Shown here: positions 1 through 64,000 of the stretch, piece by piece
How positions within the stretch are numbered: the first letter of the stretch is position 1
Layout: the number at the start of each line of letters is the position of its first letter
NCBI GenBank assembly: GCA_963677925.2
Contig: CAXXYH010000004.1
Span: 1,952,001-2,016,000 of the forward strand
Origin: Spirochaetia bacterium
Lineage (GTDB): Bacteria > Spirochaetota > Spirochaetia > UBA9216
DNA: 64,000 nucleotides
Direction: 5' to 3'
Notes under the pieces: model-generated
Told to the model about the DNA's origin: nothing
What the model saw: only the letters and a program-made list of their open reading frames with translations
The model's database searches: none
Program-made: the position numbers and the translations under genes

Positions 1-81
1 AATTTTCCGGTGAATAAATGCTTCCTCAAAAAAGAAACTTTCTGAACCCTGGGGAACCTTCATCATTGTCTTATTATTCAT
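1..81 (-). CDS. 5' end of a probable ATP phosphoribosyltransferase regulatory subunit (HisZ/HisRS-like), runs off the window
   Basis: Manual translation from ATG at 81: MNNKTMMKVPQGSESFFFEEAFIHRKI, resembling the 'xPxG..D/S' N-terminus of HisZ/HisS; only 27 codons visible. Confidence 0.5.
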   Translation of the reverse strand, partial: MNNKTMMKVPQGSESFFFEEAFIHRKI

Positions 82-107
82 GCTTTATAATATCAGATTT
101 ACGGATC

Positions 108-641
108 CTAAGACAACCGTCTGAAAAACAGCAGGATCGAACGTCCGTAGGTTCTGCGGTCTGTGACGGTAAAATCACCGACTTTTTCAGGCCATTTTTC
201 CTCTGAAGGGTAGTGAATCATCAGTGTACCGTCAGGGGCAAGGATACCGGTTGAGGATGCTTTTTCTACGAGCTTAATTTTTCCGTCCATCGGAAAGGGC
301 GGGTCCATATAAACCAAATCGAAGCTGCGTTTACAGATTGACATGTATTTTTCAGCCGACATCATCTTAAGCGAAATTTCCTCTTCGGCAATGCTCATAT
401 TTTTTATTATAACAGGCTTTTTTTTGAAATCCTTCTCTACAAGCACCACCGGTTCCGCACCTCTGCTGGCGGCTTCAATGCCGACGCAGCCCGACCCTGA
501 GAACAGATCGAGAAATGAGTCTCCGCTGATGTTTCCAAGAATTGAGAAAAGCGACTCCCTCATCCGATCCATCGCCGGTCTTATGATTCCCTTGGGACAC
601 TGGATAATTCTGCCTTTGTAGTTTCCGCCTGTGATACGCAT
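108..641 (-). CDS. rsmD: 16S rRNA m2G966 methyltransferase RsmD
   Basis: MRITGG..KGR, RP..DR.RE.LF, LDLFSGSG..GIEAASRGA, DPPF motifs. Confidence 0.95.
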   Translation of the reverse strand: MRITGGNYKGRIIQCPKGIIRPAMDRMRESLFSILGNISGDSFLDLFSGSGCVGIEAASRGAEPVVLVEKDFKKKPVIIKNMSIAEEEISLKMMSAEKYMSICKRSFDLVYMDPPFPMDGKIKLVEKASSTGILAPDGTLMIHYPSEEKWPEKVGDFTVTDRRTYGRSILLFFRRLS

Positions 642-642
642 T

Positions 643-2769
643 CTATTCTCCTGAAATCATGTTGCTGAACGGCGGGCAGGTTTCAAACAGTTTTCTAAGT
701 ACTGAATTCTGCGGCTGCAGCAGTCCCGGATCAGTATCCATCAGCTTCCTGACATCAACTCTTGCTTTTTTAAGAAGATCGAAGTCGGTATTAAGGTCTG
801 CAATTGTGAAGGGCATGAAGCCGGACTGGGCGCTGCCCGCAAGATCTCCGGGACCGCGGATACGCAGGTCCTCCTCTGCAATCAGAAAACCGTCAGTGCT
901 TTCCTTCATCACCTTCAGTCTTGCAGTTCCCGCCTCGGTGAGTTCCGGGCTGTACACCAGAAAGGCATATGACTGATGTTCTCCACGGCCGACTCTTCCG
1001 CGAAGTTGATGCAGGGCTGATAGGCCGAAACGCTCTGCATGCTCAATCACCATACAGTTTGCATTGGGTACATCGACCCCTACTTCAACAACGCTTGTTG
1101 CTACAAGTATTTGTACATCTCCCGTATGAAATTCATCCATGATTTTCTTTTTTTCGTTTTCATCTATTCTTGAGTGGATGAGTTCGACTCTGTGTTCCGG
1201 AAAAATCTCATCCTTCAGTGAACTGAACATTGACTCGGCATCTTTCAGTTCCATTTTATCCGAACTGCTTATAAGCGGATACACAAAGTAGGCCTGCCGG
1301 CCTTCGGACAGCTGTTTTTTTATGAATTGATAGACCTTCTCCTCACGTCCGAGTGCCGCAAGGTGTGTCTCAACCGGCGAGCGGCCCGGCGGCATCGACT
1401 TAATGGTTGTAACATCCATATCACCGAAAACCGTCATTGCCAGGGTTCGGGGGATAGGAGTCGCAGTCATCAGCAGAAGATCTGCAGCCGTATTTTTTTC
1501 CGAGAGGGCAGTACGCTGAAGTACGCCGAAACGCTGCTGCTCATCAATTACTGCAAGTCCGAGTTTTTTGAAGTTTATATCGTCACCGAAAAGTGCATGA
1601 GTGCCAATCAGCAGATCAACCTCACCGCTGGTCAGCGCTTTGAGAAGAAGTTCTCTTTTGTCCTTTTTTACCGAACCGCTTAAAAGCGCCACCCGTATTC
1701 CGAGGGGTGAAAGCAGCCTGTCGGCATTATCGGCATGCTGCCTCGCAAGCAGTTCCGTAGGCGCCATAAATGCGCACTGCATCCCTTTTTCGATGCACCT
1801 TAGAGCTGAAATGAAGGCCACAAGCGTTTTTCCGCAGCCTACATCGCCCTGAAGCAGCCTGGCCATCGGCCTCTCAGAATCAAGATCTTCCAGTATCTCA
1901 TCAACAGCCTGATTCTGGCCATCGGTAAGGCTGAACGGCAGGCTGTCTATCAGCTTCAGATGCAGATTCCGTTCCGGATGGTTAATTCCGGTTTTGCTGC
2001 GTCTGCCTGCCTCCCTGCGTTTGAGTGCTCTCCTTGCTGCAGCCATCTGAAAGTGAAAGAGCTCCTCGTATTTAAGAGTAAGTTCAGCCTTCGCCGTATC
2101 TTCGGTTCTTTCCGGAAAATGTATCTTTTCGACGGCATCGGCTTTTGACATAAGACCGTTTGATAATATAAAGTTTTCCGGCAGTTCTGTGGAAATGAAC
2201 TTGCCGTACTGGTCTACTGCGTTTCTGACGGCTTTGCGGAGGCCTTTCTGTGTAAGCCCGGATGTCAGGGGATAAACAGGAAGTATTCTTCCAAAGCTGT
2301 CTGATATATTCCGCGCGGAAAGCTGCTTTTCGGTGATATCAAAGAGCTCGGGGATTATTTCAAAATCAAAAGCTGTACTCTGCAGTTCGTTGTACCGTAC
2401 GCTGAAAGTACCGAAAACAAGAACTGATGTTCCTTCCTTCAGTTTTTCGGCAAGAAAATTGCGCCCGAAGCATATAAGCGATGCGGGAATCCCCTTATTA
2501 TCATTTAGAAGAATTTTCAGCGTCTGCTTTTTTCCCCAGCCGAAGTACTCGTGAGCCGTTACTGTCGCGGAGGTGTTGACAATGGTTTGTCCTGATGATT
2601 TGAAAGCTGCAGTGAAATCCACCTCATCGAGCCGGTTCTCGTAACTTCTCGGGTAGTATTTCAGGATGTCGCTTACAGAATGGATACCAATCCTTGACAG
2701 TGCGGCCGAGGTCTTTGGTCCTATTCCCTGCAGACGCCCGACAGGCTGCTTAAGCTCTTCCTGAAACAT
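643..2769 (-). CDS. recG: ATP-dependent DNA helicase RecG
   Basis: LLQGDVGCGKT, DEQQRFG, MTATPIPRTL, HQLRGRVGRG, DGF.IAEEDL..RGPG motifs. Confidence 0.97.
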   Translation of the reverse strand: MFQEELKQPVGRLQGIGPKTSAALSRIGIHSVSDILKYYPRSYENRLDEVDFTAAFKSSGQTIVNTSATVTAHEYFGWGKKQTLKILLNDNKGIPASLICFGRNFLAEKLKEGTSVLVFGTFSVRYNELQSTAFDFEIIPELFDITEKQLSARNISDSFGRILPVYPLTSGLTQKGLRKAVRNAVDQYGKFISTELPENFILSNGLMSKADAVEKIHFPERTEDTAKAELTLKYEELFHFQMAAARRALKRREAGRRSKTGINHPERNLHLKLIDSLPFSLTDGQNQAVDEILEDLDSERPMARLLQGDVGCGKTLVAFISALRCIEKGMQCAFMAPTELLARQHADNADRLLSPLGIRVALLSGSVKKDKRELLLKALTSGEVDLLIGTHALFGDDINFKKLGLAVIDEQQRFGVLQRTALSEKNTAADLLLMTATPIPRTLAMTVFGDMDVTTIKSMPPGRSPVETHLAALGREEKVYQFIKKQLSEGRQAYFVYPLISSSDKMELKDAESMFSSLKDEIFPEHRVELIHSRIDENEKKKIMDEFHTGDVQILVATSVVEVGVDVPNANCMVIEHAERFGLSALHQLRGRVGRGEHQSYAFLVYSPELTEAGTARLKVMKESTDGFLIAEEDLRIRGPGDLAGSAQSGFMPFTIADLNTDFDLLKKARVDVRKLMDTDPGLLQPQNSVLRKLFETCPPFSNMISGE

Positions 2770-2784
2770 TATTCCCCTTTCTTG

Positions 2785-3375
2785 TCAGAAAGGCAGGCCG
2801 GCGGCCAGGTTCATCAGGTATCCGAAAAGATATTTTCCGCCTATGTTTGCCGCTATCAGAATTGCCAGAGCTATTCCTAACTGGGTTGAATAGGGTGTGA
2901 ATTTGTTTCTGAATATTACCTTCCGTACCCATGAGGTAATTGGTTCGAGTACTGCATCGATACCTGCTGACATCTGGGCGAGAAATCCTGCGCTGTTTGT
3001 AAACACGGCGATAAGTCTGATTACCGAGAGTATTATCATCAGGAAAAGAATAACAGAAATTATTGACCAAATGCCGCTGATAAGGATGGCAAGGATAATT
3101 CCGATTGTAATGCTTCCGTAAGTGGCAATACTGTTGATTATGTTTATCAGTATTCCCAGGATTACAAAACCGAGTATCGGTGAGAAATCCATCATGCCGA
3201 TTCGCAGGAAGGAAAATCTCCTGAAAAGGTTAAGATAGGGGTCTGTAATTCGTGCAAGGTAGGTGTAAAACGAACCGACCTGGGCGCTTCTGAACCAGGT
3301 AAGCATTACCCGTATAATAAGCAGTATCATGTAAACTGACAGAACTGCGTTCAGTATTTTCATTATCATAATCAT
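2785..3375 (-). CDS. yggT: YggT family membrane protein (two YGGT repeats)
   Basis: Hydrophobic; R...TW, TDPYL..FRR, DFSPI repeat and a second LEPI..VRK repeat. Confidence 0.85.
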   Translation of the reverse strand: MIMIMKILNAVLSVYMILLIIRVMLTWFRSAQVGSFYTYLARITDPYLNLFRRFSFLRIGMMDFSPILGFVILGILINIINSIATYGSITIGIILAILISGIWSIISVILFLMIILSVIRLIAVFTNSAGFLAQMSAGIDAVLEPITSWVRKVIFRNKFTPYSTQLGIALAILIAANIGGKYLFGYLMNLAAGLPF

Positions 3376-3403
3376 AAATGTACTCCGATATCTCTTATAT
3401 TTT

Positions 3404-6400
3404 TTATTCTTTCCATATGTCTGTAACTTCGGCTTTTGTTTTTACTGTCTCAAAAAGTTCATTTGTCGGGTTCACCAGTATCTGGTTTGACGCCTTTATA
3501 ATTGTCTCACTCCGGTTCCCGTTTATATGCAGATAAACCGGACTGCTTCCGGTAAAATGAATGAGGGTATTTCTCAGTTCATACAGGCTTTCCTCATCAC
3601 CGTTGCTGCCGCAGAGGCGTATATGAAGTTCAGCTGTTGATGCCCCGTCTATCTCCTCAGGCTGAAGTATTTTCTCAAGTTTCAAAGTCGGCTTTCCTCT
3701 GGTATTGTCGAATTCTCCTTCAAAACCGTAAACTTCATCGGTACGGATCATTGTTTCATATGCTGCCAGTGTTTTCGGGAAAATAACAGTCTCAATTGAA
3801 CCTCTGAAATCCTCCAGCTCCGCAAAGGCCATTTTATCACCTTTTTTGGTAATCAGCGAACGGAATGTCTTTATCATGCCGATAAGCTTGTATTTTTTAC
3901 CGTTGCTTGCCCGTTCAAGGTTGGAAAGGTCTATATTTGTGACTTTCTCCCACATCTTCCTGTAGCTGTCCATGGGGTGGCCGCTGCAGTAGAAGCCCAG
4001 GAAGTCTTTTTCAAAATTAAGAAGTTCCTTCTTGGGCCACTCCTCTACAGGTTCAAGTTCAATTGAATGAAATTCGGTATGTTCCGGATCATCGAAGAGG
4101 GAGGTCTGGCCGACACCCTGATCCGCCTTGGACCGGCTGGTAAATTCGAGAATCCTGTCGAGATTGTGCATCAATGTCGCACGGTTTTCTCCCAACGAGT
4201 CGAAAAGTCCGGTCTGTATGCTTGTTTCGATAACCTTCCGGTTTACGGTTTTCAGATCGACGCGCTCGATGAAATCGATGAAGCTCTTGAATTTTCCGCC
4301 CTTCTCACGCTGTTTGAGTATTTCCTCAACAGCAGCTTCCCCGACGTTTTTGATCCCGATCAGTCCGTAGATGATCTTGTCATCGACAACTGTGAATTTC
4401 ATATCGGAGAGGTTCATATCCGGCGGGCATAGTTCGATACCCATACCGTTTGCCTCGGCAATATACTGTGTAAGTTTGTCGGGGCTGTTGATTTCGTTAG
4501 TCAGGTTAGCCGCCATGAATTCAGCAGGAAAGTTTGCCTTCAGATATGCAGTCTGATAGGCCAGAACGGAGTAGGCTGCAGCATGAGATTTATTGAAACC
4601 GTAGCCGGCAAAGGGTTTAAGCATTTCAAAGATGTTGTCAGCGTGCTTCTTGTCGAGGCCCTGTGCTACAGCGCCCTCGATGAACTCGATCTTCATCTTA
4701 TCCATTTCTTTTTCTTTTTTCTTACCCATTGCACGGCGCAGAATATCCGCTTTTCCCAGTGAAAAGCCGCCGATAATCTGGGCGACCTTCATTACCTGTT
4801 CCTGATATACAATTACACCGTATGTCGGCTTGAGAGTTTCCTCTAGCGCCGGATCAGGGTATGTAATCGGGGTCTTACCGCTTTTACTGTCAATAAACTG
4901 AGGTATGTACTGCATAGGGCCCGGTCTGTACAGGGCGTTCAATGCTATAAGGTCTTCAATTGAGTTCGGCTGGGCCTGTTTAAGAATGCCCTGCATTCCG
5001 GAACTTTCAAACTGGAAGATACATGTACTCTTTCCCTCACTCAGCATTTTGAAGGTAGGTTCATCATCCTCGGGTATGTTCTCTATGGAGAAATCCGGAA
5101 TTTTTTTCCGGACAAGGGTCTCGGTATTCTTTATAAGGGTAAGAGTCTTCAGCCCCAGGAAGTCCATCTTTACAAGTCCCTGGGGTTCTATCTGGTCCAT
5201 CGTATACTGGGTGGATATTGCACCCGTCTTATCACGGTAGAGCGGGACGTAATCTGTCAGTTTTGTCTGACCGATAACTATTCCAGCTGCGTGTGTTGAT
5301 GCATGACGGCTTAGACCTTCCAGCCTTCTGGCTGTGTCAAAAAGTTCGTTGTAAATTCCGCCGCGTTCTGAATATTCCTTGAGTTTGGGTTCCATTTCAA
5401 GAGCCTTGTTCAGGCTCATTTTCAGCTCATTCGGAACAAGCTTTGAAATGGCATCCGATTCAGAAAAGGGAATATCCAGAACCCTTGCAACGTCCTTGAG
5501 GACCGCTTTAGTTTTAAGGGTTCCGAAGGTAATGATCTGGCCGACCTTCTCCTTTCCGTACTTCTCTGTTACATAATTGATAACCTCCTGCCGTCTTTCG
5601 AAGCAGAAGTCGATATCAAAGTCAGGCATCGATACTCGTTCAGGGTTGAGAAATCGCTCAAAAAGAAGCTCGTACTTGAGCGGATCGATGTCCGTAATTC
5701 TAAGTGCATATGCGACAATGGAACCTGCTCCCGAGCCTCGTCCCGGTCCTACGGGAATATCATTCTCATGTGCCCAGTGGATGAAGTCCCAGACAATAAG
5801 AAAGTAACTGGGGAAGTCCATTGAAATAATCGTATCAAGTTCAAAGTCGGCGCGTTCCTTGATTTCAGGACCGTATCCGGGATAGCGGAACTCAAGTCCT
5901 TCATAGGTAAGGGCTCTCAGGTAGTCTCCGGGGCCTTTATGAGGGGCGGGAATATCGTAAACCGGCAGTAGCGGACCCGGATATTTTATATCAATACTGC
6001 ATTTTTCAGCGAGTTCTACTGTATTTGAAAGAGCCTCCGGCACCTCACGGAATATTTCATACATCTCCTGCTGATTCTTGAAATAGAATTCCTGGGTATC
6101 AAAGGTCATCCGGTTTGTTTCGTTCTTATGCCTGCCGGTTCCTATGCACAGAAGTATATCCTGGGCGTTGGCGTCCTCACGATCGATGTAGTGACTGTCG
6201 TTGGTTGCGATCATCGAAATACCGGTTTTTTTTGATATTTCGATTATTGCCTTGTTGACGGTTTTCTGTTCAGGAATTCCATGATCCTGAAGTTCCAGAT
6301 AGAAGTTGCCTTTGCCGAAGAGTTCATTGTAAAAACCGGCCTTCTCCAATGCTTCGTCATTTTTACCGGACATTATCAGCGAAGGTATCTCTCCGGCCAG

Positions 6401-6829
6401 ACATGCGCTTGAGCAGATAAGATCACCGCAGTATTTTTCAAGGATCTCATCATCAATTCTGGGTTTGTAGTAGAAACCTTCAGTATATCCGGCTGAACTC
6501 AGCTCTATGAGATTCCGGTATCCCTTCTCGCTTTTTGCCAGAAGAATCAGGTGGTTGTATTTATTTCCTGTTTCCGAGCCTGATTTGACAAAGCGCGAAC
6601 CGGGGGCAACATAAAGTTCACATCCGACAACAGGGTTTATTCCGGCTGATTTGCATTCCTCATAGAAACGGAGTGCTCCGAACATATTACCGTGATCAGT
6701 AATTGCAGCATGCTTCATTCCCAGGGATACAGCTTTTGCGACAATCTTCTTTATGGAGGAAGCTCCGTCGAGAAGTGAATAATCAGTATGTGTATGAAGG
6801 TGAACGAAATCAGGTATATTATTCACCAC
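3404..6829 (-). CDS. dnaE: DNA polymerase III alpha subunit
   Basis: FVHLHTHTDYSLLDG PHP domain, GPGRGSGAGS, SMPDFDIDF, YGFNKSH; 1141 aa, no intein; start may be the second GTG (6826). Confidence 0.98.
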   Translation of the reverse strand: MVNNIPDFVHLHTHTDYSLLDGASSIKKIVAKAVSLGMKHAAITDHGNMFGALRFYEECKSAGINPVVGCELYVAPGSRFVKSGSETGNKYNHLILLAKSEKGYRNLIELSSAGYTEGFYYKPRIDDEILEKYCGDLICSSACLAGEIPSLIMSGKNDEALEKAGFYNELFGKGNFYLELQDHGIPEQKTVNKAIIEISKKTGISMIATNDSHYIDREDANAQDILLCIGTGRHKNETNRMTFDTQEFYFKNQQEMYEIFREVPEALSNTVELAEKCSIDIKYPGPLLPVYDIPAPHKGPGDYLRALTYEGLEFRYPGYGPEIKERADFELDTIISMDFPSYFLIVWDFIHWAHENDIPVGPGRGSGAGSIVAYALRITDIDPLKYELLFERFLNPERVSMPDFDIDFCFERRQEVINYVTEKYGKEKVGQIITFGTLKTKAVLKDVARVLDIPFSESDAISKLVPNELKMSLNKALEMEPKLKEYSERGGIYNELFDTARRLEGLSRHASTHAAGIVIGQTKLTDYVPLYRDKTGAISTQYTMDQIEPQGLVKMDFLGLKTLTLIKNTETLVRKKIPDFSIENIPEDDEPTFKMLSEGKSTCIFQFESSGMQGILKQAQPNSIEDLIALNALYRPGPMQYIPQFIDSKSGKTPITYPDPALEETLKPTYGVIVYQEQVMKVAQIIGGFSLGKADILRRAMGKKKEKEMDKMKIEFIEGAVAQGLDKKHADNIFEMLKPFAGYGFNKSHAAAYSVLAYQTAYLKANFPAEFMAANLTNEINSPDKLTQYIAEANGMGIELCPPDMNLSDMKFTVVDDKIIYGLIGIKNVGEAAVEEILKQREKGGKFKSFIDFIERVDLKTVNRKVIETSIQTGLFDSLGENRATLMHNLDRILEFTSRSKADQGVGQTSLFDDPEHTEFHSIELEPVEEWPKKELLNFEKDFLGFYCSGHPMDSYRKMWEKVTNIDLSNLERASNGKKYKLIGMIKTFRSLITKKGDKMAFAELEDFRGSIETVIFPKTLAAYETMIRTDEVYGFEGEFDNTRGKPTLKLEKILQPEEIDGASTAELHIRLCGSNGDEESLYELRNTLIHFTGSSPVYLHINGNRSETIIKASNQILVNPTNELFETVKTKAEVTDIWKE

Positions 6830-6884
6830 AAAATATTACCCCGAGAGAGGTCATTTATTCAATAAGAACTTGCATCTGTCTTGC

Positions 6885-7742
6885 CTAAATAAGGTCATTG
6901 AGGTAGTGAATAAAGGATAGAAGCAGCCCTTCGATCTGCTGCTGATGAAACAGCGAAATGGGCGGTGTCTGATTTTTCAGTGCTGTAGCCAGCCTGTTGA
7001 ACACCGGCTCCTCGGGTATTCCGAAAATAGGCAGCTTTCTGCCCGAAAGAGCGTCTTCAAATTCCCTTGCCCTGAATATTCCGTCGTTTTCATATCCGGC
7101 TGAAAATTTGATTTCAGTCAGGACCTCTTTCTGAATATTTGCAAGGCTGCAGAATGTAAGCACTCCGGGAAAATCGCATTTCAGATTGCCGCTGACCATG
7201 AATTTCTGGAAATTATAATTATTAAAGGGGATTCTGATTCTTGTCAGAATTTCACCCTGCTGAAGTCCTGTTTCAGGATTATCAAATTTCCGCATGGTAA
7301 CCCAGCGGGAGCCTCCGTGTTTTCTGAGTTCCAGTCTTACATCAAGCAGAATGAAAAGCGGATGCAGTGATTTGATCCGGTAGCTGCTGCAGAGATTCCC
7401 GCCTATTGTTGCGAGATTTCTGATTTCATTGGTTCCAATGCTCTGCAGCGCCCTGAACAGAGCCGGTTTCAGAACATGTTCGCCGATTCCGAGAATCCTG
7501 TTGAGTTTAGCGCAGGCTCCTATTTCCAGATAGCCCTCAGAACGCCTTATTGCTGCAAGTTCTTCAATCCTTGAAAGAAAGAGTATATTCCTGTTGAGAT
7601 TCGGGTATTTCTCCGACCTGCTGCTCATAATACCGGTTCCGCCCGCATATATCATGCTGTCGGGCATGGATTTATAAAGTGTGAGCAGTTCATTTACGGT
7701 TTTCGGGTAATAGACCAGGGGTGAGCGGCGGTTTTTCATCAT
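6885..7742 (-). CDS. FAD-binding subunit, xanthine dehydrogenase/CoxM family
   Basis: P.T..EL, AGGT, IRNLATIGGNL, GEILT.I.IP; start re-called to ATG 7742 (ATGA overlap with upstream gene). Confidence 0.85.
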   Translation of the reverse strand: MMKNRRSPLVYYPKTVNELLTLYKSMPDSMIYAGGTGIMSSRSEKYPNLNRNILFLSRIEELAAIRRSEGYLEIGACAKLNRILGIGEHVLKPALFRALQSIGTNEIRNLATIGGNLCSSYRIKSLHPLFILLDVRLELRKHGGSRWVTMRKFDNPETGLQQGEILTRIRIPFNNYNFQKFMVSGNLKCDFPGVLTFCSLANIQKEVLTEIKFSAGYENDGIFRAREFEDALSGRKLPIFGIPEEPVFNRLATALKNQTPPISLFHQQQIEGLLLSFIHYLNDLI

Positions 7743-8221
7743 CTTCTGCGTTCTCCCCTGAACTCCCTGTTCCTGAATGCCCGTTTTACAGCCTGTGAAA
7801 AACTTGAAACGGGGGTGCAGTTGCATACATGGTCAGATAACAGCAGCATTATATCATTCATCTCGGGTTCCCGCCTGTTTTCAATCAGTCTGTGAACAGC
7901 AAGAACCTTACCTGAAAAGCAGTAGGGGCAGGGGATGCATTTTTCGGCAGTCAGAGCTTCAATTATATCAGTGTAGTCCCTGGTCTGGGAAAATCCCTCG
8001 ATGGTGATAATTCGCTTTGCCCTTACCGTAAAGACAGGAACCTGGCATGATGGAACCGGTTGGCCGTCAAGCAGAACCGTACAGCTTCCGCATTCTCCGC
8101 TTGTGCATGCTTTTTTGGTCTGGGTGAGTCCGAAATCCTCCCGGATTACATCAATAAGTCTTTTTTCCGGCGGGGCATCAACAGATACTTTTTTCCCGTT
8201 AAGTGAAAAATCAATCGTCAT
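7739..8221 (-). CDS. 2Fe-2S subunit, xanthine dehydrogenase/CoxS family
   Basis: LNG, TKKACTSGECGSCTVLLDG..V.SC, TIEG; second site CPYC...CNC. Confidence 0.9.
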   Translation of the reverse strand: MTIDFSLNGKKVSVDAPPEKRLIDVIREDFGLTQTKKACTSGECGSCTVLLDGQPVPSCQVPVFTVRAKRIITIEGFSQTRDYTDIIEALTAEKCIPCPYCFSGKVLAVHRLIENRREPEMNDIMLLLSDHVCNCTPVSSFSQAVKRAFRNREFRGERRR

Positions 8222-10307
8222 TTTTTATCTCCGCTGGAAGGGTCTTGCTGTCAAAGAAATGAAAAAGCTGTTCAGGCGATGACGGCAGGTCACTGGTATG
8301 TATTCCCAGCCCCATGTTGATCGCCGAGGTCACAGCAGCAGGAATCAGACAGTCCGGCAGATCACCTATGCCGCCCGGCTTGGGATCTCTGCTTTTGAGA
8401 AAATCTATTCTTACAGGTATATGATTCAGCGGCTGAGGAGGTGCCGCAGGGGTATTGTTATCCTGATGCCGGGTATCAGTGATGGGGAATAGTGTCCTCA
8501 TTACAGAGCGGTAAATTTCAGTTTCCAGCTCTGCCCGGGCCAGGGTTTCATCAACAACCTTACCGCAGTCAACAGCAAGCCAGACGCCCCGCACCGTTGT
8601 ATCCATGCTGATTGGATCTGTTGCTGTTTCTACAACTGCGGCGCCCCAGGATACCGTTGAAAAAGGGGTTCCTGTGAAAGTTTCAGGATCCCAGCTGCTG
8701 CTGCCCGAAAGCCTGTAGCTTCGTTTAACTTCTATGGGAAGAGGCAGCCTGAACCGGCTTTTTTTGATGGCGTTGCAGCACTTTTCTATCAGTGAGGTGA
8801 TTACGGTAATATTACGTGAAAAAAGAGATGGACCGGAGTCCGGTACGAGGGAGGTGCTGGTTGATTCAATCATAACATCATCAGTCTCGAGTTCAAGGAT
8901 TTCCCCGGCGATTTTCTTCCAGAGCGCGGTTGTCTGAAAATTTTCGGGTACTGCCGATGTCATTATTGATAATTTTCCCTCCTTATCAAGCCTTACCGAT
9001 ACGGTATACTTCTCATTCTCTTCGATTTTTCCCATAAAGCCGTTGCCCTGGCAGCAGAGGGATATTCCTATTCCCCTTCTTTTGCCGGAAAATTTATTCA
9101 AATCCCTGTTTACGAGTGTGTATGAAGCCTGTTTGCGGCTGAAATCTGAAGCTGAAGCCACCAGCTCAAGCAGTTTTTTCAAATGCAGGTTTTTACGGTT
9201 TTCCCAGCCGATGGGAAGCTGGCTGTATGACTGTGCAATATTTCTGAACCGCCATTCCAGAGTGTCGAGGTTTGATTCTGCGGCAAGCCTGTTATTGTGG
9301 ATTTCTGCAGCCAGAAAGCCCTGGTGAAAGCCCATTCCGTTGAAAGCTCCGGCTGGAGGCATGTTTGTTATTATTGTTCTGGCCTTTACTTCAAGAGCTG
9401 GAACTTTATATACACCCGAAGCTGAGAAGCAAAGTCTGTTCACTACCTCATCGGAGAGCATCGGATAGGCTCCTGTGTTGAGACTGATGTCAATACTTCT
9501 GCAGATTACATGTCCATTCTCGTCCATACCTGTTTTATGTGTAATTACTGCTTCGGCTCTTCCGGGGGTGTAGAGGATGGATTCTTTTTTAGGCAGAAGG
9601 CAAATCGAGGGCTTTCCGGTTTTCCATGTAACAAGTGCCGAATAGCAGGCAAGCAGGCCTGCGTACCAGAGCTTCCCGCTGTGAGTTTTTCCCATGGAGG
9701 GCACCCTGATTGTGACATCCGCCGGTTTTATTCCTATTACTGAGGCTACGTTATCCCTTACATTAAAGGGCCACTGGGTAGCGCTGATAAGTTCAATACT
9801 GTCGCCGTTTCTGACGGCAGTAGCTCCCTGAGGTTCCAAATCATAATGATGCTGGGGGGCTGTCCGGTATGTTTCTTCTACTACAATTGAAGCTTTGCTG
9901 AAATTTTTTGCAGGTTTTCCTTTTGTGAAAAGAATCTCACGATCAACCTGCTGCTGAGCAAAATCATCAAACTCAAGAGATTGTTCTGTTTCTTCATATT
10001 CAATCACTATTTCGGAAGCAAGGTCATCAAGATCTCTTTCATCCGGCCCGTATATAAGCAGGACGGCTTCTCCCTGATAATTAACCTTTCCATTGCATAA
10101 AATCGGCATGCTGCGGTTGAAAACCTGAAGATTTGTATGTCCTGGAATAGTTGAAAAATCAATTATGCCGTAGTCCTCAGGCATTTCGGGCAGAGAAACA
10201 GATTTTATAATTCCGGATCTTACGGTCGAGCGTATTATCCTGATTACAGTCATTCCTGCTGTATAATAATCACAGATAAATTTTTTACCTTTATGGGTAT
10301 CCGGCAT
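8211..10307 (-). CDS. Molybdopterin-binding large subunit, xanthine dehydrogenase/CoxL family, with degenerate cofactor motifs
   Basis: Overall layout (IRS..SG.I, V.YQGE, QHH..LEP, TQWP, TN.PP.GAF, RGIG, DCG.V, P...PAAV..AI) recognisable; Moco motifs altered (see findings). Confidence 0.8.
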   Translation of the reverse strand: MPDTHKGKKFICDYYTAGMTVIRIIRSTVRSGIIKSVSLPEMPEDYGIIDFSTIPGHTNLQVFNRSMPILCNGKVNYQGEAVLLIYGPDERDLDDLASEIVIEYEETEQSLEFDDFAQQQVDREILFTKGKPAKNFSKASIVVEETYRTAPQHHYDLEPQGATAVRNGDSIELISATQWPFNVRDNVASVIGIKPADVTIRVPSMGKTHSGKLWYAGLLACYSALVTWKTGKPSICLLPKKESILYTPGRAEAVITHKTGMDENGHVICRSIDISLNTGAYPMLSDEVVNRLCFSASGVYKVPALEVKARTIITNMPPAGAFNGMGFHQGFLAAEIHNNRLAAESNLDTLEWRFRNIAQSYSQLPIGWENRKNLHLKKLLELVASASDFSRKQASYTLVNRDLNKFSGKRRGIGISLCCQGNGFMGKIEENEKYTVSVRLDKEGKLSIMTSAVPENFQTTALWKKIAGEILELETDDVMIESTSTSLVPDSGPSLFSRNITVITSLIEKCCNAIKKSRFRLPLPIEVKRSYRLSGSSSWDPETFTGTPFSTVSWGAAVVETATDPISMDTTVRGVWLAVDCGKVVDETLARAELETEIYRSVMRTLFPITDTRHQDNNTPAAPPQPLNHIPVRIDFLKSRDPKPGGIGDLPDCLIPAAVTSAINMGLGIHTSDLPSSPEQLFHFFDSKTLPAEIKNDD

Positions 10308-11491
10308 TAAACTCTCCTGAATGATTCAGTGCCTATATCAAGTACTGCCTTGATTATCCTCGAAATATCATCATCAGTCAAACCAGGGTAAATCGGCAGG
10401 CTGAAAGAATTTATAAACCTGTTGAGGCTGTTGGGAAAGTCTTCAGGCCTGAATCCGTATCTCTTTTTATAGTAACTCATAAGATGAAGGGGTTTGTAAT
10501 GAACCGATGTGCCTATTCCCAGTTCCCCGAGTCTGAAAACAAACTCATCCCTGTCTATGTTGAGCCTTCCGGGAACAAGCCCGGCTATGTAGAGATGCCA
10601 GGAATTCTGTGCAGGGGCGGGCGGCAGTCTGATAAATCCGCAGTCGGAGAAGGCTTCGCTGTATCTTCGTGCAATTTCCTCCCTTCGGGATTTCATGGCT
10701 CCGGCTTTTTTCAGCTGAACCAGTCCTATGGAAGAAGCGATATCTGTCAGGTTGTATTTAAAGCCGGGAGCGGCTATGTCGTATTCCCAGGAGTTTTTTC
10801 CTTTGCTCTGATACCTGTTCCAGGCCTCCCTGTCAAAACCGTGAAAACGCATCAGCTTCATCCGGGCGGCGGCTTCTTCGTTATCAGTGATTACCATGCC
10901 GCCTTCGCCGGTAGCAATGCATTTTGTAGCATAGAATGAATACACAAGCATTGTGCTGCTTCCGGAAAGAGAGTCCTGCTCAGGCTGCAGATGTGCGCCG
11001 TCCTCAATAACAGCCAGTGATGCTGAAGAAGCTATATCATTGATGGTCTTCATGTCGCAGAGACAGCCGCCTGTGTGAACGGGAATTACAGCGCTGATTC
11101 TGCGGCTTTCACCTCTACGGTTTTTCTCCAGCGCGGCTTCAATGCCCTCCGGTGAAATCAGAAAGCTGTCGTCTTCAATGTCGACAAAAAGCGGATCGGC
11201 GCCGGTGTATCTGATAATTTCAGCTGAGGCTGTAAATGTGTAGGGTGTGGTTATTACCAGATCGCCGCTTTCGGTTCCGGCGGCTTCGAGTGCAAGGTGC
11301 AGGCCGGCTGTCGCGGAATTTACTGCCAGTGCATGTGATGCCGATGTGATGTCGGCAACTGCATTCTCAAATTCAGCGGTTACTTTGCCTGTAGTAAGCC
11401 AGCCGCTGCGGATAACCTCTGCTGCGGCATCGGCTTCTTCATCGTTGAACCATGGCTTTGCAAAGGGAATAAAATCAGTATTCTGCTTCAT
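10307..11491 (-). CDS. DegT/DnrJ/EryC1/StrS family PLP-dependent sugar aminotransferase
   Basis: IPFAKP, SGWLTTG, NSATAGLH, EDGAH, SFYATK, GEGG, G.KYN; start re-called to ATG 11491. Confidence 0.93.
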   Translation of the reverse strand: MKQNTDFIPFAKPWFNDEEADAAAEVIRSGWLTTGKVTAEFENAVADITSASHALAVNSATAGLHLALEAAGTESGDLVITTPYTFTASAEIIRYTGADPLFVDIEDDSFLISPEGIEAALEKNRRGESRRISAVIPVHTGGCLCDMKTINDIASSASLAVIEDGAHLQPEQDSLSGSSTMLVYSFYATKCIATGEGGMVITDNEEAAARMKLMRFHGFDREAWNRYQSKGKNSWEYDIAAPGFKYNLTDIASSIGLVQLKKAGAMKSRREEIARRYSEAFSDCGFIRLPPAPAQNSWHLYIAGLVPGRLNIDRDEFVFRLGELGIGTSVHYKPLHLMSYYKKRYGFRPEDFPNSLNRFINSFSLPIYPGLTDDDISRIIKAVLDIGTESFRRV

Positions 11492-12962
11492 CTTCCGGTA
11501 TCTCCAGTGCGGGAATATAGGTCTGGAGTGTTTCCCGGAGCCTTCTCCGGTTCCGGTAGTACTGCTCAAAACCAGGGGTGAAAAAACATACGCAGGAAAG
11601 TTTTTCTATAAGTGTTTTCATGCTTCCGTTGAAGCGAATTTTTTTGTCGAGTTTTATAATTCCGGGAAAGTCTGTTTCAAGCGGCTTTTCATCATCGGCC
11701 CAGAGTTTTTCTTCAAGTTTTTCACCCGGTCGGAGTCCAATAATATTTACCGGGATATCTTTTTCTGGTCTGAAACCGTAGAATCTTATCATCTGGTCGG
11801 CCAGATCCTTGATTCGGATTGGATCCCCCATATCAAGAAGGTAGAGATTTCCTCCCTTTCCTACGCCTCCGGCCTTGAGCACAAGAGAGGCTGCTTCAGG
11901 GATGGTCATGAAGTATCTGGTAATATCGGGGTGGGTGATTGTAACAGGACCGCCTTTGCTGATCTGCTTTTGAAAGAGCGGGACAATACTGCCCCTTGAG
12001 CCCAGAACATTTCCAAAACGTACGGCCATCATCTCGGTTTTCCCATAGTTTTGGTCGCTGTTTCCCGCCAGTACGATTTCCTCGGCTAGCATCTTGGACG
12101 AACCGTAAATGCTGACAGGTTCAACCGCCTTGTCAGTCGATATCAGTACAAATTTTGAAACCCCGGCTTTTTTAGCGGCTTCAACAATATTCTTTGTTCC
12201 GAAGACGTTGTTCTTTATAGCTTCGACGGGATTTGTTTCCATCATAGGCACATGCTTGTATGCGGCACAGTGAAAGATAACATCCGCTTTAAGTCTCGAA
12301 AGGATAAAATCAATGAATTCGCTGTCCTGAAGGTCTCCTACAACCGGTACGATTGTAGCTGCTTCACCGACGCCCTCTTCCTGAAGAAGCTTCAGTTCAG
12401 CATCTATTTCATAGAGGCTGTTCTCTCCGTGATCAAGCAGGTAGAGTCTCTGAGCTCCGCCGTATAGAAGCTGTCTGGAGAGTTCAGATCCTATGCTGCC
12501 GCCGGCTCCGGTTATCAGAACACGCTTTCCCCTGAGATAACTCAGACTTTCCTTTAATGATATGACTGCAGAGGCCCGGCCAAGCAGGTCCTGGGCTGAT
12601 ATCTCTCTGGTTTGTATAAGGTGGGCATCACCGTCAATTATCTGTGAAATTCCAGGCAGCAGCCGGATCTTTTTAAGCTCGGTGTCCTTGAGGATGGAGT
12701 ATATTCTTTTGAGATTATCGCCGGGGGTGCTCGGGATTGCTATGATGGCCTCATCTGCAGGGTTTTCTGCAATTATGCTTCGGGCATTATCGATAGGCCC
12801 GTAAACAGGAATCCCCTCGATTTTTTCGCCTATCTTACCGGGCGAGTCATCGATGAATCCTATGACCCTGCCGAATATTCCCTTTTTTATGAGTTCTGCG
12901 GCAATTTCCTGACCGGCGAAACCAGCACCGATGATGTAGATTCGATTACTCTTGCTTTCCAT
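11475..12962 (-). CDS. Nucleoside-diphosphate sugar 4,6-dehydratase (CapD/PglF-like), lacking the N-terminal membrane domain
   Basis: IIGAG..G, DLLGR, TGAGGSIGSEL, HCAAYKHVP, ISTDKAV, VRFGNVLGSRGS, GLRPGEKL. Confidence 0.93.
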   Translation of the reverse strand: MESKSNRIYIIGAGFAGQEIAAELIKKGIFGRVIGFIDDSPGKIGEKIEGIPVYGPIDNARSIIAENPADEAIIAIPSTPGDNLKRIYSILKDTELKKIRLLPGISQIIDGDAHLIQTREISAQDLLGRASAVISLKESLSYLRGKRVLITGAGGSIGSELSRQLLYGGAQRLYLLDHGENSLYEIDAELKLLQEEGVGEAATIVPVVGDLQDSEFIDFILSRLKADVIFHCAAYKHVPMMETNPVEAIKNNVFGTKNIVEAAKKAGVSKFVLISTDKAVEPVSIYGSSKMLAEEIVLAGNSDQNYGKTEMMAVRFGNVLGSRGSIVPLFQKQISKGGPVTITHPDITRYFMTIPEAASLVLKAGGVGKGGNLYLLDMGDPIRIKDLADQMIRFYGFRPEKDIPVNIIGLRPGEKLEEKLWADDEKPLETDFPGIIKLDKKIRFNGSMKTLIEKLSCVCFFTPGFEQYYRNRRRLRETLQTYIPALEIPEDEAEY

Positions 12963-13500
12963 TCTTCTCTTCTGTCGATTTTATAACATCAAATGCAAGA
13001 TCTACAAGCAAAGAATTATCATTTAATTCCAGTTTTATTTTAGCACGGCATTTTCTGCGGTCAACCTTTTGAATTATTCCCTCCAGACCCATCATCGGAC
13101 CCGAAATTACCTCAATCCGGTTATCCTGATTAAAGATTACCTTCGAATGTTCAATTATTTCCCCGAACGAAAGGAAGTGTCTGAGTATTTCCGAATCATG
13201 GCGCGAAAGAGGCTGTATATTTTTATTATCTTTCAGGAATCTGTAAAAGCCCGGGGTTCTGCGGATAATCCAGTGAAGTTCACTGTCAATTTCCTCTCCG
13301 CAGTAGAAAACATATCCCGGATACAGCGGTTTAAGGTTTCTGCGGACAACTCCGCCCTTTCGTTCGCTGAGCCGCCTCCGGGGCCAGATTATGTCTCTGC
13401 ATTTATCCTCGGAATAGCCGGCATTCTTCATTTTGAGCTTTACAAGACGGATAAAATTATCTTCTTTACCTGTTCTTACCTGAACAGCGTAGTAATTCAT
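12946..13500 (-). CDS. loaP: NusG paralogue antiterminator (LoaP/UpxY-like)
   Basis: YAVQVRTGKE, PLYPGYVF NGN domain; KOW SGP..GLEG.I.KVDRRK.RAKI. Confidence 0.8.
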   Translation of the reverse strand: MNYYAVQVRTGKEDNFIRLVKLKMKNAGYSEDKCRDIIWPRRRLSERKGGVVRRNLKPLYPGYVFYCGEEIDSELHWIIRRTPGFYRFLKDNKNIQPLSRHDSEILRHFLSFGEIIEHSKVIFNQDNRIEVISGPMMGLEGIIQKVDRRKCRAKIKLELNDNSLLVDLAFDVIKSTEEKNGKQE

Positions 13501-14759
13501 TTTTTCAGTCTCAGGTTTTTCTTTATCTCTTTAAGCTTTTCAGATTCAACCGGATCGGCTTTAACCCTGTCGAAGTATTCCATTATAAAAGCTGCAAATA
13601 TTGAAAGAAACATGACGGCAATGGTAACTATCATGCATATCTTGGAACGGCTGGGTCTTGCCTTCAGCTCAGGGATCTCGGCTCGTTCGATTATCTGAAA
13701 CTGTTTTGAATTATCAGCCTCTTCAAGTTTTACCGATTCAAGCTGGCTTTTTATTGTAAGGTAGAGCTGGCTCTGCAGTTCCACATCGCTTTTAAGGTTC
13801 AGATAGATTGCAGACAGCTCCGGAAGCTTGTTCTGCGGAATATAGTCGGATGATGAGGAGTAATCCTTGAAGCCGGCAGTCTTGGCATTTATAAGTTCTC
13901 TGAGATCGCCTATTTCGTTTTCAAGTCTCTTCACCTGAGGATCATCAGCCCTGCGTTTTTCCTGAAGATTCTTAAGTTCGACTTCCTTCTGGATGAGGTT
14001 TGAGTTCATCTGGGTAAGTTCGGTAATCTGAGCGGCGGTCTGGGTTTCTATATCCACAATCCCGTAGGTTTTCTGAAAATCAATAAGCTTGTTCTGAGAT
14101 TTGGTAAGTACGGCTTCCTGATCGGCGATGCGTTCTTCAAGAAAGGCCTTCTTTGTAATTATATTCTCCATAGTAAGGCCGCGGAATCTCTCTTCGAGAA
14201 GTTCAAGTGAACGGTTTACAACTTTTGTGGCAAATTCTCTGTCTGTATTCTCATATCCAATTGTCATGAAGCCTGTACTTGAATCAAAATCTGTTTTAAG
14301 GTTATCTTTATACATTCTCCGGCTTGAAGATACAGGATTTTTTTCTATACCGTATAATTCTACGAAATTAAACTCTTCAGCAATCTGGTCTGCAATGGTG
14401 TTCCCGACGATGAGAGCCTGAGCCAGATCAGCATTGGACGAGCCCCCGCTTGAGCCTACGAGTCCGGAGAGTATTCCAAGGTCGCTGCTGTTGAGGATGC
14501 TCTGGATCCCCGATGAACTTGATGATTCCTGCAGGCGGACGATAACCTCGGGTTTGAAGATGTTGGGCAGCTTGTTAAAAGGGGAATCAGGCGGAAGCAC
14601 CAGTGAAAGAACTGAATAACCTGCAATAAAGACAGCAGCGGCGAAGGTGCTGAAAAAAATGAACTTCCATCTTTTTGCCAGTACTCCGATTAGGTCCATC
14701 AATGATATTTCATCTTCTTCCTGTTCTGTTACTGTAGGCTGAATGTTTTCGCTGGGCAT
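13497..14759 (-). CDS. Wzz/GNVR polysaccharide chain-length determinant (co-polymerase)
   Basis: EDEISLMDL, N- and C-terminal TM helices, coiled coil, IERAEIPE.KARP.R; start re-called to ATG 14759 after GGAGAG. Confidence 0.88.
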   Translation of the reverse strand: MPSENIQPTVTEQEEDEISLMDLIGVLAKRWKFIFFSTFAAAVFIAGYSVLSLVLPPDSPFNKLPNIFKPEVIVRLQESSSSSGIQSILNSSDLGILSGLVGSSGGSSNADLAQALIVGNTIADQIAEEFNFVELYGIEKNPVSSSRRMYKDNLKTDFDSSTGFMTIGYENTDREFATKVVNRSLELLEERFRGLTMENIITKKAFLEERIADQEAVLTKSQNKLIDFQKTYGIVDIETQTAAQITELTQMNSNLIQKEVELKNLQEKRRADDPQVKRLENEIGDLRELINAKTAGFKDYSSSSDYIPQNKLPELSAIYLNLKSDVELQSQLYLTIKSQLESVKLEEADNSKQFQIIERAEIPELKARPSRSKICMIVTIAVMFLSIFAAFIMEYFDRVKADPVESEKLKEIKKNLRLKK

Positions 14760-14813
14760 AGACTCTCCGGTTTTGAATATTACATTGTAAACTATCACGA
14801 TAATCGAATAGCT

Positions 14814-14840
14814 TCAAGATTGGACATGCAATTCCGATAA
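14814..14840 (+). promoter_or_regulatory. sigma28 (FliA)-like promoter, probably leaderless
   Basis: TCAA-N15-TCCGATAA, 7 nt before ATG 14848; no Shine-Dalgarno. Confidence 0.6.
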
Positions 14841-14847
14841 TCAGTAT

Positions 14848-15324
14848 ATGAAACTGAAATTTATATTTACTGCAATATTAATCATGACAGCATCTTTAGT
14901 AAGCGCAGAAACAGTCATTCTCTGTATCGATGACAATAATCCGGCGATAGAGAGAGAGGATTGGCCGGTTACAGTTGCCAGATGCTTTGAAGACGGTATT
15001 ATGGATGTCTTTTTTGAGCAGGGACATATAATCACTAATGTGCTGCTTAATCAGCTCGATGAGAGCAAGACCGCTGATTTTGCAAAGGAATGCGGAGCCG
15101 GGCTGGTGCTACATGTAAGAGTCATTTATCCTGATGTAATTGGAGATAATCTTCCGGTACCCGAGAGGGCGGAATACAGCCTCAGTGATGATAAGGGAAA
15201 GAATATTATACAAACAGAGGAACTCCGGCTTGATGAACTCAACTCCGATATAGCTCAGGATATTCTTGATGTATTCACGCTGGCCGGAAAAATCATCGGT
15301 GAACACGCCGTTTCAGGTATCTGA
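14848..15324 (+). CDS. Hypothetical exported protein
   Basis: Signal peptide (…ASLVSA-E); 158-aa ORF filling the gap. Confidence 0.75.
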   Translation: MKLKFIFTAILIMTASLVSAETVILCIDDNNPAIEREDWPVTVARCFEDGIMDVFFEQGHIITNVLLNQLDESKTADFAKECGAGLVLHVRVIYPDVIGDNLPVPERAEYSLSDDKGKNIIQTEELRLDELNSDIAQDILDVFTLAGKIIGEHAVSGI

Positions 15325-15384
15325 GGTGTAAATAAATATAAACATGCGTAGATTTTATTCCGATTAATGGAACAGGAGTCTCTT

Positions 15385-17259
15385 ATGTCTGTAATTTTAA
15401 AAAAACTTACTGCAGTCACTTTGGCACTTATAATGCTTATTCTGATTCCAGTATTTAATATCTCATCAGAATCAGTCTGGGAGGGAAGTGCTGCGCTGGG
15501 CCGTTACGGGGAGTTCCCTAATTCAGGTCTTTACGGTGCATCCAATTCATTCCCCAAAAATTCTTTCGTTGAAGTTGAGAATATTGAAAATGGAAAAAGA
15601 GTCAGAGTAATAATTGTAGATCGACTGGACAATTCGGGTCTGCTGATGCTTCTTTCCACAGAGGCAGGCGGGGAACTCGGTATATACCGCAATGATATCT
15701 CAAGAATCAGGGTCAAAATGATTTCCGATAATAACGCGGAACGCTCTATAATGCATGATGATCTGGCCTATAATCCAGATCCGGATCTTAATCCTGCAGC
15801 GTCCCTTACCGACCCGGAATCAATGGTTTACGGAAATTACAGCACAAAGACAGAGCCCGTCCTGCAGCCTGAACTAAATCCTGAACCCGAAGTTGAAACG
15901 CTTCCCGAACCGGAAACCGAGGCTGTCCCTGAAGTGACTGAGGTTCCTGAAGTAAATGAGCCTGTTGAGATTGCCGAAGCCGCTGAAGCAGAAACTACAG
16001 TTAATAGAACGGCTGATACTGAAGCAGTCGAGCCAGTGGAAGCAGCAGAAACCGCTGTTCAGCCCGAAGTCGAAGCAGAACCTGAGATTCTTCCTCCGGT
16101 TGTCACAACCCTGACTGATGATGACCGCGGTTATATACCGGAAGAACCGGAGCTCAGACTGCTGTCATCCGGTCTTAGAGAAACTGCTCCTGTACGGGAA
16201 TATGAGGCAAATTACCGAATTACAAATGTTCCCCAGAAAATTGAGGCAGAAGATCCTGAAATTGAAACTCTGACAGAAGCAAGCGATTACTACTATCCTG
16301 CATCGGCAGATTCTGAGCTGAGCAGAGAATTTACAGACTTTCCTTCTATATATATCCCGGAACAGCTGATGGCTGTACTTGTAGGAGATTCGGAAATGGC
16401 GGAAGCTTATCCGATGGAACCGGCAGTTAGTAAAACCTTTACACCTTCTCCCGGGCTGCCTGAAAGAGAATCCGAAGACCGGGTCCTGGTTGCTGAACTT
16501 TCAGAATCCGCTCCGCTTACAGAGGACTATAGCGGTATGAGTTATGATGCAGTTCCGCAGCTGCCGGGAAAGGCTGACAGGACTCCGATTGAGGTTGCCG
16601 ACGGATACGTTGAACCTGTGAAAGAAGATTATGCCCCCGAACTGGCTGATCTGCCGGATGTCGCGGGAAATGCAGCTGAGATTCCTTCCGTGGATGATAT
16701 TGAGTTCAGCGATGCTCCTGACGAAATTGCTGAAGCCCCTGTAGATGAAACGCTTCCCGAGCCGGAAAAGATACCGGAATACCGTGAAGATGTAACTATA
16801 AGTATGGAGCCTGCGGAAGCCAGACCTCCGGTTGCCGGGACCGTGGAAACAATGGAAGGTACTGAAACTGAAGCTGAAAAAGTACCGGAACCCGAATCTG
16901 AACCGGAAAAGGTTATTGTTGCTGAAGTTGAGGCTGTTCCTGAGGAAGATGTTCCCGAAGCAGCTGCATCTGCTGTGGTTGCGCCTGCTGGTAATCCTGA
17001 AAGAATCGTGATGGCGGCAGCTCTTGAGCAGAGTTATCATTATCTTCAGATTGGGTCATTCCGTGAAAAGAGTTCGGCCGTCAGTGCAGCCGGAAAGCTG
17101 AACGAGGGATATCCTCTAATCATACTGACTGATTCATCTGCCGGGGTAACAAGGTACAAACTTCTTGTCGGCCCGCTTTCAGCTGATGAGAGCGGTGCGC
17201 TTCTTTACAATTTTCGTTCCGGAGGGTATGCTGATGCATTCGTAAGGAGATTGGATTAG
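15385..17259 (+). CDS. SPOR-domain protein with N-terminal RlpA/DPBB-like domain and long acidic Glu/Pro linker
   Basis: AGGAG RBS before ATG 15385; WEG.A..ASNSFP....V.V.N..NGK.V.V.IVDR; C-terminal YLQIGSF...Y.LLVGP...GY.DAFVR. Confidence 0.85.
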   Translation: MSVILKKLTAVTLALIMLILIPVFNISSESVWEGSAALGRYGEFPNSGLYGASNSFPKNSFVEVENIENGKRVRVIIVDRLDNSGLLMLLSTEAGGELGIYRNDISRIRVKMISDNNAERSIMHDDLAYNPDPDLNPAASLTDPESMVYGNYSTKTEPVLQPELNPEPEVETLPEPETEAVPEVTEVPEVNEPVEIAEAAEAETTVNRTADTEAVEPVEAAETAVQPEVEAEPEILPPVVTTLTDDDRGYIPEEPELRLLSSGLRETAPVREYEANYRITNVPQKIEAEDPEIETLTEASDYYYPASADSELSREFTDFPSIYIPEQLMAVLVGDSEMAEAYPMEPAVSKTFTPSPGLPERESEDRVLVAELSESAPLTEDYSGMSYDAVPQLPGKADRTPIEVADGYVEPVKEDYAPELADLPDVAGNAAEIPSVDDIEFSDAPDEIAEAPVDETLPEPEKIPEYREDVTISMEPAEARPPVAGTVETMEGTETEAEKVPEPESEPEKVIVAEVEAVPEEDVPEAAASAVVAPAGNPERIVMAAALEQSYHYLQIGSFREKSSAVSAAGKLNEGYPLIILTDSSAGVTRYKLLVGPLSADESGALLYNFRSGGYADAFVRRLD

Positions 17260-17265
17260 TACCTG

Positions 17266-19252
17266 ATGGAAAAAGATGAAGTATTAAAGGAGATTCGGAG
17301 ACTTTCGGATCTCCTTCGTTTATATCAGCATGAATACTATGTGCTGGCCCGCCCAAGCGTCCCTGACAGTGAATATGACAGCCTGTTTGACCGCCTTCAG
17401 ACACTTGAAAATGAATATCCTGAACTCGCAGAACCTGATTCACCTGTAAAAAGGGTCGGCTCGGATCTGGCTTCGGATCTTCCGGAAGTTGAGCACAGTA
17501 TTCCTGTGCTTTCACTTGATAAGGCATATTCTGCAGAGGATGTTGCAGCCTGGATGGAGAAAACATCAAAAAATGCCGGTGCTGATTTGACCTTCTCTGT
17601 GGAGGAAAAGATTGACGGTATTTCTATAGTTCTTTACTACGAAGACGGCCGTCTGCAGAGAGCTGTGACAAGGGGCAACGGATATATCGGAAACGATGTG
17701 ACTGCAAATGTTTCAACAATAGGTTCAGTGCCCCTTAGACTTCCCGAGCCGCTTAAAGTTGCAGTTCGCGGAGAAATATATCTTCCGGTTTCAAAGTTCG
17801 AAGAGCTTAATGCCGGAATGGAAGTTCCCTACGCAAACCCCAGAAACCTGGCTGCAGGATCTGTGAGACGGAAAAAAAGCTCGGAGGTTGCCAGGATTCC
17901 TCTTGATATTTTTGTTTATGAGGGCTTTTTTGAAAACTTTTCCGGTAATCAGAAGGAAATATTCAAGAAACTTGCAGAGCTGGGATTCCGTATCAATCCT
18001 GCATCAAGATTTCTCGATTCGGTTGATGAACTAAGAGCGTATATAAATGAAAGGACTGATATTCGGCCCCTCTCTTCCTTATGAAATTGACGGACTTGTA
18101 GTGAAGGTGAATGAAATCTCTGCAAGGGAAGAGCTTGGATATACAGGCCATCATCCCCGCTGGGCAATCGCATATAAATTTGAATCGGCTGCCGGCATTA
18201 CTGTCCTCAAGGATATTGATGTTCAGGTCGGCCGGACAGGGCGTATAACTCCTGTGGGAAGAGTTGAACCTGTTTTGATCGGTGGTTCCACTGTTTCAAA
18301 TGTCACCCTGCACAATGAAGAATACATAAATATGCTAGAGCTTGCTCCCGGTGATACTGTTGCTGTTTCAAAACGCGGCGATGTAATCCCGGCCGTTGAA
18401 AAAGTTGTGGAGAAGGGAGAGAACTCACTTGCCGTATGGCATTTTCCGGCAAACTGCCCCAGCTGCGGTACTGCCCTCAGCAAAAAAGGCGCCCACCACT
18501 TCTGTACTAACCGCGACTGTCCCGACCAGATTCGTGGCCGGATTTTCTTCTTTATTGGCAAGGGCCAGATGGATATTGAAAACTTCGGGCCCGAGACTGT
18601 TGATTTTCTGATCAAAAAAGGCCTCATCCAGGATACTCCGGATATTTTTACCGCTGACTATGAAACCCTGGCCGAAGAAAAAGGTTTTGGTGAAAAGAAG
18701 ATTAAACTTATCCGGGACGGAATAAAGAAAAGTCTTGATAACTCCTTTGTTACAGTGCTTACATCTCTTGGCATTCCGGATCTTGGACGCAAGGCTTCCG
18801 AGCTTCTTATTGAAGCCGGTTTTTATAATATAGACAAATTGACTGAAGCTGCAAAAGAGGGTAATTCAGAAGTCTTTACTTCTATTCACGGTATCGGCGA
18901 AAGAACCGCTGATGTAATCATAGAAGCCTTAAGTGACCCGGCTATGCTTGAACGGATTGAAGCTTTAAAACAGGCCGGTCTGTGCTTTGAAGCGGATCCT
19001 GCTGAAACCTCCCCCGCAGAAGGTATTTTCTCGGGACAAAGCTGGTGCATTACCGGCAGTTTTGAGAATTACAAGCCAAGGGAAGCTGCTCTGGAAGAAA
19101 TTAAAAAACGCGGCGGAAAGACAGTTGGTCAGGTGACTGGTAATACAACTCATCTGCTCTGCGGTGCCGGAGGCGGAAGCAAGAAGACAAAGGCCGAAAA
19201 ACTCGGTGTTAAGATAGTGAGTGAACAGGAATTTTTAACAATGCTTGATTAA
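17266..19252 (+). CDS. ligA: NAD-dependent DNA ligase, interrupted by a +1 frameshift at about 18067-18070 (ORFs 17266-18084 and 18047-19252)
   Basis: EEKIDG, TRGNG, ANPRN in the first frame; YEIDG.V.K, PRWAIAYKF, QVGRTG, Zn finger, HhH and BRCT in the second; removing one C from CGGCCCCTCT restores RPSLPYEIDG. Confidence 0.93.
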
Positions 19253-20018
19253 GGCAGGATATATGAAGGCTGATGATCGCAGAACCGCAGATGAACTCAG
19301 GGGAAGGGGCTTCGGAGTAATACCTCCCGATCAGTATCTAATAGATATGGAGCCGGAGTTTAAAAAAATCTGGGAGAAGGCTGAGGCTTTCACCATGACC
19401 TCTGTTGAACGCGGTTATGCACTATATAATGCTGTAAGGTATATCATTTTAAATGATATACAGGGAGACTTTGCTGAATGCGGTGTCTGGAAGGGCGGTT
19501 CCTGTATGATAGCGGCAATGACCCTGCTTGAACTAGGAGTGAGGGACCGGAAGATTTATCTTTATGACACATTCAGCGGAATGCCCGAACCCTCCGACCA
19601 GGATTATATTGCCTCAAACGGCAGAAGCGTCAGGGAAAAATGGCTTGCCGACGACAGGGGACGGGGACCTGGATTCGGTCACTGGGCTGTCGGTTCGGAA
19701 GCAGTACGCCGGAACCTGGAGAATAGCGGCTATCCTGAGGATAATTTCATCTTTGTTGAAGGGCCTGTCGAAGAAACGCTTGATAACACTGTTCCTGAGT
19801 TCTTAAGTCTTCTAAGGCTTGATACCGACTGGTATGAATCGACAAAGACTGAACTTGAAATCCTGTATCCTGTTCTGTGCAGCAGAGGGGTCCTGATAAT
19901 AGATGACTACGGCCATTTTACCGGTGCCAGGACCGCTGTAGACGATTATTTCAGAGGCAGGGAACCCATCCTTCTTAACCGTATCGATTATACAGGACGA
20001 ATCGGCATCAAATACTGA
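19245..20018 (+). CDS. TylF/MycF/NovP family O-methyltransferase
   Basis: TMTS.ER, GDFAECGVWKGG, YDTFSGMP, LLRLDTDWYEST, IIDDYG. Confidence 0.9.
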   Translation: MIKAGYMKADDRRTADELRGRGFGVIPPDQYLIDMEPEFKKIWEKAEAFTMTSVERGYALYNAVRYIILNDIQGDFAECGVWKGGSCMIAAMTLLELGVRDRKIYLYDTFSGMPEPSDQDYIASNGRSVREKWLADDRGRGPGFGHWAVGSEAVRRNLENSGYPEDNFIFVEGPVEETLDNTVPEFLSLLRLDTDWYESTKTELEILYPVLCSRGVLIIDDYGHFTGARTAVDDYFRGREPILLNRIDYTGRIGIKY

Positions 20019-20040
20019 GTGATCTTCAGGCGTCTTCAAA

Positions 20041-21591
20041 TCAATTGAATAAATTAACAGATATCCCTGTGCTGTAAACTGCTTGAGGAATTATATCCAT
20101 AATGAAATGAAGCCCGGCAGCAGCAGGCAGCTCCGGCAGAAAATATGAAAAATCTGCAGCTGCAGTAACTGCGCCGGCAGCAGTAAATTCCTCACCGAAG
20201 CTGCCGGTTTCAAGTTTTCCTGAAAGACCGGCAGACCAGTTTGCCGCCTTTAAAATCGCACCGGCTGATAATCCTGCATAGAACCTCTGTTCTTCCATAT
20301 AGTTCCAGTATACAGAGGGGGCCAGAATGAATGATAAGGGAAGCTTTCCTGTCCCGGTACTCAGCTCAAGCGGAAGGTTCAGTCCTATCAGGCTGAAATC
20401 CGACTGCATAGCTGCCTCCGCCGAATTTGAGAAGCCTCCGGATAATATTCCGTTTAAGCTGAACATATCAATGAAGTCTGCAATTCTGAAGTTCAGCAGT
20501 GCAATCCCTGTTCCCGAAGGTTCCCGTTCCCCCTCTGAATTAATCAGTACGGACAAGCGTAAGGCAAGTTCAAGCCTTTCAAGGACAGAGTATCTTATAT
20601 AGGCTGGAATCTCGATATCAGCTGCAGAAAAATCAAGCAGACTTATTCCGCTTGACAGTTGAACCCCTCCGGCCGGAAGAAGTTCTGTCGCCGGACAGCT
20701 GCTAAGCCCTGAACCTGAAATGCCGACTACCGCAGGAAAGTAGTAAATACTGCTGTCAATTTTAATTTTATCTTCTTCGGTGTCTGATGTATTGCCGTCG
20801 GCTGAAACAACTTCAATCTTTATGGTATATATCCCGTCATCAAGAGTTCTGCCCTCATCATCCCGGCCGTCCCAGGTAAAACTATTATATCTGTCTGAGA
20901 AGTCTTGAAAAATAATGGTTTTTACAGTCCTTCCGGCGGAAATTATCTCTGCATAACCGCCGCCTTCAGATGTAACTTCAAAGTCAATTTTTATCGAGCC
21001 GAGAATCCCTGAATTGAGAGGGTTAAATACTCTTTTATCTGTGTTAAATGAGGCCAGGCGGAAATCCGCTTTCTTCAGTACTGCCTTCAGCCTGAGTGTC
21101 TCTCCGCCGATAACCTGAATCTGACTGCTGTAGTCTTCATAACCGAATTTTCTTACATGTACAGAGTACAGTCCGGCAGGAATACTGTACTCTCCGACGG
21201 CGTATCTACTTCCTGATATAAATATATCAGCATCAGCGGGGCTTACTTCAATATCCACCATCCCCTCAATCCGTCCAAGTTCAGCCGTTACTTCAATATG
21301 ACTGTTGTTTCTGCAGTCAATCCAGAAGGATAAGTCGGTATATCCGGCCTTTTTAATTTCAATCTTGTGCTGTCCCTGTGCGGGCTGCTGCTCATTGTAG
21401 GGGGTCCGTCCGCTGAAGGTTCCGTCTATGTAAACCTTTGACAAATCCGGTATTGAGGTTATTTTCAGGTATGCGGTTTCTCCTGATTCCGGAGTAAAAC
21501 TGATATTTTCAATGTTGAATGAAGCTTCGGCAAACAGCGGGGATGAAAGAAATAACAGCAGGAGGAATGATAGCCTGAATCTTGAATACAT
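20041..21591 (-). CDS. Exported PEGA-repeat / FlgD-Ig protein with probable C-terminal beta-barrel
   Basis: ITSIP...VYIDG...GRTP (PEGA) x2, WDGRDDEG..L.DG.Y (FlgD_ig), alternating beta strands at the C-terminus; start re-called to 21591. Confidence 0.78.
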   Translation of the reverse strand: MYSRFRLSFLLLLFLSSPLFAEASFNIENISFTPESGETAYLKITSIPDLSKVYIDGTFSGRTPYNEQQPAQGQHKIEIKKAGYTDLSFWIDCRNNSHIEVTAELGRIEGMVDIEVSPADADIFISGSRYAVGEYSIPAGLYSVHVRKFGYEDYSSQIQVIGGETLRLKAVLKKADFRLASFNTDKRVFNPLNSGILGSIKIDFEVTSEGGGYAEIISAGRTVKTIIFQDFSDRYNSFTWDGRDDEGRTLDDGIYTIKIEVVSADGNTSDTEEDKIKIDSSIYYFPAVVGISGSGLSSCPATELLPAGGVQLSSGISLLDFSAADIEIPAYIRYSVLERLELALRLSVLINSEGEREPSGTGIALLNFRIADFIDMFSLNGILSGGFSNSAEAAMQSDFSLIGLNLPLELSTGTGKLPLSFILAPSVYWNYMEEQRFYAGLSAGAILKAANWSAGLSGKLETGSFGEEFTAAGAVTAAADFSYFLPELPAAAGLHFIMDIIPQAVYSTGISVNLFN

Positions 21592-21677
21592 ATAAACAAT
21601 GTACATCCATGAACTTTCAATTACAAGCGCTTTAATATCATTCTGAAATTTTCCGATAATATAAGCGGAGCGTAATC

Positions 21678-22208
21678 TTGAATAAAAAGTTATTTACAGC
21701 AGTTATTGTATTATTGTTGATTGTTATGCCCTGTTTCTCGCAGGAAGTCCTTCCGGCCGGCTATGAAGGGATAATGCTGGGGATGGATCCTGATGAAGTT
21801 AAACTCAAACTTGGGGAGAGTCCCCAGTTCATGTACAGGGGTGAACCCGATGTTTCGATGATGCCGGGAACCGCTGATCAGCTGATCGACTGCGACGGAA
21901 GCCTTTATATTGATCGGGCCTTCTTTCAGTTCAGCGAGGGACGCCTGTTTTCAATCCTTCTGATGCTCGATCAGGAATTTATTGATCACTACAGTGTCTT
22001 CTCAAAATTTACTGATAAATACGGTGACCCCGACTACCTCGATCCCCAGAAGATATACTGGGAAAACGATGAGGTAATAATCAGTATTGAAAGACCTCTT
22101 AATATAAAGTACCTTGATCGCGCTGAGTTTGAAAAAATGCAGGAAGAGAGCGCCAGCGGTGAATCCGCCATGGAAATGGGACGTGAATCATTTCTTGATA
22201 GTTTCTAG
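21678..22208 (+). CDS. Hypothetical exported protein
   Basis: TTG start after GGAG, signal peptide, 176 aa. Confidence 0.75.
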   Translation: MNKKLFTAVIVLLLIVMPCFSQEVLPAGYEGIMLGMDPDEVKLKLGESPQFMYRGEPDVSMMPGTADQLIDCDGSLYIDRAFFQFSEGRLFSILLMLDQEFIDHYSVFSKFTDKYGDPDYLDPQKIYWENDEVIISIERPLNIKYLDRAEFEKMQEESASGESAMEMGRESFLDSF

Positions 22209-22225
22209 CTGCTCCCGGAGAGAAT

Positions 22226-22693
22226 ATGATTAACCTTAAAAAACTGATAATCCTTACAATTTTTACTGCGGCTGCAGCATCCGTTTTTGCATCCGGCAGG
22301 TCGGAAAAGCTTGAAACCGTAGAGATGCTTGTCGGCGGTAGGCCGGTGACAGTTGAAATCGCAGACAATGATGCCTCAAGGCAGCAGGGTCTGATGTATC
22401 GTGATTCAATGCCCGAGATGCACGGGATGATTTTTGTATTTGAAGCAGATCAGATGCTTTCCTTCTGGATGAAGAATACTGAAATACCTCTCGCTATCGC
22501 ATATATATCTTCGAACGGGCAGATCAGGGAAATCCATGAAATGGAGCCGCTCTCTCAGAGAGCTGTCCAGTCCACCCGCTCCGTCAGGTATGCGCTTGAA
22601 ATGAACAGCGGATGGTTTGAACGTAACGGTGTATCAGTCGGTGATTTTATCGAATTGAGTGCGCTGAACAGCGCTGCTATTCAGCCTCGTTAA
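22226..22693 (+). CDS. DUF192 family protein
   Basis: VEIAD...R..GLMYR, GM.FVF, FWMKNT.IPL.IA.I, YALE...GWF. Confidence 0.92.
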   Translation: MINLKKLIILTIFTAAAASVFASGRSEKLETVEMLVGGRPVTVEIADNDASRQQGLMYRDSMPEMHGMIFVFEADQMLSFWMKNTEIPLAIAYISSNGQIREIHEMEPLSQRAVQSTRSVRYALEMNSGWFERNGVSVGDFIELSALNSAAIQPR

Positions 22694-22919
22694 GTTCCGG
22701 AAATAGCTCAAGGTTCGGTTCGTCTTCTCCATCATCCTTTACAGGTTCATTAATCAGAATTTCGATTTTCCTTTCCACCTTTGAGAGATCCTTTTCAAGG
22801 CCCTTTGCCAGTTTTATACCCTCTTCGAAAAGCCTGAGCGACTCATCAAGACTTCCACCGCCTTTTATAGAGTCATTTATTTCTTCAAGTCTGTTAAGTC
22901 TTTCTTCAAAGTTTTTCAT
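22677..22919 (-). CDS. xseB: Exodeoxyribonuclease VII small subunit
   Basis: FEE.L.RLEEI, SLDESL.LFEEG..L; adjacent to xseA. Confidence 0.93.
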   Translation of the reverse strand: MKNFEERLNRLEEINDSIKGGGSLDESLRLFEEGIKLAKGLEKDLSKVERKIEILINEPVKDDGEDEPNLELFPELNEAE

Positions 22920-24142
22920 CTCTCATCTCCTTCCGGAAGTTTTTCATTTAAAGTGGCTGAAACAGTTCCGTCATGGAAGCGTATTGCTGCGTCACATCCG
23001 GCTGCTGCTTGATCAGCACAGAGAATTGTTTTTCCGCTTTCAGCATCAGTCACTATCGCAAATCCGCGTTTCAGGATTGCCTGAGGCGATACGGCCTTCA
23101 GCTCTCTGAGTGCCGAGTCAAGATTATAACGTTTTTCGGTGACCGTCCTGCTGAAGCTGTTAAGCAGGCTCTCCTTAAGATCATCGAACCGTGCCAGTAT
23201 CGGCTGTATCATGATAAAGAAGGTTTCTTCAATATTTTTACCCGTATATCGCTCAAGCATCAGCCTGATTTTCTCATTCCGATTGCCTATTTCTGAAATA
23301 AGGTTATCAGAAATTGTCTGAATTCTTCTTAAAATATCATCTCTGCCGGAGCTTACAATCTCCGCGGCTGCCGATGGAGTAGGAGCTGAGACATCTGCTG
23401 CAAAGTCGGATAGTGATGTGTCAATTTCATGTCCGACGGCTGAAATTACCGGAATTTGCGAATCGGCTATAGCCCTTACAACGCATTCTTCTGAGAAGGG
23501 CAGAAGATCTTCCAGTGAGCCGCCGCCTCTTCCCGTAATGATAACATCAGCCATCCGGTGCCGGTCAGCGTATCTTATCTGTGCTGCTATCTTTTCGGCC
23601 GCCTCTTCACCCTGAACGGGGGCAGGCAGGATGACTATATCAAGCCCGGGATTCCTGCGCCTTGTAACCCTGAGTATATCCTTTACGGCGGCACCGGTCG
23701 GCGAGGTGATAACCGCTATCTTTGAGGGGAATACCGGCAGGGGCTTCTTAAGTTCCCTGTCGAAAAGACCTTCCTCCGCAAGCTTTCTCTTGCGCTTCTC
23801 CAGCATCGCAAGGATATCGCCTTCACCGGCTTTTTCAATACTGTCGCAGATTATCTGGTATGAGCCGCGAAGAGCATAAACAGATATATTGCCTGTAACA
23901 TTCACAAGCATGCCGTCTGACGGTTTGAACTGCAGGGCTGAGTACCTGCCTCTGAACATGACGGCGCTTATCATTGCGTCCTTGTCTTTCAGGGTGAAAT
24001 ATAGATGCCCTGTACTGGATGGTCTGCAGTTGGATATTTCTCCGCTGATTCGGACTTCCCTGAATCCTGTTTCAAGAACTTCTTTAATAAGCGAGGTTAT
24101 TTCAGACACGCTGAATGTTTTATCATTAAATCCGGGCATCAT
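22916..24142 (-). CDS. xseA: Exodeoxyribonuclease VII large subunit
   Basis: GEISN, GHLYFTLKD, VITSPTGAA..D, RGGGSLEDL, SAVGHEID, PTPSAAAE. Confidence 0.97.
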   Translation of the reverse strand: MMPGFNDKTFSVSEITSLIKEVLETGFREVRISGEISNCRPSSTGHLYFTLKDKDAMISAVMFRGRYSALQFKPSDGMLVNVTGNISVYALRGSYQIICDSIEKAGEGDILAMLEKRKRKLAEEGLFDRELKKPLPVFPSKIAVITSPTGAAVKDILRVTRRRNPGLDIVILPAPVQGEEAAEKIAAQIRYADRHRMADVIITGRGGGSLEDLLPFSEECVVRAIADSQIPVISAVGHEIDTSLSDFAADVSAPTPSAAAEIVSSGRDDILRRIQTISDNLISEIGNRNEKIRLMLERYTGKNIEETFFIMIQPILARFDDLKESLLNSFSRTVTEKRYNLDSALRELKAVSPQAILKRGFAIVTDAESGKTILCADQAAAGCDAAIRFHDGTVSATLNEKLPEGDER

Positions 24143-24216
24143 ACTGCGGAACAGAATACTATTTTACCATGAGGTGTTCAACAGATAAGTTATCAGCATG
24201 ACTGTGCAAGTTGTCA

Positions 24217-24244
24217 TAAAATGGATTATAATTTATGTCGATAA
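24217..24244 (+). promoter_or_regulatory. sigma28-like promoter for the spiro-SPASM cluster, probably leaderless
   Basis: TAAA-N16-GTCGATAA then TCAGACT-ATG(24252). Confidence 0.5.
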
Positions 24245-24251
24245 TCAGACT

Positions 24252-25787
24252 ATGAGAAATATTGTAATTGTAAACACGTTGTTTATTACAGAATATGCTT
24301 TTAAGGAACTCCTCCCCGGTAAAACTTCGTTAGATCTTGGTTTTGAAGCCGCACTAAAAATTTCCGATTGTTCTTCAAGAGTAATCCTTACAGAAGAGGG
24401 AACTGATACTTCATCCTTTCCGGATGGGTTTGAAATAGCTGCCGCTGATAAGAGTTCTGTCACCTCTCTGATAAAAACATTAACCGAACTTTCATCCGGT
24501 TATGATAATATCTTCTATCTGCATGCAGACTGTCCACTGATTGATTTAAAGCTGACTGAAAAAATGTATGCCAATCATTTAAAATATTTTGCTGAATATA
24601 CTTTCGCAGACGGTTATCCTGCTGGTTTAAGTCTTGAGATAATAAAATCTTCAATACTTCCGGCTCTTGAAACCATATCGCTTAAACATGAGATCGCTCC
24701 GGGACGGAAGGCTATTTTTTCCGTCATAGAAAAAGAAATTAACAGCTTTGATCTTGAAACCCAGATATCGCCCGAGGATATGCGTCTTTACCGAATAAAC
24801 CTTTTTCCGGACACAAAGAGAAATTTTATTCTCCTGCAGAAGATGATAGGCCTTTTAGGCAGTATGGATGTCGATGCTGAGCTTCCTTTTTCAGATAAAG
24901 TTTCTGATAAGCGTGTGCTTGATATTATCAGAGAGCACGGAAGTCTGCTTCGGACCCTGCCTGCTTTCTGCGAGGTTGAAACCACAGCCGGTTCAGCTCA
25001 GCAGGTGACTTATCTGCCTGATAACGGCACAGTTCTCAAAGACTGCGGTATTGCAGAGATGGAGCCAGAAAATTTCCGGCTTATCCTTGATAAACTTTCA
25101 GCCTTTTCAGGTGATATGACCGTAAGCCTTTCGGTCCGGAATGAGCCCGCGCTGCATTCCAGGATTGATGAACTGGCCGCCGGGGTTCTGGAAAAAACGG
25201 ACTTCGGGCTGCTGATTGAGACCTCAGGTATAGGCTGGGACGAGCAGAAGCTGAAAAATATACTTGGTATGGATTCCGGCCGTATCACATGGATAGTTGA
25301 TCTTGATGCCCTCGATCAGAAAATTTATTCCTCATTACGCGGAAGCGGATATAATGAAGCATATCGCACGGCTGAATACCTTCTTTCCGTTTCACCTGCC
25401 AATACCTGGGTCCAGGCCGTCAGAATGAAGCAGAACGAAGAGGATATAGAGCATTTCTATAAATATTGGAAAGAAAAGACGAATAATGTTATTATTCAGA
25501 AATACGATTGGTACTGCGGCAGGCTTGAGCAGATGAAAGTTTCAGATCTTTCTCCTGTAAAACGTCTGCCCTGCTGGCATATGAAGCGCGATATGATTGT
25601 GCTCATTGACGGGACTGTTCCCCTATGCCGGGAGGAACTTGAAGCAGGGATAAGTTTTGGAAATATCTTCAACGAGGATATTGAAATTATCTGGAAAAAC
25701 GGTGCTGCATCTTATGAAGAACAGCTGAGAGGGGAATATCGGGGAATCTGCCTCGAATGTGATGAATACTACACCTTCAATTATTGA
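24252..25787 (+). CDS. Spiro-SPASM protein (nucleotidyltransferase-like + degenerate radical SAM + SPASM/twitch)
   Basis: AD.PLID, AEYTFADGYP.GL..EI, INSFDLET, LRTLPAF, PCWH..RD.....DG.V.LC, C..CDEYYTFN; start re-called to ATG 24252. Confidence 0.88.
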   Translation: MRNIVIVNTLFITEYAFKELLPGKTSLDLGFEAALKISDCSSRVILTEEGTDTSSFPDGFEIAAADKSSVTSLIKTLTELSSGYDNIFYLHADCPLIDLKLTEKMYANHLKYFAEYTFADGYPAGLSLEIIKSSILPALETISLKHEIAPGRKAIFSVIEKEINSFDLETQISPEDMRLYRINLFPDTKRNFILLQKMIGLLGSMDVDAELPFSDKVSDKRVLDIIREHGSLLRTLPAFCEVETTAGSAQQVTYLPDNGTVLKDCGIAEMEPENFRLILDKLSAFSGDMTVSLSVRNEPALHSRIDELAAGVLEKTDFGLLIETSGIGWDEQKLKNILGMDSGRITWIVDLDALDQKIYSSLRGSGYNEAYRTAEYLLSVSPANTWVQAVRMKQNEEDIEHFYKYWKEKTNNVIIQKYDWYCGRLEQMKVSDLSPVKRLPCWHMKRDMIVLIDGTVPLCREELEAGISFGNIFNEDIEIIWKNGAASYEEQLRGEYRGICLECDEYYTFNY

Positions 25788-26724
25788 GAAAGTAAACTAT
25801 ACGGTAGTGGGCGGCCGAAAAGATCCTACTATACGTAAAGGACCCTCTTTTATCTCCATTGTCCTCTTAAGCAGAGGCGGCCGTGTTTTCAGGAATGAAA
25901 TACTGACCTCGCTGGTTAAGCTTAATGTTTATGAAATAATAACTATTGAAGGCGAAGGCAGCGGATACGATGTAGAATCGCTTTCAGTCAAATTTCCCGA
26001 AATTAAATTCGTAACACTCCGGAATATCACTACCGAAGGTGAGAAAATCAATATTGGTATTGAGGAAGCTTCATCAAAGTACGTGCTGGTTATGTATGAT
26101 GATATGGCCCTCCCTGCAGGCGGGCTTTCGGACAGACTTATTGAACGGATAGCAGATGCAGACTGCCTCTGCACTGTGCCGCTGCTTCAGTCCAGAAAAC
26201 AGCTCACGGTTCCGACCATTATAAGTCCGGCTTTTATGAAGAAAAAATTGAAGATTGTTCACCTGCCTCCCTCTGTTGACGGTATGGACAGTCTTTTCCC
26301 ATTTGATTACTGCGGAATATACGACCGTGACCGTTTTATACAGCTGGGCGGATTTGATTCCAGAATTTCAGGTATGTACTGGCAGAAGCTTGATTTCGGT
26401 TTCAGAGCCTATATGTGGGGAGAAAAAATCCACTGCAGTACATCCTTCCGGATAAAATATCTCGATGAAATACCACAGGAATCCATTACGCCGGATAGAA
26501 GCTACAGGTTCTTCTATCTTAAAAACCTGACTCTCAGGTTCACCGGTGATTCCGGACAGATTCCTGCAGGGCGTTTTCTTCCTTATCATTTCAAGAGCGG
26601 AGAGGGCTTCTTCACCTCTCTGCGGGAGTTCCGTGAAGCCAGAGACTGGGTGTACAAAAACCGCTACAGGTTCAGGATGGAAGCCGGAAGTATTACCGAG
26701 ATCTGGGAGGCTCCGGAGAATTGA
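25759..26724 (+). CDS. Glycosyltransferase family 2-like protein
   Basis: ISIVLL, GEKINIGI.EA..KYVLV..DD, F..LGGFD, LDFGFRA. Confidence 0.75.
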   Translation: MMNTTPSIIEKVNYTVVGGRKDPTIRKGPSFISIVLLSRGGRVFRNEILTSLVKLNVYEIITIEGEGSGYDVESLSVKFPEIKFVTLRNITTEGEKINIGIEEASSKYVLVMYDDMALPAGGLSDRLIERIADADCLCTVPLLQSRKQLTVPTIISPAFMKKKLKIVHLPPSVDGMDSLFPFDYCGIYDRDRFIQLGGFDSRISGMYWQKLDFGFRAYMWGEKIHCSTSFRIKYLDEIPQESITPDRSYRFFYLKNLTLRFTGDSGQIPAGRFLPYHFKSGEGFFTSLREFREARDWVYKNRYRFRMEAGSITEIWEAPEN

Positions 26725-27407
26725 GTTCTTCCACTGCGGTATTCCTTCAGGCCAGACTTGGATCCTCACGGCTGCCGGGAAAAGCTCTCATGAAAATCTG
26801 CGGCAGAACAGTTGTCGGCCTTGCCATGGACGCCCTTCGTCAGATTAACGCAGACTCTCATGTTCTGCTCACTGAACCCGGAAGCTTTGAACAGCTTAAA
26901 CCAGAAGCTGAAAAATATGGATTCAGCATATTTGCAGGTCCTGAAGATGACGTTCTGCTCCGCTTCCGGCAGGCCGCCGACAGATACCGGCCTGATACAA
27001 TTATAAGGGCGACAGGCGACAACCCTCTGGTTGACAGCGAAACCGCATTGCTGCTGCTTGAAGATCACATTTCTGCAGATGCAGATTACAGCGGTTTTGA
27101 CGGTCCACCTCTTGGTACGGGGGTCGAGGTGATAAAGACAGCCGCCCTCATGAAAGCTGCGGAAGAAGCTGAAGATCCGTATGAACACGAGCATGTCTGT
27201 CCCTACCTGTATAGAAATCCTTCGTTATTCAGAATAAACAGACACAGTGCACCGAAGGAATTCTGTCTTCCGGACCGCCATGTCACTATAGATACAATAG
27301 AAGATTTTCACTATATTTCTAAAATCTTTGAATCACTTTATAAAGACAGACCTGTCGGCCTGAAAGTGCTTCTGCCATGGCTTGAATCCAACAGGAGGGG
27401 GATGTGA
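26721..27407 (+). CDS. SpsF/NeuA-like cytidylyltransferase
   Basis: QARLGSSRLPGK, GPEDDVL.RF, RATGDNP, EHV.PY, TIDT.ED. Confidence 0.9.
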   Translation: MSSSTAVFLQARLGSSRLPGKALMKICGRTVVGLAMDALRQINADSHVLLTEPGSFEQLKPEAEKYGFSIFAGPEDDVLLRFRQAADRYRPDTIIRATGDNPLVDSETALLLLEDHISADADYSGFDGPPLGTGVEVIKTAALMKAAEEAEDPYEHEHVCPYLYRNPSLFRINRHSAPKEFCLPDRHVTIDTIEDFHYISKIFESLYKDRPVGLKVLLPWLESNRRGM

Positions 27408-29236
27408 AGTCCCCGGTAAAGGCCTCAATAAGTATTCTGCTCATTCCATCGGTAGGCAGGGGGAACGGGACAGGCCACCTCCGCCGCTGTATAGAACTTG
27501 CTGTAAAATTTCATAATCATCCTGAAATCAAATGTGCCCTCTATACCGGGTTGCCGTATCTCGATCATGATCAATACTCAGACCAAGAGATACAAAAGCT
27601 TATTACGGCAAAAAAAGCTGAGCCTCTTGAAATCATTGACAGTATAAATCCGGAAGACTGGGATATCTGCATCTTTGACGAAAGAGAAACCTCCGCAAAG
27701 AAACTGCACAATTTCAGCGGGAAGACTCTTAGTATAGGAATAGATGAAGGCGGGAATGCACGAGATTATTTTGACTACCTAATCGATATCCTGCCGAACA
27801 TGGAGGAGAGTGAGCCTAATATTTCATCAGTCGGATTTTTAAACCTTCCCGAACCTGCAAACTCTTCATCTGAGCGATTTTTCAATCTTAAAGCAGATGA
27901 CCGGATTCTTATTTCATTCGGCGGTGAGGACAGGGAAGGGCTCTCTCTGAAAATGATCACTATGATTGATGATGCCGGAATATTTAAAACGGAACAGCTT
28001 ACTGTTGTAAAGGGGCCGATGTTTTCAGGTCAGTCATTTCCCGAATCGGTCAATGTCCTTGACTGTCCTCCTGATCTGAGAATGCTCATTCCGGAATATG
28101 ATCTTGTAGTCACAAGTTTCGGCATCACATGTTTTGAAGCCTTAAATGCAGGAGTGCCGGTAGTTCTGTTTAATCCTTCACATTATCACAAGATGCTGTC
28201 TGTCAGAGCCGGGATTCCCGAAATCGGAGTTCTTAATCCTGATGCAAAGCGTCTGGATCATTTTCTGAGGACTCCACAGCGGCTGCTGAAAGCAGTTGAT
28301 GCATGGTCCGGAAAAAAGCAGATGGATCTTGCCGGCTATATACTCAACCTTGAACATTCGCCGCGTAACCGCTGCCGTACATGCGGGAACGGATACTTAA
28401 AAGCCGTAAACCGAAGTGTTCTGAAAACTTATTTTAAATGTCCAGACTGCGGAATTATTTCTCTTCAGAATTATGATTCGAAAAAGACTGTTTACAATTC
28501 TAATTATTTTTTTGATGAATACCGTAACCAGTACGGCAGAACATACCTTGAGGATTTTGAAAATATCAAAAGAAGCGGAATTGAACGATGCCGATACATT
28601 AGAAAACTTACTATAGGAGATAAACTTCTGGATATAGGATGCGGATACGGTCCTTTTCTTTCAGCAGCTCTTAATGAAGGTTTTCAGCCATTCGGAATTG
28701 ATATCTCGGATGAAGCTGTTGAGTATATTAATTCAGAACTCGGGTTCCGTGCAGCTGCTGCTGAGGCCGGGAAATTTTCTCCGGGTGAACTATTCGGAAT
28801 TGATGAATTTGATGCAGTTACAATGTGGTATGTAATTGAGCATATCGAACAGATTCCGGAACTGTTAAAGCATCTTTACCGGATAGTAAAACCCGGCGGA
28901 GTCTTTGCATTTTCAACTCCAAGTTATAAGGGTATCAGTGCAAGACGTTCATTGGGAGGGTTCCTGAATGCCAGCCCTTCCGATCATTTGACCGTCTGGA
29001 GTCCGCAGTCATCTGTAAGGCTATTAAGGAAGTACGGGTTCCGCGTCCGAAAAATAAAGATACCTGCTCCGCATCCTGAACGGTTTTTTCACAATCCGAA
29101 CCATTACTACAAAATGATAGCACCTGTCAAATTTATTGTGACAAAAATTCTAACAGCTGTAAGCAGATGTTTTCTGCTCGGCGATACATTTGAAGTCTAT
29201 GCCGTGCGTATTGACAGCCGGAAGAGGAAAGGTTAA
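27404..29236 (+). CDS. SpsG/PseG-like GT-B domain fused to a Zn-ribbon and class I SAM methyltransferase
   Basis: G.GHLRRC..LA, ISFGGED, D...TSFG.T..EA; C..C...C..C; LLDIGCGYG.FL, M.YVIEH, LKPGG-like. Confidence 0.8.
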   Translation: MKSPVKASISILLIPSVGRGNGTGHLRRCIELAVKFHNHPEIKCALYTGLPYLDHDQYSDQEIQKLITAKKAEPLEIIDSINPEDWDICIFDERETSAKKLHNFSGKTLSIGIDEGGNARDYFDYLIDILPNMEESEPNISSVGFLNLPEPANSSSERFFNLKADDRILISFGGEDREGLSLKMITMIDDAGIFKTEQLTVVKGPMFSGQSFPESVNVLDCPPDLRMLIPEYDLVVTSFGITCFEALNAGVPVVLFNPSHYHKMLSVRAGIPEIGVLNPDAKRLDHFLRTPQRLLKAVDAWSGKKQMDLAGYILNLEHSPRNRCRTCGNGYLKAVNRSVLKTYFKCPDCGIISLQNYDSKKTVYNSNYFFDEYRNQYGRTYLEDFENIKRSGIERCRYIRKLTIGDKLLDIGCGYGPFLSAALNEGFQPFGIDISDEAVEYINSELGFRAAAAEAGKFSPGELFGIDEFDAVTMWYVIEHIEQIPELLKHLYRIVKPGGVFAFSTPSYKGISARRSLGGFLNASPSDHLTVWSPQSSVRLLRKYGFRVRKIKIPAPHPERFFHNPNHYYKMIAPVKFIVTKILTAVSRCFLLGDTFEVYAVRIDSRKRKG

Positions 29237-30757
29237 TTGATGGACAACAAGAGAATAATGATACTCGGCGGCGGAATTATGCAGATTCCTGCTATAAAAT
29301 CAGCCTCAGAAATGGGCTTCCGCGTTCATGTAACAGATATAAATACCGAGGCTCCGGGTATAAAGTATGCTGACACCTTCGCTAAAGTTGATTTGAAGGA
29401 TCGTGATGCAATAGCAGAAGAAGCTCTCCGGCTTAAAAATGACGGCGGTCTCTCTGCTGTGTTCACTGCAGGAACCGATTTTTCCGCATCAGTGGCTCTT
29501 GCCGCTGAAAAGACTCAACTTGCCGGTACCGGATACGAAGTAGCCTGCAGGGCAAGCAACAAGGCTTTGATGCGTCAGACCTTTTATGATGCCGGAGTTC
29601 CGTCTCCCCAGTTCCGGTCGGTGAAGGATATTGAAACTGCCAAAGAAGCTGTAAAACAAATTGGAGTGCCGCTTGTTTTTAAACCCGTTGACAGCATGGG
29701 GGCGAGGGGCGTTGTTAAAATAACCGATGCTGATGATATAAAGGCTCTGAAAACAGCATTTGAAAATGCTGTTTCATCCTCCCTCTCCGGAGAAGTTATA
29801 ATAGAAGAATATATGGATGGGCCTGAATTCAGTCTTGATGCCCTTGTTTATGATGGAGAGATTACAATCTGCGGTTTTGCCGATCGTCATATCTTTTTCC
29901 CTCCATTTTTTATTGAGATGGGGCATACAATTCCCAGTCTCTGTCAGGATGATGTGTACAGGAATGTAACTGATGTTTTTAAAGCCGGAATAAAAGCTCT
30001 CGGAATAACAAATGGAGCCGCCAAGGGTGATATCAAGTATTCTTCAAAAAAGGGTGCCATGGTCGGAGAGATCGCAAACAGACTGTCAGGCGGATTCATG
30101 TCAGGCTGGACATTTCCATATTCCAGCGGAATAAATTTAACGGCGGCAGCTATTCGAATTGCAGCCGGTGAGGCCCCTGGAAACCTTGAGCCTCTGTATA
30201 AACGAGTTTCTGCAGAACGGGCAGCTGTATCTATACCGGGTGTTATTGCCTCTATAGAGGGCGAGCAGGAGGCTCTTTCCGTTGAAGGTATTGAGAACGT
30301 ATTTATCGCGAGGAGTCTGGGTGAGCGGGTCATTTTCCCCATGAACAATGTACAGAAATGTGCAAATTGTATTTCCTGTCTTGAGAATTATGATGCGGCT
30401 GTTCAGGCTGCTGAAACAGCGGTAAGGAAACTTTTTTTCAGGCTCGAGCCGGGTGATGAGGACACCCGTGACTTTATCTACGGCAGCAGCTGGTCCTGGG
30501 TACCTGATGCTTTTACTATAACAGATGAAAAAAATCTGAGAACACTCAAGCAGTCTGGAATGCCTGATTTGAGTTTGGAAACCTGCTGTGACTGGCATGG
30601 GAACAATGTCGGTGAGGCCTTTTCAAAACTAAAAATAATATGTAGTCCATCTGATGATGAACTTGACACTGATTTCTGGCGCTGTTTTCTGCGCGGCGGG
30701 ATTCAGGGCGGTGTCTGGGCTATCGATACAAAGCGTGATATAGTCAGAAACAGATGA
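29237..30757 (+). CDS. ATP-grasp domain protein
   Basis: ILGGG..Q, NKA.MR, KPVD.MGARGV, IEEY.DGPEFS, EIA.RLSG. Confidence 0.88.
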   Translation: MMDNKRIMILGGGIMQIPAIKSASEMGFRVHVTDINTEAPGIKYADTFAKVDLKDRDAIAEEALRLKNDGGLSAVFTAGTDFSASVALAAEKTQLAGTGYEVACRASNKALMRQTFYDAGVPSPQFRSVKDIETAKEAVKQIGVPLVFKPVDSMGARGVVKITDADDIKALKTAFENAVSSSLSGEVIIEEYMDGPEFSLDALVYDGEITICGFADRHIFFPPFFIEMGHTIPSLCQDDVYRNVTDVFKAGIKALGITNGAAKGDIKYSSKKGAMVGEIANRLSGGFMSGWTFPYSSGINLTAAAIRIAAGEAPGNLEPLYKRVSAERAAVSIPGVIASIEGEQEALSVEGIENVFIARSLGERVIFPMNNVQKCANCISCLENYDAAVQAAETAVRKLFFRLEPGDEDTRDFIYGSSWSWVPDAFTITDEKNLRTLKQSGMPDLSLETCCDWHGNNVGEAFSKLKIICSPSDDELDTDFWRCFLRGGIQGGVWAIDTKRDIVRNR

Positions 30758-31800
30758 AATTCAACAGGTTTGCGTTCCTTCTATTTATAGCAGTTATCAC
30801 AGCAGCCTCAGGTCCGCTTTATGCAGAGGATAATACTGAAACAGGCATTGTCAGTCTTGCTGAAGAAACAGGTGCGAAATTAAAATTTGACTACTGGAAG
30901 GGCGTCTGGGAGCTTCAGAAGGGTACAGCTTCCGTCCGTGTTTCCGCCGGATCACCTTTTCTGCTTCTTGATTATGAATACCTGTATTATCCGGTAAGCA
31001 GCCGCAATGCTGAAAATGGTGAGCTTCTATTGGACAGTGCCTCAGCACAGCGTATTCGGGATTTTTTTGCATCCTACAGGGAACCCTCAGGCAGGGTCGC
31101 CTGCATTGTCCTGGATCCCGGACACGGAGGAAAAGACCCGGGCGCAATAGGTTATTATGAGGGGCCTGAAGGGAAGATGCGGGTAAATGAAAAGGATGTG
31201 GTTCTTGATATTGCTCTGCAGACAGCGGCTATGCTGAAGCAAAGATTTCCTGAAATAAAAGTTCTGTTGACCAGGGATTACGACTGGTATCCAACTCTTG
31301 AGGAACGGACTGATTTTGCAAACAGCATCGAGTTAAAGGAAAATGATACGATGATCTTCGTGTCACTGCATGCTAATGCTTCATTTAATCCGACTGCTAA
31401 GGGTTTTGAAGTCTGGTATCTGCCTCCCGAGTATAGAAGGGACCTTATTGATCCTGAGATGTTCTCTGATGTGGATGAGGATGTTCTGCCCATTCTGAAC
31501 ACTATGCTCGAGGAAGAACTTACAGTTGAGAGTGTAATTCTTGGAGAAAAACTTCTCAAATCTCTGGATGCTCAAATAGGCAGCCTTACTGAAAACCGCG
31601 GTCCAAAAGAGGAATCCTGGTTTGTGGTCAGAAATGCCAGGATGCCCTCTGTGCTTATAGAGACCGGATTCGTAACAAATCCTGAAGAAGCGGAACTATT
31701 ATCTACAGCAGCTTACTTGAAGAAATTGAGTAAGGGTATTTATAATGGTATAACTGATTTTATTACTGATTTTGAGAATAACCGACGGGGGATCGAGTGA
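30754..31800 (+). CDS. N-acetylmuramoyl-L-alanine amidase (Amidase_3)
   Basis: LDPGHGGKDPGA, EKD..L, SLHANA, MPSVLIETGF. Confidence 0.95.
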   Translation: MKFNRFAFLLFIAVITAASGPLYAEDNTETGIVSLAEETGAKLKFDYWKGVWELQKGTASVRVSAGSPFLLLDYEYLYYPVSSRNAENGELLLDSASAQRIRDFFASYREPSGRVACIVLDPGHGGKDPGAIGYYEGPEGKMRVNEKDVVLDIALQTAAMLKQRFPEIKVLLTRDYDWYPTLEERTDFANSIELKENDTMIFVSLHANASFNPTAKGFEVWYLPPEYRRDLIDPEMFSDVDEDVLPILNTMLEEELTVESVILGEKLLKSLDAQIGSLTENRGPKEESWFVVRNARMPSVLIETGFVTNPEEAELLSTAAYLKKLSKGIYNGITDFITDFENNRRGIE

Positions 31801-32264
31801 ATTTTAGAGTATTTAGGCTATCGAAAAAAAATCTCATTTCTTTAGCTGTTTTTTTAGTTTTTTTTCTTATCTCGCTTGTTTTTATACTTGTTGATGCCGA
31901 CAGAAGGATAGAGAGGGTTCTTTTTTTTCCGGATGAAGGCGGAATCAATGTTAGCGGAGAACTCCGGAGACTGCCTGTCAGGGACAGTCTTGAAGGGAAT
32001 GTCGAACTGTATATCGATGAACTGATATTAGGTCCGAATAATATCGATCGTTATCGGTTATTCCCTGTAGGAGTCAAGCTGGACAGCCTTATCATTGATA
32101 AGGATACGCTTTATGCCGGTTTTACCGAGAACCTGATCACTACGGCGGAGACGGTGCCGATGAGTTTTCAGGGAATTACTGATACCGTTAAAAAGGCCGT
32201 GGTTTTTAATTTTCCAGAATTGAAGGAGGTAAAAATAGCGGTAGGCGGTGAACCAATAGAGTAG
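31797..32264 (+). CDS. GerMN-domain protein
   Basis: N-terminal TM, LFFP, E.R.LP, ELI.GP, FP..V..V.I; typical position after the amidase. Confidence 0.7.
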   Translation: MNFRVFRLSKKNLISLAVFLVFFLISLVFILVDADRRIERVLFFPDEGGINVSGELRRLPVRDSLEGNVELYIDELILGPNNIDRYRLFPVGVKLDSLIIDKDTLYAGFTENLITTAETVPMSFQGITDTVKKAVVFNFPELKEVKIAVGGEPIE

Positions 32265-32281
32265 GTATGTAAGCGCTTGTG

Positions 32282-32327
32282 CAAAAAAAATAAAAATCGT
32301 TGACAAACGGCTTACAGTTCGTATAAT
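32282..32327 (+). promoter_or_regulatory. Strong sigma70 promoter of flaA with upstream A-tract
   Basis: TTGACA(32300-32305)-N16-TATAAT(32322-32327), preceded by AAAAAAAATAAAAA; AAGGAG RBS downstream. Confidence 0.85.
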
Positions 32328-32367
32328 TTTAAATGACAAAGCAATTAATATGATAAGGAGCAATTAG

Positions 32368-33327
32368 ATGAAACGTTTCGTAATTCTTCTAAGTATAGCG
32401 TTGATAATCGCAGCTTTTCCTGTTTTCGCCGAAGAAACAGTGCTTATAGATTTTGCACAGCTGGCCGGAGACATGGAAGATGGTGAAAATGAAGCTACTT
32501 TTATGAATTTCTCAGACAAGGCAGGCGCTGCTTTTACTGAGGAAGAAAAAGAATTCATGAAGACTTCTCTTGCTATTCAGAACTGGGAAGTTGAGCTTGC
32601 TTCATCAGCAAAAACAGTAACTAACCAGAGATTTTCATATGTACTTCCTGCACCTGTTAAAGACGGTGCAACAAGATACGGCGGAGAGACCGTTCTTGGT
32701 GTAAGAATACATTTTCCGGAAGAACCCTATAACTCATGGGCAATTGTTAGACCTCCATTCGACATTCCTGCTTACGAAAGAGTAGACGAGAATGACCTTG
32801 TAGGCGTTAAATACGACAGCTTTGGTGTTGTAAAGAACGTTGGTGTTCTTAAGAGTGTTACAGTTAACATTCTTGGTAAGAACTTTCCTAACGGTTTTGG
32901 AATCATCCTTGAAGATCAGAACTACGAGGAAAAGAACATTTTCATGAGTTTTCTTGATTTTGACGGATGGAAAACCATTACATGGAATAACCCCAACTAC
33001 ATTGAGGATGTAAGAGACAGAGAACTCAGAAAAGTACCTCTGTATCCTAATGCAACTCCTCTCTACAAGATTGCCGGTATAGTATTCTATAAAGATGCTG
33101 CACAGACCGGCGGTGACTTTATCAGCTATGTTAAAGATGTAACTCTAACATACGATAAAGCCTTTCTTAATCTTCAGACTGACATTGATGATGAACAGCT
33201 CTGGGGAATTCTTGGAGACAGAGAAGAAGCCAGAAGGAATCTTGAGTATGAAAGACTTGGTAACAAACAGGTTCTCAGATATCTTGAAAGGCAGAAAATG
33301 CATTCTGATGTAGAGACAGAAGAATAA
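32368..33327 (+). CDS. flaA: Flagellar filament outer layer (sheath) protein FlaA
   Basis: Signal peptide, LIDF..L, NWEVELASS, LGVRIHFP, NVG..KS, L.FDGW..I.W.NPNY, PLYP. Confidence 0.93.
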   Translation: MKRFVILLSIALIIAAFPVFAEETVLIDFAQLAGDMEDGENEATFMNFSDKAGAAFTEEEKEFMKTSLAIQNWEVELASSAKTVTNQRFSYVLPAPVKDGATRYGGETVLGVRIHFPEEPYNSWAIVRPPFDIPAYERVDENDLVGVKYDSFGVVKNVGVLKSVTVNILGKNFPNGFGIILEDQNYEEKNIFMSFLDFDGWKTITWNNPNYIEDVRDRELRKVPLYPNATPLYKIAGIVFYKDAAQTGGDFISYVKDVTLTYDKAFLNLQTDIDDEQLWGILGDREEARRNLEYERLGNKQVLRYLERQKMHSDVETEE

Positions 33328-33343
33328 GAAACAGTTAATATAC

Positions 33344-33369
33344 GGGACTGTCTAAGACAGTCCCTTTTT
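33344..33369 (+). terminator. Rho-independent terminator of flaA
   Basis: GGGACTGTC-TAA-GACAGTCCC-TTTTT. Confidence 0.9.
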
Positions 33370-33492
33370 ACTTCAAATAAATGCCTATCGTTTGATCTAT
33401 ATATACCGTTTCTTATTATCTGCATATTGATAAAGAGGCTGACTGAGTTCACTTAGTCAGCCTTAATTTTTATCTGAACAATTACTTTAAGC

Positions 33493-33528
33493 AAAAAAAA
33501 CCAAAGCCTTCTCAAAGCTTTGGTTTTT
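33493..33528 (-). terminator. Terminator (bidirectional-type) for the minus-strand beta-barrel genes
   Basis: AAAAACCAAAGC-N9-GCTTTGGTTTTT with A8 flank. Confidence 0.75.
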
Positions 33529-33557
33529 GAAATGCCATATATAACCGGGGCAGTTAA

Positions 33558-34448
33558 TCAGTTGTTAATGTTTTCAAGATCCAGTGAGAAGCCGATTGTT
33601 GCATTAAACAGATAATTTCCGGGAAACTCGCTTGCAAAACTCAGCAGTTCTGAAGTGTCTGCAGTCGAATCGTCTATGCTTCCAAAAGAGTATAGACTGC
33701 TTTCAAGTCCGATAAAAATACCGAGAAATTCGGCCGGCCGTATTGATACATCAGTACCTAGTACTACCGAATTAAGGCTCTGTGATTCTGTTGATTCAAT
33801 TACTCTTACCTTGTTCTGATAACCCAGCTTTAGTTTCATTGTATACGGTACGTTTTTCTGAAAAAGATCAGCAATAAATGCATACTCGGTGAAGTCTTCG
33901 GAAAGACTGCCGTAGGTCTCGTCTATGACATTATAGCTCTTTGTATCTATCTGCAGTGTGCAGATCGCATTATATACATAAAAACCCACACCAAGGCGGT
34001 TTGCCTCCTGTATATAGTCACCGGTAGAAACCAGACGACCTCCGATAGTACTCTGTGTTTCAAATTCTGCAAATGCAATTCCGGGTATGTTGATTTTAAC
34101 AGAAGTACTGATCCCGGATTTAATCAAAGTTTCAGCTGTGTTGAAAATACCGAAAAAAGGTCCGACACTTATACTGAAGAGGTCTTCGTTATAATAGAAA
34201 TTGGTGTATCCGATGTTTCTTATTATTGGATCCCGGTAAAAACCAACTTCCAGACCGGAGTTGTCGCTGGCTTCTCTTTTCCAGTACAGTGAGCCTCCCC
34301 ATGGGAATTCCGTACCTGGAAATTCTGTGCTTGTCATAGGTTCGGCTGTCAGATTATTGTTTCCAATTGTGAAAGTGCCGCCTGTTTCTGTTGCATAAAC
34401 TGAGGCCGATACAAGGATAAGTATCAGACCTGCAAAAACTCTTTTCAT
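33558..34448 (-). CDS. Hypothetical exported protein, probable outer-membrane beta-barrel
   Basis: Signal peptide; Gly/aromatic alternating strands (LEVGFY, ISVGPF, LGVGFY, ATIGFSL). Confidence 0.65.
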   Translation of the reverse strand: MKRVFAGLILILVSASVYATETGGTFTIGNNNLTAEPMTSTEFPGTEFPWGGSLYWKREASDNSGLEVGFYRDPIIRNIGYTNFYYNEDLFSISVGPFFGIFNTAETLIKSGISTSVKINIPGIAFAEFETQSTIGGRLVSTGDYIQEANRLGVGFYVYNAICTLQIDTKSYNVIDETYGSLSEDFTEYAFIADLFQKNVPYTMKLKLGYQNKVRVIESTESQSLNSVVLGTDVSIRPAEFLGIFIGLESSLYSFGSIDDSTADTSELLSFASEFPGNYLFNATIGFSLDLENINN

Positions 34449-34451
34449 AGA

Positions 34452-35546
34452 TTAAAACCCCGCTTTAACTCCAATGTAGCCTTCAAACATTGAAGACAAA
34501 TCAAATGGAAGTACTGTAGCATTTAATTTAAAATTCCAGATTACACCTGAAGTTACTGCACTGAAATAAGGAGATACTATTGTTTCAAACTGATCTTCAG
34601 ATGCCTGTGCATTATATGACAGTTGGGATGAGATACCTCCGCTTACCGGTGATTCTTCAAGATCTCCTACTGAAAAATCAACCAGAAGATCTATAGAACC
34701 TTCCTCATTTGTTGATGTATGTTTGTAGTAGGCAGGATGCCAGAAAAAGGAAAGGTTGAATCCAAAGATACCGAATCTGAGCCGCGGCTCAAAAAGGAAG
34801 TAGAACAGGTCAATTCCGAGGCTTTCATCAACAGGGGTCCACTCAGGAATACCTACCTGGGCATAAAAACTGCCTGTCTCACTTGCTTTAAAATAGAGCA
34901 GGAGTCCGCCTCTGTATGTACCTGCAGTTCCTGATGGAAAAGTGACACCTGCAAAGGTCTCAAGCTTCAGGTTGCCCAGATTAAATGCTGAACGTATGTC
35001 TGTACCGTAGTATCCATCGCCCATATAGGCATCCTGGTACAGATAGACTGCTGTATAATTCCAGTCTGAACCAAAGGTACTGCTGAAAGATATCCCTGTT
35101 CCGGCAACACTGTGAAGTCCGTTATATACTACACCGTCTCCAAAGGCCATAAAACCGCTTAGACGGGGTTCAATTATTCCGGTTCCAAACATCGTATGGA
35201 AAATATCTCCATTGCAGAAATCATCGATCGTTCCGGTATAGTATGAAGCTGAGAAGGGGAGTCCGAATATCTCGTTAAGCGATACCTCGGCAGCCCTGAA
35301 AACAAGAGGTGCTGAAGTGGTTATATCATCAAAGACTTCGTCATCTATTCCGAATTTCAATTTCCCGCCGAATTTATAGCCGCCGTCAATCGCCATTTCA
35401 AGTGATCCTCTGGTCTGAACCAGCAGTGAGCCTTCTTCGCCATACAGTCGTGAAACAAGCTCCAGTTCCGGAATACTGATGTCTGCAGAGAATAAAGCAG
35501 ATGGGAAAAGTAATGAAATTAAAACCGGAATCAGATATTTTTTCAT
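34452..35546 (-). CDS. Hypothetical exported protein, probable outer-membrane beta-barrel
   Basis: Signal peptide; amphipathic strands; C-terminal GYIGVKAGF with terminal Phe. Confidence 0.7.
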   Translation of the reverse strand: MKKYLIPVLISLLFPSALFSADISIPELELVSRLYGEEGSLLVQTRGSLEMAIDGGYKFGGKLKFGIDDEVFDDITTSAPLVFRAAEVSLNEIFGLPFSASYYTGTIDDFCNGDIFHTMFGTGIIEPRLSGFMAFGDGVVYNGLHSVAGTGISFSSTFGSDWNYTAVYLYQDAYMGDGYYGTDIRSAFNLGNLKLETFAGVTFPSGTAGTYRGGLLLYFKASETGSFYAQVGIPEWTPVDESLGIDLFYFLFEPRLRFGIFGFNLSFFWHPAYYKHTSTNEEGSIDLLVDFSVGDLEESPVSGGISSQLSYNAQASEDQFETIVSPYFSAVTSGVIWNFKLNATVLPFDLSSMFEGYIGVKAGF

Positions 35547-35686
35547 TTGAAGAAGCTCCTGTAAAAAAATGGCACCTTAATAATACTATACTATGTATAT
35601 CGAAGGTTTTCATACAGAAATTGAGCTTTTAGAGGAAAGAATGGAAGGCTCAGTAATACCTTTTTTCCTCTAGTAAGAAAAAAGTC

Positions 35687-35714
35687 TTGACTTAACACAG
35701 CTTATGGATATCAT
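35687..35714 (+). promoter_or_regulatory. sigma70-like promoter of cheAWXY
   Basis: TTGACT-N16-TATCAT, 10 nt before ATG 35725. Confidence 0.55.
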
Positions 35715-35724
35715 TAATGTTGAG

Positions 35725-38124
35725 ATGAGTGATTACCTAGATCCCAATAACGAAGAGTTATTAAAGGACTTTTTTCTCGAGGCCGAGCTTCAGGTGGAGA
35801 CTTTTGAGCAGAATATCCTTGTACTGGAGAATGAACTCCAGAATAAGGACGCTGTTGATGAGATCTTCAGAGCAGCGCATACGCTTAAAGGGGCTGCAGG
35901 AACAGTTCAGATGGATGAACTTGCGCACTTTACACATTTGTGTGAAGATGCCCTCGATGAAATAAGAGCAGGAAAACTGGATGTTACACCCGAGGTTGTT
36001 GATACGATGCTCGAGGCTATCGACATTATCAAAGCTATGCTTGAGGAACGGGCAAATGGAAATGTCTATAGTGAAGATACTTCCGAGATTTCGTCCAGGC
36101 TGGAGAGTTATATAGGCGGTTCCTCAGAACCGGCTCCTGCAGCAAAGAAAAAAGCCCCCTCTAAAACCGCCTCAAAAAAGAAGCCTGCTGAAAAAAAAGC
36201 TTCTTCGGACGACGGAAGTCTTACTGAATACGAGCTTCTGGAATTGAAGGAAGAGTGTGAAGCGGGTGAAAACCTTGTTTTTGCTCATATAATATTCAAC
36301 GAAGACAATCCGATGAATACTGTCGGAGGTATTCAGGTATATGCTGCTTTAAATAAGAACGGAAGGGTTTTAAGGTCAAAGCCTGATTTTGATGCCCTCT
36401 ATGAGGATGTATTTCATCCAGAAGCAGATTTTTACCTTGCAACGACCCTGTCTGTTGATGAACTTTCAAAGAAAATTGAAATTCCGGATGTAATCAAGGA
36501 TTCTGAGATAAAAATGATTTTCGAAGATAGCGAAGCCTCCGGAACAGATTCTGCTGATGAATCTGATGAAATGGAGTCAGCAGATATCGAGTCTATTGAT
36601 GAGCCTGTCAACGAGGAAGCTCCGGTTCCGGTTCCACAGGCTGTAAAATCAGCCGAGTCAGCCGAGTCAGACGAGGCTGCCGAAACAGTTACTGAAAGCA
36701 AGGCTGAAAAAGAACTCAAAAAGACGGCTAAAAACAGCGGATCTATTCTGAGAGTCGACTCACGACGAATTGACAACCTCCTTAACCTTGTTTCCGAGAC
36801 TGTTATTACGAAGGCCTCTTTCAATCAGATCAATGCACAGTTTTCTGAGGGGCTTCTTGAATTTCAGGGCTGTCAGTCTGAGTTCCGGGAAAAGCTTAAA
36901 GATCTCTTTGACCGTCTTCCTGATTATCTCCTTGAAATTCAGGGCGGTTCAGATATTAAAACCATACGTAATGAAATAACAGAACGCTATTCCGGTCTGT
37001 TTAGTGTATTTGATTCGCCTGAATCAAGATTCAAAGCAACAGTAGCTAAATTTCAGAACACCTCCCAGAGCCTTGCACGTACCACCAGCGAGCTTCAGGA
37101 AGGGGTAATGCAGATAAGGATGGTTCCCATATCTCAGATTTTTTCACGTTTTCCGCGTCTGGTCAGAGACCTTTCAAGATCCTGTTCCAAAGACATTAAA
37201 CTGATGATTGAAGGTGAGGATACTGAACTTGATAAATCCGTAATAGATGATCTGCTCGATCCGCTCATTCATTGTGTGCGAAACTCTGTTGATCACGGGA
37301 TAGAAACTCCTGCCGAAAGGAAAGAAGCCGGAAAACCGGAAGAGGGTACTATTCTTCTGAAAGCCAGAAATGAAGGCAATATGATAGTTATTGAGATTTC
37401 CGATGACGGAAAGGGCATCGATGTTGAAAGTGTTAGGCAGAAGGCAATCGATCGCGGGCTCATACATCCTTCAAAGAAGCTGTCAGATGTTGAAGCATTC
37501 AATCTGATATTTGAACCCGGATTCTCTACTGCAAAAGCTATAACGAATATTTCAGGCCGCGGTGTCGGGCTTGATGTAGTACGAAAGCAGATTGAAAAAC
37601 TTAACGGAAATGTCAGTGTTTATTCTGAAAAGGGCAGCGGAACAAGCTTTACTGTAAAACTTCCGCTTACCCTGGCTATCATACAGGGTCTGCTTGTTCG
37701 TGTGGGCACTGAAATATACGCCATTCCGATTACTTCAGTTATAGACAGTCATAGAATTAAACCTGAAGAAATAAAGATGATTGATAATTACGAGGTCTTC
37801 AATGTTCGTCAGGATGTTGTTTCTCTTGTCCGTTTGAACCGGCTCTTTAGAATACCTTCCGATGAAGTCCGTGAATATCATTTTGTTGTCATAGTCGGAA
37901 GCGGAGACAAGCGGATGGGGCTCATGGTCGATTCTCTGATCGGAGAAGAAGATGTCGTTATTAAACCATTAAGAGATAAATATACAAATTCACCGGGTAT
38001 TGCCGGTGCTACCATCCTTGGAGATGGTACAGTTTCCCTCATCATTGATGTAAGTCAGCTGCTTGATTTAGGGCTCAGACGTGAAAAAGAAGAGCGAATG
38101 ATGAGAGAAGCCACTATAGGTTGA
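35725..38124 (+). CDS. cheA: Chemotaxis histidine kinase CheA
   Basis: IFRAAHTLKG (Hpt), LRVD, RMVP, H..RN..DHG, DDGKG, GRGVGLDVV, CheW-like P5; start re-called to MSDYLD. Confidence 0.97.
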   Translation: MSDYLDPNNEELLKDFFLEAELQVETFEQNILVLENELQNKDAVDEIFRAAHTLKGAAGTVQMDELAHFTHLCEDALDEIRAGKLDVTPEVVDTMLEAIDIIKAMLEERANGNVYSEDTSEISSRLESYIGGSSEPAPAAKKKAPSKTASKKKPAEKKASSDDGSLTEYELLELKEECEAGENLVFAHIIFNEDNPMNTVGGIQVYAALNKNGRVLRSKPDFDALYEDVFHPEADFYLATTLSVDELSKKIEIPDVIKDSEIKMIFEDSEASGTDSADESDEMESADIESIDEPVNEEAPVPVPQAVKSAESAESDEAAETVTESKAEKELKKTAKNSGSILRVDSRRIDNLLNLVSETVITKASFNQINAQFSEGLLEFQGCQSEFREKLKDLFDRLPDYLLEIQGGSDIKTIRNEITERYSGLFSVFDSPESRFKATVAKFQNTSQSLARTTSELQEGVMQIRMVPISQIFSRFPRLVRDLSRSCSKDIKLMIEGEDTELDKSVIDDLLDPLIHCVRNSVDHGIETPAERKEAGKPEEGTILLKARNEGNMIVIEISDDGKGIDVESVRQKAIDRGLIHPSKKLSDVEAFNLIFEPGFSTAKAITNISGRGVGLDVVRKQIEKLNGNVSVYSEKGSGTSFTVKLPLTLAIIQGLLVRVGTEIYAIPITSVIDSHRIKPEEIKMIDNYEVFNVRQDVVSLVRLNRLFRIPSDEVREYHFVVIVGSGDKRMGLMVDSLIGEEDVVIKPLRDKYTNSPGIAGATILGDGTVSLIIDVSQLLDLGLRREKEERMMREATIG

Positions 38125-38135
38125 GAAGGAGTAAT

Positions 38136-39476
38136 ATGAGTTCAGATATTTTTGACATACAGGCTCTGGATATTCTTGCCGACTCCGCGCGAGAGGAAAG
38201 CAAGGAAAAGACCGAAAATATTGATTATAAAATGGTAACCTTCTCCTTAGGCGGAAAGGATTATGGAATTGATATCATGAAGGTGAAGGAGATATCCAAG
38301 GCGTCCAAATTCACCTACGTTCCTAATTCCATTCCCTTTGTTAAGGGCGTATACAACCTTCGAGGCGATATTATATCTGTAATTGATTTACGCATAATGT
38401 TTAATCTGCCGGTTCCTGAAAATCATGGCGGAGTTGAGAATATGATAATTCTCAGACTTGAAGACAACACTCTCGGCATAATTGTTGATTCTATCGACAA
38501 GGTTGTAGGGATTTCATCTCAGAGGATTCAGCCTCCGCATCCACTTTTCGGAGATATCAATATTAAGTTTATCAAGGGGATCGTCGAGAACGACAGTAAG
38601 CTTTATATCATACTTGATGTAGAGAGCGTCTTTGATCAGAAAGCGGCGGAAGCTTCACTGAATAATGTTAATACTGTTAAAGCTGTGCAGTCATATAAAG
38701 CTGATTCAGGTACTGATATTCCGAAGGTATCAGCAGGCGTTGATGTTGATTACAGTTTTATAGTTGAAACACTTGAAACCCTTGGGGGATTCACTGTAAG
38801 CAGTATCAATGAGCCATGGGTTAAAAACAGGTTTCAGCAGTGGAAAAAGGAAAGAGCCGATGCTGGATTTGATGTTCAGCTCAACAACGGCAGTGATGCT
38901 GAAAAGTTCCTTGCAGGGTTTAATTCTGCATATACCGGAGTGTTCTGGGAAAGAGATTACATTGAAAATGTTAAGAAATTACTTCCGGATGTTTCCGGCG
39001 GTGTGATGAATGTCTGGAACATCGGGTGCGGAAAGGGTGAGGAGACTTATTCATTTGCGGTTGCATGCCGTGAACGCTATAGTGAAAAGAGGATAAAAAT
39101 ATATGCTCATGATAAGGACCTGCTTAATATTTCAACAGCCCCTAATCTAGTTTTCACCAGAGATGCTGTTCCGGGAATTTATTCTGAATATATTGCTGAC
39201 GGAAAAAACGGCTGGCAGTTCAATTCTGAAATCAAGGATTTGATCCTGTTCGAGTATCATGATGTCACTCATGATAATCAGATGCCGCCAATGGACATTA
39301 TACTTGTACGTGATGTACTTTCCTTTCTAAGCAGGGAAGAACAGGGTAAATTGATTTCTATCTTTGATGAGACACTGAAAACGGGAGGGCTGCTGATAGT
39401 TGGAGCAAATGAAACAATTAGAGGTGATAACTGGGAGCCGGTTAAAGGAAGCACTTCGGCTTACAGGAAAAGATGA
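38136..39476 (+). CDS. cheW: CheW fused to a CheR-like domain (spirochaete type)
   Basis: VTF.L...YGI.I..VKEI, GV.NLRG; C-terminal VWNIGC..GEE.YS, F..HD, D.I..RDVL; AGGAG RBS before ATG 38136. Confidence 0.92.
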   Translation: MSSDIFDIQALDILADSAREESKEKTENIDYKMVTFSLGGKDYGIDIMKVKEISKASKFTYVPNSIPFVKGVYNLRGDIISVIDLRIMFNLPVPENHGGVENMIILRLEDNTLGIIVDSIDKVVGISSQRIQPPHPLFGDINIKFIKGIVENDSKLYIILDVESVFDQKAAEASLNNVNTVKAVQSYKADSGTDIPKVSAGVDVDYSFIVETLETLGGFTVSSINEPWVKNRFQQWKKERADAGFDVQLNNGSDAEKFLAGFNSAYTGVFWERDYIENVKKLLPDVSGGVMNVWNIGCGKGEETYSFAVACRERYSEKRIKIYAHDKDLLNISTAPNLVFTRDAVPGIYSEYIADGKNGWQFNSEIKDLILFEYHDVTHDNQMPPMDIILVRDVLSFLSREEQGKLISIFDETLKTGGLLIVGANETIRGDNWEPVKGSTSAYRKR

Positions 39477-39492
39477 TACAGAGGAGTAACTG

Positions 39493-39954
39493 ATGAGAGT
39501 AGAATATATAAATCCATTTGTTGAGGCAGCATTTAATATTTTGAAGGAAGTTGTCGATTCTGATATTAAGCGCGGTGAATTATTTCTTAAATCAACTTCC
39601 CAGCCTGTTCTTGGTGTGGCTGCGATTGTTGGATTAGCTGGAGATGTAGAAGGTCGCGTGCTTTTTGACATGGCTGAAAATACAGCTCTGGCAATAGCAG
39701 GGCAAATGAATGGTGAGACTTTGACAGAAATGAATGATCTTGCAAAGGCTACTATTACTGAACTTGCTAATATGATTACTGCTCAGGCAGTTACAAAACT
39801 TCATGAACTGGGGTTTACTTTTGATCTGACTCCTCCGGCAATTTTTACCGGTGAGAACATGGAAGTTTCAGATTCCGGTGTTGAAGCCCTGATAGTTCCA
39901 ATTGAACTGAATCAGGGAAAACTTGAGATAAATGTTGCTGTAAGAGAAAGGTAG
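39493..39954 (+). CDS. cheX: CheY-P phosphatase CheX
   Basis: YINPF, GLAG...G, ELANM, TPP...G. Confidence 0.95.
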   Translation: MRVEYINPFVEAAFNILKEVVDSDIKRGELFLKSTSQPVLGVAAIVGLAGDVEGRVLFDMAENTALAIAGQMNGETLTEMNDLAKATITELANMITAQAVTKLHELGFTFDLTPPAIFTGENMEVSDSGVEALIVPIELNQGKLEINVAVRER

Positions 39955-39968
39955 CAGGAGATATAGAT

Positions 39969-40403
39969 ATGAAGAATAAACAGGATTTTCCTAATATTAA
40001 CGAACGGACCCCGGATGGACATAAGGATGACGGATCGGCTTTCAAGGTTCTGATTGTTGATGATTCAATGTTTGTAACCAAGCAGATAAGTCAAATTTTG
40101 AGCTCAGAAGGTTTTGAAATTGTAGGTACCGCAACTGACGGGCAGGAAGGTTTTGATAAATATAAAGAACTGTACCCTAATGTTGATATTGTGACCATGG
40201 ATATCACAATGCCTAAAATGGACGGAGTTACTGCTCTTGAAAAGATTATTGAGTTTGACAAGGAAGCTAAGGTCATAATGATCAGCGCTCTTGGAAAGCA
40301 GGACCTTGTCAAGAAATCACTGCTTATCGGAGCAAAGAACTACATTGTTAAACCTCTCGATAGAGCAAAGGTTCTTGAAAGAATACTAATGTCAATTAAA
40401 TAA
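39969..40403 (+). CDS. cheY: Chemotaxis response regulator CheY
   Basis: VLIVDDS, MDITMP.MDG, SALG, YIVKP; follows cheX. Confidence 0.93.
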   Translation: MKNKQDFPNINERTPDGHKDDGSAFKVLIVDDSMFVTKQISQILSSEGFEIVGTATDGQEGFDKYKELYPNVDIVTMDITMPKMDGVTALEKIIEFDKEAKVIMISALGKQDLVKKSLLIGAKNYIVKPLDRAKVLERILMSIK

Positions 40404-40423
40404 TCTGCTGAAACAGAAATTCC

Positions 40424-40455
40424 GCCGTCCCTTGATTTAAGGTGACGGCTTTTTT
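40424..40455 (+). terminator. Terminator of the che operon
   Basis: GCCGTC-CCTT...AAGG-T-GACGGC-TTTTTT. Confidence 0.8.
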
Positions 40456-40471
40456 ATTTATTGAAAGCTTA

Positions 40472-40499
40472 TTGACATCTATGCAATTCTTTATATAAT
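40472..40499 (+). promoter_or_regulatory. sigma70 promoter of tRNA-Val
   Basis: TTGACA-N16-TATAAT. Confidence 0.85.
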
Positions 40500-40516
40500 A
40501 GCTGAATACGGAATAG

Positions 40517-40590
40517 GGGCGGCTAGCTCAGTTGGTTAGAGCACTTGCTCGACACGCAAGGGGTCGTTGGTTCGAATCCAATGTCGCCCA
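40517..40590 (+). tRNA. tRNA-Val(GAC), CCA not encoded
   Basis: Acceptor GGGCGGC/GTCGCCC-A, D arm GCTC/GAGC, anticodon arm CTTGC-TCGACAC-GCAAG, T arm GTTGG-TTCGAAT-CCAAT. Confidence 0.95.
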
Positions 40591-40616
40591 TTCTATTGCC
40601 TGTGATGATAGGGTAG

Positions 40617-40649
40617 AAAACGGTAAGTTACATAACTTACCGTTTTTTT
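40617..40649 (+). terminator. Terminator after tRNA-Val
   Basis: AAAACGGTAAGTTA-CA-TAACTTACCGTTTT(TTT). Confidence 0.88.
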
Positions 40650-40701
40650 ATGCAAATTGGCTTTATTTAAAGCAGGATGATCGGTTGATATTCGGGTATT
40701 A

Positions 40702-40728
40702 TCAAAGCTTTCAGCTGTGAGCCGATAA
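40702..40728 (+). promoter_or_regulatory. sigma28-like promoter upstream of the cyclase gene
   Basis: TCAA-N15-GCCGATAA (consensus -10); a second TCCGATAA at 40756-40763. Confidence 0.6.
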
Positions 40729-40809
40729 TGGCGCTTGAATTTTATACCCCAATAATCCGATAATTAAATAAGTATGTTCATAAAAGTAATGAAAAGGCTG
40801 TTTAAATAA

Positions 40810-42291
40810 ATGACTACCACACAGGCAATTGACGCTAACACTTCTGAACAGGAACTGCTCCTGCATTTATATGAAAGGGTTTTGTCGGGTGAGATGCAGA
40901 CTTTCGCCAGTCTTACTGAATATGTCGGAAAACTGCCCGATTCAAAAAAACTCAGGAAGTGTCTATTCAAATCTTTTGAGCTTCAGCGTAAAATTTACTG
41001 GGGAATTTTTAAAGAATTAACTCCGAAAGCCTTCCCTCTGCTCTGGCAGGAAATGGTTATTGCAGACAGAAAATTCACTTTCGGCGGTGATTTAAAGAGG
41101 CTGATGTCGATTCCTGAAATTTATCTTGGACTGATAGATATTCACGGTTATACGAAATACTGTCAGGACAAAAAACGTAATATGTCGATGGTGGATCTTC
41201 TCGATCGGATGATCTATGAGGATGTAACAGCAATAAGTGCAGATTCCGGTGTTATTACCAAGCGTGCACAGGGTGATGAGATTCTGGTAATAGGAGCATC
41301 AGCATCTGATGTAATGAAGGCTGTTATGCAGATAATGGATTACTTCAATACGCAGGGCCGCTCATTCAGAAATACAATATTAAGCAGGAAACTGCCGGGA
41401 ACGGTTCTTCCGAAGTTTCAGATTTCTGCCGGTATATCCGGCGGACAGAAATTTACTCCGCTTGTTGTAACAAGAGACGGTGATATTTCGGGTGATATTG
41501 TAAATACTGCAGCAAGACTTCAGACCAAAGCCAACCGTATCAGCCCTAACAGCAACAGGATTATGATTACAAATCATGTTTTCCAGAAGTTTGTTTCCTG
41601 GCAGAAAGAAAACGAGGATGATTATTTTTCACGTGTTGATTTTTTCAATGTCGGAACTGTCGAGTTTAAGGGTGTTACCCTTGTAGTATACGATTTGATT
41701 TTTCTGCCGGAAGAGAGCAGGCGTCTGGAGCTCAGGGAAAAGATGGAAGTTCTTTATCAGAATTTGAATAAAAAGAACTGGAAGACAGGGGTCTTTGAGA
41801 GCGCGCTAGATGTTGCAGCCGGAAGTTTGAAAAATATGATAGAAAAAGGATGCCGCGACAGTTCTGCCGGAAGGATTCTTGAGGAAAGATGTAAGGGGCT
41901 GCTTGAACTAATTAAATCTGCGCTCAAACTTTTTAATGCCATGTATTATGAGGCTGCAATAAGCACGTTATCGCAGATTGTTGATGAGCTTATTCAGATA
42001 AAACAGATTGACAGGATTGTAATCGAATATCTGCAGCTTATACAGAAAAATTATCTTGAAATAAATAAGGCTTACACAGATATTCTTGATGAGGAAGTTG
42101 AAATCAGATTAAATGATCTCTACGGTCCCAAAGAAAAGACAAACTACCTTTTATTAAAAAAACATCAGAATATGTACAGCACAATACAGTCTTCAACAAG
42201 GCTTAAACTGAATAACCGAAAAAAACTATGGCACCGAATTACTGATGATATCGGATCAGAATTAAATATCAATCTTCAGTCCTTCAAGTAG
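40810..42291 (+). CDS. Soluble class III nucleotidyl (adenylate/guanylate) cyclase with helical N- and C-terminal extensions
   Basis: IDIHGYT, GDE, ISAGI..G, DISGD.VNTAARL, FKG motifs. Confidence 0.82.
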   Translation: MTTTQAIDANTSEQELLLHLYERVLSGEMQTFASLTEYVGKLPDSKKLRKCLFKSFELQRKIYWGIFKELTPKAFPLLWQEMVIADRKFTFGGDLKRLMSIPEIYLGLIDIHGYTKYCQDKKRNMSMVDLLDRMIYEDVTAISADSGVITKRAQGDEILVIGASASDVMKAVMQIMDYFNTQGRSFRNTILSRKLPGTVLPKFQISAGISGGQKFTPLVVTRDGDISGDIVNTAARLQTKANRISPNSNRIMITNHVFQKFVSWQKENEDDYFSRVDFFNVGTVEFKGVTLVVYDLIFLPEESRRLELREKMEVLYQNLNKKNWKTGVFESALDVAAGSLKNMIEKGCRDSSAGRILEERCKGLLELIKSALKLFNAMYYEAAISTLSQIVDELIQIKQIDRIVIEYLQLIQKNYLEINKAYTDILDEEVEIRLNDLYGPKEKTNYLLLKKHQNMYSTIQSSTRLKLNNRKKLWHRITDDIGSELNINLQSFK

Positions 42292-42376
42292 TATTTATCG
42301 ATAATATTTAAAACTTATTTCCAAAGGGATTAAATTAAGTTAATATTGAATATATTCGGTAAAAAAGATATGGGTA

Positions 42377-43663
42377 GTGATTAAAGATAATAGAGATAAG
42401 CTCTGGACCAGAGCATTTATAATAATATGTATAGTATCGTTATTTGTCCGTTTAAGCAGTTTTATGCGCGGGGTTTCCCTGCCTCTTTTTGTACTTGATC
42501 TTGGATATCAGAAAACTCAAGCCGGGCTTATGACTTCGATCTATGCTATAACTGCACTTGTTTTCCGCCCTCTCATGGGAAATCTGATTGATAAGAAAAG
42601 CCGCAGGAGTATCCTTCTTTTTGGTAATGCGGTTTTTGTTGTAACTATAAGCAGCTTCGGATTATATAAATTTTTTCCTCCCTCTTTGCATTCAATCTGG
42701 GTTCTTTATCTTATACAGCTAATCAATGGCATCGGATTTTCTGCCAATTCAGTTGCACTGAGCACTATATCAACTGATGTAATACCAAACAGCCGCATGA
42801 CCGAGGGAATCGGTTACTTTGGACTGACATCCTCAGTTACAATGGCATTTGCGCCCTCCCTGGCTCTATTCACTATGGACAGGACAGGTTACAGCAATGG
42901 ATTTCTTATTACATCAGGTATAGCTTTTTTTGCACTTCTTCTTGGGCTAATGGTCAATTATGAAAAGGCTGAATCGATGAAGCCAAGAGCTGATATCCCT
43001 GAAAATTTAGATACAACTGTCGTGGAAAAATCAGCAGGCAAATGCGGTTTCTGGGATAAAATAATTGAACCAAACGCTTTTATTCCTGCTTTGATAATGA
43101 TGCTGACCATGTTCGGCGGTTCATCTATCAATACCTTTCTTCCAACATATACCAGAGAAAATGCAATTCCGGCCACCGGTCTTGTATTTACAGTACAGGC
43201 TGCAGGTTCGATTATATCCAGGCTATTTATCGGTGGACTCTCCGAGAAGTGGGGACAGGCCAGAGTCCTTGTCATCGGGTTTATCTGTGATTTTTCAGGG
43301 ATGCTGCTTATTTTTTCTTCATCTTTAATCATTGACAGTGATACGCCGGCGGCTGTCAATCTGGCTGTTACCGTCATGCTTACAGCGGGTTTTCTGACAG
43401 GCGCGTCAAAAGCGTTCATTATGACTGTACTTAATACTGAGGCTATTATAAGAACTCCTATGAACCGCAGAGGTTCGGCAAATGCTACTTTTTATATGTT
43501 CATGGATGTAGGGGTTGGTCTGGGGTCAGTAGTGTGGGGCAGAACTGCTGATGTCTTCGGAACCAGCTGGATTTATGCAGGTGCAGCTGTTTTCTCTGTA
43601 TCAGGTCTGATTGCCTCCTCCCGGCTTAGAAGACGTATGAACGAACACCGAGCTAAGCTATAG
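42377..43663 (+). CDS. MFS transporter
   Basis: About 12 TM; G.LIDKKSRR loop motif; P..R.G.A. Confidence 0.9.
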   Translation: MIKDNRDKLWTRAFIIICIVSLFVRLSSFMRGVSLPLFVLDLGYQKTQAGLMTSIYAITALVFRPLMGNLIDKKSRRSILLFGNAVFVVTISSFGLYKFFPPSLHSIWVLYLIQLINGIGFSANSVALSTISTDVIPNSRMTEGIGYFGLTSSVTMAFAPSLALFTMDRTGYSNGFLITSGIAFFALLLGLMVNYEKAESMKPRADIPENLDTTVVEKSAGKCGFWDKIIEPNAFIPALIMMLTMFGGSSINTFLPTYTRENAIPATGLVFTVQAAGSIISRLFIGGLSEKWGQARVLVIGFICDFSGMLLIFSSSLIIDSDTPAAVNLAVTVMLTAGFLTGASKAFIMTVLNTEAIIRTPMNRRGSANATFYMFMDVGVGLGSVVWGRTADVFGTSWIYAGAAVFSVSGLIASSRLRRRMNEHRAKL

Positions 43664-44399
43664 TCTTTATGAAATAAGCCCAGAAAATCGAAACTGAACT
43701 GGATAGAAGCGTTCCTATCAGTACATATTCTGCAAAATTTTTATCTTCCAGATTCTTATACCGGGTAATGCTTTTTGCCGTTAGTATAAAGGCTATTGAT
43801 GTATAGTTTCCGGTTATTACAAAAAAGAAAAATAGTATTCTTTCCAGTACACCGATTATTTTTCCGCGTTTTAGTTCTGTTTCATCTGTAATCTGTGATT
43901 CTTTTGTAAGCGGTTCGATTCTAACAAGTTCGAGTATATGCCTTATGGGATTATTCAGTTCATTAACCAGAGCTGCTGTACCGAAACTGTAGATTAAAAA
44001 GGCTGATAATTCCAGTTCGGAGAACTCCTCTGTAAAGACAAGGTTTTCAGCAATCTTTGCTGTAAAGCTCAGTGTTCTGCTGTTAAAGATACCAGCTCCG
44101 GGAACAAATACAAAAGTAATCAGACCTGCTGCGATTATGAAAATGAACTCAATAAAACGTTTGAGATAGATAAACTTGGCCTTCTTTTCGATTAATAAAA
44201 ATACAAAATGATAAATTGCAAGAAACGCCATCAGAAGCGGAAAGGAATTATGGTTCATGGCCGGTAAAAGTGATATTACTTCAATCAGCAGAATCAGCAG
44301 GTTACGGCTAAGCCCTGCGACAGGCTTATGGTTCCAGTGATAAAAAAGTCTTGGTACAATAATACAGAGATAGAAATAGAATAAAACTGTTTTTTCCAT
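43653..44399 (-). CDS. Membrane protein with DUF3307/SatE-like C-terminal region
   Basis: GKIIGVLER.L......G....I.F..TAKS..RY.......FAEY.LIGTL.S; directly downstream of satD. Confidence 0.75.
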   Translation of the reverse strand: MEKTVLFYFYLCIIVPRLFYHWNHKPVAGLSRNLLILLIEVISLLPAMNHNSFPLLMAFLAIYHFVFLLIEKKAKFIYLKRFIEFIFIIAAGLITFVFVPGAGIFNSRTLSFTAKIAENLVFTEEFSELELSAFLIYSFGTAALVNELNNPIRHILELVRIEPLTKESQITDETELKRGKIIGVLERILFFFFVITGNYTSIAFILTAKSITRYKNLEDKNFAEYVLIGTLLSSSVSIFWAYFIKTIA

Positions 44400-44401
44400 A
44401 A

Positions 44402-45025
44402 TTATACTTTTCCTGTTTTTGAAATGATAGTTTCGAAATAGTCCGCATAATAATTCAGATTATGTGTTTCAATCAGTTTATACACAGCTCTTTCCGATAT
44501 CTTCAGTTCGGTCTGTATAGCTTTGATACTTTTCTTCCGCAGCAGCCCTTCAAACGTATAAAATGTATTCGGCTTCCATTTATCCATCATTGAAAAGACA
44601 AGAGTATTTATCCTGTTTAATAGAAGATTTTGCTCATCATCTTCATTTGCAAAAAACTGGATATTAGTAAAATTATGCTTTTTCATACTGGATAAACCGT
44701 CTCTGGCAGAATAAAATGCTGGACCATCCATCCCCAGTGCTGAATTGTTGTTTATTATTGTGCTGATACTGCCTGTCCCGATAGAGACCCGGAGTTTAAC
44801 AGGGTATATAGCCATCATTATAGTAATAACATCAGATATAATCGGAGCTTCTTTTCTGCAGACTGCCTGAAACTCGTCTCCCAGCGTCACTGTATATGGT
44901 GATACGAGGTTATCACTGTTTTGATTTAAAGTATTCAATACTGTTATCAGTTTATTCTGAAGTTCGCCTCGATTATCTATTTTTTTAGAGTTTATTATAT
45001 CTGCAATTACCGCACAGTAAACCAT
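44402..45025 (-). CDS. satD: SatD family protein (nucleotidyl-cyclase-like fold plus C-terminal HTH)
   Basis: IADIINSK, T.GDEFQ, RVSIG.G, DGPAF..AR; C-terminal KSIKAIQTELKISERAVYK; start re-called to ATG 45025. Confidence 0.85.
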   Translation of the reverse strand: MVYCAVIADIINSKKIDNRGELQNKLITVLNTLNQNSDNLVSPYTVTLGDEFQAVCRKEAPIISDVITIMMAIYPVKLRVSIGTGSISTIINNNSALGMDGPAFYSARDGLSSMKKHNFTNIQFFANEDDEQNLLLNRINTLVFSMMDKWKPNTFYTFEGLLRKKSIKAIQTELKISERAVYKLIETHNLNYYADYFETIISKTGKV

Positions 45026-45031
45026 GACTAT

Positions 45032-45061
45032 ATTGTACCAATATAATTCAATATTTGTCAA
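45032..45061 (-). promoter_or_regulatory. Leaderless sigma70 promoter of satD
   Basis: Minus strand TTGACA-N18-TACAAT (with TG extended -10)-N6-ATG. Confidence 0.7.
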
Positions 45062-45109
45062 ATGAACTAAAAAAGTACATAATAATATATTTGTACCAAT
45101 TGGGTACAA
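45033..45109. repeat. Array of three 19-bp palindromic boxes at 29-bp period (probable operators)
   Basis: TTGTACC-AATAT-AATTCAA (45033), ATGAACT-AAAAA-AGTACAT (45062), TTGTACC-AATTG-GGTACAA (45091), each separated by 10 bp. Confidence 0.75.
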
Positions 45110-45176
45110 TAAAAATTATTAAGTTGAAATGAAATTATGTCTATCGGGGGGTATATTAAAAATGGAGAAAAACTAA

Positions 45177-47336
45177 ATGAAACAAAAACTCATCTTAAAA
45201 GTAATAGCCGTAATGGCTGTATTTTCGTTTTTATCATGTGATGACGGAATCCTGGAAAAATTGAAAGAAGATGTTGAGATTGCTACAGCAAGGCTGCTTG
45301 AACTTACTGTTACAGCCTCTGATCATGGAACTGTTGAACCTTCCGGAAGTGTATACGTAGCAAAGGGCAGTCCATATGAAATTGCTGCAGTTCCCGATGA
45401 CGGCTATCGTTTTTCCGGATGGGAAGCCTCAGGCGGAGAGGGTATAACATTCGGGAATGCTGCAGATGCATCTACAACAGTTACCTTGTCTTCTGGAAAT
45501 GCTTCTATCTCAGCTAATTTTGAAATCTACAAGATTGGAGATGTTGCTTTTTCACCTGAACCGGGTACTTTTTATGAAACCACAACTATATATCTGTCAA
45601 CTGATATATCCGATGCTGATATTTATTATACTCTTGATGAAACAGAGCCTACGGAGACTTCTGGTACATTGTACGATTCAAATACCGGGATAATTCTTTC
45701 TGACACAGATACTACAACTGTAATTTCCGCAGCCGCTTTCAAAAGCGGTCTGACCTCAAGCAATCCTTCTGCAGGGACCTATTCGATCTATGGAACAGTA
45801 AACGCCCCGGTTATATCATCAACCCCGGAATCCTCTGAAGTATCTGATTTTTTCACTGTGTCTTTGTCTCCGGCTACTTCAGGATCTGATATCTTTTATA
45901 CGAAAGACGGTTCTGTACCGGATGCAGGAAGTATCCCCTATTCAGGCTCTTTAAGTGTAACTGAAAATACAACAGTCCGGGCTGTCGCCTTGAAAAATAA
46001 CTGGCTGGATTCTTCCATTGCTTCTGAAACATTTATAACAGGATGGGCAAAGGCATCAGGTACAAGTTCATATACAGAGACTGGAATGAGTGCTGTGCAG
46101 GGAACGGATGGTTATATCTATGTAACAGCAAAGAGCTCTATGAATACCAACCGTCGTCTTTATAAATATACCTCCTATGGCAGCAGAGTCTGGGGGCGTG
46201 TTCTTGATCAAACTGTAGTAGATACCGGAAAACCCATTACACTTGCTGCAGACGGTAGAATAGTCAGCTGTGGTTCCTCTCAAGTTGGAACTGGTTATAC
46301 ACGTACAGTAAAAACAAATACTACAGGTTCTAATGTCTTTGCATCTCAGGTAACACCTTATAGTGGTGAGAGTGCTGATAAAATGCGACATGAAAGCGTT
46401 GTGCTGATGAATGATGGAAAGTTTGTTTTTTCAGGATCCTATTACGGTGATATGGCTGGTTACTCGTTCGTACTTCTCTCTGTAGCAGATTCATCCGGGA
46501 ATATGTCTTACGGAAAATATTACGGAGGCTCGGACGTTGTTCGAACTCCTGGGCTGGATGTTTATCCTGCATCCGGTACAACTACCGGATTTATCATGTC
46601 AGGATACTATCAGGGGACAGGAGGAATAGATGGTTTTTTTATAATTACCGGAATAGACGGAAGCATAATCTCCCAAAAAAAATACTATTCTTCTCAGGGT
46701 ACAAATGAAGATGATAAATTTTATAGTGCAAGATCAGTAGGTTCATCAGGATTTATTATTGCCGGAGAATCCAATGGTGTTAATCTTTATGGAACAAGTC
46801 TCGATGCTGTACTGATCAGTCTTGACAGCTCAGGAAATCAAAATTGGATAAAATGTCTTGGAAACGTCAGTTACGATGACGGTTTTTATGATGCTATTCC
46901 TACTTCGGATGGAGGTTTTCTTGCTGCCGGGTACACTGAAGCTGCAGGTGCAGGCGGGAAGGATATCTGGATAGTTAAATTCACTTCTTCCGGTACAGTA
47001 AGCTGGCAGCGAGTTTACGGCGGAACGAGTGATGATTTTGCGAATGATATCCTACTCCTTAACGACGGTACTTATCTGATAACGGGAACAACCGCATCGT
47101 TTGGAACCGGAACAAACATATGGCTTCTTAAAATTGATGATGCTGGGAATATGTTTGCTAATACATCGGATCTTGTTTTAGCTCAATCTGCTTCAATACC
47201 ATATTCTGGCTTTACTCTATCAAGTACTAATTTAACATGGTCTGATTCACAGAATATTGCACCTAATTCTTCAGCCTGTGCGGACTACTCATCATCATCA
47301 GAAACGCCTGCAGTATGGGAACAGTTCCCTCAGTAA
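45177..47336 (+). CDS. Surface lipoprotein: InlB-B/bacterial repeat, two chitobiase-C/Fn3-associated domains and a beta-propeller
   Basis: Lipobox FLS-C; A.PDDGYRFSGW; IYYTLD.TEP and IFYTKDGS.P; W...YGG...D....I....DG repeats; Ser/Thr-rich. Confidence 0.8.
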   Translation: MKQKLILKVIAVMAVFSFLSCDDGILEKLKEDVEIATARLLELTVTASDHGTVEPSGSVYVAKGSPYEIAAVPDDGYRFSGWEASGGEGITFGNAADASTTVTLSSGNASISANFEIYKIGDVAFSPEPGTFYETTTIYLSTDISDADIYYTLDETEPTETSGTLYDSNTGIILSDTDTTTVISAAAFKSGLTSSNPSAGTYSIYGTVNAPVISSTPESSEVSDFFTVSLSPATSGSDIFYTKDGSVPDAGSIPYSGSLSVTENTTVRAVALKNNWLDSSIASETFITGWAKASGTSSYTETGMSAVQGTDGYIYVTAKSSMNTNRRLYKYTSYGSRVWGRVLDQTVVDTGKPITLAADGRIVSCGSSQVGTGYTRTVKTNTTGSNVFASQVTPYSGESADKMRHESVVLMNDGKFVFSGSYYGDMAGYSFVLLSVADSSGNMSYGKYYGGSDVVRTPGLDVYPASGTTTGFIMSGYYQGTGGIDGFFIITGIDGSIISQKKYYSSQGTNEDDKFYSARSVGSSGFIIAGESNGVNLYGTSLDAVLISLDSSGNQNWIKCLGNVSYDDGFYDAIPTSDGGFLAAGYTEAAGAGGKDIWIVKFTSSGTVSWQRVYGGTSDDFANDILLLNDGTYLITGTTASFGTGTNIWLLKIDDAGNMFANTSDLVLAQSASIPYSGFTLSSTNLTWSDSQNIAPNSSACADYSSSSETPAVWEQFPQ

Positions 47337-47351
47337 GTAAAGGAAAAAGTA

Positions 47352-49382
47352 ATGAAAAATAAGTGTATACTAATATTGATAATTTTTATTTCAGGTTTTT
47401 CTGCATTTTCAGATAGCCTCGAATTTAAGGCTGCCCCTTATGTATCTCTTCCGGTTGCTGAAAGCGCAGATTATTATAATGTCGGCTATGGGGCAAATCT
47501 GGATCTTTTCTGGAGTCCTTTTCAAAACGGGATTTTCGGACTCTCCGGAGGTCTTGGTTATTCTGCACTGCCGACCCAGGCTGAAACTCTTTTATCTGCT
47601 TTCCGGCTGCAGTTGGGCGGCGGAGTTCGATGGCAGTTTCTGCCCCGCCTTACTCTCGGAGCAGATTTGCAGGCCGGGTTATATTATGGAATTTATGAAA
47701 CCCTTGATGCTCTGAATGCAGCCGCAAGGGGAGCAATACAGCTGGATTTTACTGTTACAGATGCATTCAGCTTCGGAGCCGGGGCCGATTATTCAAGATT
47801 TTTTACATCTGAAACCTCACTATATGACGGTGTAGGTGTAAGTATAATGGGAACTGTTAAACCCTCCGGAGTAGGAGCTTCACCAAAGATAGATTTAAAA
47901 TATATTGAAAGTCAGCCTGTTTTTCCGGTGTTCTATAAATGGTATGATACTAACACATTCGGAAACGGGACTTTAAAAAACTCCAGTACCTCAACTTTGA
48001 AGAATATCAGGGTACAGGTTTTTATTAATGAATTTATGGACACACCCAAAGACTGTATAAGTATAGCTCAGGTCAAACCCGGCGATACAGTTGATTTTCC
48101 GGTTTTTGCTTTATTTAAAGACAGTATTCTTACCGTGACCGAAAAAACAAAGGTTGCAGGTGAAATTGTTATTGAATATGAAGCACTTGGAAACACCTAC
48201 AGAACGAAAAAGAATTTTACTATAGATGTCTATGATCGAAATGCAATTACATGGTCTGATGATCGACGTGCTGCTTCTTTTGTTACTGCAAAGGATCCGT
48301 CAGTATTACAGTTCGCCAAGGAGATTGCAGGAGGAGCAAGGGAGTATCATCTAAAAGCTGGAGATAAAAACTTCCGTTCCGCAATGGCCATATTCATTGC
48401 TATGCAGGAATATGGAATGAAATATATTGTTGATCCGGTTTCTTCATATGAATCCTTGTCGGGTGATGAATCCGCTGTAGACTATCTGCAGTTTCCCAGG
48501 CAAACGCTTCAGTACAGATCCGGAGACTGTGATGATCTGACAATACTTTATTGTGCACTTCTTGAATCCGTCGGTATCAAAACAGCTTTTATAACTGTTC
48601 CGGGGCATATATATCCGGCTTTTGCATTGTCCATCTCTGAGGATGAAGCAGGAAAGACTTTCAGAAACGGACAGGAGAATTTGATTTTTGATCATGAACA
48701 GGTGTGGGTTCCTGTCGAAATTACAATGCTTAATTCCGGTTTCGTTGATGCATGGCAGAAAGGAGCCGGAGAATGGATGGAAAACGCCGAGAATGCTTCA
48801 ATTTATTCTATACATGATGCATGGAAGACTTATGAAAGTGTAGGTATCCGTGAGGAACTTAAGGAAATTAAAGTGCCTTTATGGAATGACGTAAAAGTAT
48901 CATATGGGAGGGAGATAGACAGATATATCGCATCAGAGCTTGATCCTCAGATTAAGCAGATAGAATCCAGGATGGCATCCATAGGTTCATCACCTAGACT
49001 GGAAAACAGAATCGGAACCCTTTACGCGAGATATGGAAAGCTTGATGAAGCAGGGAGAATATTCAAAAAAATCATTGAAAAGGATAATTTTCTGCCTTCT
49101 TACAATAACCTTGCCAATGTATATTATCTTCAGGAGGATTATTCTTCGGCTCTCTTATATTTTAACAAAGCTGAGAGCATTTCACCTGATCAAAGAACTA
49201 TAATTGCCGGCAGAATAAAAACACTAAAAGCCTTAAACCGATTTACAGAAGCTGATGAACAATTCAACAGGCTTTTAGCTCTTTATCCTGAATACGAAAA
49301 GGAATATTCCCTCTTATCGGGTAATTATGCTAATTCTGACAGGGCAGGTGAATCTGAACTGCCGGTGGAATGGGATGATTAA
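47352..49382 (+). CDS. Exported protein: beta-barrel-like N-terminus, transglutaminase-like domain, TPR
   Basis: Signal peptide; amphipathic strands; QFP.QTL....GDCDD...L..ALLE..GI.......PGH...WVPVE.T; C-terminal NNLANVYY TPRs. Confidence 0.78.
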   Translation: MKNKCILILIIFISGFSAFSDSLEFKAAPYVSLPVAESADYYNVGYGANLDLFWSPFQNGIFGLSGGLGYSALPTQAETLLSAFRLQLGGGVRWQFLPRLTLGADLQAGLYYGIYETLDALNAAARGAIQLDFTVTDAFSFGAGADYSRFFTSETSLYDGVGVSIMGTVKPSGVGASPKIDLKYIESQPVFPVFYKWYDTNTFGNGTLKNSSTSTLKNIRVQVFINEFMDTPKDCISIAQVKPGDTVDFPVFALFKDSILTVTEKTKVAGEIVIEYEALGNTYRTKKNFTIDVYDRNAITWSDDRRAASFVTAKDPSVLQFAKEIAGGAREYHLKAGDKNFRSAMAIFIAMQEYGMKYIVDPVSSYESLSGDESAVDYLQFPRQTLQYRSGDCDDLTILYCALLESVGIKTAFITVPGHIYPAFALSISEDEAGKTFRNGQENLIFDHEQVWVPVEITMLNSGFVDAWQKGAGEWMENAENASIYSIHDAWKTYESVGIREELKEIKVPLWNDVKVSYGREIDRYIASELDPQIKQIESRMASIGSSPRLENRIGTLYARYGKLDEAGRIFKKIIEKDNFLPSYNNLANVYYLQEDYSSALLYFNKAESISPDQRTIIAGRIKTLKALNRFTEADEQFNRLLALYPEYEKEYSLLSGNYANSDRAGESELPVEWDD

Positions 49383-49384
49383 AA

Positions 49385-50593
49385 CTATTCCGTAAGCGCA
49401 GTTTTCTCTGACACCCTGTTTCTGAGGAGCAGGGTAGTCAGGAAGGTAATTCCCAGAAGTATAGTGAAGAATACAAGAATATAATCAAGTGAAAGATTAA
49501 TTGAAATAAAGCTGCCAAGTACTGGTGATATAAACCATGCAGTCGAGCCTACCATGGTCTGAATACCGAATAGAAATCCTCGGTTCGCAGATGGAACCTT
49601 CTCGCTTGTGAGTGACATTACAAGAGGCTCAATGCCTCCTATGAAAAAATAAGTCAGCATCAGAGATATAAATAGACCTGATACACCGCCCAAAATATTA
49701 GAGGAAAGTGAAACAACCGCACCGATACCGGAAAGAATATACAGCAGTTTTGAACGGTCCATTGAATCTCCGAGTCTCGCAAGAGTGAGTCCGGAAAGAG
49801 CAGACACCAGCCCGATTCCTCCCGACAGCAGACCGGTTATGCTTGCACTTCCTTCGATGGTGCCACGGAGTTCCTGAATATACAGAGGAAGGAAGGGGGT
49901 AGGGAGTGTACGCGACATTCTCATAAAAAACAGGATGATAAACAATGCAATTATACTAGGCGTAATTAGTTTCAGTTTACGGTTTGCGGGGGCTTCCGGA
50001 GTTCTGTTTTTTCCTTCTATGTCCTGTTCAGGTTCCCTGATAATTAGGATTACGAGAAAGAATCCGGCAATTAGAATTGCCGAACCTATAAAAAAGCTCA
50101 TTCTGTATCCGAAATATTCTGCAATAATTCCGCCTATTGCAGGTCCCAGGGAATATCCGATAAAGGTTGATGATGATAGAAACCCAAGCGCATAGGATAG
50201 TTTTTTTACCGGAGTCCCTGTTGCCACGAGGGCAGAGCTTGAGGTTACTGTTCCTGTGATAGCTCCCTGAAGGATTCTGAAGATGAAAACGGCATAGATG
50301 CTTCTTGAAAGACCGAGCCCGGCAAGCACAATTGCCGCCCCCATCATTGCTCTTGCAAGCATAAGTTTTTTTCCGAATTTATCAGCAAGGTATCCCCATA
50401 CGGGAGCCATAACAGCAAGAGCTACACCAGGCATCGCAGTCAGGAGTCCTGTCCAGAATTTCAGTGCAACCGGATCTGTTATACCCATTTCCTGAATATA
50501 GAAAGGGATAAAAGGCAGGCCGAATCCGAATCCTATAAGAGAAAGTAACTGAGTAAACCAGACTGCATAGAGATTCCTGCGCCATAACTGCAT
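49385..50593 (-). CDS. MFS transporter (DHA1/MdtG-like)
   Basis: W.RNL...W, P.WG.LADK.GKK.ML.RA, R.LQG, GP.IGG. Confidence 0.9.
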   Translation of the reverse strand: MQLWRRNLYAVWFTQLLSLIGFGFGLPFIPFYIQEMGITDPVALKFWTGLLTAMPGVALAVMAPVWGYLADKFGKKLMLARAMMGAAIVLAGLGLSRSIYAVFIFRILQGAITGTVTSSSALVATGTPVKKLSYALGFLSSSTFIGYSLGPAIGGIIAEYFGYRMSFFIGSAILIAGFFLVILIIREPEQDIEGKNRTPEAPANRKLKLITPSIIALFIILFFMRMSRTLPTPFLPLYIQELRGTIEGSASITGLLSGGIGLVSALSGLTLARLGDSMDRSKLLYILSGIGAVVSLSSNILGGVSGLFISLMLTYFFIGGIEPLVMSLTSEKVPSANRGFLFGIQTMVGSTAWFISPVLGSFISINLSLDYILVFFTILLGITFLTTLLLRNRVSEKTALTE

Positions 50594-50642
50594 GTGAATA
50601 TTTTACTTAAAAAGACCTGTTTGGTAAATCAGGCTATAAAAA

Positions 50643-51575
50643 TCATTTAATATGCTTAAATTTTACTATGGCAAACTTACCCATCTTAATGAGTCTTGTG
50701 ACTTCTGCATTTGCAAAACAGTTCCTGGTTACATCGTTACTCAGGTAAATTCTGATATCCTCTTCAGGATGAAGCTCATGTTCCTGCGTATTGATTATGA
50801 CTGCAGCATCCTGGGAAAGCAGAAGAAGTTCAGATTCCTGATGGTCCTGATAATCTTCATCCTCACTCTGTATATATATCTTAAGCCTTACTTTCTTTTT
50901 AACCGGTTCAGATTCCATCTCATGATTTACTTCAATCAAATTTTCTTTAACTTTGTTAACCTTTAACTGATAGAAAGCTATCCCCGAGTAAGAGCATGTA
51001 AAAAGTTCAATATAATCACCCGGTGAAACCTGATTCTGGATTTCATCGGTTTTAATCAGCATATTTACATCTGAAACTGAATAGATATCGGCATCAGCTG
51101 TTTCTCCGGAATTTAATGACAGCTTGACTGCTGAATTGGCCTGAAGAGATCTTGTTGTATGATCCGGTATCTGATCTATATTGTGGCTGAACCCCAGTTT
51201 TGCTGAAAGTGAATCGAGCAAATCAGTTCTGATAGTAGAAACAGCAGAGAGATATTCGGCTGCATGTCTGAATGTTCCGCGATTTGTAAGCAGAAGATAC
51301 TTTTTATCGGAATCTTTCAGGTATACAGATAATTCATCAATTAAATCAAGTTCATTTATAGTAAGGTTTAGTTTGCGGATTAGTTTTTCGTAACGGTTTC
51401 TGACTGTAATTCTTGTCTTCCGTCTCTGGGTTCCCTTCAGTATCAACGCCAGAATACTGAATATTACTATGATAGATACAATAATTGTCAGAAATGTAAA
51501 TTCTTCTGTTCTGGTAGTCGCGTTTAGTGCTTTTTTTATTGCATCAAGAACTGTTTGTGTTGTTTCATTATTCAT
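50643..51575 (-). CDS. Hypothetical single-pass membrane protein (possible degenerate PilZN/PilZ layout)
   Basis: One N-terminal TM, helical region, two beta-rich segments; no clear RxxxR motif; start re-called to ATG 51575. Confidence 0.6.
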   Translation of the reverse strand: MNNETTQTVLDAIKKALNATTRTEEFTFLTIIVSIIVIFSILALILKGTQRRKTRITVRNRYEKLIRKLNLTINELDLIDELSVYLKDSDKKYLLLTNRGTFRHAAEYLSAVSTIRTDLLDSLSAKLGFSHNIDQIPDHTTRSLQANSAVKLSLNSGETADADIYSVSDVNMLIKTDEIQNQVSPGDYIELFTCSYSGIAFYQLKVNKVKENLIEVNHEMESEPVKKKVRLKIYIQSEDEDYQDHQESELLLLSQDAAVIINTQEHELHPEEDIRIYLSNDVTRNCFANAEVTRLIKMGKFAIVKFKHIK

Positions 51576-51634
51576 ATCTCTTATTCTTAATCTTAGTTGC
51601 AGATATGTCAATCATAATACACTGTGTGATATTC

Positions 51635-52270
51635 TTAAAAGGGAACCGGTGAACTGAACTCTATTTTTTCCCCTGTCTCAGGATGATAAAAAGCAATCTC
51701 CGAAGCATGAAGCAGCAGCCGTTCTCCCGGTTTACGGCTGCCGTAAAGCCGATCTCCGCAGATGGGATGTCCAAGACCAAGCGGGTGGGCTGAATGGACC
51801 CTGAGCTGATGAGTTCTTCCGGTAAGCGGTGTAAACTCAATTCTCGTTTTTGTATCTTCGATAGATAATTTTTTCCAAAGTGTGATGCCTTTTCTTCCAT
51901 TTACAGGATCATGAACCTGGTATGGACGGTTATCAGGATCCAGTCTGAAGTAAAGTTCGATCCGGCCTTCATCACCTTTAATCAGGCCGTCAAGAACTGC
52001 AATATATCTTTTAGATACAGTTCTCTGCTGAAACTGTATTGAGAGGGCTCGGAGAGCCTCTGTGGTCTTTGCATAAACCATTACTCCGCTGGTGTCCATA
52101 TCCAGCCTGTGCGCAGCCGGGTTATTAACTATTCCCGGAAACTTTTCTTTAAGTATGCTTACAACGCAGTACTGTTTGTCCTCCCCCCTGCCGGGAACCG
52201 ACAGCAGGCCCTCTGGTTTATTGATAACTATAATACTCTCATCATCATAAATAATAAAATCATCTTTCAT
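51635..52270 (-). CDS. RluA family pseudouridine synthase
   Basis: NKPEGLLSVPG, HRLDMDTSG, TGRTHQLRVH..H..GLG.PI.GD.LYG, LHA; start re-called to ATG 52270 (ATGA overlap). Confidence 0.93.
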   Translation of the reverse strand: MKDDFIIYDDESIIVINKPEGLLSVPGRGEDKQYCVVSILKEKFPGIVNNPAAHRLDMDTSGVMVYAKTTEALRALSIQFQQRTVSKRYIAVLDGLIKGDEGRIELYFRLDPDNRPYQVHDPVNGRKGITLWKKLSIEDTKTRIEFTPLTGRTHQLRVHSAHPLGLGHPICGDRLYGSRKPGERLLLHASEIAFYHPETGEKIEFSSPVPF

Positions 52271-52950
52271 AAAACCATCCCGCTGCCCTGCAGCATAAAA
52301 CTCATAAGCGGTCCGCATTTTTCTTCACAGGGTGTATAAAATTCCCCATGTTTACGCTTTCCCGACTTATTTTCGGGGCCGTAAAAAAATTCGATCAAAT
52401 CAAGCGGTTTCAGATTATATAAAACCGCTGAATTAAGCAGTTTCGGTGCACAGCAGTCTCCTGTTCCCGACGGTATTCCCTTCCTGTCTTTAAAAAGTTC
52501 AAACAGTGACGTTGTATCACCTCTAAAGTTTCTAATATTGTACATTGCATGTATATCATGCATAAACTCTCTGGAAAGTTCCCTGCGCTTATTTTCAAGA
52601 CTTACCCGTTCCGGAGTGCCGGGGCTCATAGAGTTTATTTCTTTGCCCAGATTTTTTATCTCCGGATCCCGCTGCTCTACCATCAATGTGAATTCTTCAG
52701 TATCCAGAATAGGGTTTACCCATCCCGGAACATTCCAGTGTCCGTTGTACTGTCCGCTGAATGCTTTAAGCACTTTATCAGCACCATCAGCTGTTCTGCA
52801 CAGGAGCACTCCGAACATCTGACCGCCTCCGGTTCCAAACAGATAATCCGTGGATAACGCCGTATTGGGGATCTCACTCTCAAAATCAATTCTTTTAAAT
52901 GATTCCAGCTTATTTATTAGTTCTACAGCATACTCTTTTGCATTCTGCAT
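52267..52950 (-). CDS. Stand-alone TrcP-type cytidine-deaminase-like domain
   Basis: G.MFGVL, L.AFSG, PGWV.P, PSGTGDCCAPKLL, EF..G, R.HG.FY.PC..KC.P...ML; start re-called to ATG 52950. Confidence 0.7.
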   Translation of the reverse strand: MQNAKEYAVELINKLESFKRIDFESEIPNTALSTDYLFGTGGGQMFGVLLCRTADGADKVLKAFSGQYNGHWNVPGWVNPILDTEEFTLMVEQRDPEIKNLGKEINSMSPGTPERVSLENKRRELSREFMHDIHAMYNIRNFRGDTTSLFELFKDRKGIPSGTGDCCAPKLLNSAVLYNLKPLDLIEFFYGPENKSGKRKHGEFYTPCEEKCGPLMSFMLQGSGMVL

Positions 52951-52961
52951 TTTTTCTCTCT

Positions 52962-53642
52962 TTAGATAAACTCCCTTTGACGGTACCTGGATAATGAGAA
53001 CCTGAAGGCCGCTAAGAGCATCAATCCGGATAAAACAGGCATTACTGTGTTGATAATATATCTGTGTAAACCTGTCAGAATACCGATTGCATCCTGAAAC
53101 GAGTCCGGTGTTTTTCTGGTAAGTTCCGGGCACAATTTCATTACTATCGTGTATATACCCAGTACCGCTATCATGGCAATATAATTAGCCCACCTGCTTT
53201 TATGGTAGCCCATGCTGAAATATAATGGAAAATAGATGCTGAAGTAAACTGCGGGAAAGAATATAAACTGAATCAGCAGATCTGCAGAAAATACGTCTTC
53301 AATACGTATTTCAGCAATAAAGAATGACATAACGACGATCGATACGCTTCTGATGATATTAAATAAAAGAAGATAAATACCTATACTGATGAACTTCGCT
53401 GCAACTAATTCACCCCGGCTTACCGGCATTGCTGCGAATGCACGATCGGTCTGATATTTATCATCAAGGGCATTAGCATAAACAATATATATGTAAGCAG
53501 CTGCGATATACGGCAATATTATGAAAATTGAATCACTGCCGGAACTTACGGCAAATGCGCTCAGCACAGGCATCAGCAGCATATATACAGCAGATTTTCC
53601 GCCTTTCTGTATTAAAAAATCCTTATAAACCAGACTCAGCAT
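52962..53642 (-). CDS. ABC-2 type transporter permease
   Basis: L.YKD, DD....D.....MPVSR...V..K, 6 TM, Y..REF end. Confidence 0.85.
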   Translation of the reverse strand: MLSLVYKDFLIQKGGKSAVYMLLMPVLSAFAVSSGSDSIFIILPYIAAAYIYIVYANALDDKYQTDRAFAAMPVSRGELVAAKFISIGIYLLLFNIIRSVSIVVMSFFIAEIRIEDVFSADLLIQFIFFPAVYFSIYFPLYFSMGYHKSRWANYIAMIAVLGIYTIVMKLCPELTRKTPDSFQDAIGILTGLHRYIINTVMPVLSGLMLLAAFRFSLSRYRQREFI

Positions 53643-54525
53643 TTTTTTCTCCTTTAAGCATGGTAAGCATCAATTCTTCAAGACTGGGCCTGCTGATTAT
53701 CAGATCACGGGAATCTATCTGCCGGCTGAATATCTTCCGGGTGAGTTCCATATTGTCAGTTATTCCGGTAAAATGCGTGTCGCGCCTGTTTATATAGCCG
53801 ATACTTCCCGAGGTATCGCGATCAAGAAGATCAATTCTGCCTTTCACAAGCCGGAACCGGTCACTGAGAGAATCCATAGGCTCATTGAAAACTATTTTTC
53901 CGTCTTTTAGAAAGGCTATATAATCAGCAATCTTTTCCAAATCAGTTGTGATGTGACTCGAGAATATAACCGAGATTTCTTCCTCAGCAATCCTCTGCTG
54001 CAGAAGGTCAAGGATTTCCGATCTGAACAGAGGATCAAGGCCTGATGTAGGTTCATCCATGATAATTAATTCCGCCTGATGTGAAAGGGCAATTGCAAGA
54101 GAATACTTCATCTTCATCCCCTTTGAAAGGGTCTCAATTTTCCTTGCCGGATCCAGTCCGAAATCACTTATGTAGCTATTATACGCGGCTGAATCCCAAT
54201 TTTTATATAGTTTTGAGACTATCCCGGTCATTTCCCTGAGGGTCAGCTGCTGGTACCAGGGCGGTTCATCGAATACAAAACCTATACGCTGTTTAATCTC
54301 TTTTTCTGCATTGAAAAGATCTTCACCGAATATCTTAATGTCGCCGCTGTCTCGATTTATAAGATTGAGGATTAATTTAATCAGAGTTGTTTTGCCGGCT
54401 CCATTAGGTCCTATCAGGCCCAGAATATAGCCTTTTTCAAGCGAAATAGATACATTTTCAAGGCTGAAGGTGCTTGATTGATCATATCGTTTTGATATGC
54501 CGCTTATTTCGATTACAGGTGGCAT
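53623..54525 (-). CDS. ABC transporter ATP-binding protein (YtrB-like)
   Basis: GPNGAGKTT, LSKGM, IMDEPTSGLDP, SSH. Confidence 0.95.
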   Translation of the reverse strand: MPPVIEISGISKRYDQSSTFSLENVSISLEKGYILGLIGPNGAGKTTLIKLILNLINRDSGDIKIFGEDLFNAEKEIKQRIGFVFDEPPWYQQLTLREMTGIVSKLYKNWDSAAYNSYISDFGLDPARKIETLSKGMKMKYSLAIALSHQAELIIMDEPTSGLDPLFRSEILDLLQQRIAEEEISVIFSSHITTDLEKIADYIAFLKDGKIVFNEPMDSLSDRFRLVKGRIDLLDRDTSGSIGYINRRDTHFTGITDNMELTRKIFSRQIDSRDLIISRPSLEELMLTMLKGEKNAESGL

Positions 54526-54526
54526 T

Positions 54527-54901
54527 TCAGTTTTCCTCCTTTAAGATTCGAAGCATGTCTGCAATTTCATTAATATCAAGATTTAGGTAATCAGCCTGCT
54601 TGATTACTTCGGATAGCAGCTCTTCCAGCAGTCTAAGCCGTCTTTCCCTGAGCATTGAATTATTATCTGCCGCAAAGCAGCCTTTTCCGGGGATGGTAAC
54701 TATAAGCCCTTCCTTTTCCAGCTCATCATAGGCTCTTTTCGTTGTAATTACGCTTATCGAAAGCTCTGCCGCCATACTGCGGATTGAAGGCAGTGGTTCT
54801 CCTCCCTCAATTTCTCCGTTCATGATCGACTTTCGAAGCTGAGAGACTATCTGTTCGTACAAGGGCAAATCTGAACTGTTTGATATGACAATATTTAACA
54901 T
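54527..54901 (-). CDS. GntR family regulator, YtrA subfamily
   Basis: PLYEQI, LPSIR..A.EL.IS..T..RAY.ELE..G, GKG; short C-terminus; GAGG RBS before ATG 54901. Confidence 0.92.
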   Translation of the reverse strand: MLNIVISNSSDLPLYEQIVSQLRKSIMNGEIEGGEPLPSIRSMAAELSISVITTKRAYDELEKEGLIVTIPGKGCFAADNNSMLRERRLRLLEELLSEVIKQADYLNLDINEIADMLRILKEEN

Positions 54902-54908
54902 ACTTCCT

Positions 54909-54958
54909 CTGTTATAACTGTATATGATAAAATATACACAGTTATAACAGTATGTCAA
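54909..54958 (-). promoter_or_regulatory. YtrA-type operator (long inverted repeat) overlapping a sigma70 promoter
   Basis: CTGTTATAACTGT-N16-ACAGTTATAACAG (54909-54950); minus strand TTGACA-N16-TATATT. Confidence 0.82.
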
Positions 54959-54967
54959 GCAAGGAAT

Positions 54968-55468
54968 CTAATAATCAGTGATTTTTATAAATGAAGATAT
55001 GTATTTAATAAACCCGTCGATTTCTTCAGGGGCCAGCAGGTAGGTTTTGTCTGCGGTTATGAAGACAGCCGCAGAATCATTCTGCATGGTTATAAGCTTG
55101 ACGTTTTCACCGCCCGCTATCCTGAATGTACCGGCTCTGAAGCCTCCCATTGCTATTCCATTCAGTTTTACAGATGGTTTCCATTCGGTTTCGGTATAGT
55201 CGGGGACATAAAGTACCTGCTGAACCTCATCCCAGCTGAATTTTATTTTTCCATAGCTTGTAGAGATGATACCATTTTCATCAGCAATTATTTTTGCAGG
55301 TCTGCCGAAACTGAAAAAAACAAAACCGAATACAACAACTACAATACAGAGTGCAATCAGTTTTTTGTTCCAGTCACCTTTTTTCAAAAACATGCTGAAA
55401 GTGATTGCAACAAGAGTAATAATTAATAAAATTAGAATGAAACCTGAAGAATTAACTGTAATTTCCAT
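54968..55468 (-). CDS. Membrane protein with bacterial PH domain
   Basis: Two TM helices, then K.NG.....F..G.F.....G..V.L...Y.L.PE. Confidence 0.72.
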   Translation of the reverse strand: MEITVNSSGFILILLIITLVAITFSMFLKKGDWNKKLIALCIVVVVFGFVFFSFGRPAKIIADENGIISTSYGKIKFSWDEVQQVLYVPDYTETEWKPSVKLNGIAMGGFRAGTFRIAGGENVKLITMQNDSAAVFITADKTYLLAPEEIDGFIKYISSFIKITDY

Positions 55469-55517
55469 ATTGATACCTCGTATTAGATATACAGGTTTAT
55501 GGGAAAGTTATTCACTA

Positions 55518-55970
55518 TCAGCTATTTTCTTCTTCACTGTTGAATAGATACATGAACTCTTCCTGTGAAACCAGTTCTTCGTTTTCTCCTGATTCCTGGA
55601 GTTCAGCAAGGCTTTCTTCAAGTGATGAAGATGCTTTGCGATAATCTGCCGAAATGTTCATGAAGTCATTCTTATATGTCATTATATGTTCAGAAAAGGG
55701 CAGCTTCCCTGTTGTCAGTTCATCTATCAGATCAGTAAAGAAACCGGTAACCCGTATCATTTCCTTAAGATTTTCAGGCTGTTTCAGCATACTTGCTTCA
55801 GTTATGGAAGCGTAAAGCTCCTTCAGCGCCTTGTTTATAAAGAGAACCTGGTTGACCACGTACTCAAGAAAAATAGAGGAATCTATGTTTATAGAACAGC
55901 CTTTTCGCAGTGTGCGAAGCATATCGTTGAGCAGGAAAAGGTTTTCTTCATAATGTATCATACTTGCCAT
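55518..55970 (-). CDS. Hypothetical helical protein
   Basis: 150-aa ORF with GAGG RBS; acidic C-terminus VSQEE...L. Confidence 0.7.
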   Translation of the reverse strand: MASMIHYEENLFLLNDMLRTLRKGCSINIDSSIFLEYVVNQVLFINKALKELYASITEASMLKQPENLKEMIRVTGFFTDLIDELTTGKLPFSEHIMTYKNDFMNISADYRKASSSLEESLAELQESGENEELVSQEEFMYLFNSEEENS

Positions 55971-55980
55971 AATACCCTCA

Positions 55981-56008
55981 TTTTCGGCTGAAAACTCCTC
56001 ATACTTGA
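55981..56008 (-). promoter_or_regulatory. sigma28-like promoter for the 55518-55970 gene
   Basis: Minus strand TCAA-N16-GCCGAAAA. Confidence 0.45.
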
Positions 56009-56033
56009 CATTGAAAAAGCACTATGATAGTCT
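56005..56033 (+). promoter_or_regulatory. sigma70 promoter of the rpsF operon
   Basis: TTGACA-N17-TAGTCT with TG extended -10. Confidence 0.75.
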
Positions 56034-56040
56034 CAACCGA

Positions 56041-56095
56041 CCTCTTTATCCGCCTCGGTATGAGATGCGGATCATTAAGACCATAGGGAGGAAAA
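56041..56095 (+). ncRNA. Probable S6:S18 ribosomal protein leader
   Basis: CCTCTTT pairs with the SD AGGGAGG; inner stem ATCCGC/GCGGAT; TAAGACC before the SD; directly upstream of rpsF. Confidence 0.6.
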
Positions 56096-56377
56096 ATGAG
56101 AAACTACGAAGTTGTTTTTATTTTCCGAACAGATGCTGACAATTACAAAGTCGGGCTGGAAAAAGTTAAAGAAGAATTAGCAAAAGCCGGTGCAAATATC
56201 CTTAAAGAAGAGGATATGGGTGACCGGGAACTGGCCTACCAGATCAAAAAGGAAGCAAGAGGGCATTATGTCCTTCTGGACATTGAAGTTGCTCCTGACA
56301 AAATTGTTTCCATCGAAAAGGATATCAAGCTTTTTAACGAAGTTCTCAAATTCTTATTCATAAAAAAAGAACAATAA
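56096..56377 (+). CDS. rpsF: 30S ribosomal protein S6
   Basis: MRNYE..FI, G.R.LAY.IKK...G.Y. Confidence 0.95.
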   Translation: MRNYEVVFIFRTDADNYKVGLEKVKEELAKAGANILKEEDMGDRELAYQIKKEARGHYVLLDIEVAPDKIVSIEKDIKLFNEVLKFLFIKKEQ

Positions 56378-56402
56378 ATTTCGTATAAGGAGCTGACTGC
56401 AT

Positions 56403-56870
56403 ATGGAAGATGTAAATTATGTAATCATGATAGGACGGCTTACCCGTGACGCGGAACTGAAATATACCAATTCCGGTCTTGCTGTAAGCAGCTTTTCTCT
56501 CGCTGTCAATCGAAGAAAGAGGTCAGGCGACAGTTGGGAAGATGAAGTATCGTTCTTTGATCTTGCACTTTTTGGAAAGCGTGCCGAATCCCTTAACCAG
56601 TACCTTACAAAGGGTCAGCAGGTTGCTGTAGAAGGTTCACTTCAGCAGGACCGGTGGGAACAGGACGGAAAATCAAGAAGCAAGGTCAGGATTATTGCAA
56701 ATAATATTCAGCTCCTGGGCGGCCGCGGCGGACAAGGCGGCGGTTTTCAGAAGGGCGGAGGAGCTCCGGGTGGAAGAAACAATTCCGGAAACGGATTTGG
56801 TGAAGAAGATAAATTCTATCCCGACAACAACAATTACTCCGCAGATTTTGAAGATGATATTCCATTCTAG
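56403..56870 (+). CDS. ssb: Single-stranded DNA-binding protein
   Basis: N.V..IGRLTRD.EL, KG..V.VEG.L, C-terminal DDIPF. Confidence 0.97.
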   Translation: MEDVNYVIMIGRLTRDAELKYTNSGLAVSSFSLAVNRRKRSGDSWEDEVSFFDLALFGKRAESLNQYLTKGQQVAVEGSLQQDRWEQDGKSRSKVRIIANNIQLLGGRGGQGGGFQKGGGAPGGRNNSGNGFGEEDKFYPDNNNYSADFEDDIPF

Positions 56871-56885
56871 ACAGGAGATTTAGAC

Positions 56886-57170
56886 ATGAGTGATGATAAT
56901 AGAAAGAACGATTCTATGGATAAGGGTGATGACAAAGGCGGATACAAAGGCCGCAATAAGACCTTCTTCAAGAAGAAAGTTTGTCGTTTCTGCACCCAGA
57001 AAGTAGTGATGGATTATAAAAATCCTGAAGTACTTAGAAGATTTGTTACAGAAAGCGGTAAAATACTGCCAAGAAGAATTACAGGGACATGTGCCAAACA
57101 CCAGAGACAGCTTGCCACTGAAATCAAAAGAGCAAGAGTGTTGGCTCTTCTTCCGTTCATGAAGAGATAA
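56886..57170 (+). CDS. rpsR: 30S ribosomal protein S18
   Basis: [31 protein letters not shown]. Confidence 0.97.
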
Positions 57171-57173
57171 GGG

Positions 57174-58166
57174 ATGCTTCAGGTCAGAGACATAGGCAGC
57201 TGGAAAGATATAGGTGCTGCAGTGCTGATATCAGCGATATTCAGTCAGTTCGGAATGCTTATATTTTTTATGACACTGCCTCTATATGTTCTGTCGGCCA
57301 GAAGAAATTCCAGAGTCGTCATGACGGCGGCTTTATCCGTACTGGCGGTTAATCTTTTAATCGACGTATGGAACATGAGAGCGGTTACTGATACCGGTCT
57401 AAAGTGGGCGGTAATCGTCCTGGATATGATGATTCCGGTGCTTTTAACACTGGGCTTGTTCTTTGTCATAAATATTTTTCCGGGAATGACGGGAAAAAGA
57501 AAACTGTATAAACTGTTCGCTGCTACTGTTTTTTCAGTAGTTATAAGCCTGCCGGTATTCTTTATACTAAAGAACAACCAATTGTTTATATCTGCAATTG
57601 AGGAACAGTTTACTGCGATGGGCAGTATGTTTTTCAACAGTGAAAACAGAAATTTTGAAACAGAACTGATGCAGACGTATTTCGACGGTGAAACCTTTTT
57701 GGAATATCTGAAAGGATTTTATCTGAGATCTATAGTATTTATTTACTTTACGCTGCTTGCAGGGCTTACCAGAATGGGCGATGTTCTTCTGGCAAGATTC
57801 AGCAGGCGAAAGCTGCTTAATATCAGAGATTTTAAACTACCGGAGTTTTTACTCTGGCCGTTTCTTATTTCAGGAGCTCTGCTTGCTGTAGAAGTTTTTG
57901 AGCTGTTTAGTTTTTCTTATTTCTCTCCGGTAATCTGGAACGTGGGCTTTATTCTACTTCTGCTTTACGGATTGCAGGGACTTGCAATTATGAGAAGCCT
58001 GTATGTCAGATTTCGCATTCCCCCCGGACTTCAGCTTATGACTGAATTTATTTTCATTCTGCTGCTGTTTATGCCCGGTGTGAATTATATCGTGATAATA
58101 GGAATACCGCTGCTTGGAGTATCGGAAACCTGGATCAACTTACGAAAACCTATGAAGGAGTATTAA
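57174..58166 (+). CDS. DUF2232/YybS-like membrane protein
   Basis: Multi-TM, F.LP....W, QGL, LG....W...R; usual position between rpsR and rplI. Confidence 0.75.
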   Translation: MLQVRDIGSWKDIGAAVLISAIFSQFGMLIFFMTLPLYVLSARRNSRVVMTAALSVLAVNLLIDVWNMRAVTDTGLKWAVIVLDMMIPVLLTLGLFFVINIFPGMTGKRKLYKLFAATVFSVVISLPVFFILKNNQLFISAIEEQFTAMGSMFFNSENRNFETELMQTYFDGETFLEYLKGFYLRSIVFIYFTLLAGLTRMGDVLLARFSRRKLLNIRDFKLPEFLLWPFLISGALLAVEVFELFSFSYFSPVIWNVGFILLLLYGLQGLAIMRSLYVRFRIPPGLQLMTEFIFILLLFMPGVNYIVIIGIPLLGVSETWINLRKPMKEY

Positions 58167-58169
58167 ACC

Positions 58170-58805
58170 GTGAAGATAATACTTAACGAAGATGTATATA
58201 ACCTCGGAGAAGAGGGCGATGTATGTGTCGTTGCAGACGGTTATGCAAGAAACTACCTGATTCCTCAGGGACTTGCTGTTCTCTGCAACAAACAGTCGTT
58301 ATCTATGTTCGAACATAAAAAAGAAGCTATCGAGAAAAGAAAAGAAGAGAAGAGAAAAGAAGCTCTTGGCCTCAAGGAAAAACTTGAAGGTCTTACTCTT
58401 ACAATAAAAATGCCTGCCGGTGAAACAGGTAAACTTTTCGGTTCTGTAACCAATGCAGTTATTGCTGATGCTCTTGAGAAAGAGGGTGTTACAGTCGAGA
58501 AAAAGAAAATTGATGTTCCTACATCGAACATCAAAATGATTGGAAAATACACAGTTCTTGTTAAACTTTACAGCGGTGAGCTTGCGAAAATTGAGATCAT
58601 TGTAGAGAGTGTTGACGGAAAAGCTGAAGCTGCTCTTGCCAAGAAGCAGGAAGCTATGGCTGCAAAAGCTGCCAGGAAGGAAGCTGCTTCAGGAGCTGAA
58701 GAAACTGTAGACGCAGAAGAAGCTGAAGCTTCTGAAGAAGTGGAAGCCGAAGACGAGGTTGAAGCGGAAACTGAAGATGATTCTGCTGATTCAGATGAAG
58801 AGTAA
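58170..58805 (+). CDS. rplI: 50S ribosomal protein L9 with acidic C-terminal tail
   Basis: MKIIL..DV..LG..GDV..V..GYARNYLIP, GKLFGSVT. Confidence 0.97.
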   Translation: MKIILNEDVYNLGEEGDVCVVADGYARNYLIPQGLAVLCNKQSLSMFEHKKEAIEKRKEEKRKEALGLKEKLEGLTLTIKMPAGETGKLFGSVTNAVIADALEKEGVTVEKKKIDVPTSNIKMIGKYTVLVKLYSGELAKIEIIVESVDGKAEAALAKKQEAMAAKAARKEAASGAEETVDAEEAEASEEVEAEDEVEAETEDDSADSDEE

Positions 58806-58813
58806 CAGGAGTT

Positions 58814-60151
58814 ATGACTCCTGAAGTCCTGAAGGATAAAGTTCCGCCTCATAACGACGATGCCGAAAAGGCATCAATAGGGGCGATGCTCCTTGATCAG
58901 GACGCAATAGATTCGGTCCTCAGATATCTGAGGGCTGATGATTTCTATCGAACCGCACATAAAAAAATATTTCAGGCTATTATTGATCTCACAAACGCAT
59001 CCCAACCGGTTGATCTTATTACTCTTGCGGAAAAACTCCGTGAGAAAGGCGAAATAGAACAGTGCGGTGGACCTGCGTATATCAGTACTCTCTCGGATTT
59101 TGTACCTACCGCAGCCAACGTTGAGTATTATGCAAAGATTGTACGTGACTGCAGTGTAAGAAGACTTCTGATTAAAACGGCTTCTGAGATGATAGCATCT
59201 GCTCACGATGAAACGCTTGACGGCAGTGAGATTATCGAGGAATCCGAGAAGAAAATCTTTGAGATTGCTGATGGTAGTACATCCAGTACCTATAAAAATG
59301 CCGGTGATGTTGTTTCCAGGACCATTGAGGCCATTGAAAAGCTTTATCATACGAAAGATGCATATACCGGAGTCCCTTCCGGTTTTTCAGATCTTGATCA
59401 TATGACCAGCGGTTTTCAGAAATCAGAGTTCATAATTATTGGTGCACGTCCGTCTATCGGTAAAACTGCTCTGGCTCTTACTATGGCCTCGAATATTGCA
59501 GTTAAGCAGAAAATAAGCGTCGGCTTTTTCTCTCTTGAAATGTCTGACATGGCGCTTATGCAGCGTCTTGTTTCTTCAGAAGCAAGAATCAACTCAGGAG
59601 CCCTCCGTTCTGGAATGTTTAAAATGTCCGACTTTTCAAAACTGACCGAGGCTGCATCAAGAATCTATGAAGCTCCCTTATTCATAGATGATACACCCAA
59701 TATGAAACTTCTTCAGATTAGATCCACAGCAAGGCGCCTCAAGGCTCAGGAAGATGTGCAGATCATTTTTATTGACTATATTGGTCTTATTGAACCTGAA
59801 AATAAGGGTAGAACACCCAGGCATGAACAGGTTGGTGAGATTTCAAGGTCTTTAAAGGCTCTGGCCAGAGAGCTGGAAGTTCCGGTAATTGTTCTCTCTC
59901 AGGTAGGCCGGCAATCAGAGGGTGAGCCACCAAAACTCTCAGACCTGAGGGAATCAGGTTCCATCGAGCAGGATGCTGATGTTGTAATGTTTCTGCATAG
60001 AGATAGAGGTATTGAGGGTGAGGATCAGGATGCAGGACGAAAGACTGAACTGATAGTTGCCAAACAGAGAAACGGTCCTGTAGGAAAGGTTGATCTTGCC
60101 TTTATTCCGCAATACACTAGATTTGAATCGTTCAGCAGAGAATACAACTGA
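58814..60151 (+). CDS. dnaB: Replicative DNA helicase
   Basis: PPH...AE, GARPSIGKT, FSLEM, IDY, LSQ, DLRESGSIEQDAD, KQRNGP. Confidence 0.98.
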   Translation: MTPEVLKDKVPPHNDDAEKASIGAMLLDQDAIDSVLRYLRADDFYRTAHKKIFQAIIDLTNASQPVDLITLAEKLREKGEIEQCGGPAYISTLSDFVPTAANVEYYAKIVRDCSVRRLLIKTASEMIASAHDETLDGSEIIEESEKKIFEIADGSTSSTYKNAGDVVSRTIEAIEKLYHTKDAYTGVPSGFSDLDHMTSGFQKSEFIIIGARPSIGKTALALTMASNIAVKQKISVGFFSLEMSDMALMQRLVSSEARINSGALRSGMFKMSDFSKLTEAASRIYEAPLFIDDTPNMKLLQIRSTARRLKAQEDVQIIFIDYIGLIEPENKGRTPRHEQVGEISRSLKALARELEVPVIVLSQVGRQSEGEPPKLSDLRESGSIEQDADVVMFLHRDRGIEGEDQDAGRKTELIVAKQRNGPVGKVDLAFIPQYTRFESFSREYN

Positions 60152-60156
60152 TACAT

Positions 60157-60183
60157 TAAGAAGTTTTCTCTGCTGTCCGATAA
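60157..60183 (+). promoter_or_regulatory. sigma28-like promoter upstream of comFB
   Basis: TAAG-N15-TCCGATAA. Confidence 0.45.
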
Positions 60184-60214
60184 TTAATCTATCGAACACT
60201 TAAAGGGGATACTT

Positions 60215-60508
60215 ATGGGCTTTAAAGAAGAATATGAGCTTGAAATGCTTATAAATGAGGCAGAGAATCTTGTATTCGAGGAGCTTGAGCATCAGCTGTC
60301 TGAGACATGGGCTGAAGATTTCTGTAAATGCCAGGATTGTGTTCAGGATATGGCCGCTCTTGCTCTGAATTCCGTAAAACCTTTTTACCGTGCATCTCTT
60401 CTTGGGCGGGTATACGCTGAGTCATTATCAAATACGGATTATGAAGAAGATATTATCAAAGCCGTAAAGGACGCAATTGTAAAAATTTCCAGTAATCCTT
60501 CACATTGA
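60215..60508 (+). CDS. comFB: ComFB family protein
   Basis: N..E.LV, C.C..C..D..ALALN...P.Y, V..NP.H. Confidence 0.88.
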   Translation: MGFKEEYELEMLINEAENLVFEELEHQLSETWAEDFCKCQDCVQDMAALALNSVKPFYRASLLGRVYAESLSNTDYEEDIIKAVKDAIVKISSNPSH

Positions 60509-60570
60509 TCGGATCAAGAACAAAGAATGTGTTAAATTAATATATATATACTTACCACGGAAGGAAATAT

Positions 60571-61470
60571 ATGAAGAAAGCCATTACTTTATTTTTAATA
60601 AGTATTTTGTCTTTAACTGCTTTGATTGCAGAAGATGTTTATGTAGATTACGTAGACGGATATCTTGAAATCAAAGACGGCAGCAGCTGGATGGAATTAT
60701 GGATAGGAGATGCAATAGGCGACAGCGATATTCTTAAGCTTGGGCAGGGCTCATATGCTGAATTGTCTTATGGTGCAGACAGAATCAAGCTATCACGGCC
60801 TGGTGTTTATGAACTAAGCTCACTGCTTGGTGCCAGAAAAAATATGAACAGCAGCGGAGTAGGCGCCCTTTTAGCCGGGAAATTTAAAACTCTGCTTATA
60901 GATGATTCAACTAAAACAGAGGCTGCAGTTGGAGGAGTCCGGGCCGCAGAAGCTGAAAGTGTATCTGTTGACTGGATGACAAGCGAGACCGCGGAAATTA
61001 TAAAAGAAGGCAGAAGTTCTCTTCAGCTTGGTGTTGTTGACAAAGCTTTGGATCTGTTTAATGAAGCTCTGGATCTCTCCGCTGATGAATATGAAGAGTC
61101 TGAAGCATATTACTATATCGGTCTGGCACATGCAATGTCGGGAAACTACGGAGCTGCTCTTGAGAATCTGGATTTCGCTGATTTTGATACCGATTCTGAA
61201 TATTACAGTGAACTGTATATCCTTAAAGGTCAGCTTCTTGTTGAGAGCTCAGCCTATAAAGAAGCAGTTAAATGGCTTAACAGTTTTAAGTTTACTAATG
61301 CAAGAGCCGCTGAAGTCGACGACAAGCAGCAGCTTTATCTTATGCTTGCTGTTGCCCAGAGCAATTCCGGCATGAAGTCGGATGCAGTAAAAACTCTTGA
61401 TAAGCTTATTTCACTCGATAGAAATTCAGAGGCAGCCAAGGCCGCAGTGGATTTTAAAAATAGTCTTTAA
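60571..61470 (+). CDS. Exported FecR-like + TPR protein
   Basis: Signal peptide; V.YV.G..E......W..L..GD.....D.L..G..S.A.L, T..AVGGVR; C-terminal TPR helices. Confidence 0.75.
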   Translation: MKKAITLFLISILSLTALIAEDVYVDYVDGYLEIKDGSSWMELWIGDAIGDSDILKLGQGSYAELSYGADRIKLSRPGVYELSSLLGARKNMNSSGVGALLAGKFKTLLIDDSTKTEAAVGGVRAAEAESVSVDWMTSETAEIIKEGRSSLQLGVVDKALDLFNEALDLSADEYEESEAYYYIGLAHAMSGNYGAALENLDFADFDTDSEYYSELYILKGQLLVESSAYKEAVKWLNSFKFTNARAAEVDDKQQLYLMLAVAQSNSGMKSDAVKTLDKLISLDRNSEAAKAAVDFKNSL

Positions 61471-61494
61471 CAGATAACAGGATTGTTAATACAG

Positions 61495-61526
61495 AAAGCC
61501 GCTGAGTAAGATCAGCGGCTTTTTTT
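61495..61526. terminator. Bidirectional terminator between convergent genes
   Basis: AAAGCCGCTGA-GTAAGA-TCAGCGGCTTTTTTT; overlaps the stop codon of the LVIVD gene. Confidence 0.85.
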
Positions 61527-64000
61527 CTGCATCCATGATGGAATAAATATCTTTACATAGTTAATTCCGGTAATGTCTGCAATAAGGGCGTAATCTCCGG
61601 ATACTTCAATATCAGCTGCATATACTGTATCGCAGACACTTAGTATTACCGGCGCTGCTGGGTTGCTTGTATCGTAAACGCTAAGACCTTTGTATCCCTC
61701 AGCAATGTATAATGTCTTGTTACTGACAAATATATCTTCAGCATAATTTGTTTTAATAAATCCAACCTCTTCAGGTTTCTGTTCAATTTCAATGTTGAAT
61801 ATATGAATGCCGGATTTATCACCAGCATACAGGGTATTTCCGGATATTGATACAAACTTCGGAGAATTCAGTTCTATTGTTGTATACATCCCGCTGTTCT
61901 CAAAATCAGAGATATCGTATACAAGCAATCCATCTCTCCGATCCGCAATATATGCTGTTGATGTATCGGGGTTTTTCCTGATTACTGCACAATCTCTTGC
62001 ATCAGTGGTAGAAATATGTCCGATGAGTTTTTCATCTGTGAAAAAATATACTCCTGCACTTCCGCAGGATGCGATTGCAGTTCTTTCTGAAGAAGATAAT
62101 TTCAAAATCGATGAAGTAGGGGATGTGTTTAATACTGCTGGATTATTGTTCTTGTTGAAAGACAGATTCGCTGTGTCTGTTTTTAAAATTGCTAATTCTT
62201 CAGTTCCGGAACTGAAATATATACTGTTATCTAAAATGACCGCAGGACCGCCGTAAGCAGCTATTTTCATTGATGGGTGTTCCTTCGCGGATGGAGAAGA
62301 TATATCTATTAGATATAATCCTCCTTCTTTTGCAGAGACAAGTGCACTAGTTCCGTCTATATGCAGCGAGCTGACCTTTCCTGGGAAACTATCTTTTCCG
62401 ATTGAAAAAGATACTCCCTTCAGGAAGGTCTGAATGGCTGTAAGACCATTGCTGCCGGTAACTACAAGATTGTCCCCGGCAGGTTTTAAATCCACAGCGG
62501 GTTCTGACGTATATGAATCAAATATTACAGGTTTAGCCGGGTTAGAAACATTAATAATTTTAAGACCTGAATTGCCGTCAGCTATATATGCAAAGTTATC
62601 TTTTACGCTGACGGCTGAAGGTGAATTGAGTTTAAATGCTGATAGCCTGAAAGGATTTTTTATGTCTGTAATATCGGTTATTATAAATCCATCATTCGGA
62701 GATACTGTGTACAGCCTGGTCTCAATGATATCGATGTCGCTGATGCCGCTTATAGGATATGTTTTGATGTTTTCAAGGTTTCTGCTGTCGGATCGGTCAA
62801 AAACGTTCAATATGTTTAAATCCGCTGAAAAAAGGTGATTATCGGACATATACAGAGCGTATGATCCTGAATCACTCAGACTGGCAATACGGTCTGGAAA
62901 GCGGGCGTCTGACACATCCATTATTTTTAAACCGCTAGCTCCATCAGCTACATATAGAGTGTTGCGATCGACGGCAAGATCAAGAGCATTTCCCGTAGGT
63001 TTTGTTCCGGCCAGGAAGGGGGAAACCGGATCTATTATATTAACAACAGCAATTCCATTTTCACGGCAGGCTACATAGACATAATCTCCTGAGACTATAA
63101 GACTTTCTGCAGATTTTAAATCAAGACTGCCTGTTATAGACATATTACTGATATCTGAAATATCCACGATTCTCAAACCGCTGTCACCGGCTGCAACATA
63201 AGCATAGTTCCCTGAAATACTTATACCGTTTGGCTTGAAACTGCTAAGAGTGTCGAGTGATTTTACTCTTTCCTCAGGAGCCTTAAGAATTGTTGCAGAA
63301 CTGCTTTTACTGGCTGTCTCAGGGTATCCTGAAGGACTTATTCGGTAAAAATAATCTATTCCAAAGTATACATTTCTATCGGTATATTTCAGATCATTTA
63401 CAACTTGTGAGATAAGAACATAATCACCGTTGAGAGATTCAGATCGATAGACATCAAACGAATCAGTTCCAGGAATTGAATTCCAGGACAGGGATATCTG
63501 TCTGAATTCACCGGAAGCATTCAGCTTTATAGTATTGGCATCAATAGGAAGAAGTTCGGCAATATCCGATTTCAGATTTCCATATGGGGTCTCGGCAGTG
63601 ACTTTAGCTCTGTAGAGAAGCCCGGGCTGTATACCGGAAAGTACAATTTGAGAATCTGAAGATGTTAGTTTAACGGAACCGGAGCTGTCGGGATCACTGC
63701 GATCATCAGAAAGGTAAAAAGTGTAGGAGGTTGCTTCATTAATTGAATCCCAGCTTGCAGTGATTCTGTTGCCGGAATATTTCAGTGAAAGTCCCCCGAT
63801 GCCGGTATCTCCCCTTTCAATATTGATAAGCCTGCTTGCAGTATTTCCATTAATTGATTGTGCATCAAGCTTAAGCTGATATTTTCCATTAAGGCTGTAT
63901 GCAGGAATATATCCGGCGAAAGCTCCGTTATCATTCAGCTGCAAAGTTCCTGTGATCGCCTGTTCTGAATAGTTCTCTGTTGAAGTAAGTTCATAATTCA
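61512..64000 (-). CDS. Large Fn3 + LVIVD-repeat beta-propeller protein (5' end beyond the window)
   Basis: Fn3-like SW......Y.VYRS; many YAYVA.G..GL.IVDIS repeats; frame stays open to 64000. Confidence 0.88.
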   Translation of the reverse strand, partial: NYELTSTENYSEQAITGTLQLNDNGAFAGYIPAYSLNGKYQLKLDAQSINGNTASRLINIERGDTGIGGLSLKYSGNRITASWDSINEATSYTFYLSDDRSDPDSSGSVKLTSSDSQIVLSGIQPGLLYRAKVTAETPYGNLKSDIAELLPIDANTIKLNASGEFRQISLSWNSIPGTDSFDVYRSESLNGDYVLISQVVNDLKYTDRNVYFGIDYFYRISPSGYPETASKSSSATILKAPEERVKSLDTLSSFKPNGISISGNYAYVAAGDSGLRIVDISDISNMSITGSLDLKSAESLIVSGDYVYVACRENGIAVVNIIDPVSPFLAGTKPTGNALDLAVDRNTLYVADGASGLKIMDVSDARFPDRIASLSDSGSYALYMSDNHLFSADLNILNVFDRSDSRNLENIKTYPISGISDIDIIETRLYTVSPNDGFIITDITDIKNPFRLSAFKLNSPSAVSVKDNFAYIADGNSGLKIINVSNPAKPVIFDSYTSEPAVDLKPAGDNLVVTGSNGLTAIQTFLKGVSFSIGKDSFPGKVSSLHIDGTSALVSAKEGGLYLIDISSPSAKEHPSMKIAAYGGPAVILDNSIYFSSGTEELAILKTDTANLSFNKNNNPAVLNTSPTSSILKLSSSERTAIASCGSAGVYFFTDEKLIGHISTTDARDCAVIRKNPDTSTAYIADRRDGLLVYDISDFENSGMYTTIELNSPKFVSISGNTLYAGDKSGIHIFNIEIEQKPEEVGFIKTNYAEDIFVSNKTLYIAEGYKGLSVYDTSNPAAPVILSVCDTVYAADIEVSGDYALIADITGINYVKIFIPSWMQKKSR

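Follow-up and report, generated by a model that had tools for sequence, protein, structure and literature searches.

A stand-alone TrcP-type deaminase gene overlapping an RluA-family synthase gene in a Spirochaetia bacterium, a candidate two-gene C-to-pseudouridine RNA editor

A stretch of 64,000 nucleotides from a Spirochaetia bacterium (the window, by which we mean the whole stretch of DNA analyzed) carries two overlapping genes on its minus strand, one for a stand-alone protein homologous to the deaminase domain of the tRNA editor TrcP and one for an RluA-family pseudouridine synthase. Judging from the sequences, we put the probability that these translationally coupled genes together form a natural two-gene TrcP-type C-to-pseudouridine RNA editor at roughly 60%. 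The comparisons described below establish the homology to TrcP, show that the catalytic residues and the gene pair are both conserved, and reveal purifying selection. The split arrangement is common in uncultured bacteria, and is widespread rather than unique to this genome. The features of the locus are as follows.

52267..52950, minus strand: gene predicted to encode a stand-alone zinc cytidine deaminase of the TrcP type (P0001, 227 aa; coordinates include the stop; from the ORF and its translation)
52315..52455, minus strand: catalytic core codons C166 (52453-52455), E187 (52390-52392), C208 (52327-52329) and C212 (52315-52317)
52546..52701, minus strand: predicted short hairpin of helices (residues 84-135) where TrcP has its long helical domain (from AlphaFold helices, pI and motif spacing)
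52267..52270, minus strand: ATGA stop/start overlap, pointing to translational coupling (from the sequence; identical 4-nt overlap in the sister genome)
51635..52270, minus strand: RluA-family pseudouridine synthase gene (211 aa, P0400, stop included)

TrcP (VC_A0104) of Vibrio cholerae converts C32 of tRNA-Tyr to pseudouridine (Kimura et al. 2022, PMC9553926). In a single chain it combines a deaminase domain (residues 1-114 and 250-339), a long helical domain (115-249) and an RluA-type synthase domain. Its zinc cysteines are C282, C324 and C328, its catalytic glutamate is E303, and R507 belongs to the synthase; C282, E303, C324 and C328 were each reported to be needed for editing or zinc binding (PMC9553926). 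The protein has a single substrate in V. cholerae, and a 2025 paper describes trcP as "so far reported as Vibrio-specific" (PMC12588516). No other bacterial enzyme that edits tRNA from C to U is known to have been characterized.

The initial annotation had linked the 227-aa product to the N-terminal deaminase domain of TrcP through four motifs, all of which are present: MFGVL at residue 45, AFSG at 63, GDCCAPKLL at 164 and FY.PC..KC at 204-212. The proposed homology was borne out by BLASTP. As a stand-in for V. cholerae TrcP we used P0398, a 559-aa "RluA family" protein of Vibrio campbellii from a plasmid collection, which we take to be a TrcP ortholog because of its genus, its architecture and its catalytic residue numbers: C, E, C, C and R stand at exactly the positions given in the TrcP paper (C282, E303, C324, C328 and R507). 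P0001 aligned with this protein in two blocks, residues 41-86 against 65-112 (E = 4e-8) and residues 116-222 against 230-338 (E = 1e-21), with C166, E187, C208 and C212 falling onto C282, E303, C324 and C328. All four are conserved without exception across 61 aligned homologs, accounting for four of the eight invariant columns. The locus thus resembles TrcP in having a homologous deaminase with C-x20-E-x20-C-x3-C spacing, a homologous synthase and the order deaminase-then-synthase; it differs in that the two activities would reside on two polypeptides rather than one.

The AlphaFold model of P0001 has a pLDDT of 97.2 and a pTM of 0.92. No Pfam, NCBIfam or PADLOC model matches the protein, and Foldseek returned no PDB match for the model at E<=1e-3; a wide VIA-align structure search listed only matches to the hairpin (residues 82-137). 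The only whole-domain structural match was blasticidin S deaminase (PDB 2z3g), at 14% identity. P0001 has no sequence-level match to this enzyme or to the cytidine deaminase fold, from which it differs further by the inserted helical hairpin and by the placement of the catalytic glutamate on a different element, as described for TrcP (PMC9553926). A profile search of the PDB with one homolog alignment (A1) hit the designed beta-trefoil "ThreeFoil" (3pg0_A, E = 6.4e-6) over profile positions 61-99, a span of 39 residues that probably reflects a short common motif; the other rows of this search were chance matches only. The consensus of most homologs (alignments A1 and A3) begins with a G.C..C...H segment, which forms two short strands (residues 13-27) in the model of a fused homolog. 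P0001 and its sister protein lack this segment, and the in-frame sequence upstream of the P0001 N-terminus (about 52900-52950) overlaps a permease gene.

The insert within the deaminase also departs from TrcP. In the AlphaFold model it is a two-helix hairpin (helices 84-106 and 113-135), and 101 residues separate the FSG motif from the first zinc cysteine, versus 193 in the Vibrio ortholog. By alignment, some 43 residues of P0001 replace the 135-residue helical domain of TrcP, making the insert about 90-92 residues shorter. The helical segment of 35-40 aa given in the initial annotation was thus roughly right, and the shortened domain is confirmed by both spacing and model. The 52-residue hairpin is acidic (pI 5.3, with 8 Lys and Arg versus 11 Asp and Glu), whereas residues 115-249 of the Vibrio ortholog have a pI of 9.3. 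P0001 does not possess the three long helices with a basic tRNA-binding patch that characterize TrcP, where mutation of this patch abolished both editing and tRNA binding (PMC9553926). Because a short acidic hairpin cannot provide a basic tether of the TrcP type, tRNA recognition would have to differ from that of TrcP. The short insert does not go with the split in particular: short spacing was found in 88 proteins of fused length and 145 of stand-alone length, and long and short inserts each occur at both lengths. These counts come from the 297 of 399 fetched proteins that could be scored, a set biased by the queries used.

At the junction, the deaminase ORF runs on the minus strand from an ATG at 52950 to a TGA at 52267-52269, which separates it from the synthase; the latter lies in a different frame. 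The plus-strand tcat at 52267-52270 reads as ATGA on the minus strand, so that the deaminase stop overlaps an in-frame synthase ATG, just as the earlier reading of the sequence had it. An alternative start at an upstream ATG (52318) would give a synthase of 227 aa. We prefer the ATGA start (52270), although the evidence is weak, because the conserved N-terminus of the synthase begins a few codons from the deaminase stop in most split relatives, and because the two substitutions that separate this genome from its sister within the 48-nt overlap are both non-synonymous in the extension frame; one of them is synonymous in the deaminase frame. A terminator-like hairpin directly before the ATGA was considered and rejected, its stability being no better than that of shuffled sequences (z = -0.03). 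Upstream on the same strand lie genes for a GntR regulator, an ABC ATPase and an ABC-2 permease, followed by the deaminase/synthase pair. A consensus scan, the only method applied here, placed a promoter-like site at 54958-54931 and found no terminator-like site between permease and deaminase.

The downstream gene had been annotated as an RluA-type synthase akin to that of TrcP, and we agree. Its product (P0002/P0400) matches PF00849 (4.2e-29, 102 bits against a cut-off of 26.8), and P0002 is 42% identical to the TrcP synthase domain of P0398 (2e-52), with an equivalent of R507. The HRLD aspartate and the HQLR arginine motifs are both present, and are invariant in 29 partner proteins. The TIGR00005 score of 179.3 bits is below the cut-off of 192.7. 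Like E. coli RluA, the tRNA pseudouridine-32 and 23S rRNA pseudouridine-746 synthase, P0002 has the family catalytic motifs and spans the RluA equivalog model NF007543 (positions 15-219 of 219); unlike RluA, it scores too low for an RluA equivalog (144.9 bits; cut-off 286), and its close homologs track genomes that have the deaminase. Synthase homologs of at least 54% identity were found in 13 of 60 relatives, 11 of which also have the deaminase; of the remaining two, one has its synthase at a contig start and one (G003) has no deaminase upstream. The best homologs in the other 47 relatives reach at most 49%. Since close homologs are thus almost confined to deaminase-bearing genomes among the relatives searched, the synthase looks like a dedicated partner of the deaminase and probably does not serve as the housekeeping RluA. 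The synthase of G003 (contig C44, locus L163, 930-1628) is 54-57% identical to P0400 and has no deaminase-like ORF in the 930 nt upstream; in this genome, which is 86% complete, the search gave no deaminase match.

The clean stop/start overlap had been taken to indicate a real fission rather than a sequencing frameshift, and we consider the split to be a real, conserved gene arrangement on the evidence of sequence comparisons. A sister genome with 93% identity (MAG Spirochaetia, OZ223267.1; also G001) has the same two ORFs joined by the same ATGA, and a second genus of the same family (g4) has the split in five genomes, at approximately 52% identity. Over 1.8 kb, a contig from another study shows 120 substitutions, and its only indels, at 51621 and 51624, fall outside both genes. 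An identical contig (X1) was left out of the independent support, as it may be the source of the window itself. Relative to the sister genome, pN/pS is 0.19 for the deaminase and 0.10 for the synthase, indicating purifying selection. The opposing reading, that of a fused gene in decay after a frameshift or of a faulty assembly, could draw on fused relatives within the family, such as a third genus (g5, genome G005) with an open frame of 524 aa, and on the RluA frame, which remains open for 17 codons upstream of the ATGA. Fused genes occur in other families as well. Against it stand the identical junction in the sister genome, the contig from the other study with its intact genes, the pN/pS values and the presence of split pairs in 55 of 91 loci examined; its probability is close to negligible. 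A scan of genome contigs that used a single protein as query, for which an alignment would have been the stronger choice, yielded one locus.

A survey of fused and split homologs, proposed in the initial annotation, was carried out and showed that the split is not confined to this genome. Of 585 metagenome loci, the best 80 include 48 that are split with a synthase immediately downstream (overlapping in three of the 48) and 7 that are fused, making the split the commonest arrangement in the closest relatives. Seventeen of the 80 have no downstream synthase despite at least 400 nt of flank, three of them having one upstream instead, and 8 could not be classed. In 54 split loci the junction is a 4-nt overlap in 27, 8-nt in 6, 11-nt in 4 and 1-nt in 3, counts that take the candidate start nearest the stop and so favor short distances. 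An annotated example occurs in Desulfobaculum bizertense (NZ_CP090010.1), where a "hypothetical protein" precedes an "RluA family" protein. Across the phylum, 21 of 301 sampled Spirochaetota genomes have the deaminase domain, 19 of them in frames of fused length.

Protein searches gave a similar breadth. A word-index search at E<=1e-3 matched 475 proteins of 124-398 aa and 242 of at least 399 aa, and an exhaustive all-against-all library gave 1174 cluster representatives at the same threshold. Coincidence cannot account for the features seen here. Of the best 150 representatives, 51 have PF00849, 38 of at least 280 aa lack it, and 61 are shorter than 280 aa; the last group was left out of the PF00849 scan, being too short for both domains. 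Thus, 99 of these 150 either lack a synthase domain or have no room for one. Members of the deaminase family are mostly annotated as "hypothetical protein". Fused proteins with the short hairpin, about 430-500 aa long and annotated as "RluA family pseudouridine synthase", also occur in Spirochaetia. One example, P0123, is 51% identical to P0001 across the whole deaminase, short hairpin included, but is a single chain with a linker of about 20 residues where P0001 and its synthase are two chains. The history of the arrangement requires three fission or fusion changes on a careful tree that leaves out locus L013 and four on a quick tree; grouping all 12 fused rows on one side of a branch gives a tree of higher likelihood, which the AU test does not reject (p-AU 0.62). 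All TrcP homologs are said to hold both halves (PMC9553926). Our literature search found no description of split or stand-alone TrcP-type deaminases, although the BLAST list in Supplementary Data 7 of that paper may contain some.

The tRNA genes offer a range of possible substrates. The bacterium's own genome has 46 of them, 27 with C32. tRNA-Tyr(GTA) is one of these (loop CTGTAAA), which merely permits editing at this site. Eight tRNAs have a CTNNAAA loop (Tyr, Phe, Cys, Trp, Leu-CAA, Leu-TAA, Ser-CGA and Ser-TGA), and Ser-GGA alone has TTNNAAA. Because deamination would convert the eight loops to the RluA consensus UUXXAAA (PMC7822408), we regard these tRNAs as candidate substrates at most. 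Three relatives without the deaminase have a 100% identical gene for tRNA-Tyr, which is therefore uninformative on the substrate; covariation gave no substrate signal. A search for RNA runs containing the locus listed none.

A separate observation concerns tRNA-Val(GAC), the sole such gene, at 40517-40590 of the window on the plus strand. It has C33 in place of the near-universal U33 (loop TCGACAC) and is the only one of the 46 tRNAs without U33; a literature search found no account of this feature. We considered C33 as an editing target and rejected it, as C33 occurs in 27 of 30 Spirochaetia loci, 19 of them in genomes without the deaminase, which marks it as a lineage trait unlinked to the deaminase/synthase pair.

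By analogy with TrcP, the chemistry, the edited position and the substrate of the proposed editor can be sketched as follows. In the 227-aa protein, C166, C208 and C212 would hold a zinc ion and E187 would act as the proton shuttle for deaminating an anticodon-loop cytidine of a tRNA, at position 32 if homology is a guide, to uridine. Translated from the ATG within the overlap, the RluA-family enzyme of 211 aa would then isomerize this uridine to pseudouridine, and the 4-nt overlap would lead to coupled, near-equimolar synthesis of the two proteins. The two-subunit editor proposed in the initial annotation would further require the two proteins to associate. Several results weaken this picture. 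When the purified N- and C-terminal halves of V. cholerae TrcP were mixed, C-to-U conversion took place but pseudouridine was not formed, which the authors took to mean that coupling of the synthase to the N-terminal half is required (PMC9553926). The basic patch essential in TrcP is missing, and what is left is an acidic hairpin. For the fused homolog P0123 no fixed interface is predicted: its model has confident domains, but the pTM is 0.59 and linker residues 256-263 have a pLDDT below 50. To these can be added the lack of a substrate signal and the absence of a synthase from the fetched flanks of 14 of the 80 loci. Either the natural pair would have an interface that AlphaFold misses in the fused form, or its synthase would bind tRNA alone, as RluA does.

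The latter possibility leads to a reading with the same chemistry and no complex, in which two independent enzymes share an operon and the synthase reads the anticodon loop by itself, like E. coli RluA, once U32 has been made. We think this rather unlikely. The disordered linker and low pTM of P0123 fit it, as do the nearly complete coverage of the RluA model by P0002, the unaided recognition of a loop consensus by RluA (PMC7822408), the loci where the deaminase has no neighboring synthase and the reversed gene order in L113-L115. It is opposed by the failure of the TrcP C-terminal domain, once separated, to act on U32 of tRNA-Tyr, even when the N-terminal half was supplied in trans (PMC9553926), by the 4-nt overlap as the commonest junction among split loci and by the co-occurrence of this synthase type with the deaminase. 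A target other than that of TrcP is possible, if doubtful: the pair might act elsewhere in the anticodon loop, on several tRNAs at once or on an rRNA loop, for example the 23S site of RluA. The domain that tethers tRNA-Tyr in TrcP is missing from P0001, the genome offers eight CUNNAAA loops and one UUNNAAA loop, and P0002 is the most RluA-like of the five PF00849 genes (144.9 bits versus 68.4 for the other short one), so it may also do housekeeping work. Homology nonetheless points to position 32, TrcP acts on a single substrate in V. cholerae (PMC12588516), and we found no direct evidence for a different target.

Deamination of a free nucleoside or a nucleoside antibiotic by the 227-aa protein, with the adjacent synthase being incidental, would accord with blasticidin S deaminase as the only whole-domain structural match and with the position of the gene after a GntR regulator and ABC-transporter genes. 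However, the deaminase is fused to a synthase in hundreds of proteins and adjoins one in 48 of the 80 loci, and it shares sequence homology with TrcP, an experimentally demonstrated tRNA deaminase. The transporter neighborhood is not conserved in most of genus g4, G008 being the exception, and for this reason no functional link to the GntR and ABC genes is drawn. We regard this reading as very improbable and retain that of a two-gene TrcP-type editor.

If such pairs are active, tRNA base editing is far more widespread than reported, nature has solved what the artificially separated halves of TrcP could not, and a self-contained RNA cytidine deaminase of 227 aa becomes available for study, possibly as a tool. 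More tentatively, stand-alone TrcP-type deaminases in general, whether their partner is coupled, elsewhere or absent, might be a widespread and undescribed group of RNA C-to-U editors that recognize their targets without a tether, the present one converting C32 to pseudouridine in several of the eight CUNNAAA tRNAs rather than in tRNA-Tyr alone. Were this so, tRNA base editing would be a common trait of several phyla, Spirochaetota and Thermodesulfobacteriota among them, instead of a speciality of Vibrio.

The wider family shows further arrangements. In the 14 of 80 loci noted above (L063, L064, L069, L071, L072, L077 and others), the deaminase has no RluA-type gene in the fetched flank, so the pairing is not obligatory; these deaminases may stop at C-to-U editing, or their partner may be encoded elsewhere in the genome. 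That of L063 sits between a two-component system and a MatE transporter. A small clade (L107, L113, L114 and L115) has the reversed order, with the synthase upstream of the deaminase. The deaminase domain also occurs in other fusions: in P0139 (477 aa) it is joined to GDSL-lipase-like Pfam families instead of a synthase, and P0351 (1113 aa) combines it with a synthase and DUF3160.
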